64,000 bases of DNA from an uncultured Clostridia bacterium (GCA_934129745.1 CAKOWZ010000004.1:10334-74333); one strand, 5' to 3'. Positions 1-64,000 are shown, numbered from the stretch's first letter. Numbers and translations are program-made. Notes: a model not told the origin generated them from the sequence alone.

Positions 1-635
1 AAAAATTAGGTGTTAAACCAAATGATAGTTTATTTTTTGTTGCTGACGAATTTGAAAAAGCTCAAAAAATAGCTGGACAAGTTAGAATTGAATTAGGAAA
101 TAGATTAGATTTATTAGAAAAAAATATATACAGATTCTGTTTAGTAGTAGATTTTCCAATGTATGAATTAACAGAACAAGAAGTAAATGGAGAAATTATT
201 CAAAAAATTGATTTTAATCATAATCCATTTTCAATGCCACAAGGTGGAATGGAAGCTTTATTAAATAAAGATCCATTAGATATTTTAGCATATCAATTTG
301 ATGTTGTATGTAATGGTTATGAAATGGCTTCAGGCGCTGTTAGAAATCATGATATTGAAATTATGAAAAAAGCATTTGAAATTGCTGGATATACAGAACA
401 AGATGTAGAAACTAGATTTGGTGCTTTATATAAAGCTTTCCAATATGGAACACCTCCACATGCAGGTGGTGCACCAGGATTAGATAGAATGATAATGTTA
501 ATTGCTGATTCACAAAATATTAGAGAAGTTATTGCATTCCCTAAAAATAAAAAAGCAAGAGATGTTTTAATGGGAGCTCCTTCAATTGTTTCAGAACAAC
601 AATTAAAAGATGTTCATGTAAAAATAACAGAGTAA
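1..635 (+). CDS. aspS: aspartyl-tRNA synthetase, C-terminal part (5' end lies outside the window)
   Basis: The translation has the class II aaRS catalytic-core C-terminus (FDVVCNGYEMASGAVRNHD, GTPPHAGGAPGLDRMIMLI, AFPK). The frame is open to the window edge and stops at 633-635. Confidence 0.9.
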   Translation, partial: KLGVKPNDSLFFVADEFEKAQKIAGQVRIELGNRLDLLEKNIYRFCLVVDFPMYELTEQEVNGEIIQKIDFNHNPFSMPQGGMEALLNKDPLDILAYQFDVVCNGYEMASGAVRNHDIEIMKKAFEIAGYTEQDVETRFGALYKAFQYGTPPHAGGAPGLDRMIMLIADSQNIREVIAFPKNKKARDVLMGAPSIVSEQQLKDVHVKITE

Positions 636-689
636 AATAATTGTGAAAAGTAAATAAAACAAACTAGCAAATCAAAAAATTAAATGTGC

Positions 690-753
690 AAAACAAATAA
701 GAACAGAAAAATTTTACAATAAATTATTCAGTTCTTGTTTGTTTTATTTTTTT
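690..753 (+). terminator. Rho-independent terminator after aspS
   Basis: A 15-bp stem (aaaacaaataagaac / gttcttgtttgtttt, one G-U pair) is followed by a T-run. Confidence 0.5.
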
Positions 754-863
754 CATATTTTTATCAAATTCACTTGTTGAAACATAACATATATGATAGA
801 ATTACATCAGTAATGTCGAAAAATGACAATTTTTAAATTATTAAGAAAAAAAGGGGAAAAATT

Positions 864-2072
864 ATGAGTTACAAACAAAAGGAAAGAACAAGTTCACCAA
901 GAAAAACACTTACTAGGGAGTTTGAAGAAGAATATGGAACAGTATCTTCTGAAATCAAAAACAGAACAAATAGTAGAACAGCAAATAATAAATCAGTAAA
1001 AAGAGAAAATCCTAGTCAAAAAATAAGCACAGGTAAAAAATTTGCTTCAATATTTGGAAAAACATTGGCAATAATTTCGGTTACATTAGTATCAATATTA
1101 TTAACATTAATTATGATGTTTTTTTTAATATGTCATGGACCATCAGAAAAAGCTACAGAATTATTTGCAACAACTTTTCTGGAAACTGGTCAAATGAAAT
1201 TTATTGTTTCAATGTTTTTATCAAATGAAAGAATTCAAGAGATTGTATCAAATAATTCAATGACAGAAATGACTGCAGAAGTTAATACAGATATGATAAG
1301 TATAAATGAAACAAAAGAAAATACAAATCAACCAGATATTGAATTAAAACAAATATCAGGAAGTACATTTTCAGCTAAAATGTTGATTATAAAAGACCCA
1401 TCAAGAGTAAAACTTGCAACAACATATCCATGGGGAGAATATGGTCAAGAACTTGATAAATTAGTAAAAAATTCAGGTGCTGTTGCCGGTGTAAATGGTG
1501 GTTTATATGTATCTGATAGTAATAAAGGTGGAAAACCATTGGGACTTGTAGTTTGTGATGGTCAAATACAATATAATAATCCAACAGGATATGCTGGTTT
1601 ACAATTAATTGGTTTTGATGAAACAAATATTTTAAGAATTATCAATTTAGAGGGAATGAATGCTTCACAAGTTGAAAAACTCGTAAAAGATGAAAAAATT
1701 CGTGATGCAGTTGTTTTTCAAGAAGAAAGCAGTGATAAAAATAACCATTTTGTAAAACTTATTATAAATGGTGAAGCTAGACAAATGAATGGAAGTGGAA
1801 GTGGTGCAAATCCTAGAACTGTAATTGGTCAAAGAAAAGATGGAACAGTTTTATTATTAGTAACAGATGGTAGAGGTGCTTCAGGTCATTTAGGTGCAAC
1901 AGCTTCAGATTTAATTGATATAATGAAAGAATATGGTGCTGTAAATGCTGCAAATTTAGATGGTGGAAGTTCATCAAGTATGTATTATAATGATAATTAT
2001 GAAATGACAAGTGTTACTTTATATTATTCAAATTCTTCATGGAAATTACCAACAGCTTTTGTTGTTAAATAG
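864..2072 (+). CDS. membrane-anchored phosphodiester glycosidase family protein (DUF2233 / NAGPA-like)
   Basis: Basic N-terminus, one TM helix, then a C-terminal domain with GVNGGLY and ANLDGGSSSSMYYN, motifs typical of this family. An RBS (aaagggg) lies upstream. Confidence 0.75.
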   Translation: MSYKQKERTSSPRKTLTREFEEEYGTVSSEIKNRTNSRTANNKSVKRENPSQKISTGKKFASIFGKTLAIISVTLVSILLTLIMMFFLICHGPSEKATELFATTFLETGQMKFIVSMFLSNERIQEIVSNNSMTEMTAEVNTDMISINETKENTNQPDIELKQISGSTFSAKMLIIKDPSRVKLATTYPWGEYGQELDKLVKNSGAVAGVNGGLYVSDSNKGGKPLGLVVCDGQIQYNNPTGYAGLQLIGFDETNILRIINLEGMNASQVEKLVKDEKIRDAVVFQEESSDKNNHFVKLIINGEARQMNGSGSGANPRTVIGQRKDGTVLLLVTDGRGASGHLGATASDLIDIMKEYGAVNAANLDGGSSSSMYYNDNYEMTSVTLYYSNSSWKLPTAFVVK

Positions 2073-2088
2073 GAGAAATTTATGAAAA

Positions 2089-3321
2089 GTGAAAAATTCT
2101 AATACAAAGAAAAATCAACATAAGGAAGGAAAAATAAAAATGGGGAAAAACAAAAAAACAAAATTTAGAAGTTTTATGAAAAAATATATTATTGTATTAT
2201 GTATTTTAGCAGTAATATTTTTAGCATATGTAATGAACACTTTATATCAATATGAAGATTCATTTACAGATACATACATGAATTCATATATTACAGATTT
2301 ATCAGAATCAGCTAAAAGTGGCAAAATAGATAAATATTGTAATTTTGAAAATATTCAAGTTAATGAATTTGAAACAAATAAAGATGGTGCAAAACAATCT
2401 TTAGAAAATATAATAAAAACATCAAATATAAGTTATAAATTAGAAGATGCTAATAAAACAACACAAGAACCAGTATATGGAATTTATGCAAATGATCAAA
2501 AAATAATGGATGTAACATTAAGTGTAAAAAAACAAAATAAAAGATTGAGTTTATTTACATATCCAACATGGCAAGTAAAACAAACAAATGTAAATAGTGG
2601 AAGAGGTATGTTTTATTATGATATTTTAGTTCCAAGTAATTATACAGTTACTGTAAATTCAAATAAATTATCAGAAAAAAATATATCTGAGACAAAAACA
2701 GATGAAGATTATGAAATTTTAGCTAAATATGCAAATTTACCTAAAATGGTAAATTATAAATTAGATAATTTTGTTACAAATCCAGAAATAAAAATTTCTG
2801 ATGAAAATGGAAAAGAAGTTAAATTTTCAGTAAATAATCATAAAATAGAATTAAGTTCATTACATAAATCTGTAAATACATATGATGAAGCAAAACAATA
2901 TTTACAAGCAGAAATTGATGTATTAGAATTAGCTAAAAAATGGAGCTTATTTTTAACAGATGATTTAACTGGACCAAGACATGGATTTAATGAATTAAGT
3001 AATTCATTAGTTAAAGATACTGAATTATATAATATGGCATATAGTTGGGCAACAAGTGTAGATATTACATTTACAAGTAAACATACATTCAAAAATCCAG
3101 CTTTCACAAATACTAGTGTAAAAGATTTTGAAATATATGGGAAAAATGCATTTTCATGTACAGTTTATTTAGAAAAAAATATGTTAATTGCTAATGGAAA
3201 TGATAAAATTGATGTTATGCATGATAAATTATATTTTGCATATATAGATGATACAAAAGATGGTAAAGATAATCCACAATGGAAAATGGTTGCAATGAAA
3301 GCTGTAACAGATAATAAATAA
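2089..3321 (+). CDS. hypothetical membrane-anchored protein (single N-terminal TM, large extracytoplasmic part)
   Basis: Long ORF with native codon bias, tightly packed after the previous gene. The start is uncertain (an in-frame ATG at about 2137 is also possible). No family recognised. Confidence 0.6.
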   Translation: MKNSNTKKNQHKEGKIKMGKNKKTKFRSFMKKYIIVLCILAVIFLAYVMNTLYQYEDSFTDTYMNSYITDLSESAKSGKIDKYCNFENIQVNEFETNKDGAKQSLENIIKTSNISYKLEDANKTTQEPVYGIYANDQKIMDVTLSVKKQNKRLSLFTYPTWQVKQTNVNSGRGMFYYDILVPSNYTVTVNSNKLSEKNISETKTDEDYEILAKYANLPKMVNYKLDNFVTNPEIKISDENGKEVKFSVNNHKIELSSLHKSVNTYDEAKQYLQAEIDVLELAKKWSLFLTDDLTGPRHGFNELSNSLVKDTELYNMAYSWATSVDITFTSKHTFKNPAFTNTSVKDFEIYGKNAFSCTVYLEKNMLIANGNDKIDVMHDKLYFAYIDDTKDGKDNPQWKMVAMKAVTDNK

Positions 3322-3366
3322 GATTTATGTTATAAAAATCTTTAGAGAAAGGAGTGTATAAAATAT

Positions 3367-4461
3367 TTGGTTTTTATATCAAATATTTTATACAAAAAGA
3401 AAATGATAAATGATGTATGTTTAATCATACCTGCATATAATCCTGATGAACAATTATTTATAGATTTTTTAGGAAAGGCAATACGAAATTTTTATAATAT
3501 TATTGTTATAGATGATGGCAGTGATGAAGAATATAAAAATATTTTTGATAAAATTCATATTAGATTTCCAAAAATAAAAATATTGGAACATGGGGTAAAT
3601 CTTGGAAAAGGAAGAGCTTTAAAAACTGCATTTAATTATTATTTAAACAAATATTCAGATTGTATAGGTGTTGTTCAAGCAGATTGTGATGGACAACATG
3701 ATATAGATGATGTTGTGAAATGTGCTAGAAAACTATATTTTGAACCTGATAAATTTATTTTAGGTGTACGTGATTTTTCATCAGATGATGTTCCTAAAAA
3801 AAGTAAATATGGAAATAATATTACAAAATATGTGTTTAAATTATTTATTGGAATAAATATTTCAGATACTCAAACAGGATTACGTGCAATGTCTAATAAA
3901 CTTATAAAAATATTTTTATCAATTAAAGGAGAAAGATATGAATATGAGACAAATGTTTTAATTGAATGTAAAGAAAAAAATATAGAAATATCAGAGGTTC
4001 CAATAAAAACAATTTATATTGAAAAAAATCAAACAAGTAAATTCAATCCACTTAAGGATTCTCTAATGATTTATAAATTGTTTGGAAAATATATTTTTGC
4101 GTCACTTAGTGCTTTTGTAATAGATATAATTTTGTTTAATTTATTTATTGTATTAGTAAATAATATTGAATTTTCATATAAAATTGTTGTAGCAACAATT
4201 TTGGCTAGAATTATCTCATCATTATATAATTTTAAAATTAATGCAAAAATGGTATTTAAAAACATGAATAAAAATTCTTTTATAAAATATGTAATTTTAG
4301 TATTAATTCAAATGATGGTTTCAGCATTTAGTGTGCAATTTTTAAGCAGGGTTTTACCAATAAATACTACAGTAATTAAGATTATTGTTGATGCAATTAT
4401 TTTTATGGTTAATTTTGTTGTACAAAGAGAAATTGTTTTTAAAAATAAGAAAAAAATTTAG
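3367..4461 (+). CDS. family-2 glycosyltransferase fused to a GtrA-like membrane domain
   Basis: N-terminal GT-A fold motifs (IIPAYNP, VIDDGSDE, QADCDGQHD, LRA). The C-terminal roughly 130 aa is a 4-TM GtrA-like region. Confidence 0.85.
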   Translation: MVFISNILYKKKMINDVCLIIPAYNPDEQLFIDFLGKAIRNFYNIIVIDDGSDEEYKNIFDKIHIRFPKIKILEHGVNLGKGRALKTAFNYYLNKYSDCIGVVQADCDGQHDIDDVVKCARKLYFEPDKFILGVRDFSSDDVPKKSKYGNNITKYVFKLFIGINISDTQTGLRAMSNKLIKIFLSIKGERYEYETNVLIECKEKNIEISEVPIKTIYIEKNQTSKFNPLKDSLMIYKLFGKYIFASLSAFVIDIILFNLFIVLVNNIEFSYKIVVATILARIISSLYNFKINAKMVFKNMNKNSFIKYVILVLIQMMVSAFSVQFLSRVLPINTTVIKIIVDAIIFMVNFVVQREIVFKNKKKI

Positions 4462-4496
4462 AAAATTTTGATATATGATATAGAAAGTATTGATAT

Positions 4497-5150
4497 ATGA
4501 TAAAAAGAAAGGAACAGAATATGAAAAAATATTTGAATTATGGAATAGCTGGAATATTATTTATACTAACAGCTATTATAATGGTGTTTATTAATAATGG
4601 AAGTATAGTAAGTTTTGATAATAAAATATATAGTATAGTAACAAATACAACAAATGTTTTTTTAGATAATATGTTTTTATTATTTACATTTTTTGCAAGT
4701 ACTAAATTTGTAATTGGAGCATGTGTTGCACTTTTAATTTTTATGAAAAATAAAAAAAATGCTGGAATCATGGTAGGAAGTGTTATAATCTCAACAATTA
4801 CTAATGTTATTATAAAAAATATATTTAAAAGACCACGACCAAATGTTAGAAGACTAGTAATAGAAAAATCTTTTAGTTTCCCAAGTGGACATACAATGGC
4901 AAGTGTTACTTTATATGGAATTTTGATTTTCTTTATTTTAAAATCAAATTTAAATAAAACAGCTAAAACTATATTATCAATATTATTAGGCTTAATGCCA
5001 ATTTGTGTTGCAATCAGTAGAATCTATCTAGGTGCACACTTTGCAAGTGATGTTATTGGTGGTGCATTTATAGCCAGTGGTTTATTATTATGTGAGGTTA
5101 CAATTATCGGGCAATTGGGGACGCGTCCTAATTGCTCAAATGAACAATAG
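4497..5150 (+). CDS. PAP2-family lipid phosphate phosphatase (undecaprenyl-PP / phosphatidate phosphatase-like)
   Basis: PAP2 motifs KxxxxxxRP (KNIFKRPRP), PSGH (SFPSGHTMAS) and SRxxxxxHxxxD (SRIYLGAHFASDV). The likely start is the ATG at 4521. The last roughly 13 codons are encoded by the palindromic repeat element. Confidence 0.85.
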   Translation: MIKRKEQNMKKYLNYGIAGILFILTAIIMVFINNGSIVSFDNKIYSIVTNTTNVFLDNMFLLFTFFASTKFVIGACVALLIFMKNKKNAGIMVGSVIISTITNVIIKNIFKRPRPNVRRLVIEKSFSFPSGHTMASVTLYGILIFFILKSNLNKTAKTILSILLGLMPICVAISRIYLGAHFASDVIGGAFIASGLLLCEVTIIGQLGTRPNCSNEQ

Positions 5151-5167
5151 GGACGCGTCCCCAATTG
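5112..5167. repeat. palindromic repeat element, two-unit copy (CAATTGGGGACGCGTCC...GGACGCGTCCCCAATTG)
   Basis: 17-nt arms in inverted orientation around a 22-nt spacer. Same family as 9731, 22418 and 59681. Confidence 0.85.
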
Positions 5168-5189
5168 TTCAAGGAAAGCTGGAAATAGG

Positions 5190-8100
5190 ATGAGTGAAAT
5201 AACAGAAAAATTAATTCAAGATATTTTTGCTGATTTTAAGCAAGGTGGGAATTTATTGAAATCAGTGATTAAAAAAATTAACTTATATAAAAAAACTAAT
5301 AGGTTTGAGATTTTGCTTCAATCAGATTTACCAATAGATATAAAAGAGGTTCATAATTTTGAAATATATCTAATGGAAAGGTTTAAATTTGAAGTTGTTA
5401 TTATTAAAATTGAATATACAGAACAACCAGATATTGATATTGTTTCTAAATGGGAGGATATTATTAATTATATGTCTTTTAAATATCCATCAGTTAAGGC
5501 GATTTTGAGGAATTCTGTTATTGAATTTGAGAATGATAATAAAACAATAAAAGTAAATCTTCAATTAAAGGGTTCTGAGATTTTGTATGCAAGGGGTATT
5601 GATAAAACATTTTCTGAGATAATTTATAATATTTATGGAAAAAGATTTTTGATAAAATATTTTGATAATGAGTCAAAAGAAAGAGTGGAACAATATAAGG
5701 AAAATGCTAGAAGGCTTGAAGAAGAGGCTATTAGAAAGGCAAATCAGGAGGCTGTTGCACAACGTAGAGAGTCTATGGCTGAGGAAAGAAAACAGGTTGA
5801 AGCTAGAGAACAGGAATTATTGGCTAGAAGAAATGGTTCACAAAATGGAAACTCTAATGGGACAAGTGGAAGTAAAGGTCAAGGGGAAAATACTGGAAAC
5901 GTTAGAAATTCTGGAAATGCTGGAGGTAATGGAAGTGTTGGAAATAAATCATCAATTCAGCAGATAGCGCCACCACCACCTCCTTTACCACCACAAACAG
6001 ATGATGAAGAATCTCCTTTAATTTATGGAAGAAATACAAATATAAAAGATCCATTATTAAAAGTTGTTGATTTATCAATAGATACAGGAAAAGCATGTAT
6101 TGATGGTGAGATTGTAAATATAGGAGAAGTTCGTGAATTAAAAACAGGAAAATTTTTAATTCCATTTGATGTTTATGATGGTTCAAGTACAATTACATGT
6201 AAAATTTTTGCTAAACCAGAAGAAAATAAACAAATAATGAAAAGACTTAAAAACGCTGCAGGAGTAAGAGTAGCTGCTAATGTACAATTTGATCCATTTG
6301 CAAAAGAGTTAGGGGCAATTGCAAATACAGTTATAGAAACGCAAGGAATGAAAAAAGTTTCTAGAAAAGATGAAAGCCCAGTAAAAAGAGTTGAATTACA
6401 TATGCATACACAAATGAGTCAAATGGATGCAATGACATCTGCAAAAGATTTAATAAAAAGAGCTATGAAATGGGGAATGAAATCAATTGCAATAACTGAT
6501 CATGGTGTTGTTCAAGCATTTCCAGAAGCACATAAATTATTAGGTTTTAATAATCCAGACATGAAAATAATTTATGGTGTTGAAGCATATTTAGTTCCAG
6601 ATAAAACACCAATAGTATCATGTTCAAAAGGTCAAGATATTGATACAACATATTGTGTACTTGATTTAGAAACAACAGGTCTTTCATTTAGAACAGACAA
6701 AATTACTGAAGTTGGAATTATGAAAGTAAAAAATGGTGAAGTAATTGATGAATTTAGTTGTTTTGTAAATCCAGAAAAACCAATACCACCAGAAGTTGTA
6801 AAAGTTACAAATATAACAGATGATATGGTAAAAGATGCAGAAACAATTGATAAAGTATTTCCAAAAATTCTAGAATTTATAGGTGATTCAGTTTTAGTTG
6901 CACATAATGCAGATTTTGATATTCCATTTTTAAAATATCATGGGAATTTACTAGGTTATGAATTAAATAATACATATATGGATACTTTAAGACTTGCAAA
7001 AGCCTTATTTCCGCAATTTACAAAATATAAATTAGGTTTTATTGCAGATAAATTAGGAATAAAAGTAGATGTAGCACATAGAGCTTTAGATGATGTTGAC
7101 ACAACAGTAAAGGTTTTAAATGTTATGATGGGAATGTTAAAAGAAAAAGGTGCTAAAACAATTGATGATATTGATGTTGTAACAGATAAAGATGAATCAA
7201 AAGAAATGTATAAAAAATTACCAACATATCATGCAATAATTCTTGCAAAAAATTATGTAGGATTAAAAAATTTATATAAATTAGTATCAATTTCACATTT
7301 ACATTATTTTTACAGAAAACCACGTATATTAAAATCTTTATATAGAAAATATTCAGAAGGATTAATATTAGGAAGTGCTTGTGAAGCTGGTGAATTATAT
7401 AGAGCAATTATTGGTGGAAAAACAGAAGATGAAATTGAACAAATTGCATCAGATTATGATTATCTAGAAATTCAGCCAACAGGAAATAATATGTTTATGG
7501 TAAGAAATGGCACAGTTCCTGATGTTAAAGCATTAGAAGATATTAATAGAAAAATAGTTGATTTAGGTGAAAAACTTGGAAAACCAGTTGTTGCAACATG
7601 TGATGTTCATTTTATGGACCCTCAAGATGAAGTTTATAGACGTATTTTAATGGCTGGTCAGGGATTTGAAGATGCTGATGAACAGGCACCTTTATATTTA
7701 AGAACAACTGAAGAAATGCTTAAAGAATTTCAATATTTAGGGGAGAAAAAAGCATATGAAGTTGTTGTTGAAAATACAAATAAAATTTCTGATATGTGTG
7801 AAAGAATAAGTCCAATATCACCAGAAAAATGTCCTCCATATATTGATAATTGTGAACAAACAATCAAAGATATTGCATATAATAAAGCACATGAATTATA
7901 TGGTGATCCATTACCAGATATTGTTCAAGAAAGATTAGATAAAGAGCTTGATTCAATTATAAAAAATGGATTCTCAGTTATGTATATCATAGCACAAAAA
8001 TTAGTATGGAAATCTAATGAAGATGGATATTTGGTTGGTTCAAGAGGTTCTGTTGGATCATCATTTGTTGCTAATATGACTGGTATTACAGAAGTTAATT

Positions 8101-9725
8101 CATTACCACCACATTATAGATGCCCAAATTGCAAACATTCCGATTTTACAGATTATGGCTATAAAAATGGTTTTGATTTACCAGATAAAATTTGTCCAAA
8201 ATGTGGCACAAAATATGATAAAGATGGAATGGATATTCCATTTGAAACATTCCTTGGATTTAATGGTGATAAAGAGCCTGATATTGACTTAAACTTTTCT
8301 GGAGAATATCAAGCAAAAGCACATAAATATACAGAAGTAATTTTTGGAAAAGGAACAACTTTTAAAGCTGGAACAGTTGGTACAGTTGCTGATAAAACTG
8401 CATATGGATATGTTCAAAAATATTTTGAAGAAAGGGGAATACCAGCAAGCCGTGCGGAAATTTCTAGATTATCACAAGGATGTACAGGAATAAAAAGAAC
8501 AACAGGACAACATCCAGGTGGAATTATTGTTGTTCCAAAAGGAAGAGAAATTTATGAATTTACTCCAATTCAGCATCCAGCAGATGATCCAAATTCAGAT
8601 ATTATAACAACACATTTTGATTATCACTCAATTGACCAAAACCTTTTAAAATTAGATATTCTTGGTCATGATGATCCAACAATTATAAGGATGCTTCAAG
8701 ATATTACAGGTGTTGATCCACAAAAAATACCATTAGATGATCAAGAAACAATGTCTATTTTTTCATCAACAAAAGCATTGGGAATAACACCAGAACAAAT
8801 TAAGTCAACTGTTGGAAGCTTTGGTGTTCCAGAATTTGGAACAAAATTTGTAAGAGGAATGCTTGTTGATACAAAACCAACAACATTTGATGAATTAATA
8901 CGTATTTCAGGATTATCACATGGTACAGATGTGTGGTTAGGAAATGCTCAAAGTTTAATTGAAGATGGAACTGTTACATTAAATGAGGCAATTTGCTGTA
9001 GGGATGATATTATGATTTATCTAATAAAAAAAGGATTACCACCAAACCATGCTTTTAAAATAATGGAAACAGTTCGTAAAGGAAAAGCTTTGAAAGACCC
9101 TGCAAAATGGGCAGAATATAAAGAATTAATGAAAGAACACGATGTTCCAGCTTGGTATATAAAATCTTGTGAAAAAATTAAATACATGTTCCCAAAAGCA
9201 CATGCTGCAGCATATGTAACAATGGCTTTTAGAATTGCATGGTTTAAAGTACATATTCCAAAAGCATATTATTCAGCATATTTTTCAATAAGAGCTAAAC
9301 AATTTGATAGTGAAATAATGTGTCATGGAAAAGATCGTGTAAAAAATAAAATGAAAGAAATTGAACTTGCTGGAAATAGTGCTACAAACAAAGACCAAGA
9401 GATGTATCCTGTTTTGGAATTAGTATTGGAAATGTATGAAAGAGGTATAAATTTCTTACCAATAGATTTGTATAAATCACATAATTCTAAATTTATAATG
9501 GAAGATGAAGGAATTCGCCCACCATTAGATAGTATTCCAGGACTTGGTCCAATTGATGCTGAAAATATTTATAAAGCTCGTCAAGATGGGAAGTTTATGT
9601 CAATTGATGATTTGAAAATACGTTCTAAGGTTGGAAAGGTCGCTATTGAAACTATGAAAAGTGTTGGATTACTTGATGGTATGACTGAGAGTAATCAAAT
9701 GAGTTTGTTTACTACTTGGGGATAG
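5190..9725 (+). CDS. polC: DNA polymerase III PolC-type (PHP, 3'-5' exonuclease, polymerase core)
   Basis: Full-length match to PolC architecture: PHP (VELHMHTQMS), exonuclease (YCVLDLETTGLS, AHNADFDIPFL, HRALDDVDTT), Zn-finger (CPNCKHS...CPKCG) and polymerase core (GSRGSVGSSFVA, PDIDLNFS). Confidence 0.97.
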   Translation: MSEITEKLIQDIFADFKQGGNLLKSVIKKINLYKKTNRFEILLQSDLPIDIKEVHNFEIYLMERFKFEVVIIKIEYTEQPDIDIVSKWEDIINYMSFKYPSVKAILRNSVIEFENDNKTIKVNLQLKGSEILYARGIDKTFSEIIYNIYGKRFLIKYFDNESKERVEQYKENARRLEEEAIRKANQEAVAQRRESMAEERKQVEAREQELLARRNGSQNGNSNGTSGSKGQGENTGNVRNSGNAGGNGSVGNKSSIQQIAPPPPPLPPQTDDEESPLIYGRNTNIKDPLLKVVDLSIDTGKACIDGEIVNIGEVRELKTGKFLIPFDVYDGSSTITCKIFAKPEENKQIMKRLKNAAGVRVAANVQFDPFAKELGAIANTVIETQGMKKVSRKDESPVKRVELHMHTQMSQMDAMTSAKDLIKRAMKWGMKSIAITDHGVVQAFPEAHKLLGFNNPDMKIIYGVEAYLVPDKTPIVSCSKGQDIDTTYCVLDLETTGLSFRTDKITEVGIMKVKNGEVIDEFSCFVNPEKPIPPEVVKVTNITDDMVKDAETIDKVFPKILEFIGDSVLVAHNADFDIPFLKYHGNLLGYELNNTYMDTLRLAKALFPQFTKYKLGFIADKLGIKVDVAHRALDDVDTTVKVLNVMMGMLKEKGAKTIDDIDVVTDKDESKEMYKKLPTYHAIILAKNYVGLKNLYKLVSISHLHYFYRKPRILKSLYRKYSEGLILGSACEAGELYRAIIGGKTEDEIEQIASDYDYLEIQPTGNNMFMVRNGTVPDVKALEDINRKIVDLGEKLGKPVVATCDVHFMDPQDEVYRRILMAGQGFEDADEQAPLYLRTTEEMLKEFQYLGEKKAYEVVVENTNKISDMCERISPISPEKCPPYIDNCEQTIKDIAYNKAHELYGDPLPDIVQERLDKELDSIIKNGFSVMYIIAQKLVWKSNEDGYLVGSRGSVGSSFVANMTGITEVNSLPPHYRCPNCKHSDFTDYGYKNGFDLPDKICPKCGTKYDKDGMDIPFETFLGFNGDKEPDIDLNFSGEYQAKAHKYTEVIFGKGTTFKAGTVGTVADKTAYGYVQKYFEERGIPASRAEISRLSQGCTGIKRTTGQHPGGIIVVPKGREIYEFTPIQHPADDPNSDIITTHFDYHSIDQNLLKLDILGHDDPTIIRMLQDITGVDPQKIPLDDQETMSIFSSTKALGITPEQIKSTVGSFGVPEFGTKFVRGMLVDTKPTTFDELIRISGLSHGTDVWLGNAQSLIEDGTVTLNEAICCRDDIMIYLIKKGLPPNHAFKIMETVRKGKALKDPAKWAEYKELMKEHDVPAWYIKSCEKIKYMFPKAHAAAYVTMAFRIAWFKVHIPKAYYSAYFSIRAKQFDSEIMCHGKDRVKNKMKEIELAGNSATNKDQEMYPVLELVLEMYERGINFLPIDLYKSHNSKFIMEDEGIRPPLDSIPGLGPIDAENIYKARQDGKFMSIDDLKIRSKVGKVAIETMKSVGLLDGMTESNQMSLFTTWG

Positions 9726-9730
9726 GTTGG

Positions 9731-9754
9731 CAATTGGGGACGCGTCCCCAATTG
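9731..9754. repeat. palindromic repeat element, minimal perfect 24-bp palindrome CAATTGGGGACGCGTCCCCAATTG
   Basis: Perfectly self-complementary and 5 nt after the polC stop. It shares the CCCCAATTGTTCAA flank with the copy at 5150-5170. Confidence 0.9.
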
Positions 9755-9774
9755 TTCAAAAAAAACACCAGCAA

Positions 9775-10014
9775 TTATACGCCGGTGTTTTTGGGTGGTA
9801 TTACCCGAATCAGACAATCTCCATCCTGGATAATGTTGAGCTTTTCATTGCCGTATTTGTCGGTAACAATACAGGATTCGAGGTATTCTGGGGTATACAT
9901 TACTGTAAATGCTTCGCCAAGACGTTTGAAGTCTATGCTACCATTGGAAAGACGATGCACTTGGATAGAACTGATACCTAAACTCATTCCGTAATTGCTT
10001 AAAGATTGTGACAT
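9775..10014 (-). CDS. hypothetical small protein, possible HTH at the N-terminus, in a GC-richer segment
   Basis: 79-aa ORF with a strong RBS (the reverse complement of cctcc at about 10022-10026). The composition is clearly GC-richer than the neighbours. LGISSIQVHRLSNGS resembles an XRE-type recognition helix, but weakly. Confidence 0.55.
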   Translation of the reverse strand: MSQSLSNYGMSLGISSIQVHRLSNGSIDFKRLGEAFTVMYTPEYLESCIVTDKYGNEKLNIIQDGDCLIRVIPPKNTGV

Positions 10015-10207
10015 AATATACCTCCTTTAGGATTTGATAAAAAAATTATAACATATTAATTGTGAAAAGTAAATGAAATTTGTAATTGTAGTATAATTTT
10101 TTTGATCTGGGTTATATTTTTTGAAAATTATATTATTGGGAATTGTATTATATTTTTTGGGAATTTTTGAAGAATATTTTTCAGGAGTTTTTTTCAGAAA
10201 TATTTTA

Positions 10208-10282
10208 AAAACCTCTGGCATGATGTACTGTAACTCAAAAAACATTTGATTTTTTGAGTAGTACATAGTCAGAGGTTTTTTA
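10208..10282 (-). terminator. long imperfect hairpin terminator downstream of the 310-aa minus-strand gene
   Basis: The outer arms (aaaacctctg...) are complementary, and there is an inner perfect 9-bp stem (ctcaaaaaa / ttttttgag). It lies directly 3' of the stop at 10286, with T-rich sequence on the minus strand. Confidence 0.55.
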
Positions 10283-10285
10283 GAT

Positions 10286-11218
10286 TTAGAAATCAGGGTT
10301 TACAACAAGCAGTCCCATTTCTTTAGGAAGAATACGGACTGAGTTTTCATCAGGAGCCACATAGTTAAGAAGTGATCTTGTTATATGTGTGTAATATTCC
10401 TGAAGTGAGTACTTGTGGCCAGAGAGAATGAAGTTCCATTCCTCAAAAAGAACTACTTTCTGGTGTGTGTATGGATTCTTATACTGTTTCCAATGATAAG
10501 GAAAATGTCGACTCCTTACCTTAAGGACAAACTGCACACTGTCTTTGGTTTTTTGGATTGCAATAAGTGAACCGTGTAAAGTATGTTTTTCAATAAGTTC
10601 ACCCATTTTTTGGTCAAAAAACTTATCAAATTCAATCTGAGCTCTTCTGAATTGTTGATTTTTCCGACAAAGGGCGGTTTCTACTGATGAGATTCCAAGC
10701 TGAGTATTATGCTTGATATCTTTGATTTTTTGAATTTTGTCAGAATATTCAGATTTGGCAGCAGTTTTGCAGTTTGATTTTGTAAGAACACTGTCTAATA
10801 CAGTGTCTTTAGGAGTAACCATTTTCAAAAGTTCATTTGGAGTCATTTCAGCTGCTTTTTTGTCTTTAGATTTTTTGTCATTTTCTAAAGCATAAATCAT
10901 TAGATTTAGATCTTCATCAGCTGAAGCAACAGGTGAATCAACAGGTGAAACAACAGCTGAATCAACACGTGAATCTGTACTTTGTACATCAGTTGTTTCA
11001 TTTGAAAGTTCAGTTTCAGAAATATCAGAATTATTTACTGACTTATTAGCAGAACCATCAACTGAAATTTTGGATGTTGAATCATCAGAAATTGGATTTT
11101 CGATAATTGCTACATCAATGCTGTCTGATGTCCCTTTTGCAGAGGTTACAGGTGCTTTTACCTGAGTTTCATCTGCAGATGTTAAGTGGTTGTTGTTGTT
11201 TGTGACATTCGTATTCAT
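10286..11218 (-). CDS. hypothetical protein (S/D/T-rich disordered N-half, structured C-half), GC-richer, likely horizontally acquired
   Basis: 310-aa ORF. Its composition and codon usage differ from native genes, including an in-frame CGG Arg codon (tgt cgg aaa). No family recognised. Confidence 0.6.
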   Translation of the reverse strand: MNTNVTNNNNHLTSADETQVKAPVTSAKGTSDSIDVAIIENPISDDSTSKISVDGSANKSVNNSDISETELSNETTDVQSTDSRVDSAVVSPVDSPVASADEDLNLMIYALENDKKSKDKKAAEMTPNELLKMVTPKDTVLDSVLTKSNCKTAAKSEYSDKIQKIKDIKHNTQLGISSVETALCRKNQQFRRAQIEFDKFFDQKMGELIEKHTLHGSLIAIQKTKDSVQFVLKVRSRHFPYHWKQYKNPYTHQKVVLFEEWNFILSGHKYSLQEYYTHITRSLLNYVAPDENSVRILPKEMGLLVVNPDF

Positions 11219-11534
11219 AATCGAATCCTCCTGGCTTTAAGCCTTAATTTTAATAATGAAGGTAAGTCATTTACTTACAATCTAAAACTAATTTTACCAT
11301 AAATTTACATAAAACACAATATTTATAATAAAAAAAATATAATTTTGGCTCAAAAATAAGCTAAAAGTTATTTTAAAAATAGTTCAGGATAAGTAATAAA
11401 AATAATAACAAAAAAATGTAGAAATATATTTTTTTTTAATATATAATAAATCTATAAAAATAAAATAAATAATATGTTTATAAAATTCATTCTAAATAAA
11501 CCTTATAAACATTATTATACGAGGGGGAAAATTT

Positions 11535-12311
11535 ATGAATACATTTATAGGATTATTAATCCCATTTTTAGGTACAACATTAGGATCTGCAATGGTATTT
11601 TTTATGAAAAATAAAATCAAACCAAAAGTTGAAAAAGCATTATTAGGATTTGCTTCAGGAGTAATGATTGCAGCATCTGTATGGTCATTATTAATACCAT
11701 CATTAGAAATGGCAGAACAACAAAATATTATAAAATGGGTACCAGCAACAATTGGATTTTTATTAGGAATACTGTTTTTATTAATATTAGACAGTATTAT
11801 TCCACATTTACATTTAAATAGTGATACTCCAGAAGGAGCGCAATCAAAATTAAAGAAAACAACAATGTTAGTACTTGCAGTTACATTACATAATATACCA
11901 GAAGGAATGGCAGTAGGTGTAGCTTTTGCAGGAGTATTAGTTGGAAATGCAGGATTAACATTAGCAGGAGCTTTTGCATTAGCAATAGGAATTGCAATTC
12001 AAAATTTTCCAGAAGGGGCAATTATTTCAATGCCTTTAAAATCAGAAGGTGTTTCAAAAACTAAAGCATTTATTTATGGAACTTTATCTGGAATTGTTGA
12101 ACCAATTGGGGCTGTTATAACAATTTTATTAACAAAATTAGTTGTACCAATATTACCATATTTATTATCATTTGCAGCAGGAGCAATGATATATGTTGTA
12201 GTTGAAGAATTAATTCCAGAATCACAATCTGGTGAACATTCAAATATAGGTACATTAGGAGTTGCTGTTGGTTTTGTTATAATGATGATTTTAGATATAG
12301 CATTAGGATAA
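11535..12311 (+). CDS. zupT: ZIP family metal (zinc) transporter
   Basis: Eight-TM-like profile with the signatures HNIPEGMAVG and QNFPEG. RBS gagggg upstream. Confidence 0.85.
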   Translation: MNTFIGLLIPFLGTTLGSAMVFFMKNKIKPKVEKALLGFASGVMIAASVWSLLIPSLEMAEQQNIIKWVPATIGFLLGILFLLILDSIIPHLHLNSDTPEGAQSKLKKTTMLVLAVTLHNIPEGMAVGVAFAGVLVGNAGLTLAGAFALAIGIAIQNFPEGAIISMPLKSEGVSKTKAFIYGTLSGIVEPIGAVITILLTKLVVPILPYLLSFAAGAMIYVVVEELIPESQSGEHSNIGTLGVAVGFVIMMILDIALG

Positions 12312-12346
12312 TAAAAAATTAGGCAATGTGTAAAAAGGAGGTCAAA

Positions 12347-12637
12347 ATGGCACTTATAAATCAAATAGGAGCAAAAAATGTTGTAATATATTTTGTAATT
12401 ATAAACATATTAGCTTTTCTTATAATGGGAATAGATAAATCAAAAGCTAAAAAAGGTAAATGGAGAATTCCTGAATCAACACTAATGTCATCTGTATTAC
12501 TTGGTGGAGGAATTGGTGGAATAGCTGGTATGTATGTGTTTCACCATAAAACAAGAAAACATAAATTTTTTATCGGATATCCTGTAATATTGATAATTGA
12601 GGTTATTGCAATTATATATTTGATATTAAATACATAG
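12347..12637 (+). CDS. DUF1294 family membrane protein
   Basis: DKxxAKKGKWRIPE and GGxxGGxxGMxxFHHKTxK are typical of DUF1294. The ATG at 12347 is preceded by aaggagg. Confidence 0.8.
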   Translation: MALINQIGAKNVVIYFVIINILAFLIMGIDKSKAKKGKWRIPESTLMSSVLLGGGIGGIAGMYVFHHKTRKHKFFIGYPVILIIEVIAIIYLILNT

Positions 12638-13044
12638 TTTATATTTTTTATATAATAAAAAAATTTTTAAAAACAATGATTTCAAAAAATAATATTTTGA
12701 AAAAAACTATTGCATATTTTATAAAATTAATATAAAATTGTTTTCGGGTGTAGATTATGAAAAAATTGAATTACAAAAAATGTTTTGAAAGCAAAGTAAA
12801 TATTGGTATAAAAAAAGCATCTCAGATGTTTTTATTTGTGATTACAATTATTCCTATTTTAAATTATATATTTATTTTTAGACACTAATTTATTTTAGTG
12901 TCTTTTTTGTACTTTTTGAGAGAAAAAATATGTGACAAAATAAAACAAAATTGTCCAGTTCTCAAATGTTTTAACTAAAAATACACCAACAAATTTAACA
13001 AAAGCTATAAAAAAACAAATGAAATAGCTTAGAAGGAGGATGTT

Positions 13045-15195
13045 ATGAATCAAAAAACAATGGTAGTGGATGTGAATGAAAAACCGCCAATCGCAAAATG
13101 GATTATTTTAGCTTTTCAGCATGTTTTTGCAATGTTTGGAGCTACAGTATTAGTACCATTATTAGTAAATGCATCAGCAGGAGTAGAAGTATTATCAACA
13201 GGAGTTGCATTAGTATCATCAGGGATAGGAACATTAATTTATATTTTATGTACAAAAGGAAAATCACCAGTATATTTAGGAAGTTCTTTTGCTTTTATAT
13301 CACCTTTGATTACAGCATATGTTTTAGGTGGAATTAGTGGAGCTATGACAGGTGTAATGATAGTTGGATTAGTATATATAATTGTTGCTACAATAATTCA
13401 TTTTACAGGAAAAAAATGGATTAATAAATTATTACCACCAGTTGTAATTGGTCCAATGATAATGGTTATTGGTTTAAGTTTAGCTTCTACAGCAGTTTCA
13501 AATATAGGATTATCTTCAGAAACTGTTGACTGGAAAATAGTTGGAGTAGCTGCATTTACATTTTTAGTAACAGCAATTTGCGCAGTTAGAGGTAAAGGAT
13601 TTTTAAAAGTAATTCCATTTTTAGTTGGAATTGCATCAGGATATATTTTATCAATATGTTTAGGAATGGTTGATTTTACAACAGTTCAAAATGCACCATT
13701 TTTTGGATTACCAAAATTCTCAATTCCATTTTTACACTATAATCCAAATTTTTTAATAGGAATTACAATGGCTCCAATTGCTTTAGTTACAATGGCTGAG
13801 CATATTGGTGACCATAAAGCTTTAAGTTCAATTATAGGAAAAGATTTAATTGAAGATCCTGGTTTAGATAAAACACTTATGGGAGATGGACTTGCAACAT
13901 TTGTTGCTGGTGCTTTAGGAGGACCTGCTAATACCACATATGGTGAAAATACTGCTGTTGTAGGAATGAGTAAAGTTGCATCAGTTTGGGTTATTGGATT
14001 AGCAGCAATTATTGGAATTATTTTAGGATTTTTAGGAAAATTTACAGCAATTATTTCATCAATTCCTTGGGCTGTTTTAGGTGGTGTAACTGTATTATTA
14101 TATGGTTTTATTTCAGTAAATGGATTAAAAGTTTTAATAGAAAATCAAATAGATTTTGGTAAAACAAAAAATGTTGTTGTTGCATCTGCTATGCTTGTTT
14201 TAGGATTAGGTGGTGCTGCAATTTCATTTGTTAGTGGTAATTTCACAATTTCAGTTTCTGGAATGAGTTTAGCTGCTATTGTTGGAATTTTACTAAATTT
14301 GTTATTACCTAATGATAAAGATGATGATAAAAATGATTTTGACAAAAAAGATATTGATAATAATGATTTTGGAGAAGATATTGATGTTGAAATTATTGTT
14401 GAAAATAATCTAGATAATGATAATAGTGATGATTGTGATATTAATGAAAATAAAAATGATAATCAATTAAAAAATTATATAAATGAAAATGAAAAAACAA
14501 ATGATAAAATTGGAAAAATAGTAAATACAGAAAAATCAAATAGTGAAAAGAAAAGTGAGGTAAATAAAATGGAAGTAATAGAATTAAATCATCCATTAGT
14601 TGAAAATAAATTAGCAATTTTAAGAGATAAAAACACAGGAACAAAAGAATTTAGAGAAATAGTGTCAGAATTGGCAACAATGTTATGTTATGAAGCAATG
14701 AAAAATGCTAAAACCTATGAAGAAGAAATTGAAACACCAATCCAAAAAACTATTGTTAATAAAATTGATGAAAAACAATATGTATTTTTACCAATATTAA
14801 GAGCAGGAACTGGAATGTTAGATGGAATTATAAATATAATGCCAAATGCAAAAATTGGACATATTGGAATGTATAGAGATGAAGAAACTTTTAAACCACA
14901 TATGTATTTTTTCAAAGTTCCTAAAAATATTGAAGAAAAAGAAGTTATTGTTTTAGATCCAATGCTTGCAACAGGTGGTTCTATAAATGATACTATTGAA
15001 CAATTAAAAGAAAAAGGTGTTAAAAAAATCAAAGTTTTATGTATTATTGCTGCACCTGAAGGAATTAAAGCTGTTAATGAAAAAAATCCTGATGTTCAAA
15101 TTTATTGCACTAAAATTGATGAAGGATTAAATGATAAAGCTTATATTGTGCCTGGTTTAGGAGATGCAGGTGATAGAATTTTTGGAACTAAATAA
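13045..15195 (+). CDS. pyrP/upp: uracil permease (NCS2 / UraA-PyrP type) fused in frame to uracil phosphoribosyltransferase
   Basis: Residues 1 to about 430 are a 12-14 TM NCS2 permease. Next comes a D/N/K-rich low-complexity linker of about 75 aa. Then a complete Upp follows (MEVIELNHPLVENKL...LDPMLATGGS...PGLGDAGDRIFGTK). An internal SD-like gtgagg and an in-frame ATG at 14569 precede the Upp part. Confidence 0.9.
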   Translation: MNQKTMVVDVNEKPPIAKWIILAFQHVFAMFGATVLVPLLVNASAGVEVLSTGVALVSSGIGTLIYILCTKGKSPVYLGSSFAFISPLITAYVLGGISGAMTGVMIVGLVYIIVATIIHFTGKKWINKLLPPVVIGPMIMVIGLSLASTAVSNIGLSSETVDWKIVGVAAFTFLVTAICAVRGKGFLKVIPFLVGIASGYILSICLGMVDFTTVQNAPFFGLPKFSIPFLHYNPNFLIGITMAPIALVTMAEHIGDHKALSSIIGKDLIEDPGLDKTLMGDGLATFVAGALGGPANTTYGENTAVVGMSKVASVWVIGLAAIIGIILGFLGKFTAIISSIPWAVLGGVTVLLYGFISVNGLKVLIENQIDFGKTKNVVVASAMLVLGLGGAAISFVSGNFTISVSGMSLAAIVGILLNLLLPNDKDDDKNDFDKKDIDNNDFGEDIDVEIIVENNLDNDNSDDCDINENKNDNQLKNYINENEKTNDKIGKIVNTEKSNSEKKSEVNKMEVIELNHPLVENKLAILRDKNTGTKEFREIVSELATMLCYEAMKNAKTYEEEIETPIQKTIVNKIDEKQYVFLPILRAGTGMLDGIINIMPNAKIGHIGMYRDEETFKPHMYFFKVPKNIEEKEVIVLDPMLATGGSINDTIEQLKEKGVKKIKVLCIIAAPEGIKAVNEKNPDVQIYCTKIDEGLNDKAYIVPGLGDAGDRIFGTK

Positions 15196-15281
15196 TTTTG
15201 TATATTTTATAATTAATAGATATATAAGTATTTCTAAGATTTAACAAGATTTTTTGAAATTAATTTTAATCAAAAATTCAA

Positions 15282-15310
15282 TTGACAAAAAACAAAAATG
15301 ATGTTATTAT
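15282..15310 (+). promoter_or_regulatory. sigma-A type promoter of the argS leader
   Basis: TTGACA (15282-15287), 17-bp spacer, TATTAT (15305-15310). Confidence 0.5.
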
Positions 15311-15316
15311 AATATA

Positions 15317-15600
15317 CATAATATGAAAACCGATGATATAAGAGAGTAGATTTATTTAAAACTTCAGCGAGTTAGGAATGGTGTGAGCCTAATAGTAGAG
15401 AATATTTTGAAAAGAACTTATTAGGGATTGTCAGAAATTGAATTATATAATAATAAAGTATGACAGTACGGGAAACTCACCGTTATTGAGAAATGAGATG
15501 TTTTTATAAATATAAATTATAAAAATAACTAAAGTGGTACAGTGTTTAATAGCGCCTTTAGACAATAGAATGTAAATTCAATTGTTTAAAGGTGTTTTTG
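15317..15600 (+). promoter_or_regulatory. T-box leader (tRNA-sensing riboswitch) controlling argS
   Basis: Stem I elements (AGAGAG box; cagcgag...ggtgtgagcc distal motifs). A candidate AGA-A specifier sits in gtagagaat. The T-box sequence is aaagtggtacagtg, and a terminator (cgcctttagacaat / attgtttaaaggtg + TTTTT) lies just before argS. Confidence 0.8.
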
Positions 15601-15628
15601 ATTTATTAAAAAAGAAAGGATGGTAATT

Positions 15629-17368
15629 ATGTTAGATTTCAAAAAAGAAATTGCAAATGCAATATCACAAACAACAAATTTAAATGAACAAGAACTATAT
15701 TCATATATAGAAGTTCCAAAAGATAATGCAAATGGAGATTATGCTTTCCCATGTTTTAAATTAGCAAAAGAACTAAGAAAATCACCAATGGCAATAGCTG
15801 AAGATATTAAAACAAATATAGTTTTAGATGAAAATATAATAGAAAAAATTAATGTTGTTTCAGGATATTTAAATTTTTTTGTAAATAAAAAATGTATAGC
15901 AAAAACAGTTATCAAAGAATTACAAAAAAACAGTGAATATGGTAAATCTGAATTTGGAAAAGAAAAAAATATTGTAATAGATTATTCAGCACCAAATATA
16001 GCAAAACCTTTTCATATTGGGCATTTACGTTCAACAGTAATTGGAGGAGCTTTATATAAAATTTACAAATATTTAGGATATAATACTACAAGTATAAACC
16101 ATTTAGGTGATTATGGAACTCAATTTGGTAAAATGATTGAAGGATACACAATGTGGAAAAATGAATATGATTTAGAAAAAGATCCTATTAATCAAATGAT
16201 GGATATTTATATCAGAATCAATAATTTATGTAAAGAAGATGAAAATGTTTTAGAAAGATGTAGAAACAATTTTAAAAAATTAGAAGATGGTGACCCATAT
16301 TGTGTTGAATTATGGGAAAAATTCAAATCATTAAGTTTAAAAGAATTTAAAAAAGTTTATGATTTACTAGATTCACATTTTGATTCATGGAATGGTGAGG
16401 CTTTTTATTCTGATAAAATGGGTGAAGTTATTGATATTCTCGAAAAATCAGGAAAAGTTGAAAATTCTCAGGGAGCTGAAATTATCAATTTAGAAGATAA
16501 AGGAATAAATACACCTATTATAATAAAAAAATCCAATGGTTCAACAACATATGCAACACGTGATTTAGCAGCAATTTTATATAGAGCAAGAACTTATGAT
16601 TTTGATAAAGCTTTATATGTTACATCATATGAACAAGTTCTTCATTTTAAACAAGTTTTTGAAACAGCAAAATTATTGGGATTAGATGAAAAATATACAA
16701 ATGGGTTAGAACATGTATCATTTGGAATGGTTCTTTTACCAACAGGAAAAATGTCAACAAGAGAAGGAACTATTGTTAAATTAGAGGATTTATTAAATGA
16801 GTCAATAGAAAGAGCTAAAAAAATTATTGAAGAAAAAAATCCAGAATTAGAAAATAAAGATGAAATAGCTAAAAAAGTTGGAATTGGAGCAGTTATTTTT
16901 AATGATTTATCAAATAATCGTATAAAAGATGAAGTATTTGATTGGGATTTAATTTTAAATTTCCAAGGAGAAACAGGACCATATATTCAATATACATATG
17001 TACGTACAAAAAGTATTATAGAAAAAGCTGGATATGATATTGAAAACATTGAAAATAGTGAATTTATGGGTAATGTTATTGAAAACTCAATACAATATTT
17101 AACAGATTCTGATTCACAAAATATTTTAAAATTAATTTACAATTTTGAAGATATTTTAATACAAGTAACAGAAAAAAATGAACCATCAATTTTATCAAGA
17201 TATTTAATTGATGTTGCAAAAGCATATAGTACATTTTATAATTCAAATAAAGTAATTGTTGATGATGAAAATGTAAAAAATGCCCGTATTTTCTTAACAT
17301 ATGCAACTGGTAAAGTTTTGAAAACAGGAGCAAATTTACTTGGAATTAAAATGCCTGATAAAATGTAG
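15629..17368 (+). CDS. argS: arginyl-tRNA synthetase
   Basis: Class I motifs (PNIAKPFHIGHLRS as HIGH; GKMSTREG as the KMSK-like motif) and the C-terminal DALR anticodon-binding region. The ORF opens at 15620; the ATG at 15629 has better RBS spacing. Confidence 0.95.
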   Translation: MLDFKKEIANAISQTTNLNEQELYSYIEVPKDNANGDYAFPCFKLAKELRKSPMAIAEDIKTNIVLDENIIEKINVVSGYLNFFVNKKCIAKTVIKELQKNSEYGKSEFGKEKNIVIDYSAPNIAKPFHIGHLRSTVIGGALYKIYKYLGYNTTSINHLGDYGTQFGKMIEGYTMWKNEYDLEKDPINQMMDIYIRINNLCKEDENVLERCRNNFKKLEDGDPYCVELWEKFKSLSLKEFKKVYDLLDSHFDSWNGEAFYSDKMGEVIDILEKSGKVENSQGAEIINLEDKGINTPIIIKKSNGSTTYATRDLAAILYRARTYDFDKALYVTSYEQVLHFKQVFETAKLLGLDEKYTNGLEHVSFGMVLLPTGKMSTREGTIVKLEDLLNESIERAKKIIEEKNPELENKDEIAKKVGIGAVIFNDLSNNRIKDEVFDWDLILNFQGETGPYIQYTYVRTKSIIEKAGYDIENIENSEFMGNVIENSIQYLTDSDSQNILKLIYNFEDILIQVTEKNEPSILSRYLIDVAKAYSTFYNSNKVIVDDENVKNARIFLTYATGKVLKTGANLLGIKMPDKM

Positions 17369-17567
17369 GTAATCTTATTTTTAGTTTTTAATATGCAAAT
17401 TTAATTATTAATATAAAAGTACTAAATTAAATTTGGGGTGAATACACATTAAATGAAAACAGTACAAGCAATATTATTGTATGTTAAATTTATATCTAAA
17501 ATAAATAGTTAGATATATTATTTTGATACAGTAATAAAAAAGTATTGTTAAATGAAAAGGTGTAGGA

Positions 17568-18225
17568 GTGCATATGAAAACAAAAGTAAGATATAATTCA
17601 AAATATTTAAATGAATTGAAAAAAATATTGATACAACATATATCAATTAATGTGAAAGATTACTTAATATTATCAATAATTTTTGTGATAGGAGTAATGA
17701 TTGGTGTTGTTGTTATTAATAATTCAAATGAACAAAGTAAAAATGAATTAAATGGTTATATCAACAGTTTTGTTGATACAATAAAAAATGAAAATTATGA
17801 AATTGACAAAGTAAAGTTAACAAAAATTTCTGTTATCCAGAATTTGAAAATAGTAGGATTGATTTGGTTAGCAGGCTCAACAATAATTGGAATTCCATTA
17901 ATATATGTAATAACATCATATAAAGGCTTTTGTGTAGGATATACAATATCAGCGATTATTTCAACACTTGGACTAGGAAAACGGAATTGTGTTTTCATTA
18001 GCATCATTGTTTTTACAAAATATTATTGTTATTCCAATTGTATTGATGCTTAGTGTTAGTGCATTAAAATTGTATAGAACATTGGTTAGAATTGATAAAA
18101 ATGCAAGTGTAAAAGGTGAAATTATTAGACATACTGTATTATGTTTAATTCTTACAGTACCACTAATTGTAGCTGCTTTTATTGAAGCATATATATCTAG
18201 TGGATTAATGTGTTTGTATAAATAA
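17568..18225 (+). pseudogene. spoIIM: stage II sporulation protein M, interrupted by a +1 frame break at in-frame CGG 17982-17984
   Basis: ORFs 17568-18053 and 17989-18225 together give a full SpoIIM-like 5-TM protein. Skipping C17982 reads ...GLGK-GIVFSLASLFLQNIIVIP... without gap. Confidence 0.8.
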
Positions 18226-18379
18226 TGTTATGAGTGAATAAAATACTATAAAAAAATATTTAAAAAAACAATAAAAATATTCAAAAATACTCTTTACTTT
18301 TTGTCGAAAATTTGATATAACATACATAGTTTATGTAAATTGTAAAAATAAAATATTAATATAAGGGAGCTAAAGGGAA

Positions 18380-19261
18380 ATGAATGAACAAATAAAACTA
18401 TTTTTGAAGTTTCTTCAAAATGACAAGAAATTATCAGATAATACACTTCAATCATATAAAAGAGATATAACTCAATTTGAAAAATATGTTGAAGAAAATC
18501 AAGTAGATTATACAAAAGTAGATGAAAAAGAAATAAAAGAATATTTAGAATACCTACAAGAAATCGGAAAAAAATCATCAACAGTTTCAAGAAATTTAGC
18601 ATCAATCAGGTCTTTCTATCAATATTTAGTTAGAAATAAAAAGGTTTTAGTAGATCCAACAAATAATGTGCAAGCACCTAAAATTGAAAAAAGAGTACCA
18701 AGTATATTAACAGCAAGTGAAGTAGAATTACTTTTAGAACAACCACAAAATGTTGATTTAAAAGGAATTAGAGATAAGGCTATGTTAGAATTTGCATATG
18801 CAACAGGAATGAGAGTTACAGAAATTATATCTTTAAATTTAGAAGATGTAAATTTTGAAGAAGCTTATGTAAGTTGTAAAACAGGTACAAAACAAAGAAA
18901 TATTCCTTTAGGAACATTATCTTTAAAAGCTTTAAAAACTTATGTAGAAGATGCTCGTCCATATATTATTAAAGATGATGGTGTTAAAGCATTATTTGTA
19001 AATGTAAATGGAAAAAGATTAACAAGACAAGGATTTTGGAAAATAGTTAAATATTATAAAGAACAAGCTCATATAACAAAAGATATTACACCACATGTTC
19101 TAAGACATTCTTTTGCAACACATTTATTACAAAATGGTGCAGATTTAAAAGCAATTCAAACAATGCTTGGACATTCAGATATTTCTTCAACTCAAGTATA
19201 TATGCAATTTCAAGATGAAGGATTGAAAAATATTTATAAAAATACACATCCTAGAGCTTAA
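18380..19261 (+). CDS. xerD: tyrosine recombinase XerD
   Basis: N-terminal SAM-like domain plus a catalytic domain with R...HxLRHSFATHLL...GHSDISSTQVY. Linkage with spoIIM is as in Bacillus. Confidence 0.9.
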   Translation: MNEQIKLFLKFLQNDKKLSDNTLQSYKRDITQFEKYVEENQVDYTKVDEKEIKEYLEYLQEIGKKSSTVSRNLASIRSFYQYLVRNKKVLVDPTNNVQAPKIEKRVPSILTASEVELLLEQPQNVDLKGIRDKAMLEFAYATGMRVTEIISLNLEDVNFEEAYVSCKTGTKQRNIPLGTLSLKALKTYVEDARPYIIKDDGVKALFVNVNGKRLTRQGFWKIVKYYKEQAHITKDITPHVLRHSFATHLLQNGADLKAIQTMLGHSDISSTQVYMQFQDEGLKNIYKNTHPRA

Positions 19262-19299
19262 TTTTTATTAGATTTTTAATTTTAAATTTTAAGATAAAT

Positions 19300-19468
19300 T
19301 TTGAAGGGGAGTAGCTTAGAAACTACTAATCAACAGGTCGGAGATTCTGGTTAGTAACCGTGTTTATATTTTTTATATAATAGGTAAGCAAGACTTTTAA
19401 AAATATCACGAAATTTGGCACAATAAGTGCTGAATTTGTGGTGTTTTTAAAAGTCTTTTTTTTGAACA
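19300..19468 (+). promoter_or_regulatory. yybP-ykoY (Mn2+) riboswitch with terminator expression platform
   Basis: The conserved halves are GGGGAGUAGC (19305-19314) and GUAAGCAAGACUUUU (about 19384-19398). The 3' half overlaps a terminator (aagacttttaaaaa ... tttttaaaagtctt + T8, 19389-19468). It lies 160 nt upstream of a P-type ATPase. Confidence 0.8.
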
Positions 19469-19627
19469 ATTTTTTTAACAAATCTCCCCAAAAGCCCTAA
19501 TATATTAAAAAAATGCTAAAAAAAGTTTGACTATATAAAAATAAAATGATAAATTAAGGAGGTAAAAAATGTAGAATTAAAATCAAGTATTAAATATAGT
19601 AAAACAAAATAAAAGGAGGAAATTTAT

Positions 19628-22411
19628 ATGAGTGATGATAAGAAAAATTGGTATAACAAAACCAAAGAAGAAGTTTTTAAAGAATTTGAAATTTCAGAAG
19701 AAATGGGATTATCAAATAAACAGGTTGAAATTAATCGTCAAAAATATGGATTAAATGAATTACAAGCTCAGAAAAAAAAGAGTTTATTTATTAAATTTTT
19801 GGAACAATTCAAAGATTTTATGATAATAGTATTAATTTTAGCTGCAGTTGTTTCAGGTGTTGTAGGATATATACAAGAAGGAAAAATTACTGATTCAATT
19901 ATAATTTTAATAGTAGTTGTTGTAAATGCAATAATTGGTGTTGCACAAGAAGCTAAAGCTGAAAAATCTTTAGAGGCTTTACAAAAATTAAGTAGTCATT
20001 CAGCTAAAGTTATAAGAAATGGACAAGTTAGTGTTGTTGCTTCAAGAGAATTAGTACCTGGTGATATTGTTGTTTTAGATACAGGAGATTATGTACCAGC
20101 TGATTTAAGAATTATTGAGGCTATTAATTTAAAATCACAAGAATCATCTTTAACAGGTGAATCAGTTCCATCTGAAAAAAATACTGCAACTATTGAAAAT
20201 CCTAAAGTTGGTGTTGGAGATAGAGATAATATGTTATTTTCTTCAAGTTTAATAACATATGGTAGAGGTAAAGGTGTTGTAGTTGAAACTGGTATGAATA
20301 CTGAGGTTGGAAGAATTGCAGGAATTATAAGTAATACTGTTAAATCAGAAACACCATTACAAACAAAATTAAATAAATTAGGAAAAACATTAGGAATAGC
20401 TGCATTGATAATTTGTGTTGTTATTTTTATAATTGGATTATTATATGGAAAACAACCATTAGATATGTTTATGACAGCTGTAAGTTTAGCTGTTGCAGCA
20501 ATTCCAGAAGGTTTGGCAGCTGTTTCTACAATTGTTTTAGCAATTGGTGTTCAAAGAATGGTTAAGAAAAATGCTATTGTAAAAAAACTTCCAGCTGTTG
20601 AAACATTGGGAAGTGCATCTGTTATTTGCTCTGATAAAACAGGAACATTAACACAAAATAAAATGACAGTTGAAAAAATCTTTTTTGATGGAAAATTAGT
20701 TGAAATGAAAGATTTAGTTACTGAATTTGATGCACAAGGAAGTGAACAATCTAACAGTAGAATTACTTCAATTTCAGAATCAATGGATTTAAAAAGATTA
20801 GTACACATAAGCATGTTATGTAATGATACAAAAGTAAGTGCAAGTAATGAATTAACAGGTGATCCTACAGAAACAGCACTTGTAGATATGGGATTTAAAT
20901 TAGATTTCACACCTGAATTATATGTATCATATCCAAGAGTTGAAGAACTTCCATTTGATTCAGAAAGAAAATTAATGACAACAGTTCATCAAGTTGGTGA
21001 TAAATATTTAGTATACACAAAAGGTGGAGTTGATGAATTATTAAAAAGATGTAAATCTTATATAATTGAAGGAAACGAAAAAAATGATTTAGAAGAATTC
21101 AAAAAAGAAATTTTTATGGAAAATGAAAAAATGGCTAAAAATGCATTAAGAATATTGGCAATGGCATATAAAGAATTAGATCATTTACCATCAAAAGAAG
21201 AAATGAAAGAAATTGAATCAAATTTAATTTATGTTGGTATGGTTGGAATGATTGATCCTCCAAGAGAAGAAGTTAAACTTGCTGTTGAAAAATGTAAATC
21301 TGCAGGTATTAAAACTGTAATGATTACAGGTGATCACAAAATTACAGCAACAGCAATAGCAAAAGCTTTAGGAATTATGGAAGATGGAGATGAGGCAATA
21401 ACAGGCAGTGATTTAGAGGAAATGTCTGATGATGAATTAATCAAAAGAGTAAGAAATATTTCTGTTTATGCAAGGGTTTCTCCCGAACATAAAGTTAGAA
21501 TTGTAAAAGCATGGCAAGCAAATGGAGAAATTGTTGCAATGACTGGTGATGGTGTAAATGATGCTCCAGCATTAAAAACAGCTGATATAGGATGTGCCAT
21601 GGGAATAGTTGGTACAGATGTTTCAAAAGAGGCAGCTGATGTTATATTAACAGATGATAATTTTTCAACAATAGTATCAGCAGTTGAAGAAGGAAGACGT
21701 ATTTATGATAATATATTAAAAGCAATTCAATTTCTATTATCAAGTAATGTTGGGGAAATTATACTATTATTTTTAGCAATATTATTAGCTCCAATTTTTG
21801 CAAAACAATCTGGAATTGATATTAAATTAATTGAACCATTATTACCAATCCACATTTTATGGATAAACCTAGTAACAGACTCACTTCCAGCTCTTGCTTT
21901 AGCAGTAGATCCTGCTGAAAAAGATATAATGAATAGAAAACCAGATAAAAAGAAAAAAGGTATATTTACTAAAGGAATGACTTGGAGAATTATATATCAA
22001 GGTTTAATGATGGGATTATTAACACTTACAGCTTTTGTAATAGGACTAAACACAAAAAATATTCCTGTAATAGAAGGAAAAACATCTGAAGAAGTACGTG
22101 TATCAATTGCCCAAACAATGGCATTTATAGTACTTGGATTATCAGAATTAGCACATGTATTTAATATTAGAAATAATAGTAAATCAATATTTAAAACAGG
22201 AATATTAGGAAACATGGCCTTGATTGGTGCTATTGCACTTTCAGCTAGTTTAATGTTTATTGTATTGTTTATTCCTGGATTAAGAAATATTTTTGATATT
22301 GTTATGTTACCAACAGAAAATATTGTTGAAACAGTTTGCTTAGTATTAGCACCTATTGTTATTGTTGAGTTATTTAAATTATTTAGAATTAATACTATTA
22401 AAGGAGAATAA
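19628..22411 (+). CDS. P-type (type IIA, PMR1/SERCA-like) Ca2+/Mn2+-transporting ATPase
   Basis: TGES, CSDKTGTLTQNKM, MITGDHKITA and TGDGVNDAPALK are present, with 10 predicted TM segments. Confidence 0.92.
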   Translation: MSDDKKNWYNKTKEEVFKEFEISEEMGLSNKQVEINRQKYGLNELQAQKKKSLFIKFLEQFKDFMIIVLILAAVVSGVVGYIQEGKITDSIIILIVVVVNAIIGVAQEAKAEKSLEALQKLSSHSAKVIRNGQVSVVASRELVPGDIVVLDTGDYVPADLRIIEAINLKSQESSLTGESVPSEKNTATIENPKVGVGDRDNMLFSSSLITYGRGKGVVVETGMNTEVGRIAGIISNTVKSETPLQTKLNKLGKTLGIAALIICVVIFIIGLLYGKQPLDMFMTAVSLAVAAIPEGLAAVSTIVLAIGVQRMVKKNAIVKKLPAVETLGSASVICSDKTGTLTQNKMTVEKIFFDGKLVEMKDLVTEFDAQGSEQSNSRITSISESMDLKRLVHISMLCNDTKVSASNELTGDPTETALVDMGFKLDFTPELYVSYPRVEELPFDSERKLMTTVHQVGDKYLVYTKGGVDELLKRCKSYIIEGNEKNDLEEFKKEIFMENEKMAKNALRILAMAYKELDHLPSKEEMKEIESNLIYVGMVGMIDPPREEVKLAVEKCKSAGIKTVMITGDHKITATAIAKALGIMEDGDEAITGSDLEEMSDDELIKRVRNISVYARVSPEHKVRIVKAWQANGEIVAMTGDGVNDAPALKTADIGCAMGIVGTDVSKEAADVILTDDNFSTIVSAVEEGRRIYDNILKAIQFLLSSNVGEIILLFLAILLAPIFAKQSGIDIKLIEPLLPIHILWINLVTDSLPALALAVDPAEKDIMNRKPDKKKKGIFTKGMTWRIIYQGLMMGLLTLTAFVIGLNTKNIPVIEGKTSEEVRVSIAQTMAFIVLGLSELAHVFNIRNNSKSIFKTGILGNMALIGAIALSASLMFIVLFIPGLRNIFDIVMLPTENIVETVCLVLAPIVIVELFKLFRINTIKGE

Positions 22412-22417
22412 ACCGTA

Positions 22418-22473
22418 CAATTGGGGACGCATCAAAATTGCTCATTTGAGAAGTTTGGACGCGTCCCTAATTG
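22418..22473. repeat. palindromic repeat element, two-unit copy
   Basis: caattggggacgcatc ... ggacgcgtccctaattg, 4 nt after the ATPase stop. The spacer (attgctcatttga) is related to the copy at 5112. Confidence 0.8.
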
Positions 22474-22536
22474 TACGTATTGCAAAAAGAACATTTATTT
22501 GCTATAATAAATGTAGTTTATTGAAAAATGTAAGGA

Positions 22537-24048
22537 GTGATTGCAGTGGAAAAAACATATATGTGTATTGACTTGAAGAGTTTTTATGCTTCTGTTGAAT
22601 GTAGAGAGCTTGGATTAGATCCAATGAAAACAAATTTAGTTGTTGCAGATGCTGAGCGTACTGAGAAAACAATATGTTTGGCTGTTAGTCCTTCTTTAAA
22701 ATCTTATGGAATCCCAGGAAGGGCAAGGCTTTTTGAAGTTATACAAAAAGTGAAGGGGGTAAATTATGCAAGGAGGAAAAATGCTCCAAATCATGAGTTT
22801 AGTGGAAAATCTTATGATGATTTAGAATTAAAAAAAGATAAATCACTTGAACTTGATTATATTGCAGCTAAGCCACGAATGGGATTATATATGAAATATA
22901 GTACTAAAATATATAGTATATATTTAAAATACATTTCTGCAGATGATATGTTTGCATATTCAATTGATGAGGTATTTTTTGATGTGACAAATTATTTAAA
23001 ATATTATAAAATGACTGCAAAACAATTAGCTACTAAAATGATAAGAGAAGTTTTTGAAACAACTGGAATTACTGCAACAGCTGGAATTGGTACAAATTTA
23101 TATTTGACAAAAATTGCAATGGATATATGGGCTAAACATGTTGAACCAAATGAAAATGGTGTACGTATTGCAGAATTAAATGAAATGAGTTATAGAAAAT
23201 TATTATGGAACCATAGACCACTAACAGATTTTTGGAGAGTTGGTCAAGGATATTCAAAAAAATTGGAAAAGCATGGGATGTATACAATGGGAGATATTGC
23301 AAGATGTTCTGTTGGAAGTAAAGATAATTTTTATAATGAAGATTTGTTATATAAATTATTTGGAATAAATGCAGAATTATTGATAGACCATGCTTGGGGT
23401 TGGGAACCTTGTACATTAAAAGATGTAAAAAATTATAAACCAAGTAAAAACAGTATAAGTTCAGGGCAAGTTTTACATTGTCCATATGATTATCAAAAAA
23501 CTAAATTAATTGTCCAGGAAATGACTGATTTATTAGTATTAGATTTAGTAAATAAAAATTTAGTAACAGACCAAATTGTACTTACAATTGGATATGATGT
23601 ATCAAATCTTACTAATAAAGATATCAAATATGATGGTGAAATAACCATAGACAGATATGGTAGAAATATTCCTAAACATGCACATGGAACATTTAATTTA
23701 GAACATAAAACATCATCAACAAGAATTATAATGAATGGTGTAGAACAATTATATGAAAAAATTATTAATAAAAATTTATTAGTAAGAAGAATAAATGTAG
23801 TGGCAATGAATGTTGTTAATGAAAAAGAAGCGGAAAAAGAAAAAACATATAAACAATTAGATTTATTTACTTGTGTTGATGATATAAATAAAAAAGAAGA
23901 AAAAGAAAATAAGGAAAATAAACTTCAACATGCTATGATAGATATAAAAAATAAATATGGAAAAAATGCAATTTTACGTGGTATGAATTTTATTGAAGGT
24001 GGTACTACAATTGAAAGGAATGGTCAAATTGGAGGACATAAAGAATAA
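22537..24048 (+). CDS. Y-family (translesion) DNA polymerase, UmuC/ImpB-like
   Basis: The N-terminus (CIDLKSFYASVECRELGLDP, AYSIDEVFFD) carries the catalytic acidic residues, and a little-finger region follows. The start is uncertain (GTG 22546 or ATG 22561). Confidence 0.85.
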   Translation: MIAVEKTYMCIDLKSFYASVECRELGLDPMKTNLVVADAERTEKTICLAVSPSLKSYGIPGRARLFEVIQKVKGVNYARRKNAPNHEFSGKSYDDLELKKDKSLELDYIAAKPRMGLYMKYSTKIYSIYLKYISADDMFAYSIDEVFFDVTNYLKYYKMTAKQLATKMIREVFETTGITATAGIGTNLYLTKIAMDIWAKHVEPNENGVRIAELNEMSYRKLLWNHRPLTDFWRVGQGYSKKLEKHGMYTMGDIARCSVGSKDNFYNEDLLYKLFGINAELLIDHAWGWEPCTLKDVKNYKPSKNSISSGQVLHCPYDYQKTKLIVQEMTDLLVLDLVNKNLVTDQIVLTIGYDVSNLTNKDIKYDGEITIDRYGRNIPKHAHGTFNLEHKTSSTRIIMNGVEQLYEKIINKNLLVRRINVVAMNVVNEKEAEKEKTYKQLDLFTCVDDINKKEEKENKENKLQHAMIDIKNKYGKNAILRGMNFIEGGTTIERNGQIGGHKE

Positions 24049-24102
24049 AGAAAATAAAAATACAAAAGAAAATTTACAAAAATATTCAGATATAATTAAT
24101 AT

Positions 24103-24265
24103 GAAACATCATGTTTCAAATAAACATCCTCAAATGTCAATAACAGATAGAGCAGCACAATTTGCACCTTTTGCTGCATTAACTGGATATGGAGAAGAGG
24201 TAAAAAAATGTGAGGAAAATATACAAATTGATTATGAAGACCTTGCCAAAGAAACCATATTATAG
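24103..24265 (+). CDS. small protein coupled to the Y-family polymerase (possibly YolD-like accessory factor)
   Basis: An ORF (23993-24265) overlaps the polymerase 3' end and includes a DRAAQFAPFAALTGY motif. The start choice is tentative, and the family assignment is from memory only. Confidence 0.35.
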
Positions 24266-24308
24266 TATAATTTCAATATACAAAATACAATAAAACGGAG
24301 GACAAAAA

Positions 24309-25214
24309 ATGGGATTTTTTGACAAATTAAAAAATGGTCTTAATAAGACAAAAACATCAATAAACGAAAAGATAAATAATGTATTTAGTACATTCAGAAA
24401 AGTTGATGAAGAACTATTAGAAGAACTAGAAGAAGCATTAATAATGTCAGATGTGGGAATGGAAACATCTGAAAAAATAATTTCAGAATTAAGAACAAAA
24501 ATAAAAAAAGAAAAAATTGAAGATGGTGAACAAGTAAAAATAGCATTAAAACAAATAATAAAAGAAATATTAGATTCAGTAGATTCATCTTTAAATTTAA
24601 ATACAACACCTTCAGTAATTTTAGTTGTTGGTGTAAATGGTGTAGGAAAAACAACATCAATTGGAAAAATAGCAAATAGATTAAAAAAAGATGGAAAAAA
24701 AGTTGTTATTGCAGCAGCAGATACATTTAGAGCAGCAGCTGTTGAACAATTAGAAATATGGGCTGATAGAGCTGGATGTGAAATTGTAAAAAGAAAAGAA
24801 GGATCAGATCCTGCATCTGTTGTTTATGATGCAATTAAAATTACAAAAGAAAAAAATGCAGATGTTTTAATATGTGATACAGCAGGAAGATTACATAACA
24901 AAAAATATTTAATGGATGAATTAATTAAAATAAAAAGAGTTATTGATAGAGAATTACCAGATTGTTCACAAGAAGTATTAATGGTATTAGATGCAACAAC
25001 TGGTCAAAATGCAATTTTACAAGTTAAAGCATTTAAAGAAACTGTTGATATTAATGGATTAATTTTAACAAAACTTGATGGAACAGCTAAAGGTGGAGCT
25101 GTTATAGGAATAGTTTCTGAAAATAACATGCCTATTAAATTTATAGGTGTTGGTGAACAAATTGATGATATGGAAAAATTTAATAGCCAAGATTTTGTTG
25201 AGGCTTTGATTTAA
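24309..25214 (+). CDS. ftsY: signal recognition particle receptor FtsY
   Basis: NG domain motifs GVNGVGKTT, DTAGRLHNK and TKLDGTAKGG. Confidence 0.95.
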   Translation: MGFFDKLKNGLNKTKTSINEKINNVFSTFRKVDEELLEELEEALIMSDVGMETSEKIISELRTKIKKEKIEDGEQVKIALKQIIKEILDSVDSSLNLNTTPSVILVVGVNGVGKTTSIGKIANRLKKDGKKVVIAAADTFRAAAVEQLEIWADRAGCEIVKRKEGSDPASVVYDAIKITKEKNADVLICDTAGRLHNKKYLMDELIKIKRVIDRELPDCSQEVLMVLDATTGQNAILQVKAFKETVDINGLILTKLDGTAKGGAVIGIVSENNMPIKFIGVGEQIDDMEKFNSQDFVEALI

Positions 25215-25227
25215 TATTGAAAGGTTA

Positions 25228-28026
25228 GTGATTGAAAAAATGAAAAAAAGTAAGAAAAGAATATTTATAGTTTTACTATTTGTAGCAATAATAGCAATAG
25301 CATTAACCATAATGTTCAGAAGTGCTTATTTAGAAAAACTAGAAATTGGTGAACAATATATTTCTGTTTTTTGGACTAATTTTCAATATAAAACTATTTC
25401 ATTAGTAACAACATTTGTATTAATATTTGCAGCAATTTATAGTACAAATAAAAGAATATATTCAGGATTAAAAGATTTTTATGAAGATGAAAAAAAAGAA
25501 ATGCCAAAATTACCAAATAAATCAATTTCACTGATAATTGCAACATTGGTAAGTATGGCAACAAGTGAATTAACATTAAAAAAATTATTATTATTTATTA
25601 ATAGTACATCATTTGAAATTAATGATCCGATTTTTAATCATGATATTGGATATTACTTATTTCAAAAACCATTTTTAGAATATATTTTATGGTTTGGAAT
25701 AATAACTATTGTAGCAATAACAATATATGCAGGAATTTATTATATAGTAGCCTTAAATACCCAATTTGATGGTGTTAGAAGTGAAACATTAAAAAATAGT
25801 AAAATAGTAAAACAACTTTTAAATAATTGTAAGGTATTATCAATTTTAGTTGCTATATTAACTTTTCTAAAAACACAAGATTTAAGCTCAAGCAAATTTT
25901 TGACAATTGGTGATAAAACCTCATATTCTTTATATGGAGCAGGTTTAGCAGATGTAAGTATAAAATTATGGGGATATAGATTACTTGCAATTATTATTGT
26001 AGTATCTGTATTTTTGGCAGTTTCATCATATAATAAGGGGAAAACTAAAAAAGTAATAGCATCAATTTTAACTGTTCCAATTTATTTGTGTTTATTAGTA
26101 TTTACTTTAATTGGATATAATGCTATTTTTATAAATTCTAATGAATTAGATAAACAAAAAAATTACATAAATTATAATATTGAAAATACACGTTCAGCTT
26201 ATAATATATCAATTGATGAATTATCAGTCCAAAATGATGGAGCATTAGAAAATGATGATATTGTAAAAAATGCTGATTTATTAGGAAATATATCAATTGT
26301 TAACAAAGATTTAGTATTACAAAATTTAAATGGAACATTAACAAATAAAGGATATTATAATTATAGTACAAGCCAAATTTCTCAATATAAAATAGGTGAT
26401 AAAAATATGACAGTATATTTGTCACCAAGAGAAGTTGTAAATAAAGATAATTCATATATAAATTCAACATATCAATATACACATGGATATGGTGTAATTG
26501 CAACATCTGCTTCATCAACAAATTCAATAGGTAATTTAGAAAATTATCAAAAAGGATTTAAAGATACAGATTTAGAAATTAGTGAACCAAGAATTTATTT
26601 TGGTAAAGAAACTAATGGAACAATTGTAACAAATAGTGAAGGAAAAGTAGAATTTGATTATCCTATTTCAGAAGGAAAAAGTGAAACAAATAAATATGAT
26701 GGAAAAGCTGGGCTAAAACTTGGTTTTATTGATAGAATGATAATTTCAATTTCACAAGGAGACACAAAACTTGCATTTTCATCAAATGTAACATCAGAAA
26801 GTAAAATATTATTAAATAGAAATATCATAAAAAGAGCAAAAAATATAATGCCATATTTAATTTATGATGAAAATCCTTATTTAGTAATAACAAATGATGG
26901 GAAATTAGTATGGGTATTAGATGGATATACAACATCAAATTATTATCCATATTCTCAAAAAACAAATATTGATGGAAAAGAAATAAATTATATTAGAAAT
27001 TCAGTAAAAGTGCTTATTGATGCATATGATGGAACAACAAAATTCTATATAACAGATAGAACAGACCCTATAATAATGGCATATAGAAAAGCTTATAAAA
27101 ATTTATTTGAAGATTTAGATGAACAAATTCCAGAAGATATTATGAATCATTTGGTATATCCAGAATATTTATATAATATTCAAGCAAATATTTTAAAAAG
27201 ATATCATAGTATACAACCTGATGTTTTATACAGGACAGATGATGTTTGGGATATTTCTACATATAGTGTATCAGGTTCTTCAAATAGTAGTATTTCACCT
27301 GTTCAAAGCTATTATACAATGGTAAAAACAGTTGATAATAATGAAAATACTTTAGGTTTGGTTATACCATATACTGTGTTTGGAAAACAAAATATTACTT
27401 CATATTTAGTTGGAACTTATGAAAATGGAAGTCCAAATTTAAAATTATATACATTTCCTGATGATAGTAATGTAATAGGTTTAATACAACTTGATACTCA
27501 AATAGAGCAAAATGAGGAAATATATAAACAAATAGAAAACTTGAATGTATCAGGAACAAAATTAACTAAAAATATTGTTGTAGTTCCTATAGATAATAAA
27601 TTATTATATGTAGAAGCTATTTATCAGCAATATATTAATGAAGAAACAGCATTACCAACACTTAAGAAAATTGTTGTTGCTTCAGGAAATAAAGTTGCAA
27701 TTGGAGATGACTTAAAATCAGCTCTTACTAACTTAGTATCTCAAAATGCAATTGGTATTGAAACATCAAGCACTGATGATATTCAAGGTTTAATTGAACT
27801 TATAATAAAAGCAAACAAAAACCTTGAACAATCTACTGAAAATGGTGATTGGGAAATGGTTGGAAAAGATATGGAAAGATTGCAAAAATTAATTACTCAA
27901 CTTGAAAAAGTTTATGATGAAGAAAAAGCTAATAAAGACAATAATTCATCATCATCTAACAATAATGAAAATAAAAATTCAGATAAAGATACTAATGAAC
28001 AAGAAGAAAGGAATAAAACAATATGA
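25228..28026 (+). CDS. UPF0182 family large membrane protein
   Basis: 932 aa. About 7 N-terminal TM helices are followed by a large soluble domain (YLFQKPFLEYILW, YPYSQ, YHSIQPDVLY), the architecture typical of UPF0182. The C-terminus is N/S/K-rich. Confidence 0.8.
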   Translation: MIEKMKKSKKRIFIVLLFVAIIAIALTIMFRSAYLEKLEIGEQYISVFWTNFQYKTISLVTTFVLIFAAIYSTNKRIYSGLKDFYEDEKKEMPKLPNKSISLIIATLVSMATSELTLKKLLLFINSTSFEINDPIFNHDIGYYLFQKPFLEYILWFGIITIVAITIYAGIYYIVALNTQFDGVRSETLKNSKIVKQLLNNCKVLSILVAILTFLKTQDLSSSKFLTIGDKTSYSLYGAGLADVSIKLWGYRLLAIIIVVSVFLAVSSYNKGKTKKVIASILTVPIYLCLLVFTLIGYNAIFINSNELDKQKNYINYNIENTRSAYNISIDELSVQNDGALENDDIVKNADLLGNISIVNKDLVLQNLNGTLTNKGYYNYSTSQISQYKIGDKNMTVYLSPREVVNKDNSYINSTYQYTHGYGVIATSASSTNSIGNLENYQKGFKDTDLEISEPRIYFGKETNGTIVTNSEGKVEFDYPISEGKSETNKYDGKAGLKLGFIDRMIISISQGDTKLAFSSNVTSESKILLNRNIIKRAKNIMPYLIYDENPYLVITNDGKLVWVLDGYTTSNYYPYSQKTNIDGKEINYIRNSVKVLIDAYDGTTKFYITDRTDPIIMAYRKAYKNLFEDLDEQIPEDIMNHLVYPEYLYNIQANILKRYHSIQPDVLYRTDDVWDISTYSVSGSSNSSISPVQSYYTMVKTVDNNENTLGLVIPYTVFGKQNITSYLVGTYENGSPNLKLYTFPDDSNVIGLIQLDTQIEQNEEIYKQIENLNVSGTKLTKNIVVVPIDNKLLYVEAIYQQYINEETALPTLKKIVVASGNKVAIGDDLKSALTNLVSQNAIGIETSSTDDIQGLIELIIKANKNLEQSTENGDWEMVGKDMERLQKLITQLEKVYDEEKANKDNNSSSSNNNENKNSDKDTNEQEERNKTI

Positions 28027-28616
28027 CTTTACCAAATAAATTAACAATTTTTAGAATAATTTTAGTTCCAATAATGGTAATAATACCATTTTTACCATTA
28101 GAAGGAGAATTATTTAATATACCAATAACATGGTTATTAGTTGAATTAATATTTATAATTGCATCAATTACAGATAAATTAGATGGATATTTAGCTCGTT
28201 CAAGAAATCAAGTAACTACATTTGGAAAATTTTTAGATCCAATAGCTGATAAAATATTGGTTTTGTCAGCTATGATAATGTTAGTTGAAAATTCAAGATT
28301 ACCAGCTTGGATTCCAATTATAGTTCTATTTAGAGAATTTTTGGTTTCAGGTTACAGATTAGTTGCTGTTCAAAAATCTGGAAATGTTATTGCTGCATCA
28401 ATTTGGGGTAAACTAAAAACAGTTACTCAAATGATAGGTATAATAATAGCATTAATTGATATGAATAGTTTTGGAACATGTATTTTTGGAAACTTATCTG
28501 GTTGGAGTTTAGCAATTAATATTATGAGTACATTAATATTATCAATATCTGTAATTGCTACAATTGTTTCTGGAATTGATTATATGAAAAATGGAAAAGA
28601 TTTGTTAAAAGACTAA
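28023..28616 (+). CDS. pgsA: CDP-diacylglycerol--glycerol-3-phosphate 3-phosphatidyltransferase
   Basis: CDP-alcohol phosphatidyltransferase motif DKLDGYLARxxxxxTxFGKFLDPIADK. There is a 4-nt overlap with the upstream gene. Confidence 0.9.
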   Translation: MTLPNKLTIFRIILVPIMVIIPFLPLEGELFNIPITWLLVELIFIIASITDKLDGYLARSRNQVTTFGKFLDPIADKILVLSAMIMLVENSRLPAWIPIIVLFREFLVSGYRLVAVQKSGNVIAASIWGKLKTVTQMIGIIIALIDMNSFGTCIFGNLSGWSLAINIMSTLILSISVIATIVSGIDYMKNGKDLLKD

Positions 28617-28656
28617 TTTTAAACAAAAGAATTTAATCTTTTCGAAAGGAATGTAA

Positions 28657-30660
<2,004 letters not shown>

Positions 30661-30709
30661 AAAGAAAAAGGGAAGGAGTGTGTAATTTTTGTAAATTACA
30701 CAAAATATT

Positions 30710-30949
30710 ATGGATGGTAAATATACATTTAAGGAATTTGAAAAAAATTTAGATGATGGATATCAAATGTATTTTACATATGTTAGAAACAGATATTTAT
30801 TATTTAAAACAGCAGAAAATTGTTATACACAAAAATTGCTAGATGCAGATGAAAAAAATCCACAACCAAGACATGCAATTATTACACATAGAAGAGTTAA
30901 AGAAATGTTCCCTTTTATGGAAAATATTGAATATAAGGTAGGAATTTAA
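30710..30949 (+). CDS. hypothetical small protein
   Basis: 79-aa ORF with native composition, packed between ligA and the next gene. No family recognised. Confidence 0.5.
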   Translation: MDGKYTFKEFEKNLDDGYQMYFTYVRNRYLLFKTAENCYTQKLLDADEKNPQPRHAIITHRRVKEMFPFMENIEYKVGI

Positions 30950-30952
30950 CAA

Positions 30953-31894
30953 ATGATTTTATATAATGTAGAAATTTATTTTATGATGTTTATGATTTAT
31001 GCAGTTGCAGGCTGGATTATGGAATGTACATTAGGTGTTATTCAAAAACACAAATTTGTAAACAGGGGATTTTTAATTGGCCCATATTGTCCTATATATG
31101 GTGTTGGTGTTGTAAGTGTTTCACTACTTTTAACACGTTTTTCTAAAAATTATATTTTATTATTTTTCTTAGCATGTTTAGTATGTGGAGTACTTGAATA
31201 TTTAACGAGCTATTTTATGGAGAAAATTTTTAAAGCAAGATGGTGGGATTATACAAGAAGGAAATTTAATATAAATGGTAGAGTATGTCTTGAAACATTA
31301 ATACCATTTGGAATTATAAGTGTAATTGTCATAAGTTTTGTTAATCCTTGGTTATTAGACAAGCTATATATGATACCACATAATGTTTTAACAATAATAG
31401 TTTGTTCTTTTTTGGTAATTTATTTGATAGATACATTTGTGTCATTTAATATTATTTTGAAATTTAAAAATCTAAGTAAACAAGAAAAAGACAATACAGA
31501 AGAAATCACTAAAAAGGTAAGAGAAACAGCAGAAGCTGCTATAGAAAAATTAAAAATCGAAAAAGAAAATTTGATAAGCAAAATAGATATAAAGAATTTT
31601 TCTTTATCACCTATTATGTATTACACAAGAAAAAAATATACTCGTAATATAAAGAAAAATCCAACAACATTAATTAACACACTAAAATTACGTATCCAAA
31701 GTATTGATGACAAAATGAAAGATATAGGAAAAGATTTATCTGAAAAAATTGCTAGTATTAAAGAAAATCAACCTAAAATATTTAATAAGGAAATCAAAGA
31801 AAAATTTGGAAAACAATCAAAATTAAATAAAAGGTTAATTAGTGCATTTCCTAATGTAGAGCAAAAAGATTATACTAGAAAGAAAAATAGATAA
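30953..31894 (+). CDS. membrane protein of the putative ABC-transporter type IV (DUF1113/CmpB-like) family with a coiled-coil C-terminal extension
   Basis: The N-terminal motif (YAVAGWIMECTLG...NRGFLIGPYCPIYGVG) and WWDY are characteristic of that family. The assignment is from memory. Confidence 0.55.
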   Translation: MILYNVEIYFMMFMIYAVAGWIMECTLGVIQKHKFVNRGFLIGPYCPIYGVGVVSVSLLLTRFSKNYILLFFLACLVCGVLEYLTSYFMEKIFKARWWDYTRRKFNINGRVCLETLIPFGIISVIVISFVNPWLLDKLYMIPHNVLTIIVCSFLVIYLIDTFVSFNIILKFKNLSKQEKDNTEEITKKVRETAEAAIEKLKIEKENLISKIDIKNFSLSPIMYYTRKKYTRNIKKNPTTLINTLKLRIQSIDDKMKDIGKDLSEKIASIKENQPKIFNKEIKEKFGKQSKLNKRLISAFPNVEQKDYTRKKNR

Positions 31895-31956
31895 ATATAT
31901 TAAAATGTTTAAGTAAAACTAAATTTTATTAATTAATAAGAATCGAGGTCTTAAAA

Positions 31957-32487
31957 ATGGAAATACAGGAATTAAAAAAAGATTCTGCAAATAAAGAATT
32001 ATTTGAAAAAGCATTACAAGAATCAGGGCTATATTTAGAATGGGCAAGTCCTGAAATTCAAGATGATAAAAATTTAGTAATGATGGCAGTTAAACAAAAT
32101 CCAGGTGCATTAGAATTTGCAAGTAATAGATTAAAAGATGATAAAGATATTTTATTAGAATCTGTTGAAAATGTTGGTTGGGTTATGTGTTATGCAAGTG
32201 ATAAATTAAGAGCAGATAAAGATATTGTTCTTAAAGCTGTAAAAAATGATGGTCAAGCTTTATATTATGCTTCTAAAGAATTACGTGATGATAAAGATGT
32301 TGTATTAGAGGCTGTTAAAAATAAGGGAATTATTGTTAAATATGCAAGTTTGCGTATAAGATCTGATATTGATGTTGCTATTGCTGCATTAACTCAGAAT
32401 GCAAAGACTATGTCATATGTTAAAGGATGTTTAAATCCCGAAATACTTCAAAATGAAGAGATTCAAAAGGTCCTAAATCAAGAATAA
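31957..32487 (+). CDS. DUF4116 repeat protein
   Basis: Five to six tandem repeats of about 30 aa of the form DKDIVLEAVKNDGQALYYAS. Confidence 0.75.
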   Translation: MEIQELKKDSANKELFEKALQESGLYLEWASPEIQDDKNLVMMAVKQNPGALEFASNRLKDDKDILLESVENVGWVMCYASDKLRADKDIVLKAVKNDGQALYYASKELRDDKDVVLEAVKNKGIIVKYASLRIRSDIDVAIAALTQNAKTMSYVKGCLNPEILQNEEIQKVLNQE

Positions 32488-32489
32488 TT

Positions 32490-32583
32490 GAATATTCGGG
32501 AACATGGCAAATTTGCATGACTCCAATCATCCCAGGTTATTTTTTGAAACTGAAACTAATTTGCCATATGTTCCCAATATTTC
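32490..32583. terminator. long imperfect inverted repeat between convergent genes (bidirectional terminator candidate)
   Basis: gaatattcgggaacatggcaaatt ... aatttgccatatgttcccaatattc, with an internal T-run. The right arm reaches the rqcH stop. Confidence 0.4.
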
Positions 32584-51592: not shown

Positions 51593-53161
51593 GTGGATTT
51601 GTTTGATATAAATAAAATAATTAATAGATTAAAAAATCAAATTAAAGACGGAGTATTGGAACAGAAGAGAAAAGCTAAAGGTAACAATGTAAAATCGTAT
51701 AAACTGGAACCTAAAAAAATTAGTGTTACAAAATTAAAAAAAATAGCAGAATTAAATAAAAAGAAATATTCAAAATTTGATTTTAAAGTAATGCAAAACT
51801 TTATATATGAATTTGAAATTACATGTGGTAAATTTTTAAGCCAAGCAGAATTAGCGCAGAGATTAATGGAAAACTTTAATGGTTGTATATTTGGTTTGGA
51901 AAGTGATAATTATGTAGCTGCATATCTTTGTGGAGAGGGTAAAAAAAATCATAATGTTGAAATAGCTAGAGATAAATTTATAGAATGCGATTCTAATACA
52001 AGGAAATCTATATTATTTCATGAATTGATGCATGCAGTTACATATAATTTGAAGTATAATTGTGTTGGCTTTGAAAAATTATTAAATAAGGACGAGAAAA
52101 AGAAGACAGCATTTGTTGGTAAAGGAATTAATGAAGCAGTTGTTGAATATGTAACTAATAAAAGAAATAAACTATTTCCATTACCACCAGATGCAGGTGT
52201 TAAGGTTGGTTTCTACGACTATGCACCAGAGCTAATTGAGGTTTTAGATAAATTTTTAAGTGAAGGGACTTTAATAAATACAATAATAAATGTACCACAA
52301 AATTTAAATGATGTTTTAGGAAACAAATCTACAGCTATTGTAAAAGGCTTAGATTACTTATTTTTAAATAATATGGATTGTAAGTATGATTGTAAATCAT
52401 CACAAAATTATTTAGATACGCAAAATTCCAGAAAAGTATATAGTTATGTTTTAAAAAATATAATTGAAATAAAGTGTAAGGATGAATTAGATTATAAGAA
52501 AAAAGTTTTGGTTACATTAGATACTCTTAAAAAATTATCAAAAGGCAAATTAAAAATTTGCAGTAATTATCCTATTTACGATTATTTATATACTAATATA
52601 GTAAGAGCTATAAAATCTGGTGTTCAATTTAAAGATATAGAATCTAACATTGATGAAGAACAAAAAAATATGATACATAAAAGTATAATAGTTCACAAAC
52701 TTAAACATTGCAAGAGTGATGAGTTAGTGAGGTTACTTAATGATAAAAAATATTTAAGATCGATAAAAAAAGTTTTCAAAGATGAAAATTTTGAAGTAAT
52801 TGATATGAATGCTTCATTCTATAATATGAATTTTAAACATACATTTATGGATGATATATGTCAAATAGCTGGACTGAATGAAAATATAAATATTGAATTT
52901 TTACAATCAAATATAGCAAAAAAATTGGTCAAGAGAGGTATTGATTTGAGAAAAATAGAATTTGAAGAGTGTTATTCAAAAAGTTTACCTAATGGAACAT
53001 TTGGAACAAATATATTTGCTTTAAAAGAAGGGAAAAAAGAATATATTGGTACAGCTGTTAGTAAATGTAATAAAAAAGCAGATTATAAATTAGTACAATA
53101 TGATGATTATGATGAGAAAAGAGAAACAAAAGTACAATGGATAACAATAGGTAGTGAATAA
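51593..53161 (+). CDS. hypothetical protein with an HExxH zinc-metallopeptidase-like motif
   Basis: Long ORF. The GTG at 51593 is 7 nt after aggagg. ILFHELMHAVTYN is the only recognisable motif. Confidence 0.6.
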   Translation: MDLFDINKIINRLKNQIKDGVLEQKRKAKGNNVKSYKLEPKKISVTKLKKIAELNKKKYSKFDFKVMQNFIYEFEITCGKFLSQAELAQRLMENFNGCIFGLESDNYVAAYLCGEGKKNHNVEIARDKFIECDSNTRKSILFHELMHAVTYNLKYNCVGFEKLLNKDEKKKTAFVGKGINEAVVEYVTNKRNKLFPLPPDAGVKVGFYDYAPELIEVLDKFLSEGTLINTIINVPQNLNDVLGNKSTAIVKGLDYLFLNNMDCKYDCKSSQNYLDTQNSRKVYSYVLKNIIEIKCKDELDYKKKVLVTLDTLKKLSKGKLKICSNYPIYDYLYTNIVRAIKSGVQFKDIESNIDEEQKNMIHKSIIVHKLKHCKSDELVRLLNDKKYLRSIKKVFKDENFEVIDMNASFYNMNFKHTFMDDICQIAGLNENINIEFLQSNIAKKLVKRGIDLRKIEFEECYSKSLPNGTFGTNIFALKEGKKEYIGTAVSKCNKKADYKLVQYDDYDEKRETKVQWITIGSE

Positions 53162-53268
53162 GATTTTATATAAATATATTACAATTTTGTAAAAGAAAAA
53201 TTGTTTGGAATTAAAAAATAGATATTTGACATGGTGAAATCAAATATCAATATAGACCTTTTTAATTT

Positions 53269-53463
53269 TTCGTAAAGTATCTAACTTTATGATAAAAGAG
53301 CAAAACCTAGATTAGTTGATATATCAGCTAATCTAGGCTTTAATTTTTTTTAGTTTCTCTTAAAAATTTTTTTGATATTTAATTTCAAAAAGTATTGAAA
53401 AATTTACTATATTACGATATAATTTAATTAGTATTAAATTCATAAAGTTAGATACTTTACGAA
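53269..53463 (+). promoter_or_regulatory. IR-flanked promoter cassette 2 (candidate invertible promoter), currently facing the 53487 gene
   Basis: Arms ttcgtaaagtatctaactttatga (53269-53292) and tcataaagttagatactttacgaa (53440-53463) are 24/24 complementary. The core has an internal 10-bp hairpin (cctagattag / ctaatctagg) and a promoter: TTGAAA (53395-53400), 17 bp, TATAAT (53418-53423). Confidence 0.6.
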
Positions 53464-53486
53464 TGAAAGATTGAAGGAGTACCAGT

Positions 53487-53732
53487 ATGGAAGGTAGTGA
53501 AATTGGAAAATACTTTGAAGAACACGGCGATGAAATAAATGAAATGCTTAAAAGAAAAGAACAAGAAAACAATCAAAGAATAGAAGAAGAAAAAAGCAAT
53601 ATGGTTATAGGAAGTTATTTCCATGAACATGGAGAAGAAGTTAGAAAAATATTAATAAGAAAATCTTTCAGCGATAAAGTAAAAGCAGAAGAAAAAGCAA
53701 AGGAAGAATTAAAAGTAATGGAGGAAAAATAA
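53487..53732 (+). CDS. small protein with two copies of the (S/G)xYFxEHGEE...RK motif
   Basis: 81 aa. MEGSEIGKYFEEHGDEINEMLKRK and MVIGSYFHEHGEEVRKILIRKSF are both homologous to the N-terminus of the 45662 protein. Confidence 0.55.
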   Translation: MEGSEIGKYFEEHGDEINEMLKRKEQENNQRIEEEKSNMVIGSYFHEHGEEVRKILIRKSFSDKVKAEEKAKEELKVMEEK

Positions 53733-53939
53733 ATGGAGTGGTATGAAATAATGATGCTTATTTTAATTGGTTTAATTTTTATAGGAGGTGCGGGATTTGG
53801 TACATGGTATGTCTTAAGACAAAATAAATCAATAATGGATAGAGCAAGAAAAATCGATCCTACAGTAAAAACATTAGCTGATGCTCAATATGTATTACGA
53901 AAAGACATATTACAAAATGTTGGGAAAAATAAAGAATAA
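53733..53939 (+). CDS. small single-pass membrane protein
   Basis: 68 aa. The start abuts the previous stop (taa atg). It has one TM helix. Confidence 0.5.
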   Translation: MEWYEIMMLILIGLIFIGGAGFGTWYVLRQNKSIMDRARKIDPTVKTLADAQYVLRKDILQNVGKNKE

Positions 53940-54099
53940 TTACTTTATTATATAATAAAAAAGTGTAATTGATTAGTTCGTTGAGGAATAAAGAATATTG
54001 GTTGAAAATCATTCTACCTTTTTGTATAATAAATTTATAAACTAAATAGTAATTTATAGATAAAAATATAGTTCAGTTTAGTAAAAAAACTCAATATAT

Positions 54100-54128
54100 T
54101 TGCAATTAATATAAAACTGTGGTATGAT
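54100..54128 (+). promoter_or_regulatory. strong promoter of the GC-rich 54234 gene
   Basis: TTGCAA (54100-54105), 17 bp, then extended -10 TGgTATGAT (54120-54128). Confidence 0.5.
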
Positions 54129-54233
54129 ATAAGCATCATATATGTATAACGCTACTTATACAGAAAATAAATTATAAAAATTTTCTGGAGGGGTAGCGTA
54201 ACCTCCAGAGCGTATTACTTAGGAGGTAATAAT

Positions 54234-54947
54234 ATGATCGGATTCGGTAAATTTTCAAAAAAGGCAGATACTAAAATAATTACATCCCTCACCGACAATC
54301 GTTTGGTGAAAATCGACCCACAGGAGCCTGGTTTCTTTGATGAAGTTCTTCTTAACTTCAAGTCAACAAATAAAAGTATCAATGATTTTATTGAAGCAGT
54401 TGCTGAGGTTAAGGAGGCGAGAATTGAAGCTTTCTACAAACCAATTTATGATCCTTCTGATGCTGGTGACCACCGGGTTACTTATATGAAGGGAATGAGA
54501 CCTGCGACAGGTCATAGTTACAATTGGTGGGTTAAAACAGCCTCTAATATGCCTGCAGTTGAAGGTCGGCACTGGTGTGTGGCTACAGAATATAAGTATT
54601 ATGCCTTTTTAGTATGGCTGATTAATCAACTGATCAAAGCTGAAACTTTAGAGGAAACCTTGAATCAAATAATAATCGACTCGATAGAGTTAGGGCATTA
54701 TGATAATTCTAAAGGCTCAACTAATGGGAAGTATTTAGAACCAACGGGATCAAGATGTATTTGCGGGATTTATGATCTTGGTAATGTATTTAAAATTCTG
54801 GCATGCTCGAATCAGGAAGCCGGAGGCTTATGGCTTGGTGGTGGCGTTTACTTTCGTGATGGCCACAACCTTCCGCTTGCCAACCTCTACCATCTCACTA
54901 ATGTAGATGGTGACGACAATTTTAGTGTGGGTATGCTTGTGCTTTAA
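54234..54947 (+). CDS. hypothetical protein in a clearly GC-richer (foreign) segment
   Basis: 237-aa ORF with a perfect RBS (aggagg). Some 60-nt stretches are about 50% G+C by eye, and it uses in-frame CGG twice (cac cgg gtt; ggt cgg cac). No family recognised. Confidence 0.65.
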   Translation: MIGFGKFSKKADTKIITSLTDNRLVKIDPQEPGFFDEVLLNFKSTNKSINDFIEAVAEVKEARIEAFYKPIYDPSDAGDHRVTYMKGMRPATGHSYNWWVKTASNMPAVEGRHWCVATEYKYYAFLVWLINQLIKAETLEETLNQIIIDSIELGHYDNSKGSTNGKYLEPTGSRCICGIYDLGNVFKILACSNQEAGGLWLGGGVYFRDGHNLPLANLYHLTNVDGDDNFSVGMLVL

Positions 54948-55019
54948 GTAGCACTGCTCACTGAAAAGAATCCAAACGAGTAGGGGACTTGCTTTGCAGG
55001 TCCTGTATTCATGTATGTA

Positions 55020-55545
55020 GAAAGGCAAAAATATGAAGTATTTAGTAATATCAGATATATATTATGCTAAAAAATAGAAGAAATTATTGGTAGAGAAAAT
55101 CCGAACAAGATAATTTTATTGGAGGATTTGTATTATAATAACAATTTTAGAAATATTGATTCTGAGAATAATAAACCTAAAGAAGTTGCTAAAATTTTAA
55201 ATAAATATAAGGATATTATTTTATGTACAAAGGGAAATTGTGATAGAAAAGTTGATGAAGATATTTCAGAATTTAATATAGAGGAATATATTGTGTTAAA
55301 AATCAATAATAAAGATGTTTTTTGCAGTCATGGACATATATATAATTCAGATAATGTTCCACCAATAGGGGATATTGTTTTATATGGTCATTTCTATACA
55401 GGATTTATTAAGGAAGAATATGGAATTGTATTTGCAAGTCCTGGATCAATTGCTTTTCCAAGAGGTGGAAGTAGGAACAGCTATTTGATAATTGATAATG
55501 AAACTTTAATTTTGAAAGATGTTGAGGGGAATATTATTGATGAGT
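55020..55545 (+). repeat. direct repeat DR2-b (degraded phosphoesterase gene copy)
   Basis: Partner of 50642-51180, with a 13-bp deletion near the start and scattered substitutions. Confidence 0.9.
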
Positions 55546-55595
55546 TTTTGCAAATACGCTTAAATAATGTGTATAGAAAAATAAAAAAAGTATAG
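55033..55595 (+). pseudogene. YfcE-type phosphoesterase pseudogene (second copy)
   Basis: The DIHGD region has been deleted (atatcagatatatatt versus atatcagacatacatggtgatatatatt), giving an early stop. There is a GHFH to GHFY change and a different C-terminus. Confidence 0.8.
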
Positions 55596-55650
55596 TAAAA
55601 GAAAGTTTTTTATGGTAAAATAAATAAAAAGCATAGGAGATGATTTTTAT

Positions 55651-55827
55651 ATGAGTGATAAACAATTAATTTTAAATACAGTTGCACAAATTGATGATGC
55701 TACAAGTTATGAAGAAATATTATATGCTCTATATCTGCAATATGAAGTTACAAAAGGAATTAAAGATATGGAAAATGGTAATGTAAAAACTAGTGAAGAA
55801 GTAAAGGAGATTATTAAAAAATGGTAG
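55651..55827 (+). CDS. putative type II antitoxin-like small protein
   Basis: 58 aa. The C-terminal pattern (KGIKDMENGNVKTSEEVKEIIKKW) resembles the addiction-module antitoxins paired with RelE/ParE toxins. The stop overlaps the next ATG. The assignment is from memory. Confidence 0.4.
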   Translation: MSDKQLILNTVAQIDDATSYEEILYALYLQYEVTKGIKDMENGNVKTSEEVKEIIKKW

Positions 55828-55904
55828 TTTGGTCAGATACATCAATAATGCATATAACAGGCAGATGGAACACCATACAATTGAAGAGCAGTTATAAGCA
55901 ATGA
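55821..55904 (+). pseudogene. possible truncated RelE/ParE-like toxin remnant
   Basis: The ATG overlaps the antitoxin stop (atggtag), and MVVWSDTS resembles toxin N-termini. The ORF ends after 27 codons. Confidence 0.25.
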
Positions 55905-56022
55905 AAGAAAAATACGAATTTTCTAATTTATTATTAATTGTTAGTGAATGTCTAGAATAATATAGTATCAAAATCACACCTCCAATCATATTATACAAAA
56001 AATATGATTGGAGGTTTACTAT

Positions 56023-56890
56023 ATGGATTATGAAATAATGATGAACGGAAATGTAAAAATAGGACAAAAGGCTCCAAATTTTGAAGCAAGAACTACAATG
56101 GGAAATGTACAATTATCAGATTATCAGGGAAAATGGGTTGTCTTTTTCTCACATCCAGGTGACTTTACCCCAGTATGTACAACTGAAATAATAGCATTTT
56201 CAAAATCAAACAAATATTTTGAACAACTAAACACGCAGCTATTACGGAATAAGTATAGACTCAATACCATCTCATCTAGAATGGGTATATAACATATATT
56301 GTATGACAGGAATAAAAGTACCATTTCCTATAATAGCAGACAGAAGCGGTGAAATTGCAAGAAAATATGGAATGATTGCAACAGATATAAGTAATACAGA
56401 AACAGTAAGAAATGTATTTATAATAGATGATAAAGGAATTGTCAGAACAATTTTAGTATATCCAATGAATGTTGGAAGATGGATTCCTGAAATATTGCGT
56501 ATTGTTCAAGCTTTACAAGTAGCAGACAATAATAAAGCTTCAACACCAGCAAATTGGATTCCATGTAACCCAGTTATAATGCCAATTCCAACTACTTTTG
56601 ACAGATTAATGGAAAGAAGAAAACAAATTCAAGAAGGAATTGTTGGTGGAATGAATTGGTATTTAGGGTTTAAAAATCCTGATAAATGTTCGAAAATTTA
56701 TGATAAAGTTGAAAATTCAAACAATATTAATCATATAGGAATCAGTGAAAACAATAGTGAAAGTAGTTGTGGTTGCGGAAACAATAGAGAAAATAATAGA
56801 GGAAATAATAGAGAAAATAGTATTGGAACTTCAGCAAATAACAGTGGAAAAAGTACTGAAAACCAAAAAAACAATAAACCAACCACCTGA
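56023..56890 (+). pseudogene. peroxiredoxin (1-Cys/Prx6-like) with an N/S/R-rich Cys-containing tail, interrupted by a +1 frame break at in-frame CGG 56245-56247
   Basis: FFSHPGDFTPVCTTE active site. Skipping C56245 restores ...LNTQLL-GISIDSIPSHLEWVYNI...FPIIADRSGEIARKYGMI. ATG 56023 follows ggagg. Confidence 0.85.
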
Positions 56891-57029
56891 ATTAATTTAA
56901 ATGTTAAAATAGAAAAAAATAAAGTTTTATGATACAATATAAATGTGATATAATATAAAAGTAACAAAAATATAAATATTACAAAATATAAATGAAATAT
57001 TATATAAAACAAGAAAGGCAGATGTAAAA

Positions 57030-57803
57030 ATGAACATAAAACAATCGAAAAAAAATAAAGAAGTAACACAATCATCAAATAATAAAAAAACAAATTTAAA
57101 ATATAAAATAATTAAAATATTAATAGCAATTTTCACAATAGCTATTATTGCAGTAATATTAGTAAATGTGATACCAATTTTAAAACAAATAACAACACAT
57201 GAAGGAAAAATAGCATTTAAAGAAAAAATACAAAATTTAGGAATACAAGGAATATTAATAATATTTGCTCTTGAAGTTGCACAAATTTTCTTATTTATTT
57301 TACCAGGTGAACCAATAGAAATTGTAGCAGGAATGTGTTATGGAGGTTTTTGGGGAACAGTATTATTACTAGTTTCATCAACAATAATTTCAGCTATAAT
57401 ATTTTTCTTAGTTAGAATTTTAGGAAGAAGATTTGTGTATGAATTTAGTGATGAAGAAAAGGTTAAGAAAATAGAAAATAGTAAATTATTTAAAAACTCT
57501 AAAAAAATTGAATTAATAATGTTTATTTTATTCTTGATACCAGGAAGTCCAAAAGATTTGTTAGTTTATATTGCAGGATTATTACCAATAAAACCTTCTA
57601 GATTTATTGTAATTACTACAATTGCAAGGATTCCATCTATAGTTTCTTCAACATATGCTGGTGAAAAAATCTTAAATGGTGATTATAAAGTGGCTTTTAT
57701 TTCATATGGAATAATAATTGCAATTGCAATTATAGCAGTGTTTATTATAAATTTATTTGATAAAGATAAAACAGCTGAAAAAGCTTTTAGAGAAATAAAA
57801 TAA
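57030..57803 (+). CDS. TVP38/TMEM64 (DedA-related) family membrane protein
   Basis: Characteristic LPGEPIEIVAGMCYG, LIPGSPKDLLVYIAG and ARIPS motifs. Confidence 0.8.
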   Translation: MNIKQSKKNKEVTQSSNNKKTNLKYKIIKILIAIFTIAIIAVILVNVIPILKQITTHEGKIAFKEKIQNLGIQGILIIFALEVAQIFLFILPGEPIEIVAGMCYGGFWGTVLLLVSSTIISAIIFFLVRILGRRFVYEFSDEEKVKKIENSKLFKNSKKIELIMFILFLIPGSPKDLLVYIAGLLPIKPSRFIVITTIARIPSIVSSTYAGEKILNGDYKVAFISYGIIIAIAIIAVFIINLFDKDKTAEKAFREIK

Positions 57804-57875
57804 GAAATCACTTGAAATTTTTTAAATATATGTTATAATTATTCACATAATAAGTATAAATAAGAAGGTATTGTT

Positions 57876-58574
57876 ATGTGCAGTGAAGATCAAATAAAAA
57901 TTTTAGTGGTTGAAGATGATTCTTGTATAATTGAAAGTTTGAAATACATATTAAGAAAAGAAGAATATAATGTAATTACAGCTAATAATAAAAATGATGC
58001 AATTACATTAATAAATGATAATGAGTTTGATTTATTTTTACTTGATGTTCAATTACCAGATGGAACTGGATTTGATATTTGTAAATATATAAGAACAAAA
58101 AATGATAAACCAATTCTATTTTTATCAGGAAGAAATGAAGAATCAAATATTGTATATGGATTAGATTTAGGTGCAGATGATTATATTACAAAACCATTTG
58201 GAAATAGTGAGTTAATATCAAGAATCAGGTGTATTTTGAGAAGATGTGAAATTCAAAAAAGATCTTCTAAAATAATTTCATATAAGAATATAAAAATTGA
58301 TACAGATAAGATGAAAGTATATAAAGATTTGGAAATTGTTGAATTAACAAAATTAGAATATAAAATTTTAATGATATTCATACAAAATATAAATAAAATA
58401 ATAACAAGAGAAGAAATTTTATTAAAAATATGGGATATAAATGAAAATTATGTAAATGATAATACTGTTTCAGTTTATATAAAAAGATTAAGAATTAAAT
58501 TATTTAACTCTGAAGAAGAAGGAAAACAAATACTTCAATCTGTAAGAGGTGTTGGTTATATATTAATTAAATAA
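57876..58574 (+). CDS. OmpR-family response regulator (no cognate kinase adjacent)
   Basis: Receiver domain (VVEDD, LLDVQLPDGTG, KP) plus a winged-helix output (LTKLEYKIL...VRGVGY). Confidence 0.88.
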   Translation: MCSEDQIKILVVEDDSCIIESLKYILRKEEYNVITANNKNDAITLINDNEFDLFLLDVQLPDGTGFDICKYIRTKNDKPILFLSGRNEESNIVYGLDLGADDYITKPFGNSELISRIRCILRRCEIQKRSSKIISYKNIKIDTDKMKVYKDLEIVELTKLEYKILMIFIQNINKIITREEILLKIWDINENYVNDNTVSVYIKRLRIKLFNSEEEGKQILQSVRGVGYILIK

Positions 58575-58583
58575 ATTATAAAA

Positions 58584-58617
58584 ATGACTAAAATTTTACT
58601 TTTTTAGTCATTTTTTT
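58584..58617 (+). terminator. Rho-independent terminator
   Basis: atgactaaaa / ttttagtcat stem followed by T7. Confidence 0.7.
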
Positions 58618-58677
58618 GTCACTTTTGTAAATTATAATAATACTCACACAGTTTTGCAAAGAAGGGGAGGAAATTGT

Positions 58678-59367
58678 TTGAAAAATTTTAAAACTAATAA
58701 TACAATTATAAGGAGATTTAGACTATCAGATGTAAGTCAAGTTCAAGAAAATTTTAAAAACAAAACTAATTTTAGTGATTTACTAAAAACTTTTGAATAC
58801 TTAGATAAAAGCAAGGGATTTGAAGTTTGTAAAATGATAGTGAAATCTTGTATAAGAGAGTTTGATTCAAAAGAGCCTATTTGGGCAGTAATAAACAGAA
58901 AAAACAAAAAATTAATTGGATATATAAGAATTAATAATTATTCAAGCAAAAACAAAAGATGTAACATAGTATGTGCCATGTCAGAAGAACATTGGAATAG
59001 TCAATGTATGAAAGAAGCTGTTTATGTAATCTTAGGGTATTGTTTTAATAAAATGAAAATAAGGCTTGTTGAATGTTCACATTATTGTAGAAATGAAAAA
59101 ATGGATAACATATTATTAGATATTGGTATGACAGAAGAAGCTATTCTAAGAAACAGAAGATATGAACCTCAAACTAATACATATTCTGATTTTATAATTT
59201 TCTCAATTACTCAGTCAGAATTTTATGAAAAAAACAATTTTGGTAAATTAGTAAACAAAGTTATTAATTTTAAGAAATATGCTAGCAAAACAGATGAAGA
59301 TGAAAATGAAGATACAAATAAAAAGATAATCAAATTTCAAAATAATATCAAATCAAATTGTGCATGA
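58678..59367 (+). CDS. GNAT-family N-acetyltransferase (RimJ/RimL-like) with a K/N/D-rich tail
   Basis: IIRRFRLSDV...IGYIRINNY...MKEAVYVILGYCFN pattern. TTG 58678 follows aggggagg. Confidence 0.65.
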   Translation: MKNFKTNNTIIRRFRLSDVSQVQENFKNKTNFSDLLKTFEYLDKSKGFEVCKMIVKSCIREFDSKEPIWAVINRKNKKLIGYIRINNYSSKNKRCNIVCAMSEEHWNSQCMKEAVYVILGYCFNKMKIRLVECSHYCRNEKMDNILLDIGMTEEAILRNRRYEPQTNTYSDFIIFSITQSEFYEKNNFGKLVNKVINFKKYASKTDEDENEDTNKKIIKFQNNIKSNCA

Positions 59368-59511
59368 AATTCATAATATGTATAAAAAAATATTAAATAA
59401 TGCATAATAAAATAGGACTTAAATTAAGAAATTGATAATTTTAAATAGAAAAATTTGAAAGTCGCTTAATAAAATAGTCCTATTTTTATAGAAAGGATTT
59501 GGTGATTGACA

Positions 59512-59676
59512 ATGGAAAGAAATCAAAAAATAAATTGTACTGTAGAAAGCTGCAAATATAATGAAATTGGGAAAGGTGTTTGTAGTCTAGAGCAAATTAA
59601 AGTTGCACCTATAAAGAATTGCAACACTAAAAAAGCTGATGAATCTATGTGCAGTAGCTATATATTTGAAGAATAA
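59512..59676 (+). CDS. DUF1540 family Cys-rich small protein
   Basis: 54 aa, not in the ORF track. CTVESCKYN...C...I.V...C.T...D.S.C fits the DUF1540 pattern. RBS-like gaaaggatttggtg upstream. Confidence 0.6.
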   Translation: MERNQKINCTVESCKYNEIGKGVCSLEQIKVAPIKNCNTKKADESMCSSYIFEE

Positions 59677-59680
59677 TGTG

Positions 59681-59737
59681 CAATTGGGGACGCGTCCCTG
59701 TTGCATGCATCGTGCAATTAGGACGTGTCCCCAATTG
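59681..59737. repeat. palindromic repeat element, two-unit copy
   Basis: caattggggacgcgtccc ... ggacgtgtccccaattg with gtg/cac flanks, 2-5 nt after the DUF1540 stop. Confidence 0.85.
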
Positions 59738-59882
59738 CACAGACAAAAAACGTTGATAAATTAAATGCAAATTATTGATTTTTTGTAAAAAATAATATAT
59801 AATAATAAACATAAAAGTTCTTACACCAGCTATGTATAGATGGTAAAAGTCTTTTAAATAATTATTTAAGGAGGTCATTATT

Positions 59883-64000: not shown

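What the first reader, a model, noticed from the sequence alone, without database searches (positions are those of the whole stretch)
53269..53463. Candidate invertible promoter 2: perfect 24-bp arms that co-vary with cassette 1
A second cassette of the same length class (195 bp) has perfect 24/24 arms and a consensus-like promoter (TTGAAA, 17 bp, TATAAT) facing the 53487 gene. Its core is homologous to cassette 1 in the internal hairpin, the promoter and the segment after the right arm.

The outer part of the arms differs between cassettes (cgtaaagtatcta versus gttaagtactat, inner ACTTTATGA shared). Within each cassette the two arms still match each other. Such concerted change means complementarity itself is maintained. 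That is expected for recombination sites homogenised by inversion, or for a selected RNA/DNA hairpin, and not for chance repeats.
Basis: seen in the sequence. Interest (0 to 1): 0.7.

Follow-up and report, generated by a model that had tools for sequence, protein, structure and literature searches.

The report
Invertible promoter switch, confirmed flipping
This 195-bp stretch is a real DNA on/off switch: a promoter that public gut metagenome assemblies show in both orientations in an uncultured Clostridia bacterium; it is one of a family of such switches, a well-known kind of element, and the small genes it controls have no known function.

Summary
Window 53269-53292 and 53440-53463 are perfect 24-nt inverted repeats. 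They are the longest perfect inverted repeat in the window; simulated sequences never exceed 17 nt. They flank a 147-nt core with a hairpin plus T-run and an 11/12 sigma-70-type promoter facing the 81-aa gene at 53487.

Among 12 independent public contigs with identical flanks, 10 carry the core as in the window and 2 carry its exact reverse complement. Cassette 1 (45437-45628) is forward in 7 contigs and inverted in 3.

Each arm is a 23-nt dyad: a 9-nt half-site TCRTNAAGT, a 5-nt spacer, and a 9-nt half-site ACTTNAYGA. Eight complete homologous cassettes were found, in the window, in a related contig with four cassettes in 11 kb, and in two other metagenome contigs. The spacer differs between cassettes (63% per site) but never between the two arms of one cassette (0/40). 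This pattern fits crossover in the spacer by one shared site-specific recombinase, with spacers that differ between the cassettes of a contig.

The recombinase was not identified; the only one in the window is a housekeeping-type XerD. The controlled genes have no recognisable function. This is a new member of a known kind.

The parts
53269..53292 (.). Left arm (IRL) of cassette 2. The conserved 23-nt site is 53270-53292: outer half-site TCGTAAAGT (53270-53278), spacer ATCTA (53279-53283), inner half-site ACTTTATGA (53284-53292).
   Evidence: 24/24 inverted repeat; dyad site shared by 17 arms.
53293..53439 (.). 147-nt invertible core.
   Evidence: Found as its exact reverse complement (1-2 strain SNPs) between unchanged arms and flanks in L005 and L009; forward in L001-4, L006-8, L010, L026, L029.
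53306..53349 (+). Hairpin (14 pairs, 53306-53337) followed by a T-run; terminator-like. It lies upstream of the promoter and points the same way.
   Evidence: RNA fold -22.4 kcal/mol, z -5.4. It folds almost as well on the other strand (-22.0) and is there followed by UUUUGCUCUUUU. A comparable hairpin is strong in 4 of 8 cassettes; the c2-type stem itself is kept in c2, L023b and L027, with G-C/T-A and C-G/T-A exchanges at two pairs.
53395..53423 (+). Sigma-70-type promoter: -35 TTGAAA (53395-53400), 17-nt spacer, -10 TATAAT (53418-53423). It faces the 81-aa gene in the window, so the window shows the ON state.
   Evidence: 11/12. This is the best-conserved part of the core in 9 cassettes (TATTGCAAA...TATGATAAAAT). 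It points the other way in L005.
53440..53463 (.). Right arm (IRR) of cassette 2: TCATAAAGT-TAGAT-ACTTTACGA(A).
53487..53732 (+). First controlled gene, 81 aa. It contains two copies of the motif IGxYFxEHGE; RBS AAGGAG at 53474-53479.
   Evidence: No family hit in Pfam, NCBIfam, PHROGs or PADLOC.
53733..53939 (+). Second controlled gene, 68 aa, with a hydrophobic N-terminal stretch that looks like a membrane helix. It abuts the 81-aa gene.
   Evidence: No terminator-like site was found in the 294 nt between this gene and the 237-aa gene (the one site in 53700-55100 lies inside that gene), and a separate fixed promoter at 54002-54030 precedes the 237-aa gene.
45437..45628 (.). Cassette 1, a paralogous inverton. 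Arms 45437-45459 and 45606-45628, spacer ACTAT. Promoter TTGCAA-16-TAAAAT with TG at 45562-45589. It controls the 381-aa gene at 45662-46807 and probably the 138/170/177-aa membrane-protein genes.
   Evidence: Inverted in L012, L014, L015; forward in L011, L013, L016-20.
48498..48645 (-). Cassette 3 remnant: a single arm TCGTTAAGT-TACTT-ACTTTATGA (48498-48520), the promoter on the minus strand (about 48537-48564) and a truncated hairpin. The second arm is missing, so it cannot invert.
   Evidence: Its 32-nt identity with the cassette 1 promoter explains why five k=31 Logan contigs start at window 45563.

Best explanation
Window 53269-53463 is an invertible promoter (inverton).

In the orientation seen in the window (ON), a sigma-70-type promoter inside the 147-nt core reads through the right arm into the 81-aa and 68-aa genes. 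The hairpin and T-run at the left of the core stops transcription arriving from the upstream 532-aa gene.

A site-specific recombinase binds the two 23-nt sites. Each site is a dyad of 9-nt half-sites TCRTNAAGT / ACTTNAYGA around a 5-nt spacer. The recombinase exchanges strands in or next to the spacer and flips the core together with the inner half-sites.

In the flipped state (OFF) the promoter fires away from the genes. The hairpin, which folds on both strands, then sits directly in front of the genes.

The cassette belongs to a family of homologous ~193-bp switches. All use the same half-sites, so presumably one recombinase encoded elsewhere serves them all. Each cassette on a given contig has a different spacer. 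The two arms of a cassette must share the spacer in order to recombine. Different spacers should keep separate cassettes from recombining with each other.

Shown: the anatomy, inversion in nature, recurrence of inversion, the family, and spacer covariation.

Inferred: promoter activity, the terminator role, the effect on expression, the position of the crossover, and the recombinase type. A tyrosine recombinase is favoured but not shown.
For: Inversion:
- The core is the exact reverse complement, with arms and 200-nt flanks identical, in 2 of 12 contigs for this cassette and 3 of 10 for cassette 1.
- The contigs come from different samples and three assembly routes: Logan k=31, MEGAHIT and SPAdes.
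- The k=31 contigs span the whole 24-nt arm, so the junction k-mers existed in reads.

Recurrence:
- The strain SNP at 53415 (C/T) and orientation occur in all four combinations: L001 C-forward, L008 T-forward, L005 C-inverted, L009 T-inverted.

Crossover inside the arms:
- The outer mismatch of cassette 1 (TCG on the left, TCA on the right) stays in place in both orientations.

Site architecture and covariation:
- Seventeen arms share T,C,T,A,A,G,T ... A,C,T,T,A,G,A invariantly.
- Within-cassette mismatches are spacer 0/40, inner half-site 0/72 and outer half-site 8/72.
- Between-cassette differences are 0.63, 0.115 and 0.075 per site respectively.
- Re-pairing permutation gives P 1.2e-4 for the spacer.
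- Cassettes on one contig all have different spacers: window ACTAT, ATCTA, TACTT; L023 ACACT, TGATT, ACTAT, TGTTT.

Promoter and terminator:
-.

Other family members sit in front of surface proteins:
- A 500-aa LRR_5 protein with an LPQTG anchor motif (L027) and a Big_2 protein (L023).

Principle:
- Natural Xer sites recombine when the central spacers are identical even if the half-sites differ, and not detectably when the spacers differ (PMC9947245).
- Inverton groups sharing an inverted-repeat motif and a promoter motif are documented in gut bacteria, including Clostridia linked to tyrosine recombinases (PMC11892184).
Against: - No recombinase gene lies next to any cassette. The only one in the window (18380-19261) scores as the XerD equivalog and sits beside spoIIM, as a housekeeping gene would.
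- Both orientations were seen between samples, not yet within one sample, so the switching rate is unknown.
- No expression data exist.
- The hairpin is weak or absent in half of the family, so its terminator role is not general.
- A spacer crossover does not explain why the inner half-sites are always identical while the outer ones drift.
- L027 and L028 share the spacer TAGAT. If they came from one genome, spacers would not be private.
Confidence: 0.85

Rival explanations
1. The two orientations are a rare, old, fixed inversion polymorphism between strains. The cassette is not a working switch today.
For: Each contig shows one orientation only. No sample was shown to hold both.
Against: SNP and orientation occur in all four combinations on otherwise identical flanks. 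Two paralogous cassettes and an 86%-identity orthologue are each polymorphic or flipped. Spacer and inner half-sites are perfectly maintained in 8 cassettes. Locked derivatives that lost an arm exist as a contrast.
Confidence: 0.07
2. Inversion happens without a dedicated recombinase. It arises by homologous recombination or replication template switching between the 24-nt inverted repeats.
For: No recombinase gene is adjacent. Short inverted repeats can mediate rare inversions.
Against: The arms are not arbitrary repeats. They form a conserved dyad of half-sites with a hypervariable spacer, shared by unrelated loci. That pattern points to protein recognition. 23-24 nt is short for RecA-dependent exchange.
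Confidence: 0.05
3. The inverted copies are assembly artefacts caused by the inverted repeat.
For: De Bruijn graphs with k no longer than the arm length cannot orient a segment between inverted repeats.
Against: Logan contigs use k=31, longer than the 24-nt arm, so every junction k-mer came from reads. The same result was obtained from MEGAHIT k141 and SPAdes contigs in five samples.
Confidence: 0.02
4. The cassette is a miniature transposable element (MITE) with terminal inverted repeats, or its arms form a selected hairpin in RNA or DNA.
For: It has terminal inverted repeats, about 195 bp and several copies.
Against: There are no target-site duplications at the arm ends. Homology between copies continues past the right arm into the downstream gene. 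The core flips in place. The promoter lies inside, so its own transcript contains only one arm.
Confidence: 0.01

Closest known systems
Clostridioides difficile invertible switches (cwpV/Cdi1, flgB/Cdi4, others) flipped by the tyrosine recombinase RecV
   Same: Both occur in class Clostridia. Both are short intergenic invertible segments bounded by short inverted repeats, with the recombinase encoded away from the switch and one recombinase serving several switches (PMC5903667).
   Different: According to that paper the C. difficile inverted repeats are mostly unrelated to each other, except Cdi2/Cdi5. Here all cassettes are homologous throughout (arms, promoter, often the hairpin) and differ mainly in a 5-nt spacer. 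From my own knowledge of the cited literature, several C. difficile switches act after transcription initiation rather than by carrying the promoter. No RecV orthologue was identified here.
Inverton groups that share an inverted-repeat motif and an embedded promoter motif (Bacteroides, Akkermansia; Clostridia groups 139 and 125 in PMC11892184)
   Same: Many homologous invertible promoters per genome, placed before surface-related genes. They are grouped by a shared inverted-repeat motif, which implies a shared invertase.
   Different: This is a different sequence family in an uncultured Clostridia lineage. The pattern scans found no copy in the species-representative genomes or the viral contigs. 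In those papers I did not see a report that each member has its own spacer inside a common dyad site.
Hin/hix and related serine DNA invertases
   Same: The recombination site is a dyad of two imperfect half-sites around a short crossover core (26-bp hix sites, PMC3798978). From my own knowledge, the hix inverted-repeat identity covers the inner half-site plus the core while the outer half-sites differ, as seen here.
   Different: hix is even-length (12-2-12), with a 2-bp crossover, a Fis enhancer and the invertase gene inside a ~1-kb segment. Here the site is odd-length (9-5-9), the segment is 147 nt and no gene lies inside.
Plasmid XerC/D (pdif) sites of Acinetobacter and engineered heterospecific lox/FRT sites
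   Same: Site pairs recombine only when the central spacers are identical, while half-site differences are tolerated. Different spacers insulate sites from each other (PMC9947245).
   Different: Those sites are 11-6-11 with distinct XerC and XerD arms, and they flank gene modules of several kb. Here the sites are 9-5-9 with near-symmetric half-sites and flank a promoter. Xer involvement is untested.
Mycoplasma penetrans mpl (P35) lipoprotein genes, each with its own small invertible promoter
   Different: The organism and sequences differ, the inverted repeats are 12 bp, and the controlled genes are one paralogous lipoprotein family. Here the controlled genes are diverse.

Membership tests
Invertible promoter (inverton) | Segment bounded by inverted repeats | tested here: met
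   24/24 arms with a 147-nt core; far beyond chance.
Invertible promoter (inverton) | Both orientations occur in natural populations with unchanged flanks | tested here: met
   L005 and L009 are inverted against ten forward contigs. Cassette 1 is inverted in 3 and forward in 7.
Invertible promoter (inverton) | A promoter inside the segment faces a gene in one orientation only | tested here: met
   By sequence only: an 11/12 consensus promoter, conserved across 9 cassettes, pointing away from the gene in L005. Activity was not measured.
Invertible promoter (inverton) | Inversion is catalysed by a site-specific recombinase | not testable with these tools
   The dyad half-site and spacer architecture implies one. 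The enzyme was not identified: the window holds only a XerD equivalog.
Invertible promoter (inverton) | Mixed orientations within a clonal population (phase variation) and ON/OFF expression | not testable with these tools
   This needs read-level data or cultures. There is only indirect support, from SNP and orientation occurring in all four combinations.
Serine DNA invertase system (Hin/Gin/Cin type) | Invertase gene within or next to the invertible segment, plus an even-length site with a 2-bp central crossover | tested here: not met
   No ORF lies in the 147-nt core and no resolvase-family gene is nearby. The only hint is a sub-threshold HTH_7 hit (18.3 bits against a 23.8 cut-off) in the 381-aa protein. 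The dyad axis falls on a base of a 5-nt spacer.
Xer/dif-type site | 28-bp site: 11-nt XerC arm, 6-nt spacer, 11-nt XerD arm | tested here: not met
   The conserved site is 9-5-9 with near-identical half-sites. A XerD equivalog is present in the window, but no link to the cassettes was shown.
MITE / small transposon | Target-site duplication, and insertion independent of neighbouring genes | tested here: not met
   No duplication occurs at the arm ends. Homology runs on into the downstream gene.
Known RNA families (Rfam 15) | Covariance-model match | tested here: not met
   No match with E up to 1 in 44000-56000.

The most novel reading that the evidence does not exclude
The cassettes may form a regulon of switches built on one common recombinase-binding dyad, each with its own 5-nt crossover spacer. 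That would be a natural equivalent of heterospecific lox sites. One enzyme could then flip many promoters independently without inverting or deleting the DNA between them.

The switches travel on small strain-variable modules. One of these is inserted with a 176-bp target duplication, and relatives sit next to plasmid relaxases. This suggests that phase-variable control can be acquired horizontally together with its cargo.

The strict identity of the inner half-sites, against drifting outer half-sites, would then point to an unrecognised homogenising step or an unrecognised constraint in the reaction.
Probability: 0.4. Interest if true: 0.6.

Novelty: new member of a known kind. Interest (0 to 1): 0.45.

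Why it matters
The first-stage call was correct, and public assemblies alone were enough to show the flip.

It adds a clean, sequence-defined inverton family in an uncultured gut Clostridia lineage. Phase variation has been studied far more in Bacteroidota, E. coli and C. difficile.

The family gives a compact natural data set on how recombination sites evolve: fixed half-sites, spacers that differ between cassettes but always match within one, and an inner/outer asymmetry. It also gives a simple search pattern (TCRTNAAGT-N5-ACTTNAYGA in inverted pairs about 170 nt apart) for finding more switches and, by co-occurrence, their recombinase.

The biological pay-off is limited for now, because the genes under this particular switch are tiny and of unknown function.

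Tried and rejected
- **Species-representative genomes:** a scan with AATTTAATTAG-N8-TCATAAAGT gave only two chance hits, in a Saprospiraceae and a Hermodarchaeota MAG.
- **Viral contigs:** the single-arm pattern gave 28 lone sites without a partner arm, judged unrelated. The general two-arm family pattern gave none.
- **Plasmid database:** no match for the cassette DNA, the 381-aa protein or the truncated recombinase.
- **Rfam:** nothing.
- **Function of the controlled and neighbouring genes:** Pfam, NCBIfam, PHROGs and PADLOC gave nothing above threshold.
- **Structure of the 381-aa protein:** the AlphaFold model (pLDDT 80.7) is all-helical. It has no PDB fold match better than E 0.085 and TM 0.14.
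- **Recombinase search:**
  - The larger window ORFs were scanned; only XerD was found.
  - A 421-aa phage-type integrase lies about 9 kb beyond the window, with no link to the cassettes.
  - A 134-aa N-terminal recombinase remnant lies beside a locked half-cassette. It has no detectable relatives, only 30% identity to XerD over 63 residues, and no significant similarity to the 421-aa integrase.
- **dif-like reading of the arms:** rejected, because the apparent XerD-arm similarity in cassette 2 is not conserved in cassette 1.
- **Logan contig breaks as mixed orientation:** I first suspected that the Logan contigs starting 99 nt upstream of the cassette 1 gene marked mixed orientations. They are explained instead by a 32-nt identity with the cassette 3 remnant.

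Full report

Yes. The arms 53269-53292 (TTCGTAAAGTATCTAACTTTATGA) and 53440-53463 are 24 nt, 100% complementary, and 147 nt apart. This is the longest perfect inverted repeat with arms up to 600 nt apart in the whole window. In 60 first-order Markov simulations of the window the longest was 17 nt. The arm, and the paired inner-arm pattern, have zero expected chance matches in dinucleotide shuffles.

Inside the cassette lie two features:
- A 14-pair hairpin at 53306-53337 followed by a T-run. It was the only terminator-like site in 53100-53600, where shuffles gave none.
- A promoter TTGAAA-17-TATAAT at 53395-53423 that matches 11 of 12 consensus positions on the + strand.

An AAGGAG ribosome-binding site and the ATG at 53487 follow the right arm.

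Cassette 1 is at 45437-45628. It has 23-nt arms with one mismatch and a 146-nt core. The two cassettes align through the hairpin, the promoter, the stretch after the right arm and the first ~25 codons of the downstream genes.

**2. Does it invert?**

I looked up public contigs that encode exactly the same downstream proteins and compared the region between the arms.

For cassette 2:
- Ten contigs carry the core as in the window: L001-4, L006-8, L010, plus the JGI contigs L026 and L029.
- Two contigs (L005 from SRR25571972, L009 from SRR25477916) carry its exact reverse complement.
- In every case the arms and 200 nt of flank on each side are identical to the window.

For cassette 1:
- Three contigs are inverted: L012, L014 and L015 (MEGAHIT and SPAdes assemblies).
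- Seven are forward: L011, L013 and L016-20.
- The 86%-identity orthologue in contig L023 is also inverted relative to the window.

An assembly artefact is unlikely. The Logan contigs use k=31, longer than the arm, so each junction k-mer existed in reads. Three assembly routes agree.

Inversion has recurred. The strain SNP at 53415 (C/T) and orientation occur in all four combinations: L001, L008, L005 and L009.

In cassette 1 the single arm mismatch (outer position 3, G on the left and A on the right) stays in place in both orientations. The exchange therefore occurs inside that position.

**3. Anatomy of the sites**

Each arm is itself a dyad of three parts:
- TCRTNAAGT, the outer half-site
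- a 5-nt spacer
- ACTTNAYGA, the inner half-site, which is the reverse complement of the same consensus

Scanning for this site and one metagenome pattern scan gave eight complete cassettes and some remnants.

| Cassette | Position | Spacer (outer to inner) | State or context |
|---|---|---|---|
| c1 | window 45437 | ACTAT | complete |
| c2 | window 53270 | ATCTA | complete |
| c3 | window 48498 | TACTT | remnant; second arm lost |
| L023 | 2092 | ACACT | complete |
| L023 | 3625 | TGATT | complete |
| L023 | 4775 | ACTAT | complete |
| L023 | 10836 | TGTTT | complete; upstream of a Big_2 protein gene |
| L023 | 8366 | ATGAT | lone arm |
| L027 | 246 | TAGAT | complete; upstream of a 500-aa LRR_5 protein with an LPQTG anchor motif |
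| L028 | 802 | TAGAT | complete |

The family alignment shows the arms and the promoter as the best-conserved parts. The promoter consensus is TATTGCAAA-N-TATGATAAAAT, that is -35 TTGCAA and an extended -10.

Quantitatively:

| Segment of the arm | Mismatches between the two arms of a cassette | Difference per site between cassettes | Re-pairing permutation P |
|---|---|---|---|
| Outer half-site | 8/72 | 0.075 | 0.18 |
| Spacer | 0/40 | 0.63 | 1.2e-4 |
| Inner half-site | 0/72 | 0.115 | 6e-3 |

It sits in the spacer and, more weakly, in the inner half-site.

Cassettes on one contig all have different spacers.

**4. Mechanism proposed**

A site-specific recombinase binds the four half-sites and exchanges strands in or beside the spacer. 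It flips the core together with the inner half-sites.

ON state, as in the window:
- The hairpin insulates the promoter from upstream transcription.
- The promoter reads through the right arm into the 81-aa and 68-aa genes.
- The 237-aa gene further on has its own fixed 11/12 promoter at 54002-54030. It is therefore not strictly under the switch.

OFF state, as in L005 and L009:
- The promoter points at the 3' end of the 532-aa gene.
- The hairpin lies directly before the genes. It folds at -22.0 kcal/mol on this strand and is followed by UUUUGCUCUUUU.

Spacer identity between partner sites is the known requirement for strand exchange by tyrosine recombinases. In natural Xer sites, pairs with identical spacers recombine despite half-site differences, while pairs whose spacers differ do not do so detectably (PMC9947245). 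Spacers that differ between cassettes would therefore let one enzyme run many switches without recombining one cassette with another. This step is inference.

I favour a tyrosine recombinase, weakly, for three reasons:
- The dyad axis falls on a base of an odd-length spacer. That does not suit the central 2-bp stagger of serine recombinases.
- Clostridia inverton groups have been linked to tyrosine recombinases (PMC11892184).
- A truncated tyrosine-recombinase N-terminal domain lies beside a locked half-cassette in L068-71.

**5. What is not known**

- **The recombinase.** Pfam scans of the larger window ORFs found one recombinase, at 18380-19261. It passes the XerD equivalog threshold (348 bits against 329.6) and lies next to spoIIM, so it is probably the housekeeping enzyme. 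A 421-aa phage-type integrase lies about 9 kb past the window end, beside secA. Neither is linked to the cassettes by any evidence.
- **The function of the controlled genes.** No family in Pfam, NCBIfam, PHROGs or PADLOC matched. The 381-aa protein behind cassette 1 has only ten detectable relatives, all from metagenomes. Its confident all-helical model has no fold match in the PDB.
- **The switching rate.** Orientation heterogeneity within one sample was not tested.
- **The hairpin.** It is strong in only half of the family. In c2, L023b and L027 the stem is kept, with exchanges at two pairs.
- **The arm asymmetry.** Why the inner half-sites are always identical while the outer ones drift is unexplained. 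A crossover in the spacer swaps the inner half-sites but does not homogenise them.

**6. Context**

The organism is an uncultured gut member of class Clostridia:
- It has PolC and SpoIIM, and a G+C content of about 26%.
- The closest named ArgRS relatives, at 79-85% identity, are labelled 'MAG: Clostridia bacterium'.
- The same species is present in NCBI assembly GCA_964329695.1.

The cassettes sit on strain-variable DNA:
- Strains L064 and L065 lack the whole 3993-bp block 44982-48974 that carries cassette 1. In the window this block is flanked by a 176-bp duplication of the target.
- The same strains lack cassette 2 with its two small genes (window 53252-53993). They carry other cargo between the two copies of a Metallophos gene.

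Relatives of the 381-aa gene occur in several other settings:
- Next to plasmid relaxases (L024, L066).
- In other chromosomal contexts (L023, L068).
- As locked derivatives with only the right arm and a fixed promoter.

**7. Comparison with what is known, and verdict**

In function and design this is a classical inverton. It is closest to the RecV-dependent switches of C. difficile (PMC5903667) and to the inverton groups that share an inverted-repeat motif and a promoter motif in gut bacteria (PMC11892184).

Membership of the general class is met on three tests: inverted repeats, both orientations in nature, and an internal promoter. The recombinase and phase-variable expression could not be tested here.

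It does not meet the defining features of Hin-type systems, Xer/dif sites, MITEs or any Rfam family.

The sequence family was not found by the pattern scans of the species-representative genomes or the viral contigs, nor by similarity search of the plasmid collection. I did not find an earlier report that each member of an inverton family has its own spacer within a common dyad. My literature search on that point was shallow.

Verdict: real, correctly interpreted, and a new member of a known kind. It is of moderate interest because the site family is unusually clean and the cargo is unknown.

Noticed in passing
window 44806-44981 and 48975-49150; insert 44982-48974: The block that carries cassette 1 is a 3993-bp insertion. 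It holds an 82-aa fusion ORF, a 76-aa ORF, the 381/138/170/177-aa genes, the cassette 3 remnant and a 65-aa ORF. It is flanked by a 176-bp direct duplication (95% identity) of the 5' end of the Peptidase_S11 gene. Strains L064 and L065 have the empty site with one copy. A duplication this long is not a normal transposon footprint; the insertion mechanism is unknown.
   Followed up: partly
window 50641-51194 and 55019-55595; L064 6987-7526 and 12924-13424: Two copies of a Metallophos (YfcE-like) gene bracket the region that holds cassette 2. The second copy has a 13-nt deletion near its 5' end. The cargo between the copies differs between strains: the 81/68/237-aa genes here, and 99/161/586-aa (LRR_5)/124-aa genes in L064 and L065.
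   Followed up: partly
window 48498-48645: A third, truncated cassette with one arm only (spacer TACTT) and its promoter facing left. It shares 32 identical bases with the cassette 1 promoter. This explains why five k=31 Logan contigs all begin at window 45563.
   Followed up: yes
L023 2092-11028: A related contig (its 380-aa gene product is 86% identical to the window's 381-aa protein) has four complete cassettes and one lone arm within 11 kb, each complete cassette before a different gene or operon and all with different spacers. It looks like a dense phase-variable island. LRR_5 and Big_2 surface-protein genes lie in the same 11 kb; the Big_2 gene follows a complete cassette and the LRR_5 gene only the lone arm.
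   Followed up: partly
L068-L071 (for example L068 2295-2699 and 2945-2967); L066 445 and 3341-4250; L024: Locked derivatives: the 98%-identical gene is preceded by the right arm only and a different fixed promoter (TTGACC-17-TACAAT), next to a 134-aa truncated tyrosine-recombinase N-terminal domain (Phage_int_SAM_4). Other relatives of the gene block lie beside Mob_Pre or MobC/relaxase genes, which suggests small mobilisable elements.
   Followed up: partly
window 53415 and 53305: Strain SNPs occur inside the core. C to T at 53415 (L008, L009) turns CGATATAAT into TGATATAAT, creating an extended -10 element. A to G at 53305 lies just before the hairpin stem.
   Followed up: partly
all 17 arms: All arm-arm mismatches lie in the outer half-site. 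Spacer and inner half-site are always identical within a cassette. The gene-distal outer half-site is TCG in 9 of 9 cassettes, and the gene-proximal one is TCA in 5 of 8. This is not explained by a simple spacer crossover.
   Followed up: partly
window 49037-49480 + 49494-50366; 56008-56292 + 56303-56890: The Peptidase_S11 (D-Ala-D-Ala carboxypeptidase) gene and the AhpC/peroxiredoxin gene are each split into two adjacent ORFs. The same split is seen in the gene calls of the other assemblies that cover these genes, so it is probably real rather than a sequencing error.
   Followed up: no
window 5112-5167 and 59677-59741: G+C-rich palindromes built on CAATTGGGGACGCGTCCCCAATTG stand out in a genome with about 26% G+C. 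They lie at gene ends and may be a repeated palindromic element or terminators.
   Followed up: no
L061 376-1641 (scaffold_186, about 9 kb past the window end): A 421-aa phage-type integrase (Arm-DNA-bind_4, SAM_3 and Phage_integrase domains) lies next to secA, followed by a nucleotidyltransferase gene. It may mark the edge of an integrated element. No link to the cassettes was found.
   Followed up: no
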